Positions 1-64,000 of a DNA stretch of 64,000 nt are shown here, in pieces. Under the pieces are notes generated by a model. The model was not told where the DNA came from. It saw only the letters and a list, made by a program, of their open reading frames with translations, and searched no databases. Source of the stretch: Thermoanaerobaculia bacterium (GTDB taxonomy: Bacteria > Acidobacteriota > Thermoanaerobaculia > Multivoradales > Multivoraceae); NCBI GenBank assembly GCA_965116445.1, contig OZ220688.1, forward strand, positions 1,447,842-1,511,841, written 5' to 3'. Every line of letters starts with the position of its first letter. Position 1 is the first letter of the stretch. Both the position numbers and the translations under genes were made by a program.

Positions 1-1825
1 GTAGCTGGTCCGCGAACTGCGAGTAGCTCGCCCTCAGCAAGGTGTCGCGTTCCTGGCCCAATGCATACGTGAACCCGAGCCGCGGGAAGATGGAGTCCCA
101 ACTGAAGCCCGCGTCACCGCCCGGATAGGCGACACCCGGAATCAGGTCGGGACGGACCGGGTGGGCCGGCAGATCGTACTGGCCGTTCTCGCCGGTCTGT
201 GAGTCGTACCGGAGGCCCGCGTTGATCGTCATCTGGCCGAGGGAAATCGTGTCCTGAAGCCAGAGGCCGGTGTACTCGGCGGTCAGCTCGCCGACATCGT
301 CACGGGCGAAGTACGTCCACTCCCGGTCAAGTCGATGCCAAGTCTGACGAGGTCCCCAGCGAAAGACGGAAGCGTTCTCATACGTCCGGTAACGCCCGCC
401 GAACCGGAGTTCGTGGGTGGCGCTGGCGCCACTGGTGAGGAAGTACGTGCCATCTACCTTGAAGAGGTCGTTCGGCGATGACGTACCGCCGCTGAGGTAG
501 TTCATTGCCCAGATGCCGTCGTTCCGCTCCGGGTCCGGAGCATCCGCGTGCAGGCCGTTCTGGTCGGACCGGTTGCTGAGGGCGAACAGGCCGAAACCGA
601 AGTCGCCGTGCATGTAGGTGCCGGTGAAGAACAGGTTCGACGACGCAACATGCTGATCTTCAAGGCGGTACTGCGCCGAGGGGCCGCGCTGGTTCCAGGT
701 GGTCGCGGGCGGCCGCGTGGTTCCGGCGCCGCGGCCGAACTTCAGCTTGTCGCCGTTGTTGTACGAGCCCACGATCGAATTCGAGTCGTTGATCTGGCCG
801 TTGGCCTTGATCACCGTGTTCTCGAGCAACGTGTCGTCGGCTTGCCCGGAAGCTGCGTTCTGGCCGATGTCGTTCTGGCCCCAGCTACCCCAGAACCAAA
901 GGCGGTCCTGGATCGCCGCGCCGCCGGCCTCGAAACCGAAGTCCTCGATCTTGCGGACGCGTGCGCCGGCGAGCGCCGTCTGACCGTTGGTCCTGTAGAG
1001 CTCGCCTTCGATGTTCGGCTGCGACCCTTTGAGGGCACCGCCGAAGTAGCCCGAGCCCGCCGTGTTGTAGAACCGCGCGGAACCCCGGAACTCGTTCGTG
1101 CCCCGCTTGGTGACCAGGTTGACCTGGACTCCGGAGCTGTTCTTCGTGACATCGGTACCGCCGGTCGTCATCGACATCTCGGCGAACTGATCGAAGTCGT
1201 AGTAGGTCGGCGAAGCGCCGGTGGCGCGCATGTCCGTGATCTCGGAACCGTCCATCTGGAAGTCGTTCTGCGACGACGACACGCCCGCGGCACGGAAGTT
1301 GGCCTGCTGGCCGGACTCGCTGCCGCCGACGTTGACCCGGTCGACGATCACGCCTGGGGTCTGGGCCAGGATGGCCCACGGGTCGCGCGCGGTCGGGATC
1401 TTCTCCAATTCGACCTGGCTGACGTTCGTGCCGGCCGAGATCTGCCGCTCGTCAAGCAGCGGACTCTCGGAAGTCACGGTGATCGTCTCCTCAAGGGCCG
1501 CGGTCAGGGTCAGCGGCAGGTTGGTGTTCTGGCCAAGCCGGACGACGACGTCCGGATACTCCAGGCCGCCGAAGCCATCGAGCTCCGCCCTGACGGTGAA
1601 GCCGCCCGGATCGAGCGCAAGGATTCGGAAGGCGCCGCGCTCATCCGTGAACTGGACACGGTCGGCGCCGATGCCGCCGACCGTGATCTGTACGCCCGGC
1701 AACGGCGCGCCGGACTCGTCCGTGACCGTGCCGTACAGGTTGCCCGTCGCGGACTGGCCGAAGGCCGCCCCCCCGACGAGCAGACAAAGGATGACGCCGA
1801 ACGTCGAAACGGTGCGTCTGCTCAT
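1..1825 (-). CDS. Oar-like TonB-dependent receptor with N-terminal carboxypeptidase-regulatory-like domain (runs off left edge)
   Basis: Manual translation from ATG 1825: MSRRTVSTFGVILCLLVGGAAFGQSATGNLYGTVTDESGAPLPGVQITV...EETITVTSESPLLD...IPTARDPWAILAQTPGV. Signal peptide, G.V.D.SGAPLPG motif, GGAGGGAG RBS upstream. Absent from the ORF track because its stop lies outside the window. Confidence 0.9.
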   Translation of the reverse strand, partial: MSRRTVSTFGVILCLLVGGAAFGQSATGNLYGTVTDESGAPLPGVQITVGGIGADRVQFTDERGAFRILALDPGGFTVRAELDGFGGLEYPDVVVRLGQNTNLPLTLTAALEETITVTSESPLLDERQISAGTNVSQVELEKIPTARDPWAILAQTPGVIVDRVNVGGSESGQQANFRAAGVSSSQNDFQMDGSEITDMRATGASPTYYDFDQFAEMSMTTGGTDVTKNSSGVQVNLVTKRGTNEFRGSARFYNTAGSGYFGGALKGSQPNIEGELYRTNGQTALAGARVRKIEDFGFEAGGAAIQDRLWFWGSWGQNDIGQNAASGQADDTLLENTVIKANGQINDSNSIVGSYNNGDKLKFGRGAGTTRPPATTWNQRGPSAQYRLEDQHVASSNLFFTGTYMHGDFGFGLFALSNRSDQNGLHADAPDPERNDGIWAMNYLSGGTSSPNDLFKVDGTYFLTSGASATHELRFGGRYRTYENASVFRWGPRQTWHRLDREWTYFARDDVGELTAEYTGLWLQDTISLGQMTINAGLRYDSQTGENGQYDLPAHPVRPDLIPGVAYPGGDAGFSWDSIFPRLGFTYALGQERDTLLRASYSQFADQL

Positions 1826-2350
1826 AACGTTCAATACTCCCTCCAAGGTGAGTTGTACGGAGGGGTCAGCGTCCTTCAGTGGACACTGAACCGTCCCCCG
1901 CAGTTTGGTAACGAGCCTGACCGGCTCACCAACAGTGAAGAACCTACCGCAAGGCACATGCCAAAACGGCCAGCGGCCCGGCACGTCTGACGGTAGGCGG
2001 AAACCCGCCTTCGCAGGCGTTCTGTGGAGCGCCGACGACATGACCGCGCCATATTGACGCGACCACCCTCGCGGGTACATCCAAAAATGCGGTCTTTCTC
2101 CATTGCTTTGAATAACCCGTCAGATCCTCGTGGCTCGGTGCCTGCATCCGTGACTGCCGATCAACCGTCGCCTGACGGCAAGTCGCCAGTACCGCATACC
2201 AAGGCGCGCTCCGGGTTGAGGCACGCTGAATTCAACGTCTGATTGACGATGACCAACCGCCCACTGATGGACGGCGTGACCAGCGCCTGACCCGGATCAA
2301 CCTGTCGAGTGCGGGAATCGTACAGCACGAGTGAGAGGTTGTCCATAGAC

Positions 2351-3499
2351 ATGGAACCCACCCCCGGTCAACAGGCCTTCGCCCGGCCCCGAGCGCTCCG
2401 CGCCCAGGTCTTCGTCCTGGCCGCCTTCGCAACAGCCTGCGCGGGCTACGTACCCTTCGACGGCGCCCGGGCTCTGGCGCCCGAGTTCGAGCGGCGCCTG
2501 GGCAGCGGCTGGCAGCAGCAGGTCGTCGTGCCGTTCGCCGTCACCGACGAACTGCGCGCCGCCATGGACGAGCGCGTCAGCCCCGCCGGCAGCGAAACCC
2601 GCCGCCGGGACGAGGTCCTGGACTTCATCTTCGGCTGGCTCGATCTGCAGTACGACCTGAGGCCCACGCGCACCGCCGCGGAGACGTTCAGCACCGCTCG
2701 CGGCAACTGCCTCTCCTTCGTCAACCTGTTCGTGGCGGCCGGACGGGAGCGGCGCCTGAACCCCTTTTTCGTCGAGGTCGAGGACTACCAGCGCTGGAAC
2801 TACCACAACGGCGTCGTCGTCAGCCGCGGCCACATCGTCGCCGGCATGTACGTGGACGGCAACATGGCTACCTACGACTTCCTGCCCTACCGGCCGAAGT
2901 CCTACCGGAGCTTTCGGCCGATCACGGACCTGGCGGCCGCCGGCCACTACTACAACAACCTCGGAGCGGAGGCGCTGATGGCGGACGACCTGAAGGCCGC
3001 CGAGCGCTGGCTCGACATCGCGGTCCGGCTGGCGCCCGACTTCGACAAGGCGATCAACAACTACGGCCTGGTTCTGCTGCGAGCCGGCCGGATCGACGAA
3101 GCGATCGCGACCTACGAGCAGGGACTGGAACTCCATCCCGAAAACGTGCCCCTGCTGACCAATCTGGTCCGCGGCTACCAGATCGAAGGCCGCCACGACC
3201 GCGCCGCCGAACTGCTCGACACCCTGGAGGCGATGAACCGGGCGAGCCCCTTCTTCTACGTCTACCGCGGAGACGCGGCGCTCGCCGCCGGGGACACGGC
3301 GACCGCACTGGACTACATGCGACGTGCGCTGGCGACCGACTCGGAACTGCCCGAAGTCCACGTCGGCCTGGTTCGCGTGTACCTGGCGACCGGTCAGATG
3401 CGTGAGGCGAAGCACCACGTCGAACGGGCACTGCGCCTGGATGCGACCCACGTGGAAGCACGGAAGTACGCCGCGATGATCGAGCGCGGACCCGGGTAG
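2351..3499 (+). CDS. Transglutaminase-like (Cys-His-Asp) domain plus TPR-repeat protein, probable lipoprotein
   Basis: GNCLSF, GHIVAG and YDF triad-like motifs; C-terminal TPR pattern (YYNNLGAEAL...AVRLAPD...NNYGLVL); hydrophobic N-terminus ending ATAC. Confidence 0.8.
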   Translation: MEPTPGQQAFARPRALRAQVFVLAAFATACAGYVPFDGARALAPEFERRLGSGWQQQVVVPFAVTDELRAAMDERVSPAGSETRRRDEVLDFIFGWLDLQYDLRPTRTAAETFSTARGNCLSFVNLFVAAGRERRLNPFFVEVEDYQRWNYHNGVVVSRGHIVAGMYVDGNMATYDFLPYRPKSYRSFRPITDLAAAGHYYNNLGAEALMADDLKAAERWLDIAVRLAPDFDKAINNYGLVLLRAGRIDEAIATYEQGLELHPENVPLLTNLVRGYQIEGRHDRAAELLDTLEAMNRASPFFYVYRGDAALAAGDTATALDYMRRALATDSELPEVHVGLVRVYLATGQMREAKHHVERALRLDATHVEARKYAAMIERGPG

Positions 3500-3547
3500 G
3501 CACGGGAACCGGGAGGACCGAAGGAGGTGTTAGCCTTGAGCCTGCTC

Positions 3548-5763
3548 ATGTCAGACGCCTGCAAGCCTGAACGTGCCAGGCTGGCGTTCATGGCCGCCTG
3601 CCTCGCCTCCGCGGCGGCGTTGGCCGGCTTCCTGCTTGCGACACCCCATGCGACGGCCCAGGAGCCCGCTCCCGGGAACCTCCGCCAATTCGAGGACCGC
3701 GAGTTCGTCTTCGAGGTCCAGGTGCCGGTCAACGTCATCGCGCGAGACGGCACCGCCGTCCGCGGCCTGACCGCCGAGGACTTCGAGATCCTGGACGAGG
3801 ACGAGGCGCAGGCGCTCACCGGTTTCCGCGTGATCGATCTGGAACAGATCGTCCCGGACGACCGGCGGGTCATCGAGACGGACTACGGCGTTCCGCCGGC
3901 GGCCCGACGCCACTTCCTGTTCCTGTTCGACCTCTCCTACTCCGCGCCGACCTCCATCGCCAAGGCCCAGCAGGCGGCGCATGCCTTCGTCCTGGAGCAG
4001 ATGCATCCGACGGATCTCGCCGCGGTCGGCATCCACACCGTCGAATCGGGTCCGCAACTCCTGATCACCTTCACGCCCGATCGCTCCCAGCTCGCGCGGG
4101 CGATCGCGACCCTGGGCAATCCGAGACTTCTCCAACTGGCGACCGAGGACCCGCTGGGCTTCCTGATCGACACGCCGGGGCCGGCGCCCGAACTGACGGC
4201 GTCGCTCGACGTGGGTGGCGTAAACCCGGGGATCACCGAAATGGAGCGCAGCATGAGCAGCTACCTCCAGGTGATCGGCCGGGAGATGGCGAAGTCCGAG
4301 AGGAGCTTTGCCCGCGGCCAAGTCTCTCGCTGGGCAGACACCCTGCACCAGATGGCGCGCATTCTCTCCTCGGTCGAGGGGCGCAAGCACCTCATCCTGT
4401 TCTCGGAGGGTTTCGACGGCAGGCTCCTGTTCGGCCGCCAGCCGAATTTCTTCGACGAGGAGCTGCGGCAGGAAACCGACCTGATCGAGCGCGGGCACAT
4501 TGCCCAGGTCGACACCGATCAACGCTTCGGCAACACCCAGCTCCAGGCCCAGGTCCACCAGATGCTGAGGGAGTTCAACCGGGCCAACACGGTGATCCAC
4601 ACCGTCGACATCTCCGGCCTGCGGGCGGACTCGCGCGAGGAAGACCGCGCCCGCGTCGTCGGCCGGGACGCTCTCTTCTACCTGGCCAACGAGACCGGCG
4701 GACGGCTGCACGAAGACGCGAACGACTTCGGCGCCGAACTCGAGGAAGTGCTTGAGTCTTCCACCGTGACCTACCTGCTCTCGTTCCAGCCCACCGACCC
4801 GGGCGAAGCCGGCGACCACCACCGCCTGCGGGTGCGGGCCCGAGCGCCGAAGGGCGCTCAACTCTCCCACCGCATGGGCTACTACACGCCGCGACCCTAC
4901 GGCGACCTGCACCCGATGGAGAAGCGTCTGCTCGCCTCCGACCTGATCGCCGCCGCGGCCGAGCGGGACGACCTGACGATGAACGTCCTCGCCGCCCCGT
5001 TCCGGGCCGGCCCGAACCAGGCCTACATACCGGTCATCGTCGAGATCGATGGCGGCAGCCTGCTCGAGGGCCACGAATCGCGCCGGCTCCCGGTCGAGAT
5101 CTACGCCTACATCACCGACGAAAGGACGGAGGTGCGGGACTTTTTCAGCCGCGTCGTGACCCTGGATCTGACCGGCCGCCAGGACACCTTCGCGAACACG
5201 GGGCTCAAGTACTACGGCAGCCTCGATCTCGAGCCCGGCGAGTACCTGCTGCGAGTGCTCGCCCGCAACGCGTCGACGGGCGCCACCGGCGTCGAGACCC
5301 TGGCCCTCCACGTTCCCACCTTCGAAGACGGCGAACCGACCCTCCTGCCCCCCTTCTTCCACGAAGAACCCGGCGCCTGGTTCCTGGTTCGGGAGCAGCC
5401 CGCGGACCAGTACGCGAAATCGACCGTCTACCCGTTCACGGTCAACGGCCAGCCCTACGTACCGTCGGCGGTACCCCTCCTCGCGGAGGCCGGCAGCGGC
5501 GAAGCGGAGATCTGCCTCGTGGGTTACAAGGCGATCTGGCGCTCCAGAGCACCGTGCTGGACGCGGACGGTGAGCGGATGGCTGGCGGTGCGCTCAACCT
5601 GCGCGAACGAACCGTGACCGGCATTCCCGGCCTCGACAAGCTGGTCGCCGCCTTCGATCCGGTCGACCTGCCGGCGGGCGACTACACTCTGAGGGTCACG
5701 GTGACCGATCCGGCGACCCAGGCTCGACCGTTCAACTCGATTCCGCTTAGAGTCCTGAACTGA
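3548..5763 (+). pseudogene. Acidobacterial VWFA-related (VWA) protein with a frameshift near 5528
   Basis: VEVPVNV..DG..VRGLT..DF, RHFLFLFDLSYS (DxSxS), GRKHLILFSEGF, LANETGG. The frame stops at 5617, but the paralog-like C-terminus (LPAGDYTLRVTVTD...SIPLRVLN) continues in another frame from 5530 to 5763. Start codon uncertain (3527, 3548 or 3590). Confidence 0.8.
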
Positions 5764-5833
5764 GCGGGGCGGTCTGACCGGGTTCGCTGATCCGGCGCCG
5801 ACGACTCGTTTCTCGACCTCAGGAGCTTCGAGC

Positions 5834-8029
5834 ATGCACCACTGCAAGCAACCCGTTACGTTCTTCAGCCGAACCTCCTGGCAACTGGCCGCCAGAACCG
5901 CGCCGGCGGCGCTGTGCGCAGCCGCGCTGTTCCTCGCCGCAGCCGACGCGGATGCCCAGCGCAACCGCCGGCGGCAGGCGCAGACCCAGTTCAGCGACAC
6001 GACGACGGTGACCGTCGTCGAGGTCCCCGTCCAGGTGACGAGCGGCGGCGCGCCGTTGCGTGACCTCGGCCCGAACGACTTTGAGCTTCTCGACGGCCGC
6101 CGGCAGGTCGAGATCACCGGCTTCGACCTGGTCGACCTTTCCGTGGTCGAGGGCAAACCCACCCAGCAACAGATCCCGGTCGCCGCGCGACGGCACTTCC
6201 TGCTGTTCTTCGACCTGTTCTTCACGAGTCCCGATTCGGTAGGCCGCGCGCAGGAGGCGGCGGCCGAGCTCGTCCTGACCTCGCTTCACCCGACCGATCT
6301 GGTCGCCGTCGCCGTCTTCGACACGAGGCCCCGGCTCGTGCTCGGCTTCACGTCCGACCGCAGCCAGGTGCGCCAGGCGATCCAGTCGCTGGGGCAGGTG
6401 GAGGTGGGCGAGCGCAACGTCCGCGACCCGCTCGGGCTCGTCGTCGCGGACATCGGCGGCGCCCTGGCCGAGATGGCCGCCGGCGACGATCTGGCCGGAG
6501 GCGCGCAGAACGCCGCCGCCATCGACCCGGGCGAAATCCTCGAACAGACCCGGCGCGAGCTCCAGAACCTCCAGGAACAGGCGCAACGCGGGGCGGACGC
6601 CAGCAAGATCGCCGCGATGACCCAGGGCATGAGCGAACTCGCGAACTGGATGGCAAGTGTCGAGGGCCGCAAGCATGTCGTGTTCCTCTCCGAGGGCATG
6701 CCGACGGCGGTGCTGTACGGCAACCAGGGCCTGACCGACGAGGACCGGGCTGCACTGCAGAGCGACAGCGAGGCCGTCCTGCAGGGCCGGACGTGGGAGG
6801 TCGACCAGCAGAGCACGTTCGGCGACTCCTCCGCCCAGAGCGCGATGGAGCGCATGCTCGCCCGGTTCCGCGAAGCGAACTGCTCGATTCAGGCGGTCGA
6901 CGTGAGCGGCCAGATCACGGGCGAGGCCCAGAGCAGACGCGGCTCGCTGCTCCAGATGGCCGACGACACCGGCGGCGAGATGTTCTCGAACTTCACGAAC
7001 CTGGGCGACGCGATGTCCGAGATGCTCGAGCGCACGAGCGTTACCTACCTGCTTGCCTTCACCCCGACCGACCTCAAGCCGGACGGCAAGTTCCGGCGGC
7101 TGCGGGTGCGGCTGAAGGACGCTCCCCGGGGGACCCGGGTCGTGCACCGGCCGGGCTACTTCCCCCCGAAGTCCTACGCCCAGACGAGCCCGTTCGAGCG
7201 GGCGCTGAGCTCGGCTCAGACCGTGATGGGCGGCGTTGAGACCGGCGACATCGAGGCCTCGGTTCTGGCCACCGGCTTCCCCGCCGACAGCGGCAAGCAA
7301 TACGCGCCGGTCCTCATCACGGCCCGCGGCGAGGACCTGCTCGCCGGAGTGAGCGGCGACGTGCTACCGATGGAAATCTACGCCTACGCGCTCGACGAGA
7401 ACGGCGTCGTACGCGACTTCTTCTCAGCTCGGATGGGCCTGGGCCTGGCGGAAGCCGGCGCCGCGATCCGCCGGAGCGGCATCAAGTACTGGGGCCACTT
7501 CGACCTCGACCCGGGCGCCTACTCGGTGCGGGTGCTGCTCCGCAACGACGTCACCGGCCGCCGGGCACTCTCGACTGCCGTCTTGAACGTGCCGGGCGAC
7601 AACCCGGTCCTTCAGCCGCCCCTGTTTCCAGAGCCGCCGACCAAGTGGCTGCTGCTGCGCGAGGATCCGTCCGAGCAGCGCCAGGACGTCGCTTTCCCGT
7701 TCCTGCGCAGCGGTGAACCCTTCATCCCCGCAGCGAAGCCGGAGATCGCTGCCGGTGGCGAAACACCGATCAGCCTCGTCGGCATGAACCTGAGCGCCGG
7801 GCCGGTCTCGGTACGGACTCAGGTCTTCCACCCGAACGGAGAGCAGGTAGCTGAGGGCGGAGACGTGATCCTGGCGCCGGACGCTGCCGCCAGTTCAAGC
7901 CTCTCGCAGCTCTCCGGAACGTTCGTGGCGGGGAAGAAGCTCGCCAGCGGCGACTACACGCTGGTCGTCACGGTGACCGACGAGAACAACGACCAGCACT
8001 CGTCCTCGACGCCGATTCGGGTGCTGTAG
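5834..8029 (+). CDS. Acidobacterial VWFA-related (VWA) protein, secreted
   Basis: Signal peptide; VEVPVQV, RHFLLFFDLFFT, GRKHVVFLSEG, MADDTGG, FRRLRVRL..HRPGY; collinear paralog of the upstream gene. Confidence 0.9.
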   Translation: MHHCKQPVTFFSRTSWQLAARTAPAALCAAALFLAAADADAQRNRRRQAQTQFSDTTTVTVVEVPVQVTSGGAPLRDLGPNDFELLDGRRQVEITGFDLVDLSVVEGKPTQQQIPVAARRHFLLFFDLFFTSPDSVGRAQEAAAELVLTSLHPTDLVAVAVFDTRPRLVLGFTSDRSQVRQAIQSLGQVEVGERNVRDPLGLVVADIGGALAEMAAGDDLAGGAQNAAAIDPGEILEQTRRELQNLQEQAQRGADASKIAAMTQGMSELANWMASVEGRKHVVFLSEGMPTAVLYGNQGLTDEDRAALQSDSEAVLQGRTWEVDQQSTFGDSSAQSAMERMLARFREANCSIQAVDVSGQITGEAQSRRGSLLQMADDTGGEMFSNFTNLGDAMSEMLERTSVTYLLAFTPTDLKPDGKFRRLRVRLKDAPRGTRVVHRPGYFPPKSYAQTSPFERALSSAQTVMGGVETGDIEASVLATGFPADSGKQYAPVLITARGEDLLAGVSGDVLPMEIYAYALDENGVVRDFFSARMGLGLAEAGAAIRRSGIKYWGHFDLDPGAYSVRVLLRNDVTGRRALSTAVLNVPGDNPVLQPPLFPEPPTKWLLLREDPSEQRQDVAFPFLRSGEPFIPAAKPEIAAGGETPISLVGMNLSAGPVSVRTQVFHPNGEQVAEGGDVILAPDAAASSSLSQLSGTFVAGKKLASGDYTLVVTVTDENNDQHSSSTPIRVL

Positions 8030-8110
8030 TCGCGGGCCTTCAGACCCGCGGACGGGCGCGGGACCGAACTTCCCTCGCCCCCACAGACTTCAAGACGGCG
8101 AGACCCTAAA

Positions 8111-10681
8111 CTACGGACTGCAAGGAAACGCCTTGAGGTCGCTCCTCGCCGCGGCGGTCTGGTTGAGACGGTTCCGGTGCGTCCAGGGCTCGCCGCCGTC
8201 CGGAGGATCGATCGAGAGGTTGAACGCCAGCGTCGTCACCGGCGCGACGAACACCCATCGATGGTCGAATCCCACCTTGCAGGCGTCGAGCACCTTGATC
8301 AGCACCTCGGAGTTGTCCTCGTCGAAGAAGTACAGGATGGCGGACTGTTCGGAGTTCAAACCGTAGTTCTTCACCTCTTCCACCACCGTCTCGCCGTCCC
8401 TGATGTGCTCGACGCACATGTTGACCGTGTAGCCGCCCAGAAGGGTCAGCGCCGGCTGCAAGGGCCGCGGTTCACAGGCTGCCGCTTCCCCCCCGCTGAT
8501 CGGCTGAGTGACTCGAACCGGCCCCGACCGGGAAGGTTCGACCCGCGCCAACGACGGCGGCGGGACCGGCGCCACCACGAATCCCGCATCGACGAGGTCT
8601 ACTCCCTCGACACCGTCACCACCGTCCGCAGCGGTCGTGGACACGGCAGGCTCCGGATCGCAGGGGAACGCCTCGATATCGCTCTTCGTCGTCGCGGTCG
8701 CGCCGCCCTTCGGGTTCCGGTGAATCCAACGGTCGCCGGTCGCCGTCTCGTCGACGTAGAGGTTGAACGCCAGCGTCGTCACCGGCGCGACGAACACCCA
8801 TCGATGGTCGAATCCCACCTTGCAGGCGTCGAGCACCTTGATCAGCACCTCGGAGTTGTCCTCGTCGAAGAAGTACAGCAGGCCCGACTGGCTCGAGTTG
8901 AGCCCGAAGTCGCGCGCGGGAGCCTCCACCGTTTCGCCGTCCTTCTCGTACTCGATGCACATGCTCACGGTGTACCCGTGCTCGAAGACGATCTGCGGCG
9001 CCGTTCCCGTCGGATCGCACTTCGAGTACTCGGCCGCAGACAGCACGATCGTCACGACGTTGCTCGCGGACCGGCCGGCGCGGTTGAACGACCGCACCCG
9101 GAAGTCGTAGCGGCCGCCGGACTCGAGTCCGGTCACATCCGCAGACACCGCATCCGCCGGTAGCCTGTCAGCCGTCCGCCAGCCGCTGCCGGCCTGGCGG
9201 AGCTGGACATCGAAACCGGTCTCGTCGTCCGACCGGTCCACCCAGGTCAGGCGGACGCTGGTGGGACCCGTCGAGGCGCCGGTCAGGTTGCCCGGCGCGG
9301 TCGGGCCGCTTCCCGGCGGAGGAGGTGGTTCCGGGTCTGGACCCGGATCGGGACCCGGACCCTGAGGCAGCGCATCGCTGTAGCGCACCGCGATGTCGAG
9401 GATGCCCCGAATCGCTCGCTCGTTCTCCCGCTCGCCGGCGTCCCCGATGCTCCAGCCGTTCGGCTCCACTCGCACAGTGGAGAACCACGGCTCGACCTCA
9501 CCGCTGCCGTAGCTCATGATCGTGTCCTTGTGGGGCGGGTTCGGAGAGGAGGGGCTGAACCAGGTGTCTCCGAAGGCGTAGGGTGCAATCACGACATTGT
9601 TACGCCTATCCTGATCTTCCCAGTTGTTGCCAGCATTCGGCGGGTCGTGATTTCCACCCAGGTTATGGCCGACCTCGTGGGCGAACGTCTCGTCTCCGCA
9701 GCCCTGCATGAGCGTCAGCCCGTAGGCGACGGGCGAGAAGTCCCTCCACGTATCGCCTTTCCCCAAGAGATAGGCGATTCCACAGACACCGGTGACTTCG
9801 GCCGTCGTGAACAAATGGACCAGGTCCGCCTTGTGTTCGATGCGAAGGTCCCGGATCTCCTGGTTTCGCTGAAGCCGGCCGAGAACCGCGCTCCCGCCAC
9901 CGGCGGTGTTCAACGAGGCCGGCGCCTGCTCCAGGTGCGCCAGTTGAGCGACGACATCCAGTTGGCCGTTGCGAAACACCAAGTTGAGATAGTCGATCGA
10001 GTTGTTGATCGGCGCTTCGATCGATCCGTCCCGGAGGATGTAACGCTCGCCCGCCGCCTCGCTGTAAAAGATCATGATGTCGAGATGGTTGTGGCTCGAC
10101 GCCTGGACGATGCGCTTTGGGTCGCCCGCGCCCTGCGCCTCGATGGCGACCGCCGGCCGCAGCCGGTCGGAAACCACGCCGCCGGGGCAGAACTCCTCAG
10201 GCGGCTTGCGCCTCATCGTCGATATGTTCTCGATCCGGCCGCTGCCGTCGGGCCTCGCCGAGATGCGGTACTTCGCCCCGCCCGGCACGCCGAAGCTACC
10301 CGCAAGATGGCCATTCGCAACGGTGAACACGACACTCTCGTAGTCCGAGCCGACGACCCGCCCGGCCCACATCGCGTCGCCGTCGCCGCGATCCTCGAAC
10401 ACGGTCAACTCGGCCACCAGGAGCCGGCCGTCCGGCGCCGGCAGTTCCAGGAACTGCGGGGCGGAGCGAACGAGATCGATATCGAGATCGACCGCGTACG
10501 GCACGACACCCGGTTCCTCCACCGCTGGATTCACCATGACGGGGCCCAGGTCCAGTAGCCGCTGCGCCTGGACACTCGTGCCCGGCAACAGCAGGAAGAG
10601 ACAGAGCGGCACGAGCCGCCACTGTCGGGAAACGGCCCGGCCCAAGGTGCCCCCGGACCGGCCCAAGTGAGAAGCAGTCAT
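8111..10681 (-). CDS. Secreted M12/reprolysin-like zinc metallopeptidase with FN3 domain and two copies of a C-terminal domain
   Basis: HEVGHNLGGNHD zinc motif, TIMSY Met-turn, PGPDPGPDPEPPPPP linker, FN3 (PTAPGNL...LTWVDRS...YDFRVRS). The real start is about ATG 10681; the upstream part of the track ORF is a shadow of the VWA gene. Confidence 0.88.
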   Translation of the reverse strand: MTASHLGRSGGTLGRAVSRQWRLVPLCLFLLLPGTSVQAQRLLDLGPVMVNPAVEEPGVVPYAVDLDIDLVRSAPQFLELPAPDGRLLVAELTVFEDRGDGDAMWAGRVVGSDYESVVFTVANGHLAGSFGVPGGAKYRISARPDGSGRIENISTMRRKPPEEFCPGGVVSDRLRPAVAIEAQGAGDPKRIVQASSHNHLDIMIFYSEAAGERYILRDGSIEAPINNSIDYLNLVFRNGQLDVVAQLAHLEQAPASLNTAGGGSAVLGRLQRNQEIRDLRIEHKADLVHLFTTAEVTGVCGIAYLLGKGDTWRDFSPVAYGLTLMQGCGDETFAHEVGHNLGGNHDPPNAGNNWEDQDRRNNVVIAPYAFGDTWFSPSSPNPPHKDTIMSYGSGEVEPWFSTVRVEPNGWSIGDAGERENERAIRGILDIAVRYSDALPQGPGPDPGPDPEPPPPPGSGPTAPGNLTGASTGPTSVRLTWVDRSDDETGFDVQLRQAGSGWRTADRLPADAVSADVTGLESGGRYDFRVRSFNRAGRSASNVVTIVLSAAEYSKCDPTGTAPQIVFEHGYTVSMCIEYEKDGETVEAPARDFGLNSSQSGLLYFFDEDNSEVLIKVLDACKVGFDHRWVFVAPVTTLAFNLYVDETATGDRWIHRNPKGGATATTKSDIEAFPCDPEPAVSTTAADGGDGVEGVDLVDAGFVVAPVPPPSLARVEPSRSGPVRVTQPISGGEAAACEPRPLQPALTLLGGYTVNMCVEHIRDGETVVEEVKNYGLNSEQSAILYFFDEDNSEVLIKVLDACKVGFDHRWVFVAPVTTLAFNLSIDPPDGGEPWTHRNRLNQTAAARSDLKAFPCSP
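8215..8878. repeat. Perfect 121-bp direct repeat (8215-8335 and 8758-8878) inside the peptidase C-terminal domains
   Basis: Base-by-base identical AGAGGTTGAACGCC...GAAGAAGTACAG at offset 543; encodes LYFFDEDNSEVLIKVLDACKVGFDHRWVFVAPVTTLAFNL twice. Confidence 0.95.
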
Positions 10682-10722
10682 CACAGTCACTATAGCGCCC
10701 GGCGGCGACCGTCTGCTCCCGA

Positions 10723-12555
10723 TCAGCGGACGTCGACGCCGCCCCGCAGGAACGACTGGCGCCCCCCGATGTCGTCCCGCAGACCGATGCCCAGGTCGTG
10801 GTAGCCGCCCTCCATCACGAGTTCCAGGCCGTAGCGCCAGGTACCGCCCTCGATTTCGGCCAGTCGGTGGGGCGGCACGGCAATGTTCAGGTCGGTCCGC
10901 TGCGGGTCCGTCGCGTGGTCCTTCTCGTCCCGCGCTGCCATCCAGAGCTGAATGCGGCCGTGGTGCACGCCGTCGCGCGGGATGAGCGTCAACTCCTCCC
11001 ACGCCACCTCGATGACCAGAGGCACGTCGAAGTTCCCGTCCGGCCGGCGCTTCGGGGGCAGGTTGTGGATCCGGGCCCCGAGCGGGTTCGCCAGCATGTT
11101 CAGGTTGAGCGCCGAAAGCGTCCCCTCTATCATCCGGGACTCGAGCGTCTTGTCCCGGTAGCCCTTGCGGAAGCGAACCTCCGCGCCGCGGGGCCTGTTC
11201 TTCCAGACGACCTCGATCCGGTGGTAGGCGCCCTCGCCGACCAGGTCCGGCACATAGCCCAGGGCGTAGTAGTTGCGGAAATCGGCGGCAACCTGGAGCA
11301 GGTCCGGCAGCACCCGGTTCGCGTTGAGGATCGCCCGGCCGCCCGTCTCCTCCGCCATCAACTGCAGGGGGCTCTGGAGGTTCGTCCGCGCGATCGTGTC
11401 GACCTGAGCCATCTGGCCGGGCAGGCCGGCGACCTGGCTGTCGACCGTGCCCTGCGAGTAAACGGTCAGCCCGCGCGCGTCGATGGCGTAGAAGCTGACC
11501 CGGTTCGCGTTCGCCGACGCGGCGAGCTGCTGGAAGCGACGCGACATGTCGTACTCGGCCATCTCGATCAGCGAGACCGCCTGCTCGTAGACGCCGTGGA
11601 GGAAATAGAAGATGTCCTCGCCGGCGATCATCGGGATGCCGTCGGCGACGTAGACGACGGCCTTGCGCCCCGGCGCCGCGGACAGGTTCTCGACCAGTCG
11701 CATCAGGCCGTCGATCGCCATGTTTGTCTCGTTGCGCACGGAACCCGCGTAGTTGGTCAACTGCTCGCGGGCCAGCACCGCGCCGCCGCCGATCAGGCCG
11801 CCCGAGCGGGCCGCCTCGATCCGGGCCTGGCTGTTCGTCCGGTTCTCGATCTCCGTGTTCACGTCGTTGATCACCTCGAACAGGTCGCGGCGCTCGCTCT
11901 CCCGGTGCACCCGCTGGCCAGTCATCTCCTCGAGTTCGAGCAACGCCCGGCGCACCTGGTCGCGGTCGTTCGTGAACGGCATCCGCGAATTCAGGTAGCG
12001 GTCGAAGCTCGCCAGCATGATCCGGTCTTCCGGCCTCAGGTGTTCGCGGATGAACGTCCGCAACTCGCGCATCACCCGGTTCCGGTTGAGCGGCGTCAGG
12101 TTCAGGTTGTCGATGTAGATGACGACATGGAGCGCCTGTTCCGCCGGCATCGTCACCGGCTGCCGCGCGGCTGCCTCCCGTTCGAGCGGATCTTCCGGCG
12201 GCGGCGGCAGCAGCGGCGCCGCCGTCAGTTCGCCGCCGCGGCGCACGAAGAGCTCGTCGCCCTGCTGCTCCACGGCGTAGAAGTTGCTGATCGGCACGGT
12301 CCGTCCGTCGACCCGAAGCTCGAAGTCGTCGGGATCCAGGCCCAGAACCGGCTTGCCGTCGGCGTCGGTCACGTAGACGTCGATGTTGACGACCTCGACG
12401 TTGACGACCTCGACGAAGCCGGGACCAGACGGCGAACGCTCCGTCTGGGCTGCCGCCGGAAGCCCGGCGAACAGCCACAAGACAAGAACCGTCCACATGA
12501 GCAACCGCCCCGCGTTGCGCAGTCGAAGAACCGCCGTGGAGTCCGCACAGGTCAT
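10723..12555 (-). CDS. Acidobacterial VWFA-related (VWA) protein
   Basis: VVNIDVYVTDADGKPVLGL..DF, VIYIDNLNL, PGRKAVVYVADG, MAEETGG, YHRIEV..RFRKGY; signal peptide (start may be 12499). Confidence 0.9.
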   Translation of the reverse strand: MTCADSTAVLRLRNAGRLLMWTVLVLWLFAGLPAAAQTERSPSGPGFVEVVNVEVVNIDVYVTDADGKPVLGLDPDDFELRVDGRTVPISNFYAVEQQGDELFVRRGGELTAAPLLPPPPEDPLEREAAARQPVTMPAEQALHVVIYIDNLNLTPLNRNRVMRELRTFIREHLRPEDRIMLASFDRYLNSRMPFTNDRDQVRRALLELEEMTGQRVHRESERRDLFEVINDVNTEIENRTNSQARIEAARSGGLIGGGAVLAREQLTNYAGSVRNETNMAIDGLMRLVENLSAAPGRKAVVYVADGIPMIAGEDIFYFLHGVYEQAVSLIEMAEYDMSRRFQQLAASANANRVSFYAIDARGLTVYSQGTVDSQVAGLPGQMAQVDTIARTNLQSPLQLMAEETGGRAILNANRVLPDLLQVAADFRNYYALGYVPDLVGEGAYHRIEVVWKNRPRGAEVRFRKGYRDKTLESRMIEGTLSALNLNMLANPLGARIHNLPPKRRPDGNFDVPLVIEVAWEELTLIPRDGVHHGRIQLWMAARDEKDHATDPQRTDLNIAVPPHRLAEIEGGTWRYGLELVMEGGYHDLGIGLRDDIGGRQSFLRGGVDVR

Positions 12556-12564
12556 CGTGAGAGC

Positions 12565-14742
12565 CTACCGCCTTTCCCGCCGCAGTTGCTCACTGTCCGG
12601 CCATCGCCGGAGCGCTTCCGCGAGCACCGCGTTCGCGGACCGCTCGTCCTGCATGGCCCGGAGGGTGCGAACCGCCTCCGCGTAGGCAACCGGCGCAGGG
12701 TTCACGGTCACCATCTCCTGGAGAGTCCTGCCGGCATCGGCAGCGCGACCCTCGATGGCGAACAGAAAGGCAAGCGACGAATAGGCGCCGAGCAGCCCGC
12801 GGTCGAGGGCGATCGCCTCCCGGTAGGAGGCCTCCGCTTCGTCCGGTCGCGAGAGCGCTCCGAGCGCAGTCCCGCGGTGAAGACAAAGACGCGCGAGGGC
12901 GGACCGGTCGCGGCGCTCGCCGAACTCGGCCAGCGCCTCGACGCTCTGGGCGAGCGCCTCTTCAAAGCGGCCCTGCGCGTTCAAGAGGCCCGTCCGGACG
13001 ATGAGAGGCGCGATCCGCGGCCCCCGCTCGGCCAAGGCCCGTTCCAGATGCTCGGCCGCCGCCTCCAGGTCCCCGTCGACGAGGGCGGCTTCGGCCAGGA
13101 CCAGCGGCGCCAGCGGCGAGCGGTCGGCCACCGCCAGGGCGTGCTCACGCGCTTCCGCCACCCGGCCCGCCCGCAGCAGCAGTTCGGCAACCTTGATTCC
13201 GGACGCCGCGGCACTGCCGCCGGACGCCTCGAAGGCTTGGCGGTAGGCATCGAGCGCAGCCGCAGAACGGCCGCGGCGTTCCAGGGTCTCTCCCAGTTCG
13301 TGCCATGCCAGAACGAGCTGCGGCTCGGCCTCGAGCACCGAGCGCAATGCCGTCTCGGCCCCGGAGAGCTCGCCGTCCGCACCAAGGCGAGCGGCCCGCG
13401 CCAGCTCTTCGACCACGCCGATCCGGCTCTTCGGGTCGGACAGCGGGCCGCCCCCTGCGCGCGCGCCGCCGGACAAGTAGCCGAGCGACTCGAGTCGCCG
13501 CCGGACATCCGGGTCGTCCTCGACCGGCGAGACGAGCGACCGGTCGCTCGCTTCGAGCGCCGCGCGCATCCGGCGAGCCGCCGCCCGCTCCTGCTGGATC
13601 ACGTTGTTCACCTCGCCGGGGTCGTCGGACAACCGAAACAGCTCCGGGACCGGCGATTCGATGAAGTGGAGGTCGCCTTCGACGATCGAGGCGAGATCGC
13701 TCCAGCCGAAGTGAATGCGGGGATAAACGCTCTCGGAGACGATCTGCCGAGACCCCGCGCCCGGTTCCGGCTCTCCGGGGAGGTCCAGCAGGTCGACGCC
13801 GAAGAGCTCCGCCGGCTGGTCGAGGCTCAGGCGCGAGTACACCGTCGGCGCCACGTCGCCAAGCTGGGCATTCGATGCAACCCGTTCGCCCGCACGCTCG
13901 CCCGCCGGCAGCTTGACGATCAGGGGCACCTGCAGCACCTCGCGGTAGATGAGGATCAGGTGATCCATCTCGCCGTGGTCCATCAGGCCCTCGCCGTGGT
14001 CGGAGAGCAGGACGACCAGAGCGCTGTCGTAGAGCCCGCGTTCCTCGAGGCCTCGGATGAGCTCGCCGACCACCCCGTCGGCGGCCGCGACCTCGCCGTC
14101 GTACGCATTGTCGTAGCGCTCGGCGAACGGCGCCGGCGGATTGTAGGGAGCATGCGGCTCGTAGAGGTGGAGGAACAGGAAGAACGGCCCACGCTCGACC
14201 TCGCTCAGCCAGCGCGACGCCGCGTTCAGCGTCTCCTGACCCGGCCGCTGAAGCTCGCCGAAATCGCGGCCCGTCTCGAACCGGACGCCGTCGTCGTAGA
14301 CGTCGAAACCGCGGTCGATCCCGGTTCCGGCGCGCAGGACATACGAGGAAACGAAACCGCCGGTGGCGTAACCCTCCCCGCGCAGCGTCTCGGCCAGCGT
14401 CGGGATTTCTTCGTCCAGCCGGTAGCCCGAGTTGTCCCGCACGCCGTGGTCCGGTGGCAGCAGCCCGGTGAACAGGCTGATGTGCGACGGCAGGGTCACG
14501 TTGACGTGAGTGTAGGCGCGCTCGAACAGCACCCCGTCGGCGGCCAGGCGGTCGATCGCCGGCGTCTCGACCCCGTCGTAGCCGTAGGCCGGCAGCCGAT
14601 CCGAACGCAGGGTGTCGATCGAGATGAGCACGACGTTCGCACCCGCAGCGGCGGGTGCGCGCGCGTCGTCCGGGACTGGCGGCGCCGCGCAGCCAAGAAG
14701 CGCACCGCCGCAGGCGAACGCGATAGCCGCAGTGCGACTCAC
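12565..14742 (-). CDS. Sulfatase/alkaline-phosphatase-superfamily lipoprotein with C-terminal TPR repeats
   Basis: NVVLISIDTLRSD, TLPSHISLFTG, HLYEPHAPY, SDHGE; lipobox LLGC; GTG start overlaps the upstream stop; Ala/Leu-rich TPRs. Confidence 0.88.
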   Translation of the reverse strand: MSRTAAIAFACGGALLGCAAPPVPDDARAPAAAGANVVLISIDTLRSDRLPAYGYDGVETPAIDRLAADGVLFERAYTHVNVTLPSHISLFTGLLPPDHGVRDNSGYRLDEEIPTLAETLRGEGYATGGFVSSYVLRAGTGIDRGFDVYDDGVRFETGRDFGELQRPGQETLNAASRWLSEVERGPFFLFLHLYEPHAPYNPPAPFAERYDNAYDGEVAAADGVVGELIRGLEERGLYDSALVVLLSDHGEGLMDHGEMDHLILIYREVLQVPLIVKLPAGERAGERVASNAQLGDVAPTVYSRLSLDQPAELFGVDLLDLPGEPEPGAGSRQIVSESVYPRIHFGWSDLASIVEGDLHFIESPVPELFRLSDDPGEVNNVIQQERAAARRMRAALEASDRSLVSPVEDDPDVRRRLESLGYLSGGARAGGGPLSDPKSRIGVVEELARAARLGADGELSGAETALRSVLEAEPQLVLAWHELGETLERRGRSAAALDAYRQAFEASGGSAAASGIKVAELLLRAGRVAEAREHALAVADRSPLAPLVLAEAALVDGDLEAAAEHLERALAERGPRIAPLIVRTGLLNAQGRFEEALAQSVEALAEFGERRDRSALARLCLHRGTALGALSRPDEAEASYREAIALDRGLLGAYSSLAFLFAIEGRAADAGRTLQEMVTVNPAPVAYAEAVRTLRAMQDERSANAVLAEALRRWPDSEQLRRERR

Positions 14743-15206
14743 TTCAGTTCGAGCGTCCGGCGAGCGTCCTGCGGCAGGCCTGCCACCTCGCCGACCGGCG
14801 TCCACACCTCGACCGTCTCGCCGTCCTCTTCGACTTCCGTCACCTCGACCCAGCGCGCCTCGCGCAATCGCACGACGACTTCGAGCTTGCCGTCGGCGGG
14901 CGCGGGCCGCCCCTGCTCGGAGGTCCAGAAGTTGTAGAGCGCCACCTCCTCCGATTCACCCGGTTCGATCACATGGAGGAAGAGTTGTTGCTTGTAAACC
15001 GGCAGCGCCCGGCCGTTAAGCTCCACGTCGAAGCCGAAGCTGTAGACGGCCCGGCCGCCCCGGTTCTCGATCGTCGCGACGAGTCGGCAGAGGGTCTCCG
15101 GGCCGGGTTCCGCGGGCGTCACCTCGAACCCGGAAAGCACGATCTCCGGTTCGGCGGCGGCGGCTGGCCAGGCGACCGGCAGGAAACCGAGAACCGACGC
15201 CGCCAT
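14739..15206 (-). CDS. Secreted hypothetical protein, CARDB/Ig-like
   Basis: Signal ending AAAA-EPEI; V.PAEPG....L.ATIENRG and IEPGESEEV pattern; coupled to the sulfatase gene. Start uncertain. Confidence 0.65.
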   Translation of the reverse strand: MAASVLGFLPVAWPAAAAEPEIVLSGFEVTPAEPGPETLCRLVATIENRGGRAVYSFGFDVELNGRALPVYKQQLFLHVIEPGESEEVALYNFWTSEQGRPAPADGKLEVVVRLREARWVEVTEVEEDGETVEVWTPVGEVAGLPQDARRTLELK

Positions 15207-15320
15207 GACCGCCACTGACGCCGCGGACGGGCGCCGTAACGTGTTGCTGGCGCCGGAAGCCCCGGCCGTGGCCCCTACGTTCGACACCCCATGGATAATA
15301 CTGGCGGGGACTCTTCGATC

Positions 15321-16763
15321 ATGCCCACGCACTTCCTGCCCCGGTTGCCGGCGTTGCTGGCCCTGTTGGCCCTGCTCGGCTCTGCCGCTCTTCCCGCGCA
15401 GTTCCAGGAACAGCTCACCGAAGAGGACGACCCGACCCTCCGCCTCAGCGACCTGCCCACCGCAGAGAGAAGGGCCGAGCCGGCCTTCTACGATCGCATC
15501 CGACACCTCATGTCCGGCAAGCCGAAGGCGCGCAAACGGGCGGCCAGGGCGCTCGCCAGGGTCGACGAGGCCGCCCTCATACCCCTGGTCGACGCCTACT
15601 TCTTCTCGCCGGACGAAGCGCGTCAAGACCTGAGGCAGGCCCTCGAGGACCTCTCCGGCAAGCAGTTCGGCAGCCGGTACCGCGACTGGTTCGAGTACGT
15701 GGGCGGCCGCAAAGACCTCCAACCGCCGCCCGGGTACGTGGCCTGGAAGGGTGAGCTGTTCTCGCGCATCGATCCGGCCTACCGGAGCATCCTGAGCCCT
15801 GAAGCGACCGTCCGCCTCAGACTGCGCGAAGTCCAGTGGGGAGGCGTTCCCCTGGACGGAATCCCCACGATCGACGATCCCGAGTTCGTTCCTCCCGACG
15901 CAGCCCGGTTCATGCGCGACACGGACGCCGTCTTCGGCGTCAGCCTGGGCGACCAGCACCGCGCCTACCCGGTCAAGGTCCTGAGCTGGCACGAACTGCT
16001 GAACGACACGGTCGGCGGCCGGCCGATCACCCTCTCGTTCTGCACACTCTGCGGTTCCGGGATCCTCTACCTCGCGGAGGACGCGAGCGGGACCCGCATG
16101 CTGTTCGGCACCTCGGGCCTGCTCTACCGCTCGAACAAGCTGATGTTCGACCACGCCACGCGCAGCCTGTGGAGCAACCTGACCGGCGAAGCCGTGGTCG
16201 GGAAGCGCGCGGCCGAGGGAGCGCACCTCACGATGCTGCCGATGACACTCACGCGGTGGGACGTCTGGAAGCAGCGCTACCCCGACACCACGATCATGCG
16301 CCCCGATCCGGCGGCGGCGCAGCGAACCGGTTATCGCTACATCGAAGGCGCCGCCGACGAGGCCCGCGCCGGCGTCGAGTTCGCGGTCTGGCAGCAGAGC
16401 GACGCCCTGGAGCGGAACGCGCGGATCTATGCCCTGCGAATCCGCGGTGAAACGAAGGCCTACCCGCTGGACAAGCTGCGGGAACAGCTAGTGGTCCACG
16501 ACACATTGGGCGGCGTGGCCATCGTGATCGTGCTCGACTCCGCGAGCGGCGCGGTACGCGCCTACGAGCGCGGCGAACGCAGGTTCCGGATCCCGGGAAT
16601 CGCGCCGGTCCGCCAGCTTCGCGCCGAGGACGACACCGTCTGGTCGCTAACCGAGGGAGGCCTGGCGCCCGCCGCGGGCGGCGACCTGCTACCGCGAGTC
16701 CCCGGCCACATCGCTTTCTGGTTCGGCTGGTACGCGTTCTACCCGGACACCGCGGTCTACTAG
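15321..16763 (+). CDS. DUF3179-family protein, secreted
   Basis: WGGVPLDGIPTIDDP, RAYP...L.WHE..ND, FCTLCGSG, FGTSGLLYRSNKLMFD..T.SLW, C-terminal FWFGWYAFYPDT. Confidence 0.88.
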   Translation: MPTHFLPRLPALLALLALLGSAALPAQFQEQLTEEDDPTLRLSDLPTAERRAEPAFYDRIRHLMSGKPKARKRAARALARVDEAALIPLVDAYFFSPDEARQDLRQALEDLSGKQFGSRYRDWFEYVGGRKDLQPPPGYVAWKGELFSRIDPAYRSILSPEATVRLRLREVQWGGVPLDGIPTIDDPEFVPPDAARFMRDTDAVFGVSLGDQHRAYPVKVLSWHELLNDTVGGRPITLSFCTLCGSGILYLAEDASGTRMLFGTSGLLYRSNKLMFDHATRSLWSNLTGEAVVGKRAAEGAHLTMLPMTLTRWDVWKQRYPDTTIMRPDPAAAQRTGYRYIEGAADEARAGVEFAVWQQSDALERNARIYALRIRGETKAYPLDKLREQLVVHDTLGGVAIVIVLDSASGAVRAYERGERRFRIPGIAPVRQLRAEDDTVWSLTEGGLAPAAGGDLLPRVPGHIAFWFGWYAFYPDTAVY

Positions 16764-18286
16764 CGACGCGGCGGCCCAAGAGCCTGTCGCAGGTCGGTCG
16801 TTCCGCGGCCGGAAGTGACCGCCGCCGAGTCGCCGACCACAAGCAGGGCGATCCCCCGCGGATCGATGAAGCGCTGCGCCACGCGCCGGAGGTCCGTCAC
16901 GGTCACGGTGCCGAGCCGCTGCCGGTACAGGGACCAGTACTCATGGGGACGGCCGAGCAACTCGTCCTCGGCGTAGCGCCCCGCGATGACCTCGGCGCGG
17001 TCGAACAGCAGCGGCAGCCGCGCCAGGAGGGACCGCCTGGCGGTCGCGACTTCCGCATCGGTCACATCGCCCCGTCGCAGCCGTCCGAGTTCTTCGAGTA
17101 CGGCCGCCGCGGCCACCGCGGCGGACTCGGGCGCCGTCTCCAGGAAGATCCGGAACTCGCCCGCGCTCGGGGTCGGCGTTCGGCCCCGCGCCGACTCGGC
17201 CGGCACCACGACCAGGTCGAACCAGGTCAACACCCGGTACGTGAGGCCCTCTTCAAGCTGCAGTCGCGCACGCAGGCGAGACACCGCGCCCGGACCGTCC
17301 AGAATCTCCGTCAGCAACATCAAGGCCCAGCGGTCGCGGTGGTCCCAGGAGTCGAACTGGGCGGCCCGATGGCCTAGCGCGATCGCGGCCTGCGTGCCCT
17401 GCCGGTCGATGAGCCACCAACCCGGAGACGCGGCAGCGATGTCCGGCCGAAAACCCGACTTCGCCGGCTCGGCCGGCGCGGCGTCCGCGGACACTTCCGC
17501 CTCCCCGCCCGCTACCCGCTCCGGCCCCTCCCAGTCGCCGAAGAGTTCGTCGAGTCGCGCGACCACAGCCTCGGCATCCACGTCGCCCGATACCGCGATC
17601 ACCGCGCCCTCGGGACGCCAGTGCCGTCGGTGGAAGCGTGCCAGCGCATTGCGCTCGAAGGCCGCCACGGACGCCTCCGTCAAGCGTCGACTGTGTGGGG
17701 AGTCCGGCCCGTGAACCAGGCGCGACCACTCCCGATCCAGGACCGAGCGCGGGTCGTCCCCTTCCGCGAGCAGGCTGACGCGAAGGTTGTCCTTCGCCTG
17801 CGCCAGCCGCTGCTCGTCGAATCGCGGTTCGAACACGATCGCAGCCAGGAGCTCCAGGCCCCGGTCAAGGGCCTCGGAACCGGTATCGAGCGCGAGCACG
17901 GTCCGGGCCCACGAACTGCTGCTCGCGATGCGCGCGCCCAGAGCATCGATTTCGTCGTCGAGCTCCTCGGGACCGAGGCCGGCGGCGCCCCCACGCCTGA
18001 CCATGGCGGCGGTCATCGACGCGATGCCGTCCTCACCCGACCCCTCGTCCCGGTCCCCGACCGGCAGCGCCAGCACGACATCGACCAGGGGCAGGCTGCG
18101 GTCGGGCACGACGTAGACCGGCAGGCCGTTACCAAGCTCGAAACGGAGTCCGTCGACCGGAGGCGGATCGAATCGGGACGGAGCGAAACGGAGGGCTTCG
18201 GGCCGGTCCGGAATCTCCTGCGCGGAAAGCTGTGCAGTGAGCGGCGCCCACACGACAAAGACCCCGAGCGCCGCCAGTCGCAGCAC
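16760..18286 (-). CDS. M16 (pitrilysin) family peptidase, non-catalytic subunit
   Basis: L.NGL.VYVVPDRSLPLV, GIASMTAAMV (no HxxEH), SRL...L..EEGLTY. Confidence 0.85.
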   Translation of the reverse strand: MLRLAALGVFVVWAPLTAQLSAQEIPDRPEALRFAPSRFDPPPVDGLRFELGNGLPVYVVPDRSLPLVDVVLALPVGDRDEGSGEDGIASMTAAMVRRGGAAGLGPEELDDEIDALGARIASSSSWARTVLALDTGSEALDRGLELLAAIVFEPRFDEQRLAQAKDNLRVSLLAEGDDPRSVLDREWSRLVHGPDSPHSRRLTEASVAAFERNALARFHRRHWRPEGAVIAVSGDVDAEAVVARLDELFGDWEGPERVAGGEAEVSADAAPAEPAKSGFRPDIAAASPGWWLIDRQGTQAAIALGHRAAQFDSWDHRDRWALMLLTEILDGPGAVSRLRARLQLEEGLTYRVLTWFDLVVVPAESARGRTPTPSAGEFRIFLETAPESAAVAAAAVLEELGRLRRGDVTDAEVATARRSLLARLPLLFDRAEVIAGRYAEDELLGRPHEYWSLYRQRLGTVTVTDLRRVAQRFIDPRGIALLVVGDSAAVTSGRGTTDLRQALGPPRR

Positions 18287-18287
18287 G

Positions 18288-19748
18288 TCAACTCCCCCCG
18301 GTCCGGGTCAGGGAGAGGACCGCCCGTTCGGCCGCAACGAGGTAGCGGTCGACGACCCGTTCCAGGTCTTCCGCGGAAGCGGCGGACGCGGCGTCCAGCC
18401 ACTCCTCCAACTGGCTGAAACCCCCCAGGACCTCGGCAGCAGCCAGCCGATGGGCCAGGCCCGCGTCCTGTTCGAGTTGACGCCACGAGTCGGTCACGAG
18501 TTGCCGGCGCACCCGCGCGAGTTCCGTGTCATCGATGCCACCGGTGCGAATCCTCCCGAGCAGCCGGTCCCAGGCCGCGGTCAAGTCTTCCAGACTGCCT
18601 CCCTCACCGGCCTCGATCCGTACCGCGAAGTAACCGCCAAGCTTCCTGGACACATGCTCCGCCGACGCGGCGTAGGCGACCCGCCCTCCTCCCACGACGA
18701 GTTCGCGGTAGAGCCGCCCCGACCGGCTGTTCAGGAGACCGGCCAGCACATCGAGGGCGACGGCATCGCCGGCCGCCGCGAACGGCACCGTGGGATAACG
18801 GATCTCGACCTGGCTCCGGCACGCGCAGAGACCGTCCAGCGAGCCGAGCGCCGGCTTCGCAACCTCAGGCGTTTTCGTGGCCGCCGCCACGCGACGGGAA
18901 CTCCCCAGTCGCCCGAAGTACCGCTCCGCGAGCTCCCGCACCTGCGGCACGGACAGGTCGCCGACCAGCACCGCGACGATCCGCTCGGGCCGATAGGCGG
19001 CCTCGAAGTGGCTCCGCGCGTGCTCGGGCAGCAAGCGCTCGACTTCAAGACGTTCGCCGCCCGGCGAATGAGCGTACGGGTGCCCCACGCCCCAGTAGGC
19101 GGCGTCGAAGAGTTCGAACCAGGAGGCCGTCGGGCTCGAGTCGATGCGCTGGCGCCGCTCCTGCTCGACCACCGCCAGTTCGCGCCGGAAGCCGCGGAAC
19201 ACGGGTTCGAGCAAACGGTCGGACTCCAGCCAGAACCAGAGTTCGAGCTTCTCCTTCGGCACCAGGGCCTGGAAGGCGGTCGAGTCATGGCGGGTGAACG
19301 CATCGATCCCCACCGCGCCGGCTCGCGTGTAGGCGCCCGCGTAGGCACCCGGCCGCTGAATCTCGACCAGCCGCTGCTCCACGCGCTCCAGGCCGGGCGC
19401 TGGGGCACCCCGCCGCAGGGATTGTCCGTACAACTGCTCCCACCGCTTCAAGAGGGGCGCCTCCGCCTCCCAGTCGCGGGTGCCGATCGTACGGCTGCCG
19501 GCGTACAGGAGATGCTCGACGACGTGTGCCAGACCGCGACGGCCGGGCGGGTCCATCGCCGAGCCGCCGCGCACCGCCCAGACAGCGGCCAGGAGGCGCC
19601 TTCCCGGTCGCTCGACGACCAGGAAGGTCATCCCGTTGTCGAGTGTGAAGTGTGCGGGCTCCAGCTTCGGCGGTGGAGCCTGGGCCGTCGCGGCTGTCAC
19701 CGCAGTCGCCAGAGCGCCCAACGCCGCCAGCCATCCAGCCGGTTTCAC
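18288..19748 (-). CDS. M16 (pitrilysin) family peptidase, catalytic subunit
   Basis: TLDNGMTFLVVE, GLAHVVEHLLY (HxxEH), AFT..DST, LWFWLESDR; GTG overlaps the upstream stop. Confidence 0.88.
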   Translation of the reverse strand: MKPAGWLAALGALATAVTAATAQAPPPKLEPAHFTLDNGMTFLVVERPGRRLLAAVWAVRGGSAMDPPGRRGLAHVVEHLLYAGSRTIGTRDWEAEAPLLKRWEQLYGQSLRRGAPAPGLERVEQRLVEIQRPGAYAGAYTRAGAVGIDAFTRHDSTAFQALVPKEKLELWFWLESDRLLEPVFRGFRRELAVVEQERRQRIDSSPTASWFELFDAAYWGVGHPYAHSPGGERLEVERLLPEHARSHFEAAYRPERIVAVLVGDLSVPQVRELAERYFGRLGSSRRVAAATKTPEVAKPALGSLDGLCACRSQVEIRYPTVPFAAAGDAVALDVLAGLLNSRSGRLYRELVVGGGRVAYAASAEHVSRKLGGYFAVRIEAGEGGSLEDLTAAWDRLLGRIRTGGIDDTELARVRRQLVTDSWRQLEQDAGLAHRLAAAEVLGGFSQLEEWLDAASAASAEDLERVVDRYLVAAERAVLSLTRTGGS

Positions 19749-21517
19749 GGCCGCTCCTCGACGACGAGGTAGACGCCAACCGGCGGATCGACGATCCGGG
19801 TCCGGGCGCCGGACGGCCAGCGCAGGTCGAGGCGCCTCGGTTCCCCGGCGCCGCTCACAGCGCCGGTCGCCGGAAGCGCCCAACGCAGACGGTGCCCACT
19901 CGACGACTGGTAGCTGTCGCCGCGCAACGCCCAGCGACGTGAAGGCGGCTGTGCGACCTCGCCGGAAAGGGTCGCCACAGCCCCTACAGCCTGGGTGTTC
20001 CCGGATCGGCCGCGAAGTTCGAGGCCCAGCCAACCCGCACCCGCTGGTCCGGCCGTGTCGTTCCTCCAGAGCCGCGCCGGACCGTCGTTGGCTGTCACAA
20101 GGAGGTCGCCGTCGCCGTCGTTGTCGAAGTCCGCGACGGCTGCCCCGCGGCTCACCAGGGGACCCTGGTCCGTCCAGTCGCACCGCGCTTCGGAGAAGCT
20201 CCCCGAAGCACTGCCCCGCAGCAGCAGGTTCCGCTGCCGGTGGTCCGTGTTGTCGCGCCGCGGCGACGCGAAGATGTGCCCGTTCGCGACGTACACGTCG
20301 AGCGCGCCGTCGCGGTCGAAGTCCCCGGTCACGATCCCGAAGCCCAGCAGGTTGAAGGAGGGCTGGCCGAAACCAGAGGTGGCCGACACGTCCTGGAAAA
20401 GAAGGTCGGTCCCGGAAGTCGCATTGCGATACAGGGTGTTCGTCTCGACGTCGAAGTTGGTGACCATCAGATCGACGTCGCCGTCGGAATCGAAGTCGGC
20501 CGCCGCCAACCCCATGCCCGCCTCCGGGCGTCCGTTCCGGTTGACGGCGGCGCCCGAGAGGAGGGACTGATCCTCGAACGTACCATCGCCGCGATTCCGG
20601 AAGAGGAGGTTCAGGGTCAGGTCGTTGGCCACATAGAGATCGGGCCATCCGTCCGCGTCGAGGTCGGCGAAGACAACCCCAAGCCCCTTGCCGTCGGCAC
20701 CATCGAGGCCGGCCCGAGCGGTCGCGTCCTCGAAAGCGCCGGCCCCCAGGTTCACGTAGTAGCGGTCGTGCTGGCCCAGGAACAGCGACGGATCGCAGAC
20801 CTCCGGCTCGGAGCCCGGACCGTCCCGACGGCAGACGAGGCCGTGGTCCGGGTCGTAGTCGAGGTACCGCGAGACGTAGAGGTCGAGGTCGCCGTCTCCG
20901 TCCGCGTCGGCCAGGGCCATCGAGGACCCCCAGGGGACGCCGCCCGACCGTCCCTCCGGCTTGACTGCCTCAAGCGGCGCCGCCGGCGCGAACGACCCGT
21001 CGCCCCGGTTGTCCAGGAGCACGGTCGGGCCGTAGTGCGAAACGAGCAGGTCGTCATCCCCGTCACCGTCCACGTCCGCCGCGACGACGCCCTGCCCGTA
21101 ACCCCGCGCCAGGGGGCCCGCCTCGACCGCCGCGAACCGGAACGCACCCGCCTCATCCGGGCCGAGGTTCCTGAAGAGGCGGTCGGACGCCGGGCCGTCC
21201 CCCTCCGGCGGAAAGACGCCCGACTGGACAAGGTAGAGATCGAGCCAACCGTCGCCGTCGAAGTCGACCCAGGCCACGCCGGCGCCCATCGTCTCCGGCA
21301 AGTGCAGACCGCCCGCGGCGCCCGAGTCGTGGACGAAGCGCACACCGGACCGGGCGGCCGTCTCCGTGAACAGGAACCCGCAGTCCCCGCCGTCCGCGGC
21401 GCCGGAAGGCGAAGCGAAGACCGCCGCATGCACGGCGACCAGAACGGCCAGTCGGCAACCGATCGCCGGAAATCCGCACGGACCGCAAGGCCGAATCGAC
21501 TCGCGCGGCCAGCTCAT
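19745..21517 (-). CDS. CRTAC1-like FG-GAP repeat / ASPIC-UnbV protein
   Basis: ETMGAGVAWVDFDGDGWLDLY, repeated D.D.DGD.DL motifs, C-terminal GNTQAVGA...SYQS...RWPSG. Confidence 0.9.
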   Translation of the reverse strand: MSWPRESIRPCGPCGFPAIGCRLAVLVAVHAAVFASPSGAADGGDCGFLFTETAARSGVRFVHDSGAAGGLHLPETMGAGVAWVDFDGDGWLDLYLVQSGVFPPEGDGPASDRLFRNLGPDEAGAFRFAAVEAGPLARGYGQGVVAADVDGDGDDDLLVSHYGPTVLLDNRGDGSFAPAAPLEAVKPEGRSGGVPWGSSMALADADGDGDLDLYVSRYLDYDPDHGLVCRRDGPGSEPEVCDPSLFLGQHDRYYVNLGAGAFEDATARAGLDGADGKGLGVVFADLDADGWPDLYVANDLTLNLLFRNRGDGTFEDQSLLSGAAVNRNGRPEAGMGLAAADFDSDGDVDLMVTNFDVETNTLYRNATSGTDLLFQDVSATSGFGQPSFNLLGFGIVTGDFDRDGALDVYVANGHIFASPRRDNTDHRQRNLLLRGSASGSFSEARCDWTDQGPLVSRGAAVADFDNDGDGDLLVTANDGPARLWRNDTAGPAGAGWLGLELRGRSGNTQAVGAVATLSGEVAQPPSRRWALRGDSYQSSSGHRLRWALPATGAVSGAGEPRRLDLRWPSGARTRIVDPPVGVYLVVEERP

Positions 21518-21530
21518 CGTGTGGCGGCGC

Positions 21531-21893
21531 TCAGCTCGCGGCCGCTTCAACCGCCAAGCGTGCGGCCCCCTGTGCCCTTCCGATCTCGACGCCCAGCCTC
21601 GTGACCTGGTCGGCCAACTGCCCGGCCACTCTGTCGATGCGCGCCTCAAGTCGATCGCCGCGCTCTTCAATCCGGGTGCAACGCTCCTCGATCCGAGCGC
21701 AGCGCTCCTCAATCCGACTGCACCGCTCTTCAATCCGGTCGCTTCGTTCACTCGCCTGCATCTCGATCCTCCTTCGGTCCAGGGCTGCTTCATCGAAGCG
21801 CCGGTCCATTCGGCGAATGGCCCAGGCAAACAGCCCCCCAAACGCCGAGATGCAGGGCAAGACCACGCCCCCGATCAGTAACAACGTATTCAT
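21531..21893 (-). CDS. Small protein with N-terminal TM helix and heptad-repeat coiled coil
   Basis: MNTLLLIGGVVLPCISAFGGLFAWAI, then (RIEERC/G)x4; GGAGAG RBS. Confidence 0.7.
   Translation of the reverse strand: MNTLLLIGGVVLPCISAFGGLFAWAIRRMDRRFDEAALDRRRIEMQASERSDRIEERCSRIEERCARIEERCTRIEERGDRLEARIDRVAGQLADQVTRLGVEIGRAQGAARLAVEAAAS
21661..21744. repeat. 21-bp tandem repeat x4 (coding heptads)
   Basis: cgctcttcaatccgggtgcaa / cgctcctcgatccgagcgcag / cgctcctcaatccgactgcac / cgctcttcaatccggtcgctt. Confidence 0.9.
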
Positions 21894-22042
21894 CGCACTC
21901 TCCACGGCGGCGCCTCCCGACTCGAATCCGGTCAACCTTGGAGTCGACGGCGCCACGGTGGCGCGTCGACTCTATCTCCATACAAAGACAAGGACGGATT
22001 AAGCCGCCTGCAACCGGGTTCCGTGGCGCGTAGACTGCGTCC

Positions 22043-23356
22043 GTGGAGCTGATCTGCGGCACGCACACCCTGGCGTTCGCGGGCCGCCCGCTCGTCATGG
22101 GGGTGCTCAACGTGACGCCGGACAGCTTCTCGGACGGCGGCCGCTTCGACCGTCCGGACCGGGCGCTCGACCATGCACGCAGGATGGCGGCGGAGGGCGC
22201 GGACCTGATCGACATCGGCGCGGAGAGCACCCGGCCGGGCGCCGCGCCCGTGGACCTGGAGGACGAAGTTGCGCGCCTGCTGCCGGTCGTCGAGGGGATT
22301 GCGGCGCTCGACCTCGGCGTGCCGCTCAGCGTCGATACGGCGAAGCCGGAGGCGGCCGACCGGGCGCTCGCAGCCGGCGCCGTGATGATCAACGACGTCT
22401 CCGGCGCCGGCGACGCGATGCTGGAGGTCGCCGTCCGGCACGGCGCTCCGGTCATCGCGATGCACATGCGGGGCGAGCCGCGGACGATGCAGAGCGCCCC
22501 GCACTACGACGACGTGGTCGCCGAGGTCCGCGACTACCTGGCCGAGCGGGTGGCGGCCGGCCACGACCGCGGCGCCCAGGTTCTCGTCGACCCGGGCATC
22601 GGATTCGGCAAGACGCTTGCGCACAACCTGGACTTGCTGGCCAACCTGTCCGCGTTCCGTGCGCTCGGCGCGCCGGTCGTCCTCGGGGTGTCCCGCAAAT
22701 CCTTCCTCGACCGGCTGCTCGGCGGCGTGCGGGTCGGCGAGCGGCTGGCCGGCACCCTGGCGGTCAACGCCTGGGCGGCGGCCCTGGACGTCGCCGACGT
22801 GCTGCGAGTCCACGACGTACGAGCGCACCGGCAACTGGCGGAGAGCATCGCCGCGCTGCGCCGGCATCGCCGGCCGACGGCACGGCGACGGCGGGTCATC
22901 GCACGCGGCATCCCCTGCCGCGCCCGCATCGGCGTGACGGCTCGCGAACGCTCTGCGCCGCAGGAACTCCTGGTCGACATCGAAGTGACGCAGGCAGCAC
23001 AAGCAACGCCGGCGACGCCGGACGACCTGAACGAAACGGTGGACTACGCCGAGCTGGCCGCGATCGCCCGCGACCTCGCGGCGGAGGGCGAGTACCGGCT
23101 CGTGGAGACCCTGGGGGAACGGATCGCCGCCGCGGTCCTCGGAGGCAATCGAGCACCGGGCGCTCTACGGCCCACCCGGGGCAGGCAGCCGGATCGCGGA
23201 CAGAGGCCCGTGCGCGCGGCAGCCGGCAGCGGCGGCGACAAAGGCCCGGCGGCCCGCGGCCGGATCGAGTCGCTGCGGGTCCGGGTCATGAAACCCGGAG
23301 CGGCGCGCGAGCTCGGCGTCGCGGAAGTCGGCGCCGAAGTCGACTGGCGACCGTGA
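22043..23356 (+). CDS. folP: Dihydropteroate synthase fused to C-terminal dihydroneopterin aldolase (FolP-FolB)
   Basis: VMGVLNVTPDSFSDGG, GAESTRPG, DPGIGFGK, SRKSF, RVHDV; then RIGV..RER..PQ.L.VD, TVDY, LVETL, V.KP (FolB motifs). Confidence 0.92.
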   Translation: MELICGTHTLAFAGRPLVMGVLNVTPDSFSDGGRFDRPDRALDHARRMAAEGADLIDIGAESTRPGAAPVDLEDEVARLLPVVEGIAALDLGVPLSVDTAKPEAADRALAAGAVMINDVSGAGDAMLEVAVRHGAPVIAMHMRGEPRTMQSAPHYDDVVAEVRDYLAERVAAGHDRGAQVLVDPGIGFGKTLAHNLDLLANLSAFRALGAPVVLGVSRKSFLDRLLGGVRVGERLAGTLAVNAWAAALDVADVLRVHDVRAHRQLAESIAALRRHRRPTARRRRVIARGIPCRARIGVTARERSAPQELLVDIEVTQAAQATPATPDDLNETVDYAELAAIARDLAAEGEYRLVETLGERIAAAVLGGNRAPGALRPTRGRQPDRGQRPVRAAAGSGGDKGPAARGRIESLRVRVMKPGAARELGVAEVGAEVDWRP

Positions 23357-23363
23357 ACCGGCC

Positions 23364-23843
23364 GTGACCCGGACTCGCGCCTTCGTCGCGCTCGGCTCGA
23401 ACCTCGGCTGTCGCCGGGCGAACCTGCGGGCCGCGACGAACAGCCTGCGGCGCCTCGGGACGTTGACCGCAGTCTCGGAACTTCACACGACCCGGGCCGT
23501 CCCGGAGAGCGGCGTTCTCGCCACGGACCCGGACTTCCTGAATGCCGCCGCGGCGATCGAGACCCGGCTCGACGCCCGAACCCTGCTCGACGGCCTGCTC
23601 CGGATCGAGGCCGGCCTCGGCCGCGACCGAGGAACAACGCCCGCAGGCCCCCGAACGATCGACCTCGACCTCCTCCTGTTCGGCGACCTCGTCATCGAGA
23701 CGCCCGGCCTGGTCGTGCCCCACCCCCACATGCACCGCCGCCGCTTCGTCCTCGAACCGCTGTGCCAGATCGCCCCCGCCGCCTGGCACCCGGGGCTGGG
23801 GAGAACGGCGGCCGAGCTGCTGGGCGAGCTGGCGGCTGACTGA
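23364..23843 (+). CDS. folK: 2-amino-4-hydroxy-6-hydroxymethyldihydropteridine pyrophosphokinase
   Basis: ALGSNLG, FLNAA, GPRTIDLDLL, PHP.M..R.FVL.PL. Confidence 0.95.
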   Translation: MTRTRAFVALGSNLGCRRANLRAATNSLRRLGTLTAVSELHTTRAVPESGVLATDPDFLNAAAAIETRLDARTLLDGLLRIEAGLGRDRGTTPAGPRTIDLDLLLFGDLVIETPGLVVPHPHMHRRRFVLEPLCQIAPAAWHPGLGRTAAELLGELAAD

Positions 23844-23879
23844 GCACGCCGCGCTAGTAGCTCAGCTAGCGCGGCAGAG

Positions 23880-23906
23880 ACTGGGTGCGCCGGCGTCCCC
23901 GCCGGC
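23880..23906 (+). repeat. REP-like palindromic repeat (unoccupied IS target)
   Basis: ACTGGGTGCGCCGGCGTCCCCGCCGGC between convergent folK and acyl-CoA dehydrogenase genes; identical to the reverse complement of the copies at 41394-41420 and 43988-44014. Confidence 0.85.
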
Positions 23907-23950
23907 TTTCCGAAAAGGACGCGCCGCGAAGCGGCGACCATCCTGGCGCG

Positions 23951-25120
23951 CTAATAGCTCTTCGGCAGGCCCAGCACCTTCTCCGCGATGTGGCAGAGGA
24001 TGAGCTGCGGGCTGACCGGGGCCAGCCGCGGGATCATCACCTCGCGCATCAGCCGCTCGACGTGGAACTCCTTCGCGTAGCCCATGCCGCCATGGGTCAT
24101 CACGGCCTGCGTACAGGCCTTGAAGCCCGCCTCGGCGCCGAGGTACTTCGCGGCATTTGCGTAGTGGCCGCACGGTTCCTCGCGGTCGTAGAGAGAAGCC
24201 GCCTGCATGGCCATCAGAAACGCCGCCTCCAGCTCCATCCAGCACTCCGCCAGGGGATGCTGGATCGACTGGTTCTGGCCGATCGGTCGACCGAAGACCC
24301 GCCGGTTCCGGGCGTAGTCGGCGGCCCGGTCCAGAGCGTTGCGGCCGACGCCAACCGCCTCGATGCCGATCAGAATCCGCTCCGGATTCAGGCTGTGCAG
24401 GATGTACTCGAAGCCGCGGCCTTCGTCGCCGATGCGGTCCTCCGCGGGTATCTCGAGTCCGTCGATGAACAGCTCGTTCGAATCCACGGCGGCCCGGCCC
24501 ATCTTCGGAATGCGCCGGACCTCGACCCTGGACCGGTCGAGTGTCGTGTAGAACAACGAAAGGCCCTTGGTCGCCTTCCGGGTCTCGGCTCTCGGTGTCG
24601 TGCGCGCGAGCAGCATGACCCGGTCCGCCTCCTGAGCAGTCGTGGTCCAGATCTTGCGGCCGTGGACGATGTAGCCGCCATCGGGCTGCCGCTCGGCGCG
24701 CGTCGTGATGGCCGTCGTCTCCAAGCCGGCATCCGGCTCCGTCACCGCGAAGCACGTCTTCGCCCGACCCTCGATCAGTTCGGGCAGAAAGCGCTGGCGC
24801 TGCTCCTCCGTTCCGAACACGACGATCGGGTGCGGCCCGAAGATGTTGATGTGAATCGCGGAAGCCGCGCTCATGCCGCCGCCCGCTCGGGCCACTTCGT
24901 GCATGACCAGGGCAGCTTCGGTAACGCCCAACCCCGAACCGCCGTACTTCTCCGGCATGGCGATGCCGAGCGCGCCGCACTCCGCCATGGCGCGGTGGAA
25001 CTCGTTCGGAAACCGGACCTCGTTGTCGACCGCCAGCCAGTAGTCGTCGTCAAACGCCGCGCATGTACGCGCAATCCCTTCGCACAGCGCGCGCTGCTGT
25101 CCGCTCAGAGTGAAGTCCAT
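23951..25120 (-). CDS. Acyl-CoA dehydrogenase
   Basis: MDFTLS, FAVTEPDAG, G.KIWTT, R.VFGRPIGQNQ, THGGMGYAKE..VER. Confidence 0.95.
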   Translation of the reverse strand: MDFTLSGQQRALCEGIARTCAAFDDDYWLAVDNEVRFPNEFHRAMAECGALGIAMPEKYGGSGLGVTEAALVMHEVARAGGGMSAASAIHINIFGPHPIVVFGTEEQRQRFLPELIEGRAKTCFAVTEPDAGLETTAITTRAERQPDGGYIVHGRKIWTTTAQEADRVMLLARTTPRAETRKATKGLSLFYTTLDRSRVEVRRIPKMGRAAVDSNELFIDGLEIPAEDRIGDEGRGFEYILHSLNPERILIGIEAVGVGRNALDRAADYARNRRVFGRPIGQNQSIQHPLAECWMELEAAFLMAMQAASLYDREEPCGHYANAAKYLGAEAGFKACTQAVMTHGGMGYAKEFHVERLMREVMIPRLAPVSPQLILCHIAEKVLGLPKSY

Positions 25121-25200
25121 GGGCGGCGCAGAGGGTACAACGACTCTACGAGCCCGGGCAGTTCGCGCTCGCCGCTTCGCCGCTCCGGTCCTGCTCTGCC

Positions 25201-25542
25201 TCAGCCCGCCGGAGCTGGCAACAGCACGTACCGAGCCAGGGCGGCGAAGCCGCCGATCAGAATCAGAGCCGCGGTCCACGTCAGTGCCAGGCGCTGCCAG
25301 CGCTCGAGGTGCTCCTGTCTGCCCGCCCATCGCACAATGGTCCGCAGCAGGTACGGCAGAGACGCACCCCAGACCAGCAGGATGCCCAGCAGCACCCACG
25401 AAGTCGGCGAAAAGCCCTGGAGCACGGCCAGCGCCCCGATCGCGAACAGGAGCGCGACGCGCACCACGACGCGCACGAAGCGCATGCTGCCGGCCTGCTG
25501 CCGCTTGAGCTGATTCCGCCGGTCGCTGAAGTCGATCGCCAT
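25201..25542 (-). CDS. Small membrane protein (about 3 TM helices)
   Basis: Three hydrophobic segments; lies in an operon position between ptrB and the acyl-CoA dehydrogenase gene. Confidence 0.7.
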   Translation of the reverse strand: MAIDFSDRRNQLKRQQAGSMRFVRVVVRVALLFAIGALAVLQGFSPTSWVLLGILLVWGASLPYLLRTIVRWAGRQEHLERWQRLALTWTAALILIGGFAALARYVLLPAPAG

Positions 25543-25550
25543 CCGCGGCT

Positions 25551-27746
25551 CTAGGAATCGCCGAGGCCGGCCAGATCAAGCAGGAACGCGTAGACCAGAG
25601 CCGTCTCGCGGTAGCGGTCATAGCGGCCGGAGGCGCCGCCGTGGCCGGCGCCCATGTTCGTCTCGAGCAGCAGGTGGTTGTCGTCCGTCTTGTTGGCCCG
25701 CAGCCGCGCGACCCACTTCGCCGGCTCCCAGTACTGGACCTGCGAGTCGTGCAGGCCGGTGGTCACGAGCAGGTGGGGATAGTCCCTCGACTGCACGTTG
25801 TCGTAAGGCGAATAGGAGAGCATGTAGTCGTAGTACTCACGGACCCTCGGGTCGCCCCACTCGTCCCACTCGAAGGTGGTCAGCGGGATGCTCGCGTCGA
25901 GCATCGTCGTCACGACGTCGACGAAGGGCACCCGCGCCACGACGCCGTCCCAGAGGTCGGGACGCATCGTGAACACCGCGCCGACCAGCAGGCCGCCGGC
26001 GCTGCCGCCCATCGCGTAGATACGGTCCGGGTCAGCGTAGCCCTCGGCCGCGAGATGCTCGGCCGCGGCGATGAAGTCCGTGAACGTGTTCTTCTTGTTA
26101 AGGAGCTTGCCGTTCTCGTACCAGGAGCGGCCCATCTCCTCGCCGCCGCGGATGTGGGCGATCGCGTAGACGAAGCCGCGGTCGATCAGGCTCAGAAGCG
26201 GCGAGCTGAACGACGCGTCCATGCTGGAGCCGTAGGAACCGTAGCCGTAGAGCAACAACGGGCTGCCACCCTCTTCCGGCCGCAGATCGGGCCGGTAGAC
26301 GAGCGACACCGGCACCTGCGTACCGTCCCCGGCCGTCGCCCACAGCCTTTCGCTCCGGTAGTTCGCGGAGTCGAAACCGCCGAGCACCTGGTCCTGCTTG
26401 CGCAGCGTCTTCTCACGCGTCGCCGGGTCGTAGTCGTAGACCGACCGCGGCGTGGTCAGCGACTGGTAGACGTAGCGGAGGGTGCCGGACGACGGATCCG
26501 GGTTCGCGCCTAGACCGGCCGAGTACGTCGGTTCGCCGAAGTCGAGGTCATGGCCCGTGACGGAGCCATCTCCGCTGCCGCCTCCGCCCATCGGCTCGAT
26601 GCGGAGTTGCTCGAGACCCTCGCGCCTCTCCGCCAGCACCAGGAACCGATCGAACAGTTCGAAACCCGCGAACAGCACGTCGTCACGGTGCGGGAGCTCC
26701 TCGCGCCAGGCGGCGCGACCAGTGTCGCCTTCGGCGGTCGACATGAGCCGGAAGTTCGGCGCGCGATCGTTCGTGCGTACCCAGAAGCGATCACCCAGGT
26801 GATCGACGCTGTACTCGTGGCGTTCGCTTCGCGGCTCGAAGACGGCGAAGTCGCCGCCGGGATCGTCGGCCCGCAGGATGCGCACCTCCGTGCGCAGAGT
26901 GTGACTCGAAGTTGCCAGCAGGTACTTCCGTGACTGGGTCCGCCCCAGGAACACGCTGAAGGTCTCGTCCGGCTCCTCGTAGACCAGTTCGTCGGGGGCC
27001 GTCGAGCCCAGGCGGTGGCGGTACACCTGGTATGCGCGCAGCGTGTCCGGATCCTGGCGGACGTAGAACAGGGTCGCGCTGTCGGCGGCCCAGACGAGAT
27101 TCGCCGTCACGTCCGGGATCTCGTCTGCAAGGACCTCGCCGGTGGCCAGATCCTTGAAGTGCACCGTGTAGAAGCGGCGCCCCGCGTCGTCGACCCCGTA
27201 CGCCAGGATCCGGTGATCCGGACTGACGGACAGGCGGACCGCCGTGTACTCCTTGCCTTCGGCGATCTCGTTCACGTCGATCAGCACTTCTTCGGCCTCG
27301 GGAGCCTGATCGCCGCCGAAGACGTCGCCGTCGGCTGGCCGGCGGCCGTGGATCGGGTACTGCTTCCCCTCCTCGTAGCGCGTGTAGTACCAGTAGTCGC
27401 CGTCGCGGTAGGGAACGGATGAGTCGTCCTCGACGACCCTGCTGCGGATCTCCGCGAACACGCTCTCCTGGAGCGCCTCGGTGTGCGCCAGCGCGGCGTC
27501 GACGTATGCGTTCTCCGCCTCGAGATAGGCGATCACCTCCGGGTCCTCGCGTTCCCGGAGCCAGTAGTACTCGTCGACCCGGACGTCGCCGTGGGTCTCG
27601 AGTTCGTGGGGACGCGCCTCGGCCCGCGGCGGGTCGCCGGGGTCCGCTGCGGGGGCGGCGCAGGAGGTCACCGCGAGGGCCGCCAGGAGAAGGACTCCGG
27701 CAGCGGGGATTCCGGTTCGGAACGCTCTCGTTCGTAGCTGTCGCAT
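25551..27746 (-). CDS. ptrB: Oligopeptidase B (S9A), lipoprotein
   Basis: HGDVRVDEYYWLR, YGYGSYG, GGSAGG (Ser), HDSQV (Asp), GHGG (His). Confidence 0.93.
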   Translation of the reverse strand: MRQLRTRAFRTGIPAAGVLLLAALAVTSCAAPAADPGDPPRAEARPHELETHGDVRVDEYYWLREREDPEVIAYLEAENAYVDAALAHTEALQESVFAEIRSRVVEDDSSVPYRDGDYWYYTRYEEGKQYPIHGRRPADGDVFGGDQAPEAEEVLIDVNEIAEGKEYTAVRLSVSPDHRILAYGVDDAGRRFYTVHFKDLATGEVLADEIPDVTANLVWAADSATLFYVRQDPDTLRAYQVYRHRLGSTAPDELVYEEPDETFSVFLGRTQSRKYLLATSSHTLRTEVRILRADDPGGDFAVFEPRSERHEYSVDHLGDRFWVRTNDRAPNFRLMSTAEGDTGRAAWREELPHRDDVLFAGFELFDRFLVLAERREGLEQLRIEPMGGGGSGDGSVTGHDLDFGEPTYSAGLGANPDPSSGTLRYVYQSLTTPRSVYDYDPATREKTLRKQDQVLGGFDSANYRSERLWATAGDGTQVPVSLVYRPDLRPEEGGSPLLLYGYGSYGSSMDASFSSPLLSLIDRGFVYAIAHIRGGEEMGRSWYENGKLLNKKNTFTDFIAAAEHLAAEGYADPDRIYAMGGSAGGLLVGAVFTMRPDLWDGVVARVPFVDVVTTMLDASIPLTTFEWDEWGDPRVREYYDYMLSYSPYDNVQSRDYPHLLVTTGLHDSQVQYWEPAKWVARLRANKTDDNHLLLETNMGAGHGGASGRYDRYRETALVYAFLLDLAGLGDS

Positions 27747-27768
27747 GGGTACCAGAGTGTAGCCCCCA

Positions 27769-28707
27769 TCAACTCCGCTCCCACAACAGGATGGCGGCGA
27801 ACAGATCTTCCAGCGCGGCGCCGACCGACTTGAACAGCGTGATCTCATCCGCCGTCCCGCGGCCCCCGTGCTCGCCGCGACACAGCTCGTAGAGGTCGGC
27901 GGCGACATCGTCAGGAGCGAGCGCGCCGGACTCGATCGGCTGGGTCAGGTCGCCGGCCTCGATCAGAGCGCCGTCTCGAGTGTCGACGAACACGGTGGAG
28001 CGGCGCATCGCCTCGTCGTCCGCCTCGCGCATCCCCGGCGTGAAGCCGCCGACCAGGTCGACATGGATGCCGGCGCGAAGCCAGTCGCCGAAGATCAGGG
28101 GTTCCGTGGCCAGGGTCGCGGTGCTCACGATGTCGGCGCCACGGACCGCCGCCTCCAGGTCACTTGCCGTGCCCGCATCGAGCCCCTCGATCAATGGCGA
28201 ACGGGACGCCAAACGGGCCCGCTCGGGCCGGCGACCCCAGAACTCGACCTCGAGATCGGGGTGCACGGCCGCGTGAGCCCCGGCCAGGTGCGGCGCCAGG
28301 TTGCCCGTGCCGGCCACCAGCAGGCGACGGGAATCCGGCCGCGCCAGGTACCTCGCCGCCAGGGCCGACGCCGCCGCGGTACGACGGAGCGTCAGTTCCA
28401 ACCCGTCGATCAGGGCCAGCGGCTTGCCGGTCTCACCCGAAGCCAGGATGTAGCTGGCCTGCACGGCGCCCAGCCCGCGGGAGGCGTTGCCCGGGAAGAC
28501 GGACGCCACCTTGACGCCCAGATAGCCGCCGACCGTCCAGGCCGGCATCAGGAGCAGCGTCGCCTCCGGGTCGCCGGCCGGCGCCTCCACGCCGTGGTGG
28601 TGGCGCACCGGCATCTCGCAGCCGTCGCGGAAACCCGCCTCGAGTGCGTCCACCACGGCGCCCCAGGGCAGCAATTCGGCGGTCTTGGCGGCGTCGAAGA
28701 TTCTCAT
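27769..28707 (-). CDS. Ornithine cyclodeaminase / mu-crystallin family protein
   Basis: LLLMPAW, GVK...VFPGN, LT..RTAAASALA, ITLFKSVG.ALED. Confidence 0.92.
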   Translation of the reverse strand: MRIFDAAKTAELLPWGAVVDALEAGFRDGCEMPVRHHHGVEAPAGDPEATLLLMPAWTVGGYLGVKVASVFPGNASRGLGAVQASYILASGETGKPLALIDGLELTLRRTAAASALAARYLARPDSRRLLVAGTGNLAPHLAGAHAAVHPDLEVEFWGRRPERARLASRSPLIEGLDAGTASDLEAAVRGADIVSTATLATEPLIFGDWLRAGIHVDLVGGFTPGMREADDEAMRRSTVFVDTRDGALIEAGDLTQPIESGALAPDDVAADLYELCRGEHGGRGTADEITLFKSVGAALEDLFAAILLWERS

Positions 28708-28736
28708 CCGAGTAGCGGAGGATAGTCTCATTCGCC

Positions 28737-29480
28737 GTGGACCATCTCAAGGAGCTCGAAGAGAACGGCTACGTCATCCTGGAAGGGGTTCTCGACCGCG
28801 CGCAGCAGGAGGCGCTGCGCGGTGTGCTGAAGCCCCACTTCGAACGCCGCCTGTTCGGCCGCAACCCGTTCGAGGGCCACAACACGCAGCGGGTCTACGG
28901 CCTGCTGGCGAAGTCACGGCTGTTCGATGCCCTGGTCGCGCAGCCCGCGGTCATGGCCGCCTGCCAAGCGACGCTCGGACCCGGCTTCCTGCTCTCGGTG
29001 GCTCACGCGATCCTGATCCACCCGGGCGAGGTCGCCCAGAGCCTGCACCACGACGACTCGTTCTATCCGCTGCCGCGACCCAGAAAGGCGCTCGGCGTGA
29101 GCACGATCTGGGCGCTCGACGACTTCACCGAGGACAACGGCGCCACCCGCATCGTGCCCGGCAGCCACCGCAGGAACGGCGAGCCGCCCGACGAGGCGGC
29201 TGCGCGGCCGGTCATCATGCCGGCCGGCTCGCTCCTCATCTTCCTCGGCACCCTCTACCACGGCGGCGGCGAGAACCGTTCGGCCGGGTCGCGGCTCGGT
29301 CTCACGATCCAGTACTGTCCCGCCTGGGCCCGCCAGCAAGAGAACTTCATCCTGGGAGTGCCGGCCGGCGAAGTGGCGAATCTGGCCGTGACGGTCCAGG
29401 AACTGATCGGCTACGGCATCCATCCTCCGTTCATGGGCCATGTCGATGGCCGCCATCCACTGAAGGCACTCCAGACATGA
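28737..29480 (+). CDS. Phytanoyl-CoA dioxygenase (PhyH) family Fe/2OG dioxygenase
   Basis: Q.LH.DD, WALDDFT.DNGAT..VPGSH, L.HGGG.N.S...R, RQQEN. Confidence 0.9.
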   Translation: MDHLKELEENGYVILEGVLDRAQQEALRGVLKPHFERRLFGRNPFEGHNTQRVYGLLAKSRLFDALVAQPAVMAACQATLGPGFLLSVAHAILIHPGEVAQSLHHDDSFYPLPRPRKALGVSTIWALDDFTEDNGATRIVPGSHRRNGEPPDEAAARPVIMPAGSLLIFLGTLYHGGGENRSAGSRLGLTIQYCPAWARQQENFILGVPAGEVANLAVTVQELIGYGIHPPFMGHVDGRHPLKALQT

Positions 29481-31129
29481 AGAAGCTCGCACTGCTCCCT
29501 GCTTTCGCCGCACTATCTCTCGCCGTAGCGTGCAGCGGCCCGGCGCCCGCACCCGAAGAGGGAGCGGCCGACGCGGCGCCGGCGGCGCCGGCGGCCCAGG
29601 CCGTCCCCGAGGGCGCGCCCCGACTCATCCTTATCCTTGCCGTCGACCAGATGCGAGCGGACTACCTGGAGCGCTTCGGGCCCCTGCTCACGGGCGGTCT
29701 GGCCCGGCTGCTTCAGGAAGGCGTCGTCTTCACGGACGCCCATCACTTCCACGCCGCGACCGAAACCGCTCCCGGTCACGCCACGCTGGCGACGGGCGTG
29801 TTCCCCAAGCGGCACGGGATCATCGGCAACGGCTGGTTCGACCGGGAGACCGGCGACGACGCGTACTGTTGCGGCGACCCCGAACACGGCGTGTCGCCGC
29901 GCAACATGCTGGCGCCGGCCATCGGCGACCTGATGAAGGCCGCCTGGCCGCAGTCCAAGGTGTTCTCCGCCAGCGGCAAGGACCGGGCGGCGATCCTGAT
30001 GGGCGGGCACCACGCCGACGGCGCCTGGTGGTACAGCCGTCCGACCGGCAGCTTCACCACGTCGACCTACTACGGCGACCGCGACTCGGGGCCCGCGTGG
30101 CTCGACGACTTCAACGGGGAGAGCCGTCTCGACGCGCTCTTCGGCACCGCCTGGGAGCCGCTGATGCCGCTCGAGCACACCGCGGCGTACGATATCGAGC
30201 CGCTCCAGCGTGGTCTGTCGGTCGACACGTTCCCCCACGCGCTGGGCGGTTACACCGTGGAACGATCGGCGTTCTACGCCTCGATCTACCGGTCGCCCTT
30301 CCTGGACAGCCACCTCGGGGATCTGGCCAAGACCCTGATCGAAGCGGAGGGCCTGGGCAAGGACGAGGTTCCCGACCTGCTGGCGCTCAGCTTCTCCGCC
30401 CTGGACACAGTCGGCCACGGCTTCGGCCCGAATGCTCCGGAGACACTGGATGTGATCCTCCGGCTCGACCGGACGATCGGCGAACTGCTCGACCTCATCG
30501 ACGAACGGATCGGCATGGAGCACGTGGTCGTCGCACTTTCCGCTGATCACGGTGTTGGCCGCGTCCCCGAACTCGTCGTGCGCAACGGCGGCGAAGGGGG
30601 TCGATTCGGCGCCGAGCAGACCCTCTGCCTGCAACAGCTCCAGGCGCGGCTCGCGGAGCGGTTCGGCGACGGCGAATGGCTCGGCGACACCTTCTATCTC
30701 GACGAAGAGGAGATCGCGGCGGCCGGCGCCGACCGCGCGGCGATCGAGGACGAAATCATCGACGTGATGGGAAGCTGTCCGTTGTTCCACCAGGTCCTGC
30801 GACCCGCAGACCTCGATCCGTCCGATCCCCTGCACGAGCTCTACCTGAACAGCCGATATCCCGGCCGCAGTCCGGACCTGATCGCGGTGCCGGAGCCGAA
30901 CGTGCTGCCGGTGGCCGCCGCTGTCGTCACTGCAAGCCACGGCTCCCCCTACCGCTACGACACCCACATTCCGCTCATCATCCGGCAGCAGGATGGCGCC
31001 GGCCGCGTCGTCGAGGAACGTGCGAACACGATCGACCTGGCGCCTAGTCTGGCCGCCATCCTGGGACTCCCCGTGGACGGTATCGCCGGCTTCGAGGGGT
31101 TTGACGGCGTCGACCGGCTGGCCGAATGA
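29477..31129 (+). CDS. Alkaline phosphatase family (PafA/NPP-type) lipoprotein
   Basis: Lipobox AVAC; VDQMRADY, TETAPGHATL.TG, D.VGH.FGP, SADHG, HGSPY.YD; ATG overlaps the upstream stop. Confidence 0.9.
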   Translation: MKKLALLPAFAALSLAVACSGPAPAPEEGAADAAPAAPAAQAVPEGAPRLILILAVDQMRADYLERFGPLLTGGLARLLQEGVVFTDAHHFHAATETAPGHATLATGVFPKRHGIIGNGWFDRETGDDAYCCGDPEHGVSPRNMLAPAIGDLMKAAWPQSKVFSASGKDRAAILMGGHHADGAWWYSRPTGSFTTSTYYGDRDSGPAWLDDFNGESRLDALFGTAWEPLMPLEHTAAYDIEPLQRGLSVDTFPHALGGYTVERSAFYASIYRSPFLDSHLGDLAKTLIEAEGLGKDEVPDLLALSFSALDTVGHGFGPNAPETLDVILRLDRTIGELLDLIDERIGMEHVVVALSADHGVGRVPELVVRNGGEGGRFGAEQTLCLQQLQARLAERFGDGEWLGDTFYLDEEEIAAAGADRAAIEDEIIDVMGSCPLFHQVLRPADLDPSDPLHELYLNSRYPGRSPDLIAVPEPNVLPVAAAVVTASHGSPYRYDTHIPLIIRQQDGAGRVVEERANTIDLAPSLAAILGLPVDGIAGFEGFDGVDRLAE

Positions 31130-32190
31130 GGACGACCTTCATGCTCCACACCACCGCCACCCCAACGCCACGCCGCTCACACACCGCGGCTGCGGTCACC
31201 CTCTGCCTGACCGCGGCTTTCCTCACCGCCTGCCAGGCGGAGGCGCAGACGTACGCCGAGAAGCTCGGCTTCCCCGCCGGCACGCGCGCCGTGATCCTCC
31301 ACGTCGACGACGCCGGCATGTCGCACGACTCGAACGTCGGCGCTTTCCGCTCGATCCTCGACGGAGTCGCGAACTCGATGAGCGTGATGATGCCCTGCCC
31401 GTGGGTGCCCGAGCTGGTGCGGGGCCTGGAGGAGAACCCCGGGATCGACGCCGGCCTCCACCTGACCCTGACCGCCGAGTGGGACGACTACCGCTGGGGA
31501 CCGCTGGTGGGCCGCGAAGCGGCGCCCGGCCTGGTCGACGCCGAAGGCGCCCTGTGGTCAAGCGTCGCCGAGGTCGTCGCGAACGCGACGCCCGACGAGG
31601 TGGAGGCCGAGGTGCGCGAGCAGATCAACCGCGCCCGCACGATGGGCTTCGAACCGACCCATCTCGACTCCCACATGGGCACCCTCTTCGCCACGATGGA
31701 CTTTCTCGAGCGCTACATCGCGGTCGGCCTCGACGAGGGCCTTCCCCTCATGTTCCCGGGCGGCCACAACACGATTCTCGAAGCGCAGTACGAAGCCCAG
31801 GGACGGGACACGCCACCCGGCCTCGGCCGTGCCACGGAACTCGGCCAGCGAATCTGGGACGGCGGCCTGCCGGTTCTCGACGACCTCCACAACCTGAGCT
31901 ACGGCTGGGTCCCCGAGAGCGGCGCCGACGCGACGGACGAGGAGCTCCTGGAGTACAAGGTCGAGCGCTACATCCAGGGCCTGCGCGATCTCCGCCCCGG
32001 AGTCACGATGGTCATCATGCACTCCACCGACCCGAGCGAGAACTTCAAGTACATCTCGACCTCCGGCCCCAGCCGCAAGGGCGACATGCTGGCGATGCTC
32101 GACCCCCGCCTCGAACAGGTGATCGAGGAGGAGGGCCTGGTCCTGACCACCTTCCGCGAGCTCAAGGAAAGGCGGGACCGCGTCGACTAG
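31126..32190 (+). CDS. ChbG/YdjC-family carbohydrate deacetylase, secreted
   Basis: ILHVDDAGM, GLHLTL..EW, PTHLDSHMG. Confidence 0.88.
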   Translation: MRTTFMLHTTATPTPRRSHTAAAVTLCLTAAFLTACQAEAQTYAEKLGFPAGTRAVILHVDDAGMSHDSNVGAFRSILDGVANSMSVMMPCPWVPELVRGLEENPGIDAGLHLTLTAEWDDYRWGPLVGREAAPGLVDAEGALWSSVAEVVANATPDEVEAEVREQINRARTMGFEPTHLDSHMGTLFATMDFLERYIAVGLDEGLPLMFPGGHNTILEAQYEAQGRDTPPGLGRATELGQRIWDGGLPVLDDLHNLSYGWVPESGADATDEELLEYKVERYIQGLRDLRPGVTMVIMHSTDPSENFKYISTSGPSRKGDMLAMLDPRLEQVIEEEGLVLTTFRELKERRDRVD

Positions 32191-32233
32191 CAACCGGCTG
32201 TTCCGGCCCTCCGGCGATCACTCCGCCGAAGAG

Positions 32234-32503
32234 GTGGCAGCCGCCTGGCTCACCCAGGCGCTCCGGCTACTCGCCTCAGCCGACTTGCCGGTCGAGGCGG
32301 TGACTGTTCGACCATCTCACGGCGGACCTCTGGCTACGATCGAGCTTCCCGCTGAGACGGCCAACAGCGTCCTCAAGTGGGCATTCGAAGCAACGGCCCG
32401 AGTACTCCGAGGCGACCCTCAGCCCTCGGACGCCGAGGTCTACAAGGCGGCTCGGGCCCTGCTGAACCAGGCCAGTCACCGCCGCCGGCGCCGTCGCGGT
32501 TAG
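32234..32503 (+). CDS. Hypothetical short ORF or gene remnant
   Basis: Fills the gap between two genes; helical-looking C-terminal half; no recognisable motif. Confidence 0.3.
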   Translation: MAAAWLTQALRLLASADLPVEAVTVRPSHGGPLATIELPAETANSVLKWAFEATARVLRGDPQPSDAEVYKAARALLNQASHRRRRRRG

Positions 32504-33342
32504 CTCGTGATGCGCTGGAAGTTCGGTGGCCGGCGCTCGACGAAGGAGGCGACGCCTTCCTTGAAGTCGTCGCGCTCCAGGCTCTCGGCCATCAACTCGT
32601 TCGACTCGCGCAGGGCATCGCCGGTTTCCATCATCAGGTGACGGTAGACCTGCTGCTTGATCACCTTGAGCGACATCGGCGCGGAGCGCTCGGCCAAGGC
32701 CTTGATGTAGTTCTCGGCCTCGGACACGACCTGGTCGTGCGCGACGGACCGGTTGACGACGCCCATCTGTGCGGCTTCCGGGCCGTAGAACTTGCGTCCC
32801 GTCCACAGGATGTCGAGGGCGTTCGAAGGGCCGGCGACCCGCGGCAGGATCCAGCTCAGGCCGTGCTCGGCGATCAGTCCGCGGTTCACGAAGGCCGACG
32901 TGAAGACGGCGCGATCCGACGCGATGCGGATGTCGCAGAGCATCGCGACCGCGAAGCCGAGACCGGCGCAGGGACCGTTGATCGCCGCGACGATCGGCTT
33001 GCGCACCGCCATCAGGTAGTTGAACGTGACGCCGAAGTTCTCCTCGCCCATCTCCTCGATCGCGCCGGCCTGGGCGTCCTCGAACGTGTTGCCGCCGCCG
33101 CTGCCGCGCTCGCCGCGGCTCGTGGCCTGAAGGCCCTGCATGTCGGCCCCGGCACAGAAGCCACGGCCGGCGCCGGTCAGCACGATGCCGACAACGCGCT
33201 CGTCCTGCTCGGCGGCCGCCATCGCGTGCTTCATCTCGGCCATCATGCTGCCGGTGATCGCGTTCAACTGCTCCGGGCGATTCAGGGTGATCGTGGCGAT
33301 GGGATCGTCCACGTCGTACTTGATCAGTTCGTACTCGGTCAT
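32500..33342 (-). CDS. Enoyl-CoA hydratase/isomerase family protein
   Basis: ITLNRPEQLNA, LTGAGRGFCAGAD, KPIVAAING, DFKEGVASFVERRPP. Confidence 0.93.
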   Translation of the reverse strand: MTEYELIKYDVDDPIATITLNRPEQLNAITGSMMAEMKHAMAAAEQDERVVGIVLTGAGRGFCAGADMQGLQATSRGERGSGGGNTFEDAQAGAIEEMGEENFGVTFNYLMAVRKPIVAAINGPCAGLGFAVAMLCDIRIASDRAVFTSAFVNRGLIAEHGLSWILPRVAGPSNALDILWTGRKFYGPEAAQMGVVNRSVAHDQVVSEAENYIKALAERSAPMSLKVIKQQVYRHLMMETGDALRESNELMAESLERDDFKEGVASFVERRPPNFQRITS

Positions 33343-33459
33343 GCCTTGGCCTCCAGCCGCTGTTCGAAGTGAGCGGCCAAGAGTAGCGCACCGATCGACC
33401 GCTAACATGACGACACGCACGCCCGGCGCAAACCAGGGCGCGTGTGGAAGGAGATCGTC

Positions 33460-34260
33460 ATGTTCCGAACCCCAGCGCTCGCGGTCGCGGCCGGCTCCAT
33501 CCTGGTGGCCTGTGCCGGCCCCGAGCCCGAACCGGAGCTCCGGCCCACACCACCGCCCGACACCTCCGAAAGGCTCGAGATCGTCGACCGGGCGATCGAG
33601 TTCCACGGCGGTGAGCTCTTTGAACAGTCCCGGGTCAAGCTGACCGTGGCGTCTCGCTCCGGGAGCTTCGACGTGGACTCGACGGCCGACGGCGACCGCT
33701 TCGAGCAACTGATTCGCGCCTCGAACGGCAGCGACGAAAGGGTATACCGGCGCGACAACATAGCGCTCGAAGTGACCGAGGGCGGTCAGCCGATGGAGAT
33801 GGACGAGACGGAACACGCCCGCGCCAAGAGCTACGTGAACCAGCGCATGTACTTCCTCTTCCTGCCCTACAAGCTGAACGATCCCGGCACCTGGAAGGAG
33901 GATCAGGGGCTCGAGGAGTGGAACGGTCGCCAACTGCAACGCGTCCGGATCACCTTCGCATCCGGCACGAGCGACGGCGCGGACAGCGCCTACGTCTACT
34001 GGTTCGATCCCGAGACCGCCCGCCTCGAGCAGTTCGCCTACGACTACAGCGAGAACACCGGACTCCGCTTCCGGGTGCTGACGAACTACCGGCGGATCGG
34101 CGGCCTGCTGTTCTACGACGCGGACAACTACGGCCTGAACACGCGGGACGGCGGCCTGACCGTCGACGACATCAACCAGGCATACGTCGAGGAGGAGCTG
34201 CCCCTCGTCTCCCGGATCGAACATCGGGACATCCATGTCGAACGGACCGGGACCAGTTGA
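33460..34260 (+). CDS. Lipoprotein, DUF6503-like
   Basis: Lipobox LVAC; AIEFHGG, YFLFLPYKLNDPG, YVYWFD; GGAG RBS. Confidence 0.7.
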   Translation: MFRTPALAVAAGSILVACAGPEPEPELRPTPPPDTSERLEIVDRAIEFHGGELFEQSRVKLTVASRSGSFDVDSTADGDRFEQLIRASNGSDERVYRRDNIALEVTEGGQPMEMDETEHARAKSYVNQRMYFLFLPYKLNDPGTWKEDQGLEEWNGRQLQRVRITFASGTSDGADSAYVYWFDPETARLEQFAYDYSENTGLRFRVLTNYRRIGGLLFYDADNYGLNTRDGGLTVDDINQAYVEEELPLVSRIEHRDIHVERTGTS

Positions 34261-34262
34261 CG

Positions 34263-34730
34263 GTGCGCCTCGCGGCCGCCTTCGCCTGCCTGGGCGCACT
34301 CCTGGTTCTCGCCTCCTGCGAGCCGCCGGCGCTCGAGGAGCCGGTCCCGGAGTTCGATCCCCAGACCGTCGCCGGAGCGGTGCTTGAAGTTCTCGACATG
34401 CAGGTGGAAGCCTGGAACGAGGGTGACATAGACGGATTCATGGCTGGCTATCTGAACAGCGACGATCTGCGGTTCACCTCGGGAAACGAGGTTCAGTACG
34501 GCTGGAGAAAGACCCGTCAGCGCTACCACGAGCGCTACCCCGACCGCGCCGCAATGGGCTCGCTCGCCTTCGAGAACCTGGACGTCCGGGTGCTCTCCGA
34601 ACATGCCGCCATGGTCTTCGGCCGCTTCCGCTTGACGCGGGAATCCGACGAACCGACCGGACTGTTCACTCTGCTGCTGGAGCAGCATGGCGATCGATGG
34701 TTCATCGTTGCCGACCACACCTCGCAGTGA
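34263..34730 (+). CDS. NTF2/SnoaL-like (DUF4440/YybH) lipoprotein
   Basis: Lipobox LASC; Q.EAWN.GDIDGFM.GY, MG.L.F, G.FTL, W.IV.DHTS. Confidence 0.85.
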   Translation: MRLAAAFACLGALLVLASCEPPALEEPVPEFDPQTVAGAVLEVLDMQVEAWNEGDIDGFMAGYLNSDDLRFTSGNEVQYGWRKTRQRYHERYPDRAAMGSLAFENLDVRVLSEHAAMVFGRFRLTRESDEPTGLFTLLLEQHGDRWFIVADHTSQ

Positions 34731-34732
34731 CG

Positions 34733-35770
34733 ATGAAAGAACCGAGCGTGATCCTGGTTGGCTCGGCGTCGGTCCTGACCCTGGGACTGGCGGCTTTCGC
34801 CATCGAGGGACCCCGGATCCAGGCCGAAATCGAGGCGCGCACCGCGGCGGCGCTGGCCGATGCCGGCGTCCGCAACCTGGGTGTGCAGGCCCGCGGACGC
34901 GACGTGACGCTCTCCGGCACCATCGCCTTCGCCGAAATCGGCATCGAGGCGGCGCGGCGGGCGAGCGGAACTCTCGGCGTGCGCCGTGTCGACAACCGGC
35001 TGGAGATGGCCATCGGGCCTTCCTTCGAATTCGCGCCGAACGGCGACATCTGGTTGCTTCGGGGCATGATGCCGACGCCCGAAAGCAGGCAGGAGCTGTT
35101 CGACGCCGCCGCCGCGATCGTCGGGCCGGGGAACGTCATCGACGAAACCGAGGTCGACAGTTCGGTAACCGAGCCTCCCTGGCTCGGGGCACTGCCGCGA
35201 CTGATCCAGCTTCTGCGCCGCCTGGACGGCGCTCCGGGACTGCGGCTCGAAGACCGGACGCTGGCTCTGACCGGTCACACCTCAAGCGAGGGCCTGCGTG
35301 ACCACCTCATGTTCGAGATCACGTCGATCGACGCCGCGGCGAACGCTGGCTGGACGATCGCCAATCGGATGCGGGTCTCACCCGTCGCGACAAACCACGA
35401 GGGCGAGAGGCGCATCCGGGAGGTGCTCGAACGGGGACTCATCGAGTTCGAAGACGGCACGTCAACGCTCACCGGGGAAGCCGCGACCACGGTTGGCGAG
35501 ATCGGCGCCGCGCTGGCCAACATTTCCAGCATCCGGGTCGAGATCCTCGCCCACACGGACGCCGGCCGCGAGCCGGCAGTCGACCGGGCGCTCAGTCTCG
35601 AACGGGCTCAGGCCGTCCGCGACGTTCTCTCGGCCAGCATTCAACCCGACCGCCTGCTGGCGGTCGGCTACGGCGGCGATCGTCCGCTCGCCGCGGTCGG
35701 CGAAGACGCGGCGGACACCGCCGCCGCCGCGTCTACACGCATCGAGTTCCGCGTTCTCCACCGCCCCTGA
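34733..35770 (+). CDS. BON plus OmpA-like peptidoglycan-binding protein (ArfA/Rv0899-like)
   Basis: N-terminal TM, GRDVTLSG...GVRRVDN.L (BON), IEF..G...L, HTD, LS.ERA.AV, GYG...P, RIEF (OmpA C-domain). Confidence 0.82.
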   Translation: MKEPSVILVGSASVLTLGLAAFAIEGPRIQAEIEARTAAALADAGVRNLGVQARGRDVTLSGTIAFAEIGIEAARRASGTLGVRRVDNRLEMAIGPSFEFAPNGDIWLLRGMMPTPESRQELFDAAAAIVGPGNVIDETEVDSSVTEPPWLGALPRLIQLLRRLDGAPGLRLEDRTLALTGHTSSEGLRDHLMFEITSIDAAANAGWTIANRMRVSPVATNHEGERRIREVLERGLIEFEDGTSTLTGEAATTVGEIGAALANISSIRVEILAHTDAGREPAVDRALSLERAQAVRDVLSASIQPDRLLAVGYGGDRPLAAVGEDAADTAAAASTRIEFRVLHRP

Positions 35771-35779
35771 AGGGCGCCG

Positions 35780-36004
35780 ATGCTGTACATCCTCCTCGAA
35801 ATCTGGATCTGGGTCGCCGCCGCGGCGCTGGCTGGCGCGACGTTCGGCTGGTGGATACGCAGCATCCGGGCGGCCAGGGAGGTCGTCCGGGAAGCCCTGC
35901 TCTGGCAGCAGCGCATAGGGCGGCTGAGGAGGCTCGCCGCGGGCCTGAAGAACACGGCGGACGCCGAAAGGCAAGAGACCGATTCAGGCGGCGCCGGCCC
36001 CTGA
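35780..36004 (+). CDS. Small single-TM protein (ArfB/ArfC-like)
   Basis: MLYILLEIWIWVAAAALAGATFGWWIR directly after the BON-OmpA gene. Confidence 0.7.
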   Translation: MLYILLEIWIWVAAAALAGATFGWWIRSIRAAREVVREALLWQQRIGRLRRLAAGLKNTADAERQETDSGGAGP

Positions 36005-36006
36005 GA

Positions 36007-37578
36007 TCAGTCCCCGGTCAGGAGATCGAACTCGGACGGCGCCACGGTGACTCCGGCCCGATGCTGCAACGCGCGCGACGTGACGTCCGCCAGGATCTCC
36101 GCCTGCTCGGCCGCGATGTCCCACTTCTCCCCGGGATCGAGCGCCAGGTCGTAGAGCAGGGGCGGATCGTGTTCCGTCCGCTCACCCGCCAGGCCGTAGG
36201 CACCCTGGGTGATGAAGTGCGCCTTGTAGTTCCCGACGCGGTAGGCGTAGAGCTCGCTGCCGCGGTAGAACGGCACTTCTTCGCGCGGGCCTTCACCGCT
36301 TCCGAGCAGCACCGGGCCCAGATCGAGACTGTCCATCGGCCGGTCGTCCGGCAAAGCGCCGCCGGCCAGACCGAGGAAGGTCGCAAACAGGTCACTGGTC
36401 GACCCGATCTCGTCCGTGACCACGGCGGGAGGAAACGTCCCTGGCCACCAGAACAGCCCCGGCACCCGCATGCCTCCCTCCCAGGTCATCCCCTTCCCTT
36501 CGCGAAGCGGCCCGGCCAATCCGCCCTGCGTGCGAAACGCGGTCCACGGGCCATTGTCGCTGCTGAAGAACACGACCGTGTTCTCCGCGAGCCCCTCCTC
36601 CTCGAGCGTGTCCAGGATCCGGCCTACGCTCCAGTCGATCTCCTCGATCACGTCGCCGTAGAGCCCCGCGTCGCTGTGGCCCTCGAACGCGGGCGCCGTA
36701 AACAGCGGCACGTGGGGCATGCTGTGCGGCAGGTAGACGAGGAACGGCTCGTCCCGGTGGGCGCGGATGAAGTCGACTGCCTCCTCCGCATAGCGCTTCG
36801 TGATCGTCGTCTGGTCCGCGGGCTGTTCGAGCGTCTCCGTGACGATCTGCCCGTCCTCGTCGCGCGCCGAGCGGATCAGGGGCACGTCCCAGTACTCGAT
36901 CTTCGGATCCCGGAAGGCGGCGCGACGCTCCTCGCGAGGCAGCGTCGACATCATGTCGTTCGAGTAGGGGATGCCGAACCAGGTGTCGAAGCCATGCCGC
37001 GTCGGCAGGTACTGCGGGCCATCGCCCAGGTGCCACTTGCCGAACATCCCCGTGGCGTAGCCGAGATCGCGTAGCGCCTCGGCGATCGTCACCTCCTCGT
37101 CCTGGATGCCGCCCACGAACTCGGGGAACAGCACCCGGGCCCGGTCGCCGTAGAGACCGCTGCGAAGCTGCAGGCGTCCGGTCAACAACCCCGCCCGGCT
37201 CGGCGAGCACACGGAGGCCGTCACGTAGAAGTTCGTCCAGCGCTGGCCTTCGGCCGCCATGCGGTCGAGGTTCGGAGTGCGGATCACCGGCGCCCCGTAG
37301 CTGCCGAGGTCCCCCCAGCCCAGGTCGTCGGCGAAGACGATGACGAAGTTCGGGGGCCGGCCGGAGAAAGGGGAGTCGCCCGGCGCCGTCGGCGTCTCTC
37401 CCGGACTGCACGCAAGAACGGCCACGATGCCGAGAGCGCTAACGACCGCTCCCGCCCCGAAAGCCGGTCGGGGCGAACCGCTGCACCGCGCTGCTGCGCC
37501 AGATCGGGCCTGGAAGCGCGGGAATCCTGCCCGCCTGCGGCCGCCAGCGAACGAACAACATGTCGCAGCAGGCTTCAT
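36007..37578 (-). CDS. Arylsulfatase (Cys/FGly-type), lipoprotein
   Basis: PNFVIVFADDLGWGD, CSPSRAGLLTGR, GKWHLG, SSDNGPW; ATG overlaps the upstream stop. Confidence 0.93.
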   Translation of the reverse strand: MKPAATCCSFAGGRRRAGFPRFQARSGAAARCSGSPRPAFGAGAVVSALGIVAVLACSPGETPTAPGDSPFSGRPPNFVIVFADDLGWGDLGSYGAPVIRTPNLDRMAAEGQRWTNFYVTASVCSPSRAGLLTGRLQLRSGLYGDRARVLFPEFVGGIQDEEVTIAEALRDLGYATGMFGKWHLGDGPQYLPTRHGFDTWFGIPYSNDMMSTLPREERRAAFRDPKIEYWDVPLIRSARDEDGQIVTETLEQPADQTTITKRYAEEAVDFIRAHRDEPFLVYLPHSMPHVPLFTAPAFEGHSDAGLYGDVIEEIDWSVGRILDTLEEEGLAENTVVFFSSDNGPWTAFRTQGGLAGPLREGKGMTWEGGMRVPGLFWWPGTFPPAVVTDEIGSTSDLFATFLGLAGGALPDDRPMDSLDLGPVLLGSGEGPREEVPFYRGSELYAYRVGNYKAHFITQGAYGLAGERTEHDPPLLYDLALDPGEKWDIAAEQAEILADVTSRALQHRAGVTVAPSEFDLLTGD

Positions 37579-38804
37579 CGGCGCCCTCCTTCCTTCCACA
37601 GCCGCACGGTGAACCGGTGCTCCCCTTCGACCAGGTCCGGTTCCGTGCCGTTGTGCGCACGCATGCCGGGGATCACCTTGTTCCGGACTCCCATGCCTCG
37701 GGCGTCCACGTAGCCGTAGTCTCGCATCACATTGACCAGAGTCTGGTTCCTCGCGTAGCGGACACCGGACCTCATCCCGTCGACCGTCACCGTGTTCGGC
37801 AAGCGACCGGGGCTCAGCACTTTGAGGCGGTCCGAGTAGATCGTCAACATGACGTCCGTTCCGGCGATGCTGTAGTCGCGATGGACAAGGGCGTTGGCGA
37901 CGACTTCCCTGACGACTTCCTCCGGATACTCCCACCGGTCGACCCGTCGCATACCCTCAAGGTGCGCAGTCGGCGTGGTGTTCCGCCGGACGAAGTCCCA
38001 GGCCTGGTCGACGAGGCCCCGGCCGATCACCGCGCCGTCGGCCCCGACCAGGGAGACCATCGGCCCTCGCAGGTCCTCGTCCGCGCGGGTGGCGTAGTCG
38101 GGTTCCGTGCCCGGATAGCAGAGAGCCCGAATCCCCGCCTGCGGGACATGGCGGTTCGGCCTGCTGCCGAAAAGGAGCACGCCATCCACCGTTGCCACGG
38201 GGGTCCCGCCGGCCTCTGTCATCAGGTCGAGGTTCCGCAGGAGGGCCTCCCAACCCTCCCGGTCGTCGCTCGCGGGCGCGGAGCCTCCGAGCACCCGCTC
38301 GAAGTAGTCGCGGAGGCGACGGCTGTCGAAGTCGTCGAACGTTGCGCCCAGAGCCGGTTTCAGGCCGTAGTGAATGCGGCCCGAAGCCTGGAACATCCGC
38401 TCGATCTCTTCGCGGCTCGCCTCGCGCGACGTGCTGCCGACGCGAATGTAGTACGTGCGCCGGCCACGATGGGCCCTGGCGTAGGGCTTGTCGGGACCGG
38501 CTCCCACCCGGACCGCGAGCACGTCCCGACCCGGCGAGACGCCCCGCGCCCAGGAAAGCAGCGGGATGACCGGCGGATCGATCTTCGTCCGGCAGAGCTC
38601 GCTCACCCATTCCTCGGACCGCTCCCGGGCCACTCCACTGATCGTCCCGTCGTCCTCCACGCCAAGCAGGACCGTTCCGCCCTCCAGGTTGAGAAACGCA
38701 ACCAGCTCCTTCGCCAGATCGTGGTTCCGCACCTCGTCCCGCTTGAACTCGACCATCGAGTCCTCACCGTTGCGGATCAGGTCGAAGACTGCCTGTGGTT
38801 CCAT
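37575..38804 (-). CDS. AlbA_2/Schlafen-like domain plus HATPase_c_4 (RecG C-terminal-like) protein
   Basis: GED..VEFK, AF.N.EGG..L.GV.DDG, YYIRVGS, RE..ANAL.HRDY, SPG.LP, RN..L. Confidence 0.88.
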   Translation of the reverse strand: MEPQAVFDLIRNGEDSMVEFKRDEVRNHDLAKELVAFLNLEGGTVLLGVEDDGTISGVARERSEEWVSELCRTKIDPPVIPLLSWARGVSPGRDVLAVRVGAGPDKPYARAHRGRRTYYIRVGSTSREASREEIERMFQASGRIHYGLKPALGATFDDFDSRRLRDYFERVLGGSAPASDDREGWEALLRNLDLMTEAGGTPVATVDGVLLFGSRPNRHVPQAGIRALCYPGTEPDYATRADEDLRGPMVSLVGADGAVIGRGLVDQAWDFVRRNTTPTAHLEGMRRVDRWEYPEEVVREVVANALVHRDYSIAGTDVMLTIYSDRLKVLSPGRLPNTVTVDGMRSGVRYARNQTLVNVMRDYGYVDARGMGVRNKVIPGMRAHNGTEPDLVEGEHRFTVRLWKEGGRR

Positions 38805-38816
38805 CGGGTCGCTGCC

Positions 38817-39740
38817 TCAAAACGGGGGCTTGAAGCCGTCCTTGCCCTCCCCCAGCCGAGGCAGCTCACGGTACAGCACCGCCCGAACCTCCCGGTAGTG
38901 CTCAAGGTAGCGATCCAGCATGCTGTCCCGCCCGCAAGCCAGCTTCTCGGCCATCGTATCGAGCGCGCCGTCCCGCGTTCCGGCCACGAACTTGCCGCGC
39001 TGAAAGTGGAAAGGCTGCACGATGAAGTCCTTGACGCCCGTGGCAAGCAGATGCTCAGCGAAGCGCCGTGCATCGCGGACGAGGAGCAGCGGCGTCATCG
39101 TGACGCAGGTATCGATCCCTTCACGCACCAGCGTAGCCGCGGCTTCAAGCCGCTTGGCGTTACCGGGGCACAGCGGCTCGAACGCCTTCCGCACGTCCTC
39201 ATCGTCCGTCGTCACCGTCAGATTGACCTGGACTCGCCCGCCCCTCTCGACGATCGCCCGGAACAGGTCCGAGTCCCGCACCACGTCCGGGCTCCGCGTC
39301 TGCACCACCAGCTTCGGCCGGTGACGGTCCGCCAGGATCTCCAGCAAACCCCGCGTCAGCTTGAGCTGACGCTCGACCGGCTGATAGGCGTCCGTCACGC
39401 TGCTCATGTAGATCAGCTTGCCGTCCAGGCTGCCGGTCCGCCGCCGACCCATGAGTTCAACCGCATTCTCCTTCACCCGAACCCACTCCCCCCAGGCATC
39501 CCGTTCCCCCGTGCTGCGCGAGAAGAACGCTGCGTAGCAGTAGCTGCAGCCGAACCCGCACCCGGAGTAGGGGTTCAGCGTGAAGTCGTAGGCGTCCATG
39601 AACCCGGACGCCCGGGTGAGGATGTCGCGGGCCGGGGCGTAGGCGATGGTGGCGGGGCCGACCTGAGAGGGGCCACGTTGGCCCCCCGCAGGTGCATCGA
39701 AAGACGGGTACAGGAGCGACTGTCGCAGACGTTGGGTCAC
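38817..39740 (-). CDS. Radical SAM protein, spore photoproduct lyase-like family
   Basis: LNPYSGCGFGCSYCYA (CxxxCxxC), W..VKEN, MSSVTDAYQP.E, QTRSP.V.RD, FEP. Confidence 0.9.
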   Translation of the reverse strand: MTQRLRQSLLYPSFDAPAGGQRGPSQVGPATIAYAPARDILTRASGFMDAYDFTLNPYSGCGFGCSYCYAAFFSRSTGERDAWGEWVRVKENAVELMGRRRTGSLDGKLIYMSSVTDAYQPVERQLKLTRGLLEILADRHRPKLVVQTRSPDVVRDSDLFRAIVERGGRVQVNLTVTTDDEDVRKAFEPLCPGNAKRLEAAATLVREGIDTCVTMTPLLLVRDARRFAEHLLATGVKDFIVQPFHFQRGKFVAGTRDGALDTMAEKLACGRDSMLDRYLEHYREVRAVLYRELPRLGEGKDGFKPPF

Positions 39741-40715
39741 CGCACACCGCTCCTCACCCAAACAGAGTCATTCCATATCGAGTTCTTCTGGTGGTCCCAG
39801 CCTACGGGCTGAGATAGGTAACTCTGGCTAAGGTCCCCCGGAGATCTCAGATCCTCCAAGAGCTGCTTCCGCCAACAGGTTGTTCGCTTCAGATAGAGAT
39901 CACTTCCAACTAAGTCAAGAAAACCTGAAGTCAGAAACGGTGCCACAGTTTCTTCTTGTCCCATTCGCATCACGTCGCGGCCCAGGCCCGATTTCCGCTT
40001 GCTTGTAGTCACCACCTCGTACTGCGGATACCGGTACTCCCGCACTCCGTCGATGAGTTCTTTGCTCTCCTTCTTGGAATCGAAGTACACGGCATGCAGG
40101 GAGACTATCCACCGATGTGAACCTGCGGTCTCGAAACCCGACCTTAGATTATCGAGGTACGCCTTTGCTGAGTACCATCGCCTCATCCCGTCTGTCATCT
40201 GATCAACCACCTCTACGAGAGTGGTAAGACCCCGATCGGCCGCTTGATACCAGAATGCTTCCCACAGCTTCTCGCCCATGCTCATCATCGGTGGGCTACG
40301 GTCGATGCACTCCACGCTGATGGTCCGATCACGAAGTTCAGAATGGCCACACGCGGCGAGGATCGCCAAGGCGAAAGATAGCGCCCACGCACCACAACCG
40401 ACGTCCACGACCCGAAGTGGAGGACGCCTCCGTTCCGAGGAAAGCGGGGAGGGCGGAGGGGGGTTGCGTGAGCACCGCCAAGCCGAGATTATCTTGGCGC
40501 GCCTGATACCAACTGGCGTAAAGGACAGCATCCCACTCGTCGCACCTAGGGTGTTTCTGCTCCCGAAGCCGGTTGATGGATCGAAGTGCCCGGTCGACCC
40601 GGGGGCCCGCAGCGGCGATTCCATGCCGGCTCAGGCGCTTGACCTCGGAGCCGCAAACGTCGGAGATCGACTGATCCAAGGCACTCAGCGCCTCCTTCCA
40701 CTGCACTGGTTTCAC
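39737..40715 (-). pseudogene. SAM-dependent methyltransferase-like gene split by a frameshift near 40440-40480
   Basis: The 5' frame reads WKEALSALD...AVLYASWYQARQDNLGLAVL and the 3' frame reads LRVVDVGCGAWA...CIDRSPPM (motifs I/II). AT-rich; the stop overlaps the radical SAM GTG. Confidence 0.65.
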
Positions 40716-40804
40716 GCCCCTGATTCTCTCACAGGACTCGGGAAGCTGGCTCAGGCCTTCCGCCGGCGCGAACGCGCCAGCGATCACGATGCAACTGCTC
40801 CCAC

Positions 40805-41281
40805 TCAGCCAACCTCCCCGTACGGAGGCAGCTTCCACCATTCATCGGCAAACGGCAGCCCATCCGAGTACATGCAGCGGTGGTAGAGGTACTCGGGACA
40901 GAGGTCCCAACCCGAAGGCCAGGTCACGGCCTCGGCGCCGTCGTCCGAGATGGAGACCTTGGGGAACTCTTCGGGACGCTCGAGCAGAAAGTCCATGAAT
41001 GGGGACGGGTTCCAGAGAACGTCTTCCGTCATGTCCAGGACGCCGACCTCCCCGTCCGTAAAGCGGACGCGAAGTCGGTAGCCGCCCAGCCACTCCACGG
41101 CCGCCGCGCCAACCCGCCGCCTCGAAACCTCGGGTGGAACGTCCCAGACCCAAGCGCCGGTCACGTCGCTTTGGCGCCGGGGCGCCAGGTTGCCGTCGTG
41201 GCCCCGACGCCGACGTTCCCGGAGCGCCCGTCGCTTGTTCTTGTCCCGGTTCCGCCGATACACGAACAGGTGGTCGCTCAC
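40805..41281 (-). CDS. DUF2442-domain protein
   Basis: V..LGGYRLRVRFTDG..G.LD, F..V, VTWP.G.DLCPE.LY; start uncertain (41281 or 41338). Confidence 0.78.
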   Translation of the reverse strand: MSDHLFVYRRNRDKNKRRALRERRRRGHDGNLAPRRQSDVTGAWVWDVPPEVSRRRVGAAAVEWLGGYRLRVRFTDGEVGVLDMTEDVLWNPSPFMDFLLERPEEFPKVSISDDGAEAVTWPSGWDLCPEYLYHRCMYSDGLPFADEWWKLPPYGEVG

Positions 41282-41390
41282 CTCTTCTCTCCGCGTTCTT
41301 CTCGCCAAGCCGAGGTTCGCGCCCTGCATGGACTCCACATGGTGGCAAAGGTGCCCGCTTCGCGGCCCGCGTTTCTGGCCGCCTTCGGCG

Positions 41391-41600
41391 GCAGCCGGCG
41401 GGGACGCCGGCGCACCCAGTAGACGGAAACGCTAGCAGCTGGCGGGACGTCGACGTGCCCAGTAGACGGAAGCGGTAGCAACCGGCGGGGACGCCGGCGC
41501 ACCCGGTAGGACGGAAGCGGTAGCAGCCGGCCGGGAGGCCGGCGCACCCAGCGGACGGAAAGCGGTAGCAGCCGGCCGGGAGGCCGGCGTACCCTGTGGA
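41391..41600. repeat. Tandem array of five REP-like palindromic units (43-45 bp period)
   Basis: Units start at 41391, 41435, 41478, 41523 and 41568; consensus GCAGCCGGC(G/C)GGGA(C/G)GCCGGCGCACCCAGTAGACGGAAGCGGTA. Confidence 0.92.
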
Positions 41601-41711
41601 TGGCGGCTGTGGCTGAAGGCGCGGAAGGCAGTAGGATCGCCAGCTTCCGGTACCCGACGCACCGGAACCGATGCCGCCCGCGCCGCCTATCTTCCGCCTT
41701 TGAGACCGAGC

Positions 41712-42887
41712 ATGACCCCACCGCAGATCGACGAAGTCCGCGCCGTGTCCCACCTGATGGACCTGCTCGCCATCGAGGGCCTGAGCGGCCGCGAGGGCAA
41801 GGTCGCGGCGGCGGTGCGCGAGAAGCTGCTGGCCGCGGGCTGCGAGCCGGCCTGGATCGGGCACGACGACGCGAACGAGCGGATTCCCGGCGACTACGAG
41901 GTCGGCAACCTGATCGTCGACCTGCCGGGCACGAGACCGGGGCCGCGGCGGTTGTTCATGGGGCACATGGACACGGTGCCGCTCTGCCGCGGCGCGGTGC
42001 CGGTGCGCCGGAACGGGCGGATCGAGGCCGAAGGCGACACGGCGCTGGGCGGGGACAACCGGACCTCGATCGGCGCCCTGGTCACGATGGTCGAGACCCT
42101 GCTCGCTCAGGACGTGCCCCGGCCGCCGATCACGGTGCTGATGACGGTCGGCGAGGAAGTCGGCCTCTGGGGCGCGCGGACAGTGGAACTGGAGCGCCTC
42201 GGGAATCCGGCGATGGGCTTCAACATCGACTCCGGCTCGGCCCACGTCGTGATCATCGGCGCGACCGGGGCGGACCGCTGGCAGGTCGACATTCACGGCA
42301 GGTCCTCACACGCGGGCGTACATCCGGAGCACGGAATCTCCGCCGCGCTGATCGCTTCACGCGCGGTCGCCGACGTGGCGGCCCAGGGCTACTTCGGGAA
42401 GATCGAGCTTCCGACGGGCAGCGGCACGTCGAACATCGGCCGGATGGCCGGCGGCGAGGCGAGCAACCAGGTGACGGACCACGTCTTCGTCTCCGGCGAA
42501 TCGCGCAGCCACGACAAGGCGTTCCTCGCGCAGATCACGGCCACTTACCGCAACGCCTTCGAGCAGGCCGCGCGGAGCGTGACGAGCGCCGACGGGCATT
42601 GCGGCCGCGTCGATTTCCGCGCCGAGACGGACTACGAGGCCTTCGAGATGCCGACGGACTCGCCGCCCGCACAACTCGCCGCGGAACAGGTCCGGGAGGT
42701 TCTCGGCAAGGAGGCCGACTACCTCGTCGCGAACGGCGGGCTGGACGCGAACTACCTGAACGCGAAGGGAGTGCCCACGGTGACCCTGGGCGCCGGACAG
42801 CACAACCCGCACACCGTGGACGAGTACGTCGACGTACAGGAGTACCTCGACGGCTGCCGCCTGATTGCGGCTCTCGCCGCGGCCTGA
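41712..42887 (+). CDS. M20/M25/M40 metallopeptidase (peptidase T-like)
   Basis: GHMDTV, LGGDNR, GEEVGL.GA, SHAG.HPE.GISA, GGLDAN, H..DE. Confidence 0.9.
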   Translation: MTPPQIDEVRAVSHLMDLLAIEGLSGREGKVAAAVREKLLAAGCEPAWIGHDDANERIPGDYEVGNLIVDLPGTRPGPRRLFMGHMDTVPLCRGAVPVRRNGRIEAEGDTALGGDNRTSIGALVTMVETLLAQDVPRPPITVLMTVGEEVGLWGARTVELERLGNPAMGFNIDSGSAHVVIIGATGADRWQVDIHGRSSHAGVHPEHGISAALIASRAVADVAAQGYFGKIELPTGSGTSNIGRMAGGEASNQVTDHVFVSGESRSHDKAFLAQITATYRNAFEQAARSVTSADGHCGRVDFRAETDYEAFEMPTDSPPAQLAAEQVREVLGKEADYLVANGGLDANYLNAKGVPTVTLGAGQHNPHTVDEYVDVQEYLDGCRLIAALAAA

Positions 42888-42920
42888 ACCGACCTGAACC
42901 AATCTGAACCGATCTCAACC
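42881..42920. repeat. 10-bp direct repeat x4
   Basis: ggcctgaacc gacctgaacc aatctgaacc gatctcaacc. Confidence 0.8.
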
Positions 42921-42950
42921 CACGAAGAAGACGAAACGGAGAAACCCGGA

Positions 42951-43868
42951 ATGAACACTCGCATGCTGCACGAAAAGGTGGTCGTCGTCACCGGTGCCGG
43001 CCGGGGCATCGGCCGCGACATCGCCCTGCTCGCCGCCGCCCATGGCGCGTCGGTCATCGTGAACGACCTCGGCGGCTCCGAGCGCGGCGACGGCGGCGAC
43101 CAGACGCCGGCCCAGGCCGTCGCCTCCGAGATCCAGGCCGCCGGCGGCCGCGCCGCGGCGAACTACGAAAGCGTTACCGATTTCGAGGGCGCCGGGCGGA
43201 TCGTCGAGCAGGCACTGGACGAGTTCGGCCAGATCGACGGCATCGTGAACAACGCCGGCATCCTGCGCGACGGCATCTTCCACAAGATGACGGAGAGCGA
43301 CTGGGACGCCGTGATCGCCGTCCATCTCAAGGGCAGCTTCAACATGGCGCGAGCCGCCGCCCCCCACTACCGCAAGCAGATCGGCGGCGCCTTCGTCCAC
43401 ATGACCTCCACGTCCGGGTTGATCGGCAACTTCGGCCAGGCGAACTACGCCGCGGCGAAGCTGGGGATCGTCGGCCTGTCGAAGTCCCTGGCGCTCGACA
43501 TGCAGCGCTTCGAGGTGCGGTCGAACTGCATTGCCCCGTTCGCCTGGTCGCGCCTGATCGGCACGATCCCGACCGCCGACCCGGCACAGGAAGCGCGGGT
43601 CGCGAAGATGAAGGAGATGACGCCGGCCCTGGTCGCGCCGCTTGCCGTCTACCTGCTGAGCGACAGGGCGAAGGACACAAGCGGGCAGATCTTCACGGTG
43701 CGCAAGAACGAGATCTTCCTGATGAGCCAGCCGCGACCGATCCGCTCGGTCCACAACGGCGACGGCTGGACCCCGGAGACGATCGCCGAGCACGGCATGC
43801 CGGCGCTGGCCGGGTCGTTCCACGACCTCGACCGGACGACCGACGTGTTCACCTGGGATCCGACATAG
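42951..43868 (+). CDS. SDR oxidoreductase (MFE-2/3-hydroxyacyl-CoA dehydrogenase-like)
   Basis: TGAGRGIG, VNDLG, NNAGILRD, GNFGQANYAAAK. Confidence 0.92.
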   Translation: MNTRMLHEKVVVVTGAGRGIGRDIALLAAAHGASVIVNDLGGSERGDGGDQTPAQAVASEIQAAGGRAAANYESVTDFEGAGRIVEQALDEFGQIDGIVNNAGILRDGIFHKMTESDWDAVIAVHLKGSFNMARAAAPHYRKQIGGAFVHMTSTSGLIGNFGQANYAAAKLGIVGLSKSLALDMQRFEVRSNCIAPFAWSRLIGTIPTADPAQEARVAKMKEMTPALVAPLAVYLLSDRAKDTSGQIFTVRKNEIFLMSQPRPIRSVHNGDGWTPETIAEHGMPALAGSFHDLDRTTDVFTWDPT

Positions 43869-43982
43869 CGCCGCCGCCACCGGATCGTCGGTCCGCGGCG
43901 CGCCGCCGCTGCTGCGAAGCGCCGTCCGGGGCGCCAACGGTCCAGGCGGCGCATCACGCGGCTCAAGCCGCCCGCACGGACC

Positions 43983-44015
43983 CGGATGCCGGCGGGGACG
44001 CCGGCGCACCCAGTG
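43983..44015 (-). repeat. REP-like palindromic repeat (unoccupied IS target)
   Basis: Reverse complement is CACTGGGTGCGCCGGCGTCCCCGCCGGCATCCG; lies between convergent SDR and thiolase genes. Confidence 0.88.
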
Positions 44016-44035
44016 TCGGAACACCGGCGGGAACC

Positions 44036-44097
44036 CGGGTGGCGCGACCCCGCGCCACCCGTGAAACAGTCCGTGCGTCCGTCATCGGACGCACGGA
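44036..44097. terminator. Two perfect hairpins between convergent genes (possible bidirectional terminator or RNA stabiliser)
   Basis: CGGGTGGCGCG-accc-CGCGCCACCCG (44036-44061) and TCCGTGCGTCCG-tcat-CGGACGCACGGA (44070-44097); no strong U-tract. Confidence 0.5.
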
Positions 44098-44156
44098 TGA
44101 CACGCCCGGCGCACCCGGTGTGCGGGTGCCGCCGAGGGCGCCGTGCGCGCAGCGAC

Positions 44157-45338
44157 TCAGGCTACTTCGAAGAGCCCCGCCGCGCCCATGCCGCCGCCGA
44201 TGCACATCGTGACGACGACGTTCTTCGCGCCGCGGCGCTTGCCCTCGATCAGCGCGTGGCCGACCAGGCGCGCACCGCTCATGCCGTACGGATGGCCGAT
44301 CGAGATCGCGCCGCCGTTCACGTTCAGCTTGTCGTTCGGGATGCCCAGCCGGTCACGGCAGTAGATCACCTGAACGGCGAACGCCTCGTTCAGCTCCCAG
44401 AGGTCGATGTCGTCCATCGTCAGGTCGAAGCGCTTGAGCAGCTTCGGCACGGCGAAGACGGGGCCGATGCCCATCTCGTCCGGTTCGCAGCCGGCAACCG
44501 CCATCCCCTTGTAGATGCCGAGCGGCTCGAGGCCGCGCTGTTCGGCCAGCTTCGAGTCCATGACCACGCACGCCGACGCACCGTCGGAGAGCTGGCTGGC
44601 GTTGCCCGCCGTGATCGTGCCGTTCTCGCGGACTGCCTTGAGCCCGGAGAGTCCCTCGATCGTCGTCGTGGGCCGGTTGCCCTCGTCCTGGCTCAACTCG
44701 ACCTCGCCGAAGCTGATGTCGCCGGTCGCCCTGTCGAGGATCATCTTCGTCGCGTTCATCGTGATGATCTCGTCGTCGAAGGCACCCGACTCCTGGCCGG
44801 CGGCGGTCCGCTGCTGGCTCTGCAGCCCGTACTCGTCCTGCTGCTCGCGGCTGATGTCGTAGCGCTTCGCGACGACTTCCGCGGTGTCGATCATCGGCAG
44901 GTGGAGATCCGGCTTGTTCTCCCGGATCCAGGGATCGGGAGTCCGGAAGTGGTTCATCTTGTCGTTCTGGACGAGGCTGATCGAGTCGATGCCGCCGGCG
45001 ACGACGACCGGCGCCCCGTCGACCATGACCTGCTTCGCGGCGGTGGCGATCGCCATCATCCCCGACGAACACTGCCGGTCCATCGTCATCCCCGAGACCT
45101 CGACCGGCATGCCGGCACGAATCGCGCACTGCCGAGCGACGTTGTTGCCCTGCGAGCCTTGCTGCATGGCGCAGCCCATCACGACATCGTCGACTTCGCC
45201 CTTCTCGACGCCAGCACGTTCGACCGCGGCGGCAATCGCGGCCGCGCCCATCGTCGGCGATTCGAGGTTGTTGAAGGCGCCGCGATAGGCCTTGCCGATC
45301 GGCGTGCGGGCGGTTGAAACGATGACGGCGTCAGTCAT
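44157..45338 (-). CDS. Acetyl-CoA C-acyltransferase (thiolase)
   Basis: ARTPIG, RQCSSG, NEAFA, GHPYG.SG, CIGGGMG. Confidence 0.95.
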
Positions 45339-45422
45339 GGAGTGCTCCCTGGCTTGGATGGTTGCGATGTGCTTGGGTCTTGTTGAGCACGGGAGAATAG
45401 CACCTACCGTCCGGTCGGTCGG

Positions 45423-46274
45423 CTATTCCTCCAACCACGCGTTGAACGTCGGCTTCCGCTTCTCGCGGAACGCCGCGACGCCCTCGCGGGAGTCCGGATG
45501 GTGGTCGCCCATCGGTGTCCGCGCCGCGATGTCCTCGAGCGACTGCTCCCAGGTCTGGTCCGCGGCGTTGTAGAGGCTCCTCTTCAGCAGGCGCATCGCC
45601 ACCTGGGGGCCGTTCGCCAGTTCGCGGGCAAGGTCCAGAGAGCGCGGCATCAGGTCGTCCGGTTCCACGACCTCGTGAACGAGGCCGAGTTCAAGCGCCT
45701 CCGCCGCCTCGACGATCCGGCTGCGCATCAGGAAGTCCATCGTCTTCGGCAGGCCCATCATCTGCAGCAGGAGATAGTGGCCGCCTTCGTCCGGCAGCAG
45801 TCCGAAGCGGAGCGTGCCGCTGCCCATCCGCGCCGCGCTCGAGGCAACCCGGAAGTCGCAACTGAGCGCCAGCGAGAAGCCCGTCTGCACCGCGACTCCG
45901 TTCATCGCGGCGATGGACAGCTTGTCCATGCCTCGAATCGCCGTGTTGATCGGCTGGGAGATCTTGCGCAGCCCGTTGATCGTGCCGAGGACGTTGTCGT
46001 GGCCCCGGTGGATGTCCGGCACCAGGGCCTCGCCGCGCCGACCCTTGTCCTGGCCGCTGATGTCGTCCCCGGCGGAGAACGCCCGGCCGCTGCCAGCAAA
46101 GAGCAGAACCCGCACGGAGTCTTCCATCGCCGCCTGGGTCAGCGTCTCCAGCAAGTCCCGCTTCATCGGCGCGTCCATGCCGTTCAGCCGGTCCGGCCGG
46201 TTGAAGGTGATCACGAGGATCCCCGGATCCTCCACGGAAACCTCAAAGCCCCTGAACTCGCCCGTCCGGATCAT
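45423..46274 (-). CDS. Enoyl-CoA hydratase/isomerase family protein
   Basis: ITFNRPDRLN, GRAFSAGDD, ALSCDFR, GLLPDEGG, EGVAAFREKRKP.F. Confidence 0.92.
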   Translation of the reverse strand: MIRTGEFRGFEVSVEDPGILVITFNRPDRLNGMDAPMKRDLLETLTQAAMEDSVRVLLFAGSGRAFSAGDDISGQDKGRRGEALVPDIHRGHDNVLGTINGLRKISQPINTAIRGMDKLSIAAMNGVAVQTGFSLALSCDFRVASSAARMGSGTLRFGLLPDEGGHYLLLQMMGLPKTMDFLMRSRIVEAAEALELGLVHEVVEPDDLMPRSLDLARELANGPQVAMRLLKRSLYNAADQTWEQSLEDIAARTPMGDHHPDSREGVAAFREKRKPTFNAWLEE

Positions 46275-46448
46275 GCCTGCCCGCTCCTTCCCGTGCCGTC
46301 GTTGGTAGGTGAGAGCCGGCGATTGTGGCATAGCAGTGACCCAGCCGAACCCGACCGAGCGGGCCTGCACCGTGCTACCGTCCGCCGACCGGAATCGGGC
46401 CCGGTCCAGGGCCCTCTCAAGATCAGCACTCAGGAGAACGATCCACCG

Positions 46449-46823
46449 ATGAGAAGGCTCACCATTGGACTCTCCGCATGCGCCCTGGCCGCGACCCTTC
46501 TGTCGACGGCCCTGTTCGCATCCGGTTCCATCGCCGCCGGCAAGGGGATGAATCCTCGCGACGCGTACACCATGGGCAAGGCCCTGACTTTCCAGAAGCT
46601 CGTCTGCGCGTCCTGTCCGCTGCAGAAGCGGGATCTCGACCGGGACCGCGCCCAGAGCCTGAAGAACAGTCTCGAGGCCCGGGACGAAACGACGAAGCCC
46701 GGCACGGCGGACGACGAGCACATCGGCGTGCTCTGCCCCGGCGCCGGCGCCGCCGGCTGCGAAGGCAAGCCGGACGAGCAGGAACTCGTCCACTTCTACC
46801 TGACCCGGCGCTACAAGCTGTAG
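46449..46823 (+). CDS. Small secreted Cys-containing protein with a cytochrome-c-like pattern (CxxCP)
   Basis: Signal peptide; Y..GKAL..QKLVCASCP; C-terminal ELVHFYLTRRYKL; AGGAG RBS. Confidence 0.75.
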   Translation: MRRLTIGLSACALAATLLSTALFASGSIAAGKGMNPRDAYTMGKALTFQKLVCASCPLQKRDLDRDRAQSLKNSLEARDETTKPGTADDEHIGVLCPGAGAAGCEGKPDEQELVHFYLTRRYKL

Positions 46824-46839
46824 GAAGGGAAGAACGACG

Positions 46840-47745
46840 ATGCCCCGCAATACCCGCACCAGCGGGAAGGCGTCCGTGCGCCTCCCGGTCCATGCCGTGA
46901 TCCTCCTTGCCACCGCGCTGTCGGCGGCCCCTGTCCTCGGCCAGGCGTCGCCCTGGCTTCCCGCCCCCGGCGCCGGGGACATCACCGTGTCCTATGTTTC
47001 CCAGGAAGCGACCGAGTTCTACCGCCAGACCGAGAAGAGGCCGACCCCCGGCGGCGGCAACAACCTCGAGCAACAGACGCTGTGGGTCACCGGGCGCTAC
47101 GGCCTGTCCGACGCCTGGGCGCTCGACCTGCGGGTAGGCACGGCCGAGAGCACGTTTCCGGCGGGGCCGATGGCGCCGTTCCCGCCGAAGGAGAACCTGA
47201 GCGGACTCGTCGACCTCTCGGCCGGCGTCGTCTGGCGGATGTCGGACGAGCTGACCGGCAGCGGGGCGACCACGGCCCTGCGGGTCGGCGCGATCATCGC
47301 CGGCGACTACACGACCGGCTACATCAGCTCCCTGGGCGACGGCGGCGACGGCGCGGAGTTGTCCTTCATCGTCGGCAAGCTCGTCGGCGACCGCGGCGCC
47401 CTGTCCGCCGAACTCGGCTACCGGCACCGCAACAGCAACGTCCCCGCGGACACCTTCCTGAACCTCTCCGCAGGCGTGGCGATGGGCGCGGGCACGAGCC
47501 TCAGCCTGGACTACCGGATGGTCGACGCCGAGTCCTCGGGGCTCGACATCGGCGTGCCGCCCTTCTCGCCGGCCCGTTTCCCGGAACTCGAGGAGGACAT
47601 CCAGCTCCTGATCGGCACGTTGAGCTTCAGCCTGACGGACACGACGAACCTCGGCGTGTCCTACGGCGCCGTCCTCGACGGTCGCAACACGGCGGCCAGC
47701 GACATCGTCAGCGTCTCCGTCGGCTTCTCGTTCGACACGTACTGA
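46840..47745 (+). CDS. Outer-membrane beta-barrel protein (putative channel)
   Basis: Signal peptide, alternating amphipathic strands, C-terminal VSVSVGFSFDTY. Confidence 0.78.
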   Translation: MPRNTRTSGKASVRLPVHAVILLATALSAAPVLGQASPWLPAPGAGDITVSYVSQEATEFYRQTEKRPTPGGGNNLEQQTLWVTGRYGLSDAWALDLRVGTAESTFPAGPMAPFPPKENLSGLVDLSAGVVWRMSDELTGSGATTALRVGAIIAGDYTTGYISSLGDGGDGAELSFIVGKLVGDRGALSAELGYRHRNSNVPADTFLNLSAGVAMGAGTSLSLDYRMVDAESSGLDIGVPPFSPARFPELEEDIQLLIGTLSFSLTDTTNLGVSYGAVLDGRNTAASDIVSVSVGFSFDTY

Positions 47746-47920
47746 TCGGGGCGGGCGAGGCGGACTCTTCTTCGCGGACTAGGCGCTCAAGTTTCAAGTA
47801 CACGAACGCACTTCATCTTGGCCGCCCACTGGGTAATGGGATGGTCCGCCCCGCACCCTTACGGCCTCTCGTTGGGGCCAGAATGGTGTTTTCTTCCGAA
47901 CAACAAGGAGGAGGCGGACC

Positions 47921-48982
47921 GTGAAGGAGGTTACTCGAGTCGGTATCGATCTGGGCAAGCATGTGTACCAGGTGTGCGGGATGGACGCGTCGGGCGCGGT
48001 GGTGTTTCAGCGTCAGTTGAAGGCACCGCGGCTGATGGAGTTGATGTCGCGGCTCAAGCCGTGCCTGGTGGGGATGGAGGCGAGCTGCGGCGCGCACCAC
48101 TGGGTGGAGAAGCTGAGGGATCTGGGCCACGACGTGCGGATGATGAGTCCGCAGTTTGTCCGTCCGTACGTGAAGTCGAACAAGAGCGACTACCACGACG
48201 CGGAGGCGATCTGCGAGGCGGTGTCGCGTCCGACGATGCGTTTCGTGCCTTACAAGACGAAGGAGCGCCGGGCGCTGCAGCAGATCCACCGAAGTCGGGA
48301 GACGATGGTTGGTGTGCGCACGCAGTTGGCGAACCAGTTACGTGGTTTTCTGCGGGAGTACGGGATCGTGCTGCCTCAGGGTCTGGCGGTGATCAAGCGG
48401 GAGGTGCCTGCGATCGCGTCGGACCCGGAGCGGGCCCTGCCGGGCGACTTTCGGGCTCTCTTGTGCATGCAGCACCAGGCGCTGATGCAGGTCGACGATC
48501 AGGTGGCGGATCTGACGGCGATGCTGGAGCGGGAGTCGAAGGAGAACCCCCTGTCCGAGCGTTTGATGTCGATCCCGGGGATCGGTCCGATGGTGTCGAC
48601 GGCGCTGGTGGCGTCGGTCGGCTCGGGCTGGGCCTTCAGCAGCGGCCGTCAGATGTCGGCGTTTCTCGGGCTGGTGCCTCGTCAGGCATCGACCGGCGGG
48701 CACACGAGGCTGTTGGGGATCAGCAAACGCGGGGACCGCTACATGCGGGCGCTTCTGATCCACGGTGCGCGGGCGGTGCTGCGCACAGCCCACAAGGGCG
48801 AGCGGACGCGGCTCAAGGAATGGGCTCTGGACGTCAAGCGGCGCCGGGGGGCGAACGTCGCCACGGTGGCCGTGGCCAACAAGCTGGCTCGAATCGCCTG
48901 GGCGGTGCTGCGACACGACGAACGCTACAGCGACGAACGCCATGTCGGCGGTCGAGCAAGGGACTCACGGGCCGCGGCGTAG
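47921..48982 (+). CDS. IS110-family DEDD transposase/recombinase
   Basis: GIDLGK (D), MEASCG (E), KSDYHDAEAI (D,D), IPGIG, LGLVPRQASTGG (catalytic Ser region), A.VAVANKLARI; AAGGAGGAGG RBS. Confidence 0.97.
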   Translation: MKEVTRVGIDLGKHVYQVCGMDASGAVVFQRQLKAPRLMELMSRLKPCLVGMEASCGAHHWVEKLRDLGHDVRMMSPQFVRPYVKSNKSDYHDAEAICEAVSRPTMRFVPYKTKERRALQQIHRSRETMVGVRTQLANQLRGFLREYGIVLPQGLAVIKREVPAIASDPERALPGDFRALLCMQHQALMQVDDQVADLTAMLERESKENPLSERLMSIPGIGPMVSTALVASVGSGWAFSSGRQMSAFLGLVPRQASTGGHTRLLGISKRGDRYMRALLIHGARAVLRTAHKGERTRLKEWALDVKRRRGANVATVAVANKLARIAWAVLRHDERYSDERHVGGRARDSRAAA

Positions 48983-49054
48983 ACGGCTCGGGGAACAGCG
49001 AACCAACGATAGGAGAATCGCCCCACCAAGCAGTTTGCGGGGACTCATTCGAGC

Positions 49055-49215
49055 GATGGCGAAACAGGTCGGACCGGCGCGTTGAGAAGCCTGAGTCGGC
49101 GCAGGGCCCATCAAGAGGCCGTCTGGGTGTGAAGAGGCCGACGCGCGCGTATTCCATCGGGGCCAGGGAGCTCTCTCTCAGAGACTCCCACCAACAGGCC
49201 GAATACATGCAAGCA
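49055..49215 (+). ncRNA. Putative bridge RNA / seekRNA of the IS1111-type element
   Basis: Nested stems 49077-84/49139-46, 49089-92/49135-38 and 49105-08/49117-20 enclose CGGCGCA (49097-49103) and CTGGGTG (49123-49129), which match the two halves of the insertion target. A second hairpin (49161-49200) is flanked by TTCCAT and ATACAT, resembling the IS ends. Boundaries approximate. Confidence 0.82.
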
Positions 49216-49251
49216 ACTGCACCTACCTCGCCAGAAACCCGGAAAGAGCCC

Positions 49252-49277
49252 TTGCACAAGCGGGGCGGACCATACAT
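49252..49277 (+). promoter_or_regulatory. Outward -35 (TTGCAC) that forms a sigma70 promoter with the left end on circularisation
   Basis: The predicted circle junction reads TTGCAC-N17-CATAAT. Confidence 0.75.
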
Positions 49278-49340
49278 GCGCCGGCCTTCTGGCCGGCATC
49301 CGCTCCGGCCTGCCAGGAGCGCGCGCGGCAGGAGGCGACG

Positions 49341-50600
49341 CTAGTCGCCGACGCTGACCAGGACGATGCAGTCGGCCAGCAGGCCGGTCGCCGTTTCGAT
49401 CTCGCCCAGGGCCGGCAGCGTCGGAGCGATGCGGATGTTCCGGTCCTGCGGGTCGAGGCCGTAGGGGAAGGTGGCGCCGGCGGGCGTCAACTTGACTCCT
49501 GCTTCACCCGCCATCTCGACCACCGCGCGGGCACAACCGGGCTCCGTGTCCAGGCTGACGAAGTAGCCGCCGCGAGGCTGGCTCCAGGAGGCGATCCCAA
49601 GGCCGCCAAGGCGCTCGTCGAGCACGCGCAGGACGGCCTCGAACTTCGGCCGGATCAGGTCCGCGTGTCCCTTCATGTGGTCCCGCACCGCGGCGACCGA
49701 GCCGTCGAAGAAGTGCGCGTGCGCCAGCTGGTTCAGCTTGTTCGGGCCGATCGTCTGAATCTGTCGGAACGCCCGGATCCAGTCGCCGTTCGCGGGACTC
49801 GCCGCGACGGCAGCCAGGCCCGAGCCACCGAACGTGACCTTGGAGAACGACGACACGAGCAACGCCCGATCCTCGTTGGCGTGGGCCGCACAGCGGCCGT
49901 AGAGGCTGGCCAGCCGGTCCGGCTCGCCGTCGAAGGCGTGCAGCGCGTAGGCATCGTCCCAGATGACCCGGAAGTCCGGCGCCGCCGTCGGCATCGAAGC
50001 GATCGCCTCGACCACATCGTCCGAGTAGGTGACCCCGGTCGGATTGCTGTAGCGCGGCACGCAGAACATGCCCTTCACGTTCCGGTCCGAGCCCGCTAGG
50101 CGCGCGACTTCGTCCATGTCGGGGCCGTCGTCGCCCATCGCGACGTTCAGCATCTCGATGCCGTAGCGCTCGAGCACGGCGAAGTGGCGGTCGTAGCCGG
50201 GACAGGGACAGAGGAACTTGACCGGCGTCGATCGCCCGGGGCCACCCCAGGGATCGCCACCGGGGACTCCCACCAGCATCGCCTGCGCGACGATGTCGTG
50301 CATCCACTGGAGGCTGGCGTTGCCGCCGACGAAGACCAGGTCGGGATCGACGCCCAGAATCTCGCCGAAGATCGCGCGCAGCTCCGGCAGACCATGGGGA
50401 TCTCCGCCGTAGTTCCGGCAGTCCGTGCCGTCGGCGGCGGGATCGTCCTCCCGCGCCACTGCCGCCAGCAGGCCGTGCGAGCGGGCAAGCTGCTCCGGCG
50501 ACGGCTTGCCGCGGGTCATGTCGAGGCTGAGACCGGCCGCCTGAGCCGCCGCATAGCGGGCCCGCGCCGCCTCGACTACTGCCGGGTCAACAGCCGCCAC
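49341..50600 (-). CDS. PLP-dependent aminotransferase class I/II (actinobacterial AspAT-like)
   Basis: LDMTRGKP, D.RNYG, PGYDRHF, YSNPTG, WDDAY, SKVTF, GGYF, NIRIAPT. Confidence 0.92.
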   Translation of the reverse strand: MAAVDPAVVEAARARYAAAQAAGLSLDMTRGKPSPEQLARSHGLLAAVAREDDPAADGTDCRNYGGDPHGLPELRAIFGEILGVDPDLVFVGGNASLQWMHDIVAQAMLVGVPGGDPWGGPGRSTPVKFLCPCPGYDRHFAVLERYGIEMLNVAMGDDGPDMDEVARLAGSDRNVKGMFCVPRYSNPTGVTYSDDVVEAIASMPTAAPDFRVIWDDAYALHAFDGEPDRLASLYGRCAAHANEDRALLVSSFSKVTFGGSGLAAVAASPANGDWIRAFRQIQTIGPNKLNQLAHAHFFDGSVAAVRDHMKGHADLIRPKFEAVLRVLDERLGGLGIASWSQPRGGYFVSLDTEPGCARAVVEMAGEAGVKLTPAGATFPYGLDPQDRNIRIAPTLPALGEIETATGLLADCIVLVSVGD

Positions 50601-50604
50601 GCTC

Positions 50605-51789
50605 CTACTCCCCCGCCGCGGACGCCGCGTCGTAGGTGATCCGGTAGATCACGCCCCGCATGTCGTCCGAGACGAGGAGCGATCCGTCGGCGCGCTCCAT
50701 CACGTCGACCGGCCGGCCCCAAGAGTCCTCCCCCTGTAGCCAGCCGGTGGCGAACTCCTCGTACTCCGTGGCGTGGCCGTCGCCGTCGACATGGACGACC
50801 ATGACCCGGTAGCCGATCTTGTTGCTGCGGTTCCACGACCCGTGCTCGGCGATGAAGATCTGCCCGTGGTAGCGCGCCGGGAACGCATCGCCACGGTAGA
50901 AGCGCATGCCCACCGCCGCCACGTGAGGGTCGAGGTCGAGAGCCGGCGGCACGAGTTCACCACACGGACGCTCGTCGCCGAAGTCCGGGTCGGCGATGTC
51001 CTGGCCGTGGCAGTAGGGGTAGCCGAAGTGCTGGCCATCTGCCGTCAGCACGTTGAGTTCGTCGGGCGGCACGTCGTCACCCATCATGTCCCGCCCGTTG
51101 TCGGTGAACCACAGCTCGCTGGTGCCCGGGCGCCAGTCGAAACCGACCGTGTTGCGAACGCCCCGCGCCACGACCTCGTAGGCCCCTTCGTCGTCCAGGC
51201 GCAGGATTGTGGCGAAGGGATCGCCCTCGTCGCAGACGTTGCACGGCGCGCCCACGGGGACGTAGAGCCGGCCGTCCGGGCCGAAGCGGATGAACTTCCA
51301 GCCATGGTGGGTCTTGTCCGGCAGATTCGCGGTGATGACAACCGGCTCCGGCGGCGAGTCGAGCCGCGCCTCGATGTCCTCGAAGCGGAGCACGCGGCTG
51401 ATCTCGGCAACGTAGAGATCGCCATCGTGGAAGGCAACGCCGTTGGGCCAGTTCAAATCGGAGCCGATGGGATGACGGCGGTCGGCCTTTCCGTCGCCGT
51501 TCTGATCCACGACTGCGTGGACGACGCCGCCGCCACGCCGTCCGGTTCCCACAAAGACGGTCCCGGACGGGCTTTGCGCGAGGGACCGCGCGACGTCGAC
51601 GCCGGAAGCGAACACGTCGATTGAGAACCCGGCCGGCAGTTCGACCTTCTCCAACTGGACCTCGGGGTCATCAGCCGCGAAGGCCGTGCCGGAGACAAGG
51701 GCCAGGACCGAAACGATCAGGGCGAAGCGAGGGAGTGTCCTTCGCGAAGACACACGGCCCCGCGGTTCAGGGGACGCAGAGCGAAGCAT
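50605..51789 (-). CDS. PQQ-dependent sugar / L-sorbosone dehydrogenase family protein
   Basis: LP.GF....FA, PNGVAF, HHGWKFIRFGPDG.LYVPVGAPCN, RNTVGFDW, HGSWNR, GRPVDV. Confidence 0.92.
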   Translation of the reverse strand: MLRSASPEPRGRVSSRRTLPRFALIVSVLALVSGTAFAADDPEVQLEKVELPAGFSIDVFASGVDVARSLAQSPSGTVFVGTGRRGGGVVHAVVDQNGDGKADRRHPIGSDLNWPNGVAFHDGDLYVAEISRVLRFEDIEARLDSPPEPVVITANLPDKTHHGWKFIRFGPDGRLYVPVGAPCNVCDEGDPFATILRLDDEGAYEVVARGVRNTVGFDWRPGTSELWFTDNGRDMMGDDVPPDELNVLTADGQHFGYPYCHGQDIADPDFGDERPCGELVPPALDLDPHVAAVGMRFYRGDAFPARYHGQIFIAEHGSWNRSNKIGYRVMVVHVDGDGHATEYEEFATGWLQGEDSWGRPVDVMERADGSLLVSDDMRGVIYRITYDAASAAGE

Positions 51790-51836
51790 GTAGTAACTCC
51801 TTGAGTTGATTGGGCTCAGGTCGATCCAACGACCGG

Positions 51837-52298
51837 TCAGGAAAAGACGCGGGGCTCGAATCCCGGCTCGTTCAGGAGGCTGGCGCTGCTTCCGGTCGCG
51901 CGGATGACGAACAGCCCGCTGCGTTCCGCGTACTTCGTCACCGACTCGGCGCCGTCCAGGTACGCCACGGCGCCCAGGATTCGCCTGCCGCTGTACTCCG
52001 CGCACCAGTCCAGGAACTCCGACAGCTTGGACAGGAACTTCGTCACGCCCTCGGACCGCAGCGTCGTCTTCACCTCCACGACGACGACCTCACGGCCGTT
52101 CACCGCCAGGAGGTCGACCTCGATGGCCCGCCTGTGGTCCTCCACTGCTCGGGCTTCGTTCTCCAGCGCCCGGGCTTCGGTCTCCGCCGCCCGGGCAGCC
52201 GTCTCACGGAGGAGCGCGCCGACCGCCTCCAGGTTCTCCCGGATGCCCTCAAGACCGGAGGGATCAGCCGGCGTCGATGGCGTGTCATGGGTCGTCAT
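51837..52298 (-). CDS. PD-(D/E)xK nuclease-like protein (DUF3782-like), possibly internally deleted
   Basis: Short coiled coil, then EVDLLAVNG..VVVVEVKTTL, GAVAYL, GLFVIRATG; AAGGAG RBS. Confidence 0.72.
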   Translation of the reverse strand: MTTHDTPSTPADPSGLEGIRENLEAVGALLRETAARAAETEARALENEARAVEDHRRAIEVDLLAVNGREVVVVEVKTTLRSEGVTKFLSKLSEFLDWCAEYSGRRILGAVAYLDGAESVTKYAERSGLFVIRATGSSASLLNEPGFEPRVFS

Positions 52299-52451
52299 GT
52301 CAGTCTTCTTCTCCTTGCTTCAGGGGATGCCTCCGATCGGAGACATCCACAGGAGCGAGGCACGCCGGTGGCGGCAGAGTGCCGGCAAGGGGACCAAAGC
52401 GTATCCCGATCCCGGCTCCGCAGCGATCGTTGAGGGCTCTCTCCTTCGCCG

Positions 52452-54044
52452 TCAACCGGTGTCCGCCACCGATTCTTCGCAGGCGGCCGGGAAGGCCCTG
52501 GCGTCCGTAATCGCCGTGGCGGGCTGTTCGAGGTCGTTCCGGTACTCCTTGACGGCGCCTGTCGCCGTATCCCTTACCCGGATCGCGTAACCCCGATCCG
52601 TCGTCGAGGCGCCGTACACCCAGTAGTGGTCGTTGACCGTACAGCCGTCCAGCACCTTGATCAGGATCTCCCAGTTCTCGGCATCGAAAAACCAGAACAG
52701 GCCGGAGTCCTTCGTTGCCTCCGGCACGACCAGGGCCGAACCGGTCTCCCCGTCGCCAGTCCACCACTCCACTCGAACTTCGTAGCGGCCGTCGTGCAGG
52801 CAGAGCGTCTCCGCGCTCAACCTGCAGGGCCCGTCGGCCGGAGGCGGCTCGGGATCGGGGTCCGGCTCGGGATCAGGGTCGGGGTCCGGATCGGGCTCGG
52901 GATCCGGCTCCGGGTTGGGCCCGGACTCATGTTCGAACCGATAGACGGCTCCGAGCCGGTCGTCCGAGACGAGCAACGAGCCGTCGGCACGTACCATCAC
53001 GTCGACCGGCCTCCCCCAGGCCGAACCGTTCCGAAGCCAGCCGGTGGCGAACTCTTCGTAGGCCGTGGGCCGCCCGGCGCCGTTCAGCCGAACCACCATC
53101 ACCCGGTAACCGATCGGATCGGTCCGGTTCCACGAGCCGTGTTCCGCGATGAAGATCTGGCCCCGGTACTTCTGCGGAAACGCGTCGCCCGTGTAGAAGC
53201 GCATGCCCAGAGCCGCCACGTGCGGGCCGAGTTCCTGCGCCGGAGGCCGGAACTCGGAACAGGCACGGAGCGAGCCGAACTCCGGATCGGAGATGTTCCG
53301 GCCGTGACAGAAGGGATATCCGAAGTGCTGGCCGTGCGAGGTCAGCACGTTGAGTTCGTCCGGAGGCCGGTTGTCACCCAGCCAGTCGCGACCGTTGTCC
53401 GTGAACCACAGCCGCCCCGTCCCGGGATGCCAGTCGAAGCCGACCGTGTTGCGGACGCCCCGCGCCACGATCTCGTAGCTGCCGTCGCTGGCCATCCGCA
53501 GGATGGCGTTGTACGGGTCGGCTTCGTTGCAGATGTTGCACGGCGCACCCACCGGCACATAGAGCCGCCCGTCGGGCCCGAAGCGGATGAACTTCCAACC
53601 GTGGTGCGCGTCGGTCGGAAGCCGGTCGGTGACGACGAACGGTTGCGGAGGCGAGTCCAGTCGGTTCTCGATGCCGTCGTACCGGAGTATCCGGCTGATC
53701 TCGGCCACGTAGAGGCTTCCGTTTCGAAAGGCGACTCCGTTCGGCGAGTTCAGACCCGATGCGACGACGTACCTCTCATCCGCGACGCCGTCGCCGTCGG
53801 AATCGATCAGGGCATGGACCCTGCCAACCTGGCGCGTGCCGACGAACACCGTGCCGCCCGGGCTCTGCGCGAGCGACCGGGCGCCGGTGACACCCTCGGC
53901 GAAGAAGCCGACAGAGAACCCGTCCGGCAGCTCGATCTCGGACAACCTCGACACCTGGGCGTCACCCAGGCCGGCGCCAACCAGCGAAGCAACCAGCGCG
54001 ATCTGCAAGCTCAGCCTGGGGCCAGCGGGGACCGAACGAACCAC
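52452..54044 (-). CDS. PQQ-dependent sugar / sorbosone dehydrogenase with PE/PD linker and extra C-terminal domain
   Basis: Paralog of 50605-51789, then PNPEPDPEPDPD... and LCLHDGRYEV...SGLFWFFDAENWEILIKVLDGC..N..YWVY; start uncertain. Confidence 0.9.
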   Translation of the reverse strand: MVRSVPAGPRLSLQIALVASLVGAGLGDAQVSRLSEIELPDGFSVGFFAEGVTGARSLAQSPGGTVFVGTRQVGRVHALIDSDGDGVADERYVVASGLNSPNGVAFRNGSLYVAEISRILRYDGIENRLDSPPQPFVVTDRLPTDAHHGWKFIRFGPDGRLYVPVGAPCNICNEADPYNAILRMASDGSYEIVARGVRNTVGFDWHPGTGRLWFTDNGRDWLGDNRPPDELNVLTSHGQHFGYPFCHGRNISDPEFGSLRACSEFRPPAQELGPHVAALGMRFYTGDAFPQKYRGQIFIAEHGSWNRTDPIGYRVMVVRLNGAGRPTAYEEFATGWLRNGSAWGRPVDVMVRADGSLLVSDDRLGAVYRFEHESGPNPEPDPEPDPDPDPDPEPDPDPEPPPADGPCRLSAETLCLHDGRYEVRVEWWTGDGETGSALVVPEATKDSGLFWFFDAENWEILIKVLDGCTVNDHYWVYGASTTDRGYAIRVRDTATGAVKEYRNDLEQPATAITDARAFPAACEESVADTG

Positions 54045-54055
54045 GGTCCCGCAAG

Positions 54056-54943
54056 CTACCAGAGCATGACCGCGACACCGGCCGCGATCACCGCCACGCT
54101 CGACACCTTGCGCAACGTCAGGGGCTCGGCGAAGAACAGACGGCCGAGAACCAGCGCCAGCGACGATCCGATGCCCCGCTTGACCGTCTCCACGAAGCCC
54201 ACCCAGGCGTGTTGCAGGGACAGCAACTGGAGCGCCTGGGCCACCGCTCCGATCACAACGGCGGAAAGCAGGAACGCCCAGGTCCTCGCTCCAACGCCCG
54301 TGCGAACGCCCCGGCCAAGACCGGGAGCGTTCCGGAAACCCCGCACCGCGACCACCGCGACACAGAGGCCGACCCCCAGGTGCATGACCAGGCCGTGGAA
54401 GGCCGCGTTCGAGGCCTCCGTCGCCAGCTTGTCGAGCGGTAGAGCCGTCGCCCAGAGGAAGGCGACCAGAATCATCCACCAGGCGCCCGCACCCAGCGTC
54501 CACGGCCGGCCCCGGCCGCCGGCGCGCTCACCCAGTTGCAGCGCGAGGGCGCCGCAGACGACCATCGCGATACCAAGCCACTCCCGACCGCCCGGCAGCT
54601 CGCCGAGCAGCGGGATCCCGAGCAGAGCGGTGAACACCGGCGTCAGGGAGAGCAACGGGATCACGGCGCTCAGGCCCGCCGATCGGACCGATCGCAGAAA
54701 GCCGTAGTTCGCGCCCAGGTTGCAGGCAACGGACAGCAGCCCCGGCCAGACGTACGCCGAACTCACGCCTGGCGGCGGTTGCACCGCCAACCAGACGCCA
54801 TACAGGGGTACCGCCCCCAGCGCCAGAACCATGACCAGGAAGGCGTCGCTCAGCCGTCCCGTGAGCTTCTTGCGGAGCAGGTCGAACAGCGAGAAGCAGA
54901 GCGTCGCGCCGACGACCAGGACGATGCCGAGCGCCGAAACCAT
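54056..54943 (-). CDS. EamA/DMT family transporter
   Basis: About 10 TM helices; PLLSLTPVF...G..LLGE, G.LFF.E. Confidence 0.88.
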
Positions 54944-55050
54944 GCACGGCATTCAACCACGGCGCGGCGTCCCCTCTTCCACTGTTCACTCTTCCCCGCC
55001 CGGTCCGCAGGCCCGAGACACCGCTCTTCAGGTGTAGAATCCCGCCGCCC

Positions 55051-55902
55051 GTGACCGCGCCCGAATCACCTCCCGTCGATGCCCGGTCGGGAACTGCCGC
55101 CTCCGGCGGGCTGTTGGCCGGTCGCCGCGGACTGATCGTTGGCACGGCGAACAAGCGCTCGCTGGCCTGGGGCATTGCGCGGCGCGCCCACACGGAAGGC
55201 GCGGAACTCGCTTTCACGTTCCAGGGCGACGCCCTGGAACGCCGGGTCCGGCCGCTGGCCGAGAGCATCGGCTCGACCTTCGTCGAACCGCTTGACGTGA
55301 CGGACGACGGCCAGATCGACAACGTGTTCGCCATCCTGAAGGAGCGCTGGGGGCGCCTCGACTTCCTCGTCCACTCGGTGGCCTTCGCGAACCGGGAGGA
55401 CCTGCTGGGCCGGACGGTCGACACTTCGCGGGCCGGATTCGCCACCGCCCTCGACATCAGTTGCTACTCCCTGATCGCCCTCGCCCGGGCCGCCGAACCG
55501 CTGATGACCGGCGGCGGCAGCATGATCGCGATGACCTACTACGGCGCGACCAAGGCGACCCCCAACTACAACGTGATGGGCATCGCCAAGGCGGCGCTCG
55601 AGGCCTCCGTCCGCTACCTGGCCGTCGACCTGGGGCCGAAGAACATCCGCGTTCACGGGATTTCCGCCGGCCCGGTCAGGACCCTGGCCGCCTCGGGAGT
55701 GTCCGGCATGCGAGGCATGCTGAAGGTCATGCCGGAACGGGCGCCGCTCGGCCGCAACATCACGGTGGATGACGTGGGCGCCACGGCCGCCTACCTGCTC
55801 TCCGATCTGAGCGCGGGGACCACCGGTGGCATCCACTTCGTCGACGCCGGGTTCAACATCACCGCGATGCGGCATCCGGACCGGGACAAGAAGAGCGGCT
55901 AG
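55051..55902 (+). CDS. fabI: Enoyl-ACP reductase
   Basis: [41 protein letters not shown]. Confidence 0.95.
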
Positions 55903-56119
55903 ATCATCCGGCCGGGGCCGCAATCTGCCGCGGCGCCCGAAACCCTGCCTCCCCGCATGCGTAAACCGGAGCAGAGGCGGAGCGGCGCTCCTCTTCGTGT
56001 GACGTCAACTGACTACCTCCCCAGTGGACAGCAGCACGCCGCTCCGCCTCTCTTGAGCACCGACAGCGCGCCGGCCCGAAACTTGCAACCTCGCTTCTCC
56101 GCCCCTCATAGGAGAAACG

Positions 56120-56776
56120 ATGACCAAGACACGCCGTCACCTGCTCAGGACACTGCCCGTCGCCGCCGCCGCACTGGTCGCCCTGCTGACTGCGACCGGC
56201 TCCCCTGCCTCGGCGCAGCAGCCCCGCTTCGAGATCACGCCCTACTACGGCTACAGCTTTCTCGGCGGCTTCGAGATCGATGACTTCGAGTTCGGGCGTC
56301 TCGACCTGGAGCTCGACGACACGAGTTTGCGGGGCCTGATTGTCGGCATTCCCGTACGCCGGAATCTCCACCTTGAGCTCCTCGTCAACGAACAGGAGAC
56401 GAGATTCGGGCTCGACGAAGGCCCCTTCCTGGGCGCCGCGGACCTGGGCCCGATGGACATCTCCTACTACCACGCCGGGGTCACATGGACGGCCCCGCTC
56501 GGCCAGGTGCGTCCCTTCGCCTCGTTCAGCGCGGGAGTCACACGGCTGGTGCCGGACAGCGACTTCCTGCCCGAGACCGAGAGCCGCTTCTCCGTCGGAC
56601 TCGGAGGCGGCACGAAGATCTTCCTGACCGATCACATCGGCCTGCGGCTCGACGCCAGGCTGCTGGTCACCAGCACCGGGGACGATGACCTGTGCTGCTA
56701 CGACTGTTGCTACGGAGGCGAACGCGACGACCTCGTCCAGGCCATCGTGAGCGCGGGGTTCATCTTCGCGTTCTAG
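56120..56776 (+). CDS. Outer-membrane beta-barrel protein (8-strand OmpA/OMP_b-brl-like)
   Basis: Signal peptide, FEITPYYGY, RPF...AG, GGG.K, GLRLDAR, C-terminal AGFIFAF; AGGAG RBS. Confidence 0.85.
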   Translation: MTKTRRHLLRTLPVAAAALVALLTATGSPASAQQPRFEITPYYGYSFLGGFEIDDFEFGRLDLELDDTSLRGLIVGIPVRRNLHLELLVNEQETRFGLDEGPFLGAADLGPMDISYYHAGVTWTAPLGQVRPFASFSAGVTRLVPDSDFLPETESRFSVGLGGGTKIFLTDHIGLRLDARLLVTSTGDDDLCCYDCCYGGERDDLVQAIVSAGFIFAF

Positions 56777-57986
56777 CCGCCGCCAGCTCCGACGACGCCC
56801 GCCGGGCGGCCGCCGCCAGCAGGGCGCCGCCCACGAAGATCGCCTCCTCGGCCGGCGCGAAGTACGGCGTGTGGGCGCCCACGACGGGATCACCCGGCAG
56901 CCTCGCGCCCACCCGGATGAAACAGCCCGGAATCCGCTCCTGGTAGAACGCGAAGTCCTCGCCGCCCATGTTCGCGACCGGAAGCGGCTTGACCGCATCC
57001 GCGCCGATCACGGAAGCCGCGGCTTCGCGGGCCCAGGCTGCGGCGCGTTCGTCGTTCAGCACCGCCGGCGTTCCCTGGAGCATCCGCACCCGGGCCTCGA
57101 GGCGACACGCGGCAGCGACCGATTCGGCAACATGCCTGACCTCGTCCGCGAGTAGTCGGCGCACGCCGGGATCGAGTGAGCGGAGGGTCCCCTTGAGCAC
57201 CGCCCGATCCGGGATCACGTTGTGGGCCGCGCCAGCCTCGATCACGCCCACCGTGACGACCGCCGGCTGGTCCGGCGGCACCCGCCGGGTCACGACCGTC
57301 TGCAGGGCCGAGACCACCTGGGCCGCGCCGACGATCGGATCGAGGCCTTGGTGAGGCCTTGCACCGTGAGCGCCCTGCCCCAGAAGCTCGACCTCGAACC
57401 GGTCCGCCGCGGCGCCCACGGCGCCCTCCTGGACCATCGCCTGCCCGACCTCGAAGGTCAGGTCGACGTGCGCTCCGAAGATCGCCGAGACGTCGTCCAA
57501 AACACCGGTCGCCAGCACGGCGGCTGCGCCTTCCCCGGTCTCCTCCGCGGGCTGGAGCACGAACAGCACATCGCCGGCCGCGGGCTCCGCCTGGAGCAGG
57601 CGGGCCGCGGCGACCGTCCACGAAGCGTGGACATCGTGCCCGCAGGCGTGCATCACGCCGTCGTTGCGGGAGGCGAAGGCCAGGCCCGTGTCTTCAAGGA
57701 TCGGCAGGGCATCGATGTCCCCACGCACCGCGACCGTCGGCGCACCGGACTCACGACCAGGAATCCGGCCGACAACGCCCGTGCCCGCAACCCGCGTCAC
57801 GTCGCGCACGCCGAGCCCGACCAGCGTCTCCTTCAGGCGCGCGGCGGTCCGCTTCTCCTGGAGCGAAAGCTCGGGGTCGGCGTGGAGCGTACGACGCAGA
57901 TCGACGAGTTCCTCGACCGCGCAGGTGTCGTAGAGCCCGGCGACGGCCGCCGGAAGCCGGAGCGATACCGCTTCGGCGTCGTTCAT
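56760..57986 (-). CDS. M20D amidohydrolase
   Basis: RR.LH..PELS..E, RGDIDALP, MHACGHD.H, QPAEE, GEDF. Confidence 0.93.
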   Translation of the reverse strand: MNDAEAVSLRLPAAVAGLYDTCAVEELVDLRRTLHADPELSLQEKRTAARLKETLVGLGVRDVTRVAGTGVVGRIPGRESGAPTVAVRGDIDALPILEDTGLAFASRNDGVMHACGHDVHASWTVAAARLLQAEPAAGDVLFVLQPAEETGEGAAAVLATGVLDDVSAIFGAHVDLTFEVGQAMVQEGAVGAAADRFEVELLGQGAHGARPHQGLDPIVGAAQVVSALQTVVTRRVPPDQPAVVTVGVIEAGAAHNVIPDRAVLKGTLRSLDPGVRRLLADEVRHVAESVAAACRLEARVRMLQGTPAVLNDERAAAWAREAAASVIGADAVKPLPVANMGGEDFAFYQERIPGCFIRVGARLPGDPVVGAHTPYFAPAEEAIFVGGALLAAAARRASSELAAARTRR

Positions 57987-60658
57987 CGCGGCAGAGGCAC
58001 TCCCGACAACCAACCGGGGTCGGCACTCCAGGCCGCAGAAGCCACGCCGCCGGGCCCGACACTGCAGCCGATCGGCGAGCCGTCCGGCGCCCGCAATGGC
58101 CGCGGAAGAGCAACGGAGCGGGGGTCGTCCTCGAAGCGATCGATCAGCCACACCGCGTGCGCTCGGTGGTGGAGTTCGGCCCTGTCGGAATCCGCTATCG
58201 GCCCCGTGTTGTCGCCAAGCCACTCGCGGAGCGCCGCCACCGCCACCATCGCTTCGGCCCGCACCTGCTGGGAGGCCGCGGAAACAACCGGGCCGGAAGC
58301 AGCCACATTGGTGGGCACGCCGGAGGGTCCGCTCCCGGACGGCGTTCCGGACGCCAGCGCGAACAGGCGCCGCAACAGGGCCGCGTCCACCGCGCGTCCG
58401 ACTTCCCCTGCCAGCCCGGGCAGAGGATCGGTTCGCCACGTGGCGTCGAGCAACCGCTCCAGAACCTCCCCCAATCCCGGCTGCTCCGGGTCGCGGGCGT
58501 GATGATCGATCAGCCGAGTGGCCCGAGCATCGTCGAGGATCATCCCGAAGGTCATGTCCGCGGCCATCTCCGCCGCGGCGACCGGATCGAAGGCCGGGCC
58601 GGCGCGGGACGGCAGTTGCTCCCGGCCGCGTCCTCGGCCGGGGGACGGCGGCGGGATCAGGTCGAGTATCCGTTCCGGCAGCGTGAGTTCCGCCGGATCG
58701 ACCGTCTCAAGCAGGGCTTCCAGGGCGTCGAACTGCATCGCGGGGGGCAGCAACGACACCGGCGCGCGACCGTCGCCGCGCACGGCGTAGCTGTAGTCGA
58801 TTCCGCCGACCACCTTGGCCGCCGCTTCGATCTGGTACCGATGCAGCAGGTAGAGCGGCGTCAGGACGTCCTCCAGCGTGGACAGCGGATCGCCGACTCG
58901 CACGCTGCGCTCGGAGAACCGGTCGAGCGCCGCCCGCCGAACCGACAGTACGCGTCGCAGTTCCTCGGCCGCCGAACGACCGTTGTCCCAGAGGTGGGCC
59001 AGCGGATGAGCGCCGCCCACCGGTCGCGCGTCCTCGTCGCTGATGAAGTGAAGCCCGGCGGCGATCGTCCCCTGCAGGATGGAGTCGAGTTCCGCCGCCT
59101 CGTTCACGCCCTCGGGAAAGTCCGCGTAGCCGTAGAGGATCGCCCGCTTGTCCCATTCGCCAACGCCGACATCGTAGGCGGCGCCCAGGTCGATCGTGCC
59201 GTCCTCGCCAAGGGTGGCCAGTGGATGCGGATAGTCCATGACCGACTCACGACCGGCCGGTCCGTCGACGCTGGAGGCGAAGTTGTGGACCAGCCCGATC
59301 GTGTGACCCACTTCGTGTGCCGAGAGCTGCCGCAGCCTGGCCAGGGCCATTTCGGTGAGGGTCCGGGTCGACGAATCCGCATCCTCGAAGGGCGAGAGCA
59401 GACCCTGGGCGATCAGGAAGTCCTGTCGCACGCGCAGGGATCCGAGCGTCACGACGCCCTTCAGGATCTCGCCCGTCCGCGGATCGGTCACGGAACCGCC
59501 GTAAGACCATCCGCGCGTCGAACGGTGGACCCACTGGATCACGTTGTAGCGGATGTCGAGCGGGTCCGCCCCCTCCGGCAGCAGCTCCACCCGGAAGGCA
59601 TCGATGTAGCCCGCGGCCTCGAAGGCCTCGTTCCACCATCGCGCGCCGTCGAGAAGCGCCGACCGGATCGGTTCCGGCGCACCCCGGTCCAGGTAATAGA
59701 CGATCGGTTCGACCGCCTCGCTTCGGGCGGCGCTCGGATTCCGCTTCCGCAGGCGGTGGCGAACAGCGTAGCTCGTCTCGAGCGGTGCCTCGATCGGCGT
59801 CGCGTAGTCCAGGTAGCTTGTCGTGATGTAGCCGGAGCGAGGGTCCGCCCGGCGCGGCTCGTATCCCGTCTCGGGCAGAGCGACGAAGGAGTGCCGGATG
59901 CGCACCGTGACTGCGTCCGGCGAGGGGGCGACCTGGCTCACCCAGCGGCCGGGGCCACGGTCCGTCGAGCGCAGCACGAAGGTCTGCGTGCCCTCGAGTT
60001 CCGAGTTGCGCGGGAAGGCGGCAACGCCGGCTCGATGAATCGCCGACCTCGACGCATCCAACTGGTAGCTGCCCTGCCCGCTCCTCCGGAGCCGCGCCGC
60101 GACACCGTGCGCGTCGCGAAGCACGAAGGCGGTGGCGTCCACGAGGACCGCTCCGCCCTCGTCCTCGGCCGCGACCTCGAAGCCCCAGAGCACGGAACGG
60201 GCGAAGGCGTCGGCCACCGCGCGGCGCTCGTCTTCATTGTCGCTCAGCGCACGGTAGCGCGTGTTCTGCTGGACCAGCAGCACCTTCGGCCCGACCCGCT
60301 CGAAACGGGCCAGGTGCGTACGCCCGACCTGGCCCCGGTCGAGACCGATGTCATTCGAGCCGACACCCGCGGCGAGCGACTCGATGTAGAGCAGATCCGT
60401 GTCGAGCGCGTCGATGCGCAGGAAGAGCCTTCCGCCCCGGCTGTCCCAGAACAGGTCGAGGAACCCGGGAAGGTGCTCGTAGCCCTCGGTGGCCTCCGCC
60501 ACGGACGGCGGTTCCTCCGGCTGCTCCTTCTGTTCCTGCCCGACCAGCGCCTGCGCCCAGAGCATGACGGCCAGACCCACGACCGCCGGAAGAGCCCGGG
60601 CGGCGCGATTCGCGCCGCCCGCGCGCCAGTCCGTGCCCCCGGCCGGCTGTCGAATCAC
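57983..60658 (-). CDS. Secreted zinc-dependent metalloprotease (DUF5117/DUF4953 type)
   Basis: [47 protein letters not shown]; GTG overlaps the upstream stop. Confidence 0.9.
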
Positions 60659-62967
60659 GAAGCGGCCCGTACCGGCACCGGCTCCGTCTTCTCGATCAGC
60701 GCCGTGAGCGACTCGTGGTCCGGGTTGGCGAGCTCCTTCACCCGATCCCGATTGACCGCGGCGACGATGATCTCGCCGACCTCGGTGTTCGCGCTCTCGA
60801 AGATGCCGAGGTCGATCATCCGCCGGGTCTGGTGCTGGTTGTCGTTCGTCGGACTGACGTAGTGAACCCAGACGCCGCCATAGCGGTGGATCAGGAAGAC
60901 GTGGATCAACGCCATCAACCGGCGGCGTCTCAGATCGACGTCGAACGTGTTCTGGTCGCGCACTGAGAGGATCATCCGCTCGCGGCGATCCCGGATCGGA
61001 GCGAAGACGACGTTCGCCGCCTTCGATTCGTCGCCGGCGCCTCGGGCCAGGACCCGGAGTTCCAGGAGGTCGGAGCCGGCAACGTGGGGCCGCAACTCGA
61101 CGCGCAGGGACTCCTCGATGTCGTACTTGTCCCGCCAGATATCGAGCCACTCCTCAAGCAGCCGCGGCGGCACCTCCGTCTGCACCAGGTGCTGGACGTT
61201 GGTCGATCCCTTGCCCATCGCCTTGGTCGTCGCCGTATGGCCGGTCGAAGCGGAAAGCGCTCCGTCGAGCCGGGCGCCGCCGACCAGAGCCTGCGGCGTG
61301 CGATAGGGCGACCCCACCAGGCGCAGCCTGCGCTGCAGCCGTGCCAGGGCCAGCATGCCGTCCTCGCGCAGGGCCGTGGCGAAGTCCTCTGCCGCCAGAC
61401 CGTCGACCTGGTGCCCGCCGTAGGTGATGAAGTTGAACACGAAGCCGAGCTTGCCGAGTTCCTCGGGGAAGGCCCTCATCTCGTCGTCCGTCATCCCGGT
61501 CGTATCCCAGTTGAAGGACGGCGACAGGTTGTAGGCCAACATCTGGTCCGGGTAGACCGCGTGGATCGCCTCCGCGAACCGGCGGGCGTCGGCCAGGTTG
61601 GCCGTCTTCGTCTCCATCCAGAGGAGGTCCGCGTAGGGCGCCGCGTGGAGCGAGCGGGAGGTCGCGTACTCGATGCCGCCCCGGATCTGGTAGTAGCCCT
61701 CGGGCGTGCGGGCGAGTTCCGCGTTCCACACCAGGTTGATCCCCATCTTGCGGGCGCGCGCGGCAGCCTCTTCGACCGACACGGAGTGGGCGAACTCCAG
61801 CCACTCCTCGACCGAGAGCTCGAACACGGCGCCTTCCTCCTCCCGGAAGGCGATGACTTCCGCGACCGCCTGCGGGTACGTCTTGAGCCCCGCCTCCGAC
61901 TGCCAGGCGTCCAGGAAGCGAGCCATCGCCGCGTCGAGAACCGCCTCGGTATCCGACCCGCCGCTCGCGACCATCTTCTTGTAGTCGGCTTCGAACTGCC
62001 CGTAGACGCCGACGCCGTCGAGCCAGACGTCGGCCCGGTGGTAGGCGGCCTCGGACACCTGGTAGAGCTCGTGGCCACGGACCTCTTTCGCTCCGAGGGT
62101 GTTCAGCCGCCGCAGGATCGCCAGGGTCGCCGTCTTGCAGCTCGGCAGATCAAGATTCGTGGCGCCGAGAATGAACGCCTGGTCGCGTTCATCGCCGTTG
62201 CCGTCGATGAACGTCGCCGCCTCCGAGTCGGTGCGAGCGACGATGATCCCGGGCACCCCCATCACGTCCAACTGGAAGCGGGCCGCGTTGAGGCGCTTGT
62301 TCTGCTCGTCCTGGGCCACGAGAACCTTGCCTGCCTGGTGGCCGCACTTCTTGACTCCGGGCTTCTGGTCTTCGATGTGGTAGCCGGGCACCCCGACCTC
62401 GGCGAAGCGGCGGATCAGGTTGCGCACGTGCGCCTCGCCACCGTGGCCGGTATCCGCGTCGGCGATGATGAAGGGCCTGAAGTCGGTCGGCGGGTTCGCC
62501 TTCCTCTCCGCCTCGCTCATTCGGGATCGGATGAACGTCTGGTTCCGGTCCGCCGTGAGCAGGGCGCGGACGATCGGCGCGGCCTCGTCGGGCACCTGGC
62601 TCAACGGATAGCTCGCCAGATCCGGCCCCGGATCCTCGTTGATCGAGCCCTTGGCCGAGGTCGCCCAGCCACCGAGGTAGATGCCTTCGATACCGCGGCG
62701 CTTCATCGCGACAGCCTGACCCGGCGAGTACGGACCGAAGGAGGTGATGGCCCGCCGCTGCTCGAACAGCTCGCGCAGCCGCTCGTAAAAGGCCCTCGCT
62801 GTGTCCCGCGCCACCGTGTAGTCCTGACGGATCGTGCCGCGTTGCTCCGCGGCTTCCCGCGCGGTGTGAAGCCGCTTGATCCCCCCGAAGCGCTCGTCGG
62901 CGAAGAACTCCGCCGCCGACGCCGTCTCCCGATCCACTACCTCGTTCACCGTTTCACGCGTGTCCAT
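60655..62967 (-). CDS. aceA: Isocitrate lyase, long ICL2 type (about 770 aa)
   Basis: [23 protein letters not shown]...[24 protein letters not shown]; large central insert and extra C-terminal domain (VRDQNT...R..RLM.L.H..L.HRY...HYV.P..DN). Confidence 0.95.
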
Positions 62968-63085
62968 GCCGTGTTCTCCATCCCGCGCATTGGGATTCCC
63001 CTGCCAGGGGGTTGCGAAAGAAGTCAACCGTAACACCGGAAGGACGGCTTCGGCCACGCCGCCAAGGCTGCTACCCTCCACCGCC

Positions 63086-64000
63086 ATGAGCGTGCCAGCG
63101 ATCCGTCCCCGACACACACCCAAACGCGGCGGCGACGTCCTGCTCGATGCCCTGTCCGAGTACGGCGTTCCCCTCCTGTTCGGCAACCCGGGCACGACCG
63201 AGAGCCCCCTGATGGACCGCCTCGGCGACCATCCGGACCTGAGTTACGTGCTCGCGCTGCACGAGTCCGTCGCCCTGGGCGCGGCCCACTACTACGCCCA
63301 GTCCACCGGCATCACCGGAGTCGTCAACCTGCACGTGGCGCCCGGCCTCGGCAACGGGCTCGGCATGCTCTACAACGCCTGGGAGGCCAACACCCCGATG
63401 GTGATCACGGCCGGCCAGCAGGACACACGCTCCAGGCTGCGCGAACCCCTGCTCGGCCACGACCTCGTGGCGATGGCCGCGCCGCTGGTCAAGTGGAGCG
63501 TTCAGGTCGAGCACGCGGACGAGTTCGCGCCAGTGCTGCACCGCGCCTTCAAGATCGCGCACGATCCGCCGGCCGGCCCGGTGTTCGTCGCCCTGCCGAT
63601 CAACGTCCTCGAGCAGGAGACGCTGGAAGAAGCCCGGCCCCTCGGCGACCTCTACCGCGCGCCGCAGCCCGAAGCCGCGGCCGTCGAGGCTCTGGCGGCT
63701 GTCCTGCTGCGAGCCGAACGTCCCGCGATCGTGGTCGGCGACGGGGTGGCGCGCTCGGCCGCCCAGGACGAGTTGGTGGGGCTCGCCGAGTTCCTCGGCG
63801 CCGGCGTCTATCCCGAGGGCCTGATGCAGCGCGTGAACTTCCCCCAGAGCCATCCCTGCTTCCGGCCGCGGATGCCGCTCAACCACGCCGGTATCCGGCA
63901 CGCGCTCGGCGACGCGGACGCCGTCCTTCTCGTCGGCGGTTCCTTCTTCGAGGAGGTCTGGTTCGACCCGGATTCGCCGTTCCCGCCCGAGGCGACCGTG
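63086..64000 (+). CDS. Thiamine-pyrophosphate-binding protein (benzoylformate decarboxylase/acetolactate synthase-like; runs off right edge)
   Basis: Manual translation: [42 protein letters not shown]...[12 protein letters not shown]...[13 protein letters not shown]...TAGQQD...GPVFVALP. Confidence 0.9.

Follow-up and report, generated by a model that had tools for sequence, protein, structure and literature searches.

The window, a stretch of 64,000 nucleotides, carries an insertion sequence of 1443 bp (47834-49276, plus strand) that is inserted in a REP, and whose DEDD transposase is, with high confidence, guided by the element's own RNA, which is encoded 3′ of the gene and has two internal-loop modules. 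Judged from its sequence, it appears to be an active member of the known IS1111 family; it is a clear natural case of a system already known, and it leaves what is known of the mechanism unchanged. A first-pass annotation of this DNA had read the element as RNA-guided, and this part stood, all of its predictions at the level of the sequence being borne out, but the type is that of IS1111 and not that of IS621, as seen from the order of the guides, the long repeats and the location of the RNA 3′ of the gene. The idea itself was not novel, because IS1111 elements guided by a seekRNA or bridge RNA, among them ISPa11, which targets a REP, were described in 2024 (PMC11187229, PMC11208160).

The boundaries of the element were set with the end rule described for IS1111 elements (PMC11187229), i.e., 7 nt beyond the left repeat and 3 nt beyond the right one. 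Inspection of the junctions revealed a T at both 47834 and 49277, and since this T is shared the limits 47835-49277 are equivalent. The left terminal extension, TAATGGG (47834-47840), starts with the nucleotide common to the target, and the right extension is ACA. The left subterminal inverted repeat, ATGGTCCGCCCCGC (14 bp, 47841-47854), is the exact reverse complement of the right one (49260-49273). The left-repeat sequence recurs in two relatives (L059 and L061), and the layout of repeats and extensions was found again at 59 out of 75 related loci. Both the length of the repeats (about 11-13 bp or more in IS1111) and the asymmetric 7-nt and 3-nt extensions are those of the IS1111 family, and so is the location of the long non-coding region 3′ of the transposase gene, with 277 nt from the stop codon to the right repeat vs 66 nt from the left repeat to the start codon.

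The transposase gene (47921-48982, plus strand) has a GTG start with AAGGAGGAGG upstream of it and codes for a protein of 353 aa with matches in Pfam and in the PDB. Residues 7-147 matched the DEDD transposase domain PF01548 (E = 8e-20), the C-terminal domain matched PF02371 (E = 2e-21), and the PDB matches were ISCro4 (E = 3e-12) and IS621. Residues D10, E53, D90 and D93 are invariant across 16 homologues, and their position suggests that they form the catalytic tetrad. The sequence GLVPRQASTG (residues 250-259) fits GL-P----S(t)G, which has been described as the C-terminal motif of the IS1111 family (PMC11187229), and T258 was aligned opposite the Ser of ISCro4. The closest protein cluster shows 98% identity and the closest plasmid-borne relative 51%.

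The left flank of the element terminates in CACTGGGT (47827-47834), in which the shared T comes directly after the left half of the REP target, CACTGGG (47827-47833). The right half (49277-49302) consists of the shared T, a hairpin made of GCGCCGGC, a loop and GCCGGC, and then ATCCG, so that the flank at 49278-49302 reads GCGCCGGC, 6 nt of loop and GCCGGCATCCG. As the first-pass annotation had claimed, removal of the element with its one shared T rebuilds a REP: when the flanks were joined by script and compared with the reverse complement of an uninterrupted copy (43983-44015, minus strand), 29 of 33 positions were identical and all 4 differences were located in the loop. A search of the genome with the pattern CTGGGTGCGCCGGC, allowing at most one mismatch, gave 576 matches vs 13 for the reversed control. 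The repeat is thus a REP in the usual sense, i.e., a short palindrome present in hundreds of copies and associated with a Y1 (RAYT-type) transposase, here a 227-aa PF01797 protein with a HVH motif that adjoins a REP cluster. In the host genome there are 23 full copies of the element with 100% identity over 1443 bp and an open reading frame. ACTGGGT precedes 25/25 left ends and GCGCCGRC follows 25/26 right ends, and hence the other copies, whose location the first-pass annotation had proposed to check, lie at the same site; they occupy one REP position in one orientation, with no target duplication and a single base shared. The occupied sites were perfect 15-mers in 23/23 cases, an excess (P ~3e-4 to 1.4e-3) over the free REP copies, of which there are about 450 (315 perfect and with a hairpin, 104 with 1 mismatch and 29 with 2).

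We then analyzed the structure of the RNA in an alignment of 45 sequences whose columns were mapped onto window coordinates. Covariation supported 26 pairs in 6 helices, with 92% of the positions paired vs 68% for shuffled sequences and 28-37% after sliding of the partners, and double-sided changes were observed in 285 cells vs 98 expected, a value reached in 0/500 shuffles. The six compensatory helices outline two internal loops, one that matches the target and one that matches the element ends. The folding energy was no better than that of shuffled sequences (z = -0.42 for 295 nt and -1.05 for 142 nt) and therefore was not used as evidence, so that the structural support is that of covariation. 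With RNAalifold, 9 close sequences showed a compensatory change in 0/57 pairs, because they are too alike, and the 45 more distant sequences were used for this reason. No Rfam family reached its threshold; the weak matches to HIV-1_DIS, DUF3577 and MIR4380 were below the gathering scores and were discarded as chance matches.

The target-binding module (49077-49146), which shows compensatory changes in the 45 sequences, has two outer stems (49077-49084/49139-49146 and 49089-49092/49133-49137), an internal loop and a hairpin (49104-49120). The two 7-mers that had been reported to match the target halves, CGGCGCA (49097-49103) and CTGGGTG (49123-49129), are located on opposite sides of this one internal loop. 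The 5′ guide, GTCGGCGCA (49095-49103), is complementary to the top strand over the shared T and the right target half; it is the exact reverse complement of the REP variant TGCGCCGAC and matches the GGC variant with a U-G wobble. The 3′ guide, CTGGGTG, has the sense of the left target half extended by T and G and could pair with the bottom strand, so that the two guides overlap on TG in the target. This order, in which the match to the top strand lies 5′ of the match to the bottom strand and both overlap, is that published for IS1111 seekRNAs (PMC11187229). In a GC-rich genome with hundreds of REPs, it could be argued that the two 7-mers match by chance or that the non-coding region has captured a fragment of a REP, and one 7-mer alone was indeed obtained in 1140/20,000 mononucleotide shuffles of this region. 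Both together, however, occurred in only 9/20,000 shuffles. Furthermore, the two strings are in opposite senses with a conserved hairpin between them, unlike the layout of a single REP copy, and the two-strand layout is repeated in relatives that have unrelated targets, where the gap is 16-19 nt for the majority of elements. Chance or capture is thus hardly credible as an explanation, and we consider the two strings as guides.

If these strings are guides they should change with the target, and such guide-target covariation, suggested as a check by the first-pass annotation, was seen both in genus relatives and across the family. In the genus comparison (17 copies, 8 genomes and 8 distinct non-coding regions) the 5′ guide matched its own right flank exactly in 13 copies; 1 further copy required one G-T wobble, and 3 had a single mismatch. 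The 5′ guide and the right target half change together: GTCGGCGCA is found with TGCGCCGRC here, and the genus relatives have the guide ACCCGCGCA or GCCCGCGCA with the target TGCGCGGGT/C, so that their guide departs from that of the window at 3 positions and their target at the paired positions. When the REP variants were searched by pattern in five genomes, one relative (G035) was found to have 571 REP-class copies, nearly all listed as GCGCGGGTC, which matches the guide of G035. The guide of L035/L060 has one mismatch to the sole site observed, and the 3′ guide did not track the distal left position, where this genome and its relatives differ by A/T. At the family level, the mean cognate guide-target score was 13.7/16 (60 elements) vs 10.7 for 3388 non-cognate pairs, and 33/60 elements lay above the 99th percentile of this non-cognate null, although the relatives are not independent and such statistics overstate the case. 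An exact-match search found both guides in only 22/60 elements, and the scored search with the non-cognate null was used instead.

These results bear on whether the transposase protein alone recognizes the REP, e.g. via its hairpin, with the RNA matches being incidental. In favour of this reading, the REP is itself a hairpin, a kind of structure that IS110/IS1111 elements were long believed to read, and no RNA was observed, the sole trace in RNA libraries being an ambiguous 169-nt contig. Against this, the guide covaries with the target in the genus and across the family, and an RNA requirement has been published for the IS1111 family (PMC11187229). Moreover, the second hairpin arm is absent at two right ends, one of them that of a truncated copy with an identical 40-nt flank; the two perhaps represent a single event, and the relative L037 also lies at a site without this arm. 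The hairpin is therefore not required for insertion. Recognition by the protein alone seems very improbable, and guidance by the RNA is the reading that we follow below.

The second module, the donor-binding module (49147-49214), also shows compensatory changes and is closed by GC/GC (49147-49148/49213-49214), followed by a stem (49161-49164/49197-49200) and an inner hairpin (49167-49170/49185-49188). One candidate guide, ATTCCAT (49151-49157), is complementary, with one U-G wobble, to left-end positions 3-9 (ATGGGAT, 47836-47842). The other, ATACATGC (49203-49210), has the same sense as a stretch made of the final 5 nt of the right end, the shared T and the first GC of the right flank. The recurrence of both was counted in 46 of the 60 elements, those with a target-loop score of 13/16 or more. 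The left-end guide formed 7/7 pairs including the wobble in 25/46 members and was exact in 14/46, which makes it a moderately supported guide and the weakest of the four. For the right-end guide, the cognate 6-mer was present at the equivalent place in 42/46 members vs 6/276 non-cognate trials.

The first-pass annotation had also noted an apparent core of 1 nt. In agreement with this, one nucleotide is common to element and target and covaries in the family: in 57/59 relatives the element starts with the same base as the right flank, and position 2 is identical in element and target in only 13/59 members. These counts were made on 59 loci, and 16 of the 75 were left out as they lacked either an ATGG-type subterminal repeat of at least 9 nt at the expected distance or a 12-nt flank. 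We tentatively put forward, as a joint proposal, that crossover in this IS1111 clade needs identity at one nucleotide only, which covaries between the first base of the element and the target (T/T, C/C or A/A), that the donor-loop guide reads the right end across the shared base into the target flank, and that the 5′ guide has been naturally retargeted to the REP variant of each host within the genus. If true, the one-nucleotide crossover here would contrast with the 2-nt core of IS621, and a single RNA would serve both excision, by recognizing the right junction of the integrated element, and insertion, as a handshake. A different, somewhat doubtful possibility is that crossover takes place over two nucleotides, a pyrimidine-purine step that reads TG in the target and TA in the donor and in which identity is needed at the first base only, a purine being tolerated at the second. 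The two-base overlap of the target guides on TG and the TG that the donor-loop guide also reads after the right end are in line with such a step, as are the purines found at position 2 of both donor and target in 59/59 members (A/G 45, A/A 6, G/G 7 and G/A 1) and the 2-nt core described for IS621 (PMC11208160). A mismatched second base, however, would leave a heteroduplex, from which mixed junction sequences are expected, and 25/25 left junctions read T-AATGGG and 25/25 target-flanked right junctions read ACAT-GCGCC; in addition, the A at position 2 may be fixed as part of the -10 box of a junction promoter.

This predicted promoter has its -35 box, TTGCAC, at 49252-49257 and is completed only in the circular form, where after a 17-nt spacer the -10 box CATAAT would arise from 49275-49277 and 47835-47837; the junction scored 8-9/12 by script. 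A scan of the integrated element detected no sigma-70-like site, and a promoter assembled at the circle junction is described as the norm in IS1111 (PMC11187229). Among the RNA libraries, one run with the element was found (1/20 of the sampled words; metagenome), and its single 169-nt contig (49097-49265, 6 differences) possibly derives from DNA or from a relative. The contigs of four sequencing runs contained no circle junction, empty site or joints, the parts that they leave uncovered being uninformative. The lack of a circle and of a polymorphic empty site from these contigs, and of a promoter from the integrated form, is what would be seen if the copies were fossils of a past burst and the element were immobile now. 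That the 23 copies have remained identical with their frame open, that perfect free targets still number in the hundreds and that the circle-junction promoter is the normal arrangement in this family (PMC11187229) all argue against it, and we regard immobility as improbable. By analogy with the published mechanism of the family, the still mobile element would produce an RNA of ~140 nt, encoded just 3′ of the gene, that is bound by the DEDD transposase and guides it. The first module would read the target through two contacts that overlap on TG; in the second, one strand would pair with the left end and the other would run in the sense of the right end and, beyond it, of the shared T and the start of the right flank. 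By strand exchange at the one shared T, a circular copy would be joined with the REP without any duplication. As the only good promoter (TTGCAC, 17 nt, CATAAT) would be built at the circle junction, transposase and RNA would mainly be made after excision. The terms programmable and safe harbour, used for the element and for the REP respectively in the first-pass annotation, may both be apt.

The element offers a natural RNA-guided recombinase that can be read in one genome, with four guide strands, both DNA substrates and ~450 candidate targets, and its same-genus relatives supply guides altered in step with the host repeat. Together they form a comparative set for the guide positions that are important, for the shared bases needed at the IS1111 crossover and for the tracking of host repeats.

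Among known systems, ISPa11, an IS1111 element of Pseudomonas aeruginosa, is likewise located at a fixed position in the REP of its host, and its seekRNA is likewise encoded 3′ of the transposase gene with the top-strand match 5′ of the bottom-strand match (PMC11187229). By its published description it differs in target sequence and host lineage, and co-purification of its RNA with the transposase has been demonstrated (PMC11187229). ISEc11, an IS1111 element of Escherichia coli and Shigella, is also 1443 bp in length; it has been described to form a circular intermediate with a junction promoter and to require both its 3′ non-coding region and, for circle formation, target-like flanks (PMC11187229). 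Its target is described as a short linear sequence and not a REP, and four bases are common to its left end and flank vs one here. IS621, of the IS110 group, likewise combines a DEDD recombinase, a detectable homologue of the transposase (E = 2e-10), with a REP target, and its bridge RNA has two internal loops, for target and donor, that address both strands and whose guides pair with non-cognate DNA in a handshake, as proposed here (PMC11208160, PMC11208158). As described, IS621 encodes its RNA 5′ of the gene and has the opposite guide order (left-target guide first), its subterminal repeats measure 2-3 bp vs 14 bp here, and a CT dinucleotide core is common to donor and target in place of a single shared T. 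Finally, ISPpu9 and ISPpu10 of Pseudomonas putida, compared by description only, are IS110-family elements that occupy REPs, and ISPpu9 has a small-RNA gene 3′ of its transposase gene.

The element spans 1443 bp. Since a T stands at both 47834 and 49277, it can be read equally well as 47834-49276 or as 47835-49277; re-reading of the sequence bore out the description of 47834-49302 in the first-pass annotation. When its two flanks were joined by script, the rebuilt site was 29/33 identical to the uninterrupted repeat at 43983-44015, and all 4 mismatches were located in the hairpin loop. The 14-nt REP core CTGGGTGCGCCGGC, with at most one mismatch, had 576 matches in the 4.89-Mb genome, versus 13 for its reversed control, and a genome census in which the hairpin was required gave 315 perfect free sites, 104 with 1 mismatch and 29 with 2. 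Furthermore, a Y1 transposase gene (IS200-like, RAYT-type) of the host genome adjoins a cluster of the element's REPs. This abundance over the control, together with the neighbouring Y1 transposase, marks the target repeat as a genuine REP family. A second palindromic repeat (CATCCGTGCGTCCGATGACGGACGCACG-like) was observed beside some REP halves, at 44070-44100 near the uninterrupted REP and in the right flanks at G000:C1:117819 and 2927376 of the host contig. The GC-rich hairpin directly past the REP (49306-49337) is probably another palindromic repeat or the terminator of a convergent gene; its score with the HIV-1 DIS model (27.8 bits, cut-off 35) was a sub-threshold chance match.

The host genome contains 23 full copies, all 100% identical, and 5 fragments. 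The specificity claimed for the element extended to these other copies: ACTGGGT precedes 25/25 left ends, GCGCCGGC or GCGCCGAC follows 25/26 right ends, and the orientation relative to the REP is the same in all copies. The occupied sites were perfect 15-mers in 23/23 cases, for which P is ~3e-4 to 1.4e-3 if mismatches were ignored at insertion. Two right ends, one of a full and one of a truncated copy, are in sites that lack the second hairpin arm, and their 40-nt flanks are identical, so that they perhaps reflect one event. The feature read at the target is a linear stretch of 15-16 nt, not the hairpin. The sole deviating right end belongs to a full copy that directly abuts a partial one. 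At G000:C1:17924-20271 such a full copy is followed by a partial copy beginning at element position 538, with a normal REP half on each outer side, as might result from off-target integration into a copy already in place or from a deletion inside a tandem dimer. At G000:C1:21783-26282 a 227-aa Y1 transposase gene (RAYT-type, PF01797), followed by a REP cluster, lies between two element copies (L139, L140); this unit of element and RAYT gene is tandemly repeated with a period of 2439 bp, and the two copies have an identical 40-nt left flank and different right flanks. Another copy (L141, G000:C1:180029-183601) is interrupted near position 660 by an IS21-family element of 2.1 kb, which encodes IstA (rve domain) and IstB (E = 4e-80); 5 element bases are repeated at either edge of the insert. 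Truncated copies at 2926115 and 4499444 (L142, L143), broken near positions 143-149, abut terminal sequences like those of this IS21-family element, which has therefore hit the IS1111 element more than once.

The structure of the predicted guide RNA was analyzed in an alignment of 45 sequences (the window element and 44 relatives with protein identities of 44-87%). RNAalifold gave six helices, with compensatory changes in 20/26 pairs; 92% of helix cells were paired, versus 68% in shuffles and 28-37% with the partners slid, and 285 cells were changed on both sides versus 98 expected, a value reached by 0/500 shuffles. Put on the window, these helices form a first (49077-49146) and a second (49147-49214) internal-loop module, and a single-sequence fold gave the same helices. 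The fold energy of the window RNA did not improve on shuffles, and the structural evidence is accordingly comparative, not thermodynamic. No matching Rfam family was found for the non-coding region. In the first loop, the 5′ strand carries the guide GTCGGCGCA (49095-49103), reverse-complementary to the shared T followed by GCGCCGAC; it matches 10 of 25 target-flanked right ends exactly and the other 15 with U-G wobble. CTGGGTG (49123-49129) on the 3′ strand reads in the sense of the left half, extended by T and G, and the two contacts overlap on TG. [quoted passage not shown]

Relatives were found in 13 other genomes of the host's family, 12 of them within the genus, and 8 of these genomes supplied the 17 full copies that were compared. 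Their REP right half is TGCGCGGGT or TGCGCGGGC, unlike that of the window, and their 5′ guide is ACCCGCGCA or GCCCGCGCA; the guide differs at three positions, and the target has changed in concert at their three pairing partners. The 5′ guide matched its own flank exactly in 13 copies; 1 copy needs a wobble, and 3 have a single mismatch. A genus relative (G035) has 571 copies of the REP class matching its guide; the REP variant CTGGGTGCGCGGGTC of this genome, whose genome-wide matches number 571, forms tandem arrays at C1:743538-743768 and 751684-751810, regularly spaced by 36 nt and 28 nt. In a set of 60 elements that covers many phyla, the mean cognate guide-target score was 13.7/16, versus 10.7 for 3388 non-cognate pairs, and 33/60 were above the 99th percentile of this null. 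Guide-target covariation in homologues, which the first-pass annotation had proposed to look for, was present both in the 17 genus copies and across the 60 elements. In one relative (L035/L060) the 5′ guide GCCGCCGCA is one base off the complement of the only observed insertion site, TGCGCCGGC, reflecting either an off-target event or a usual REP variant that went unseen.

We add to the first-pass annotation candidate donor guides, which it lacked. The 3′ strand of the second loop carries ATACATGC (49203-49210), in the same sense as the last 5 right-end bases, the shared T and the first 2 right-flank bases. The cognate 6-base string was present at the equivalent place in 42/46 relatives, with seven different end types, versus 6/276 non-cognate trials. 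The next base agreed with the flank in 35 relatives and with both flank and left end in 4, and never with the left end alone; this flank base is almost always G, so the agreement is not independent covariation. On the 5′ strand, ATTCCAT (49151-49157) can pair with left-end positions 3-9 with one wobble; its equivalent was fully paired, wobble included, in 25/46 relatives and exactly in 14/46, which supports this pairing moderately. A donor guide that extends into the target flank is reminiscent of two published results, the handshake guides of IS621 (PMC11208158) and the target-like flanks that ISEc11 requires for circle formation (PMC11187229, section 7), links that we infer.

In the window, T is the only base common to element and target. 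In 57 of 59 relatives whose ends are clear, element and right flank begin with the same base (T/T 32, C/C 24, A/A 1), and their second bases agree in only 13, so that the "apparent 1-nt core" noted earlier is, at the sequence level, a real family-wide regularity. A two-base stagger, with the second base a tolerated purine, would accord with the purine on both sides at position 2 in 59/59, but the junctions are uniform in all copies, which argues for cleavage staggered by one base as the likelier case. ISEc11 shares four bases (PMC11187229) and the window element one, so the shared length varies within the IS1111 family.

The 353-aa transposase (ORF 47921-48982, just behind a strong ribosome-binding sequence) matched both Pfam domains of IS110/IS1111 transposases (PF01548, E = 8e-20; PF02371, E = 2e-21), and both solved recombinases of the superfamily, ISCro4 and IS621, were detectable homologues. 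It was 44-55% identical to the family outside its own genus, and identity to plasmid-borne members did not exceed 51%; the nearest named records were titled as Thermoanaerobaculia metagenome bins. Subterminal inverted repeats of 14 bp are at 47841-47854 and 49260-49273, with 7 bases outside the left one and 3 outside the right one, a layout that section 4 of PMC11187229 gives as diagnostic of IS1111 elements, and the long non-coding region is 3′ of the gene, the IS1111 arrangement according to its section 6. No sigma-70-like promoter was found in the integrated element; when the ends are joined, TTGCAC and CATAAT come to stand 17 nt apart as a predicted promoter, with the -10 box spanning the junction, and such junction promoters are known for the IS1111 family (PMC11187229, section 4). 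No circle junction and no empty site were seen in sequencing-run contigs. The only RNA-library trace was a contig of 169 nt in a metagenome run of poly(A) "transcriptomic" type, covering 49097-49265 of the guide-RNA region with 6 differences, which may derive from a relative or from DNA.

[quoted passage not shown] It agrees with the IS1111 family in every feature that sequence can address, and differs from the IS621 type in RNA position, guide order and dinucleotide core; judged on these features, it belongs to the already published RNA-guided IS1111 kind, and the mechanism predicted for it is not new.
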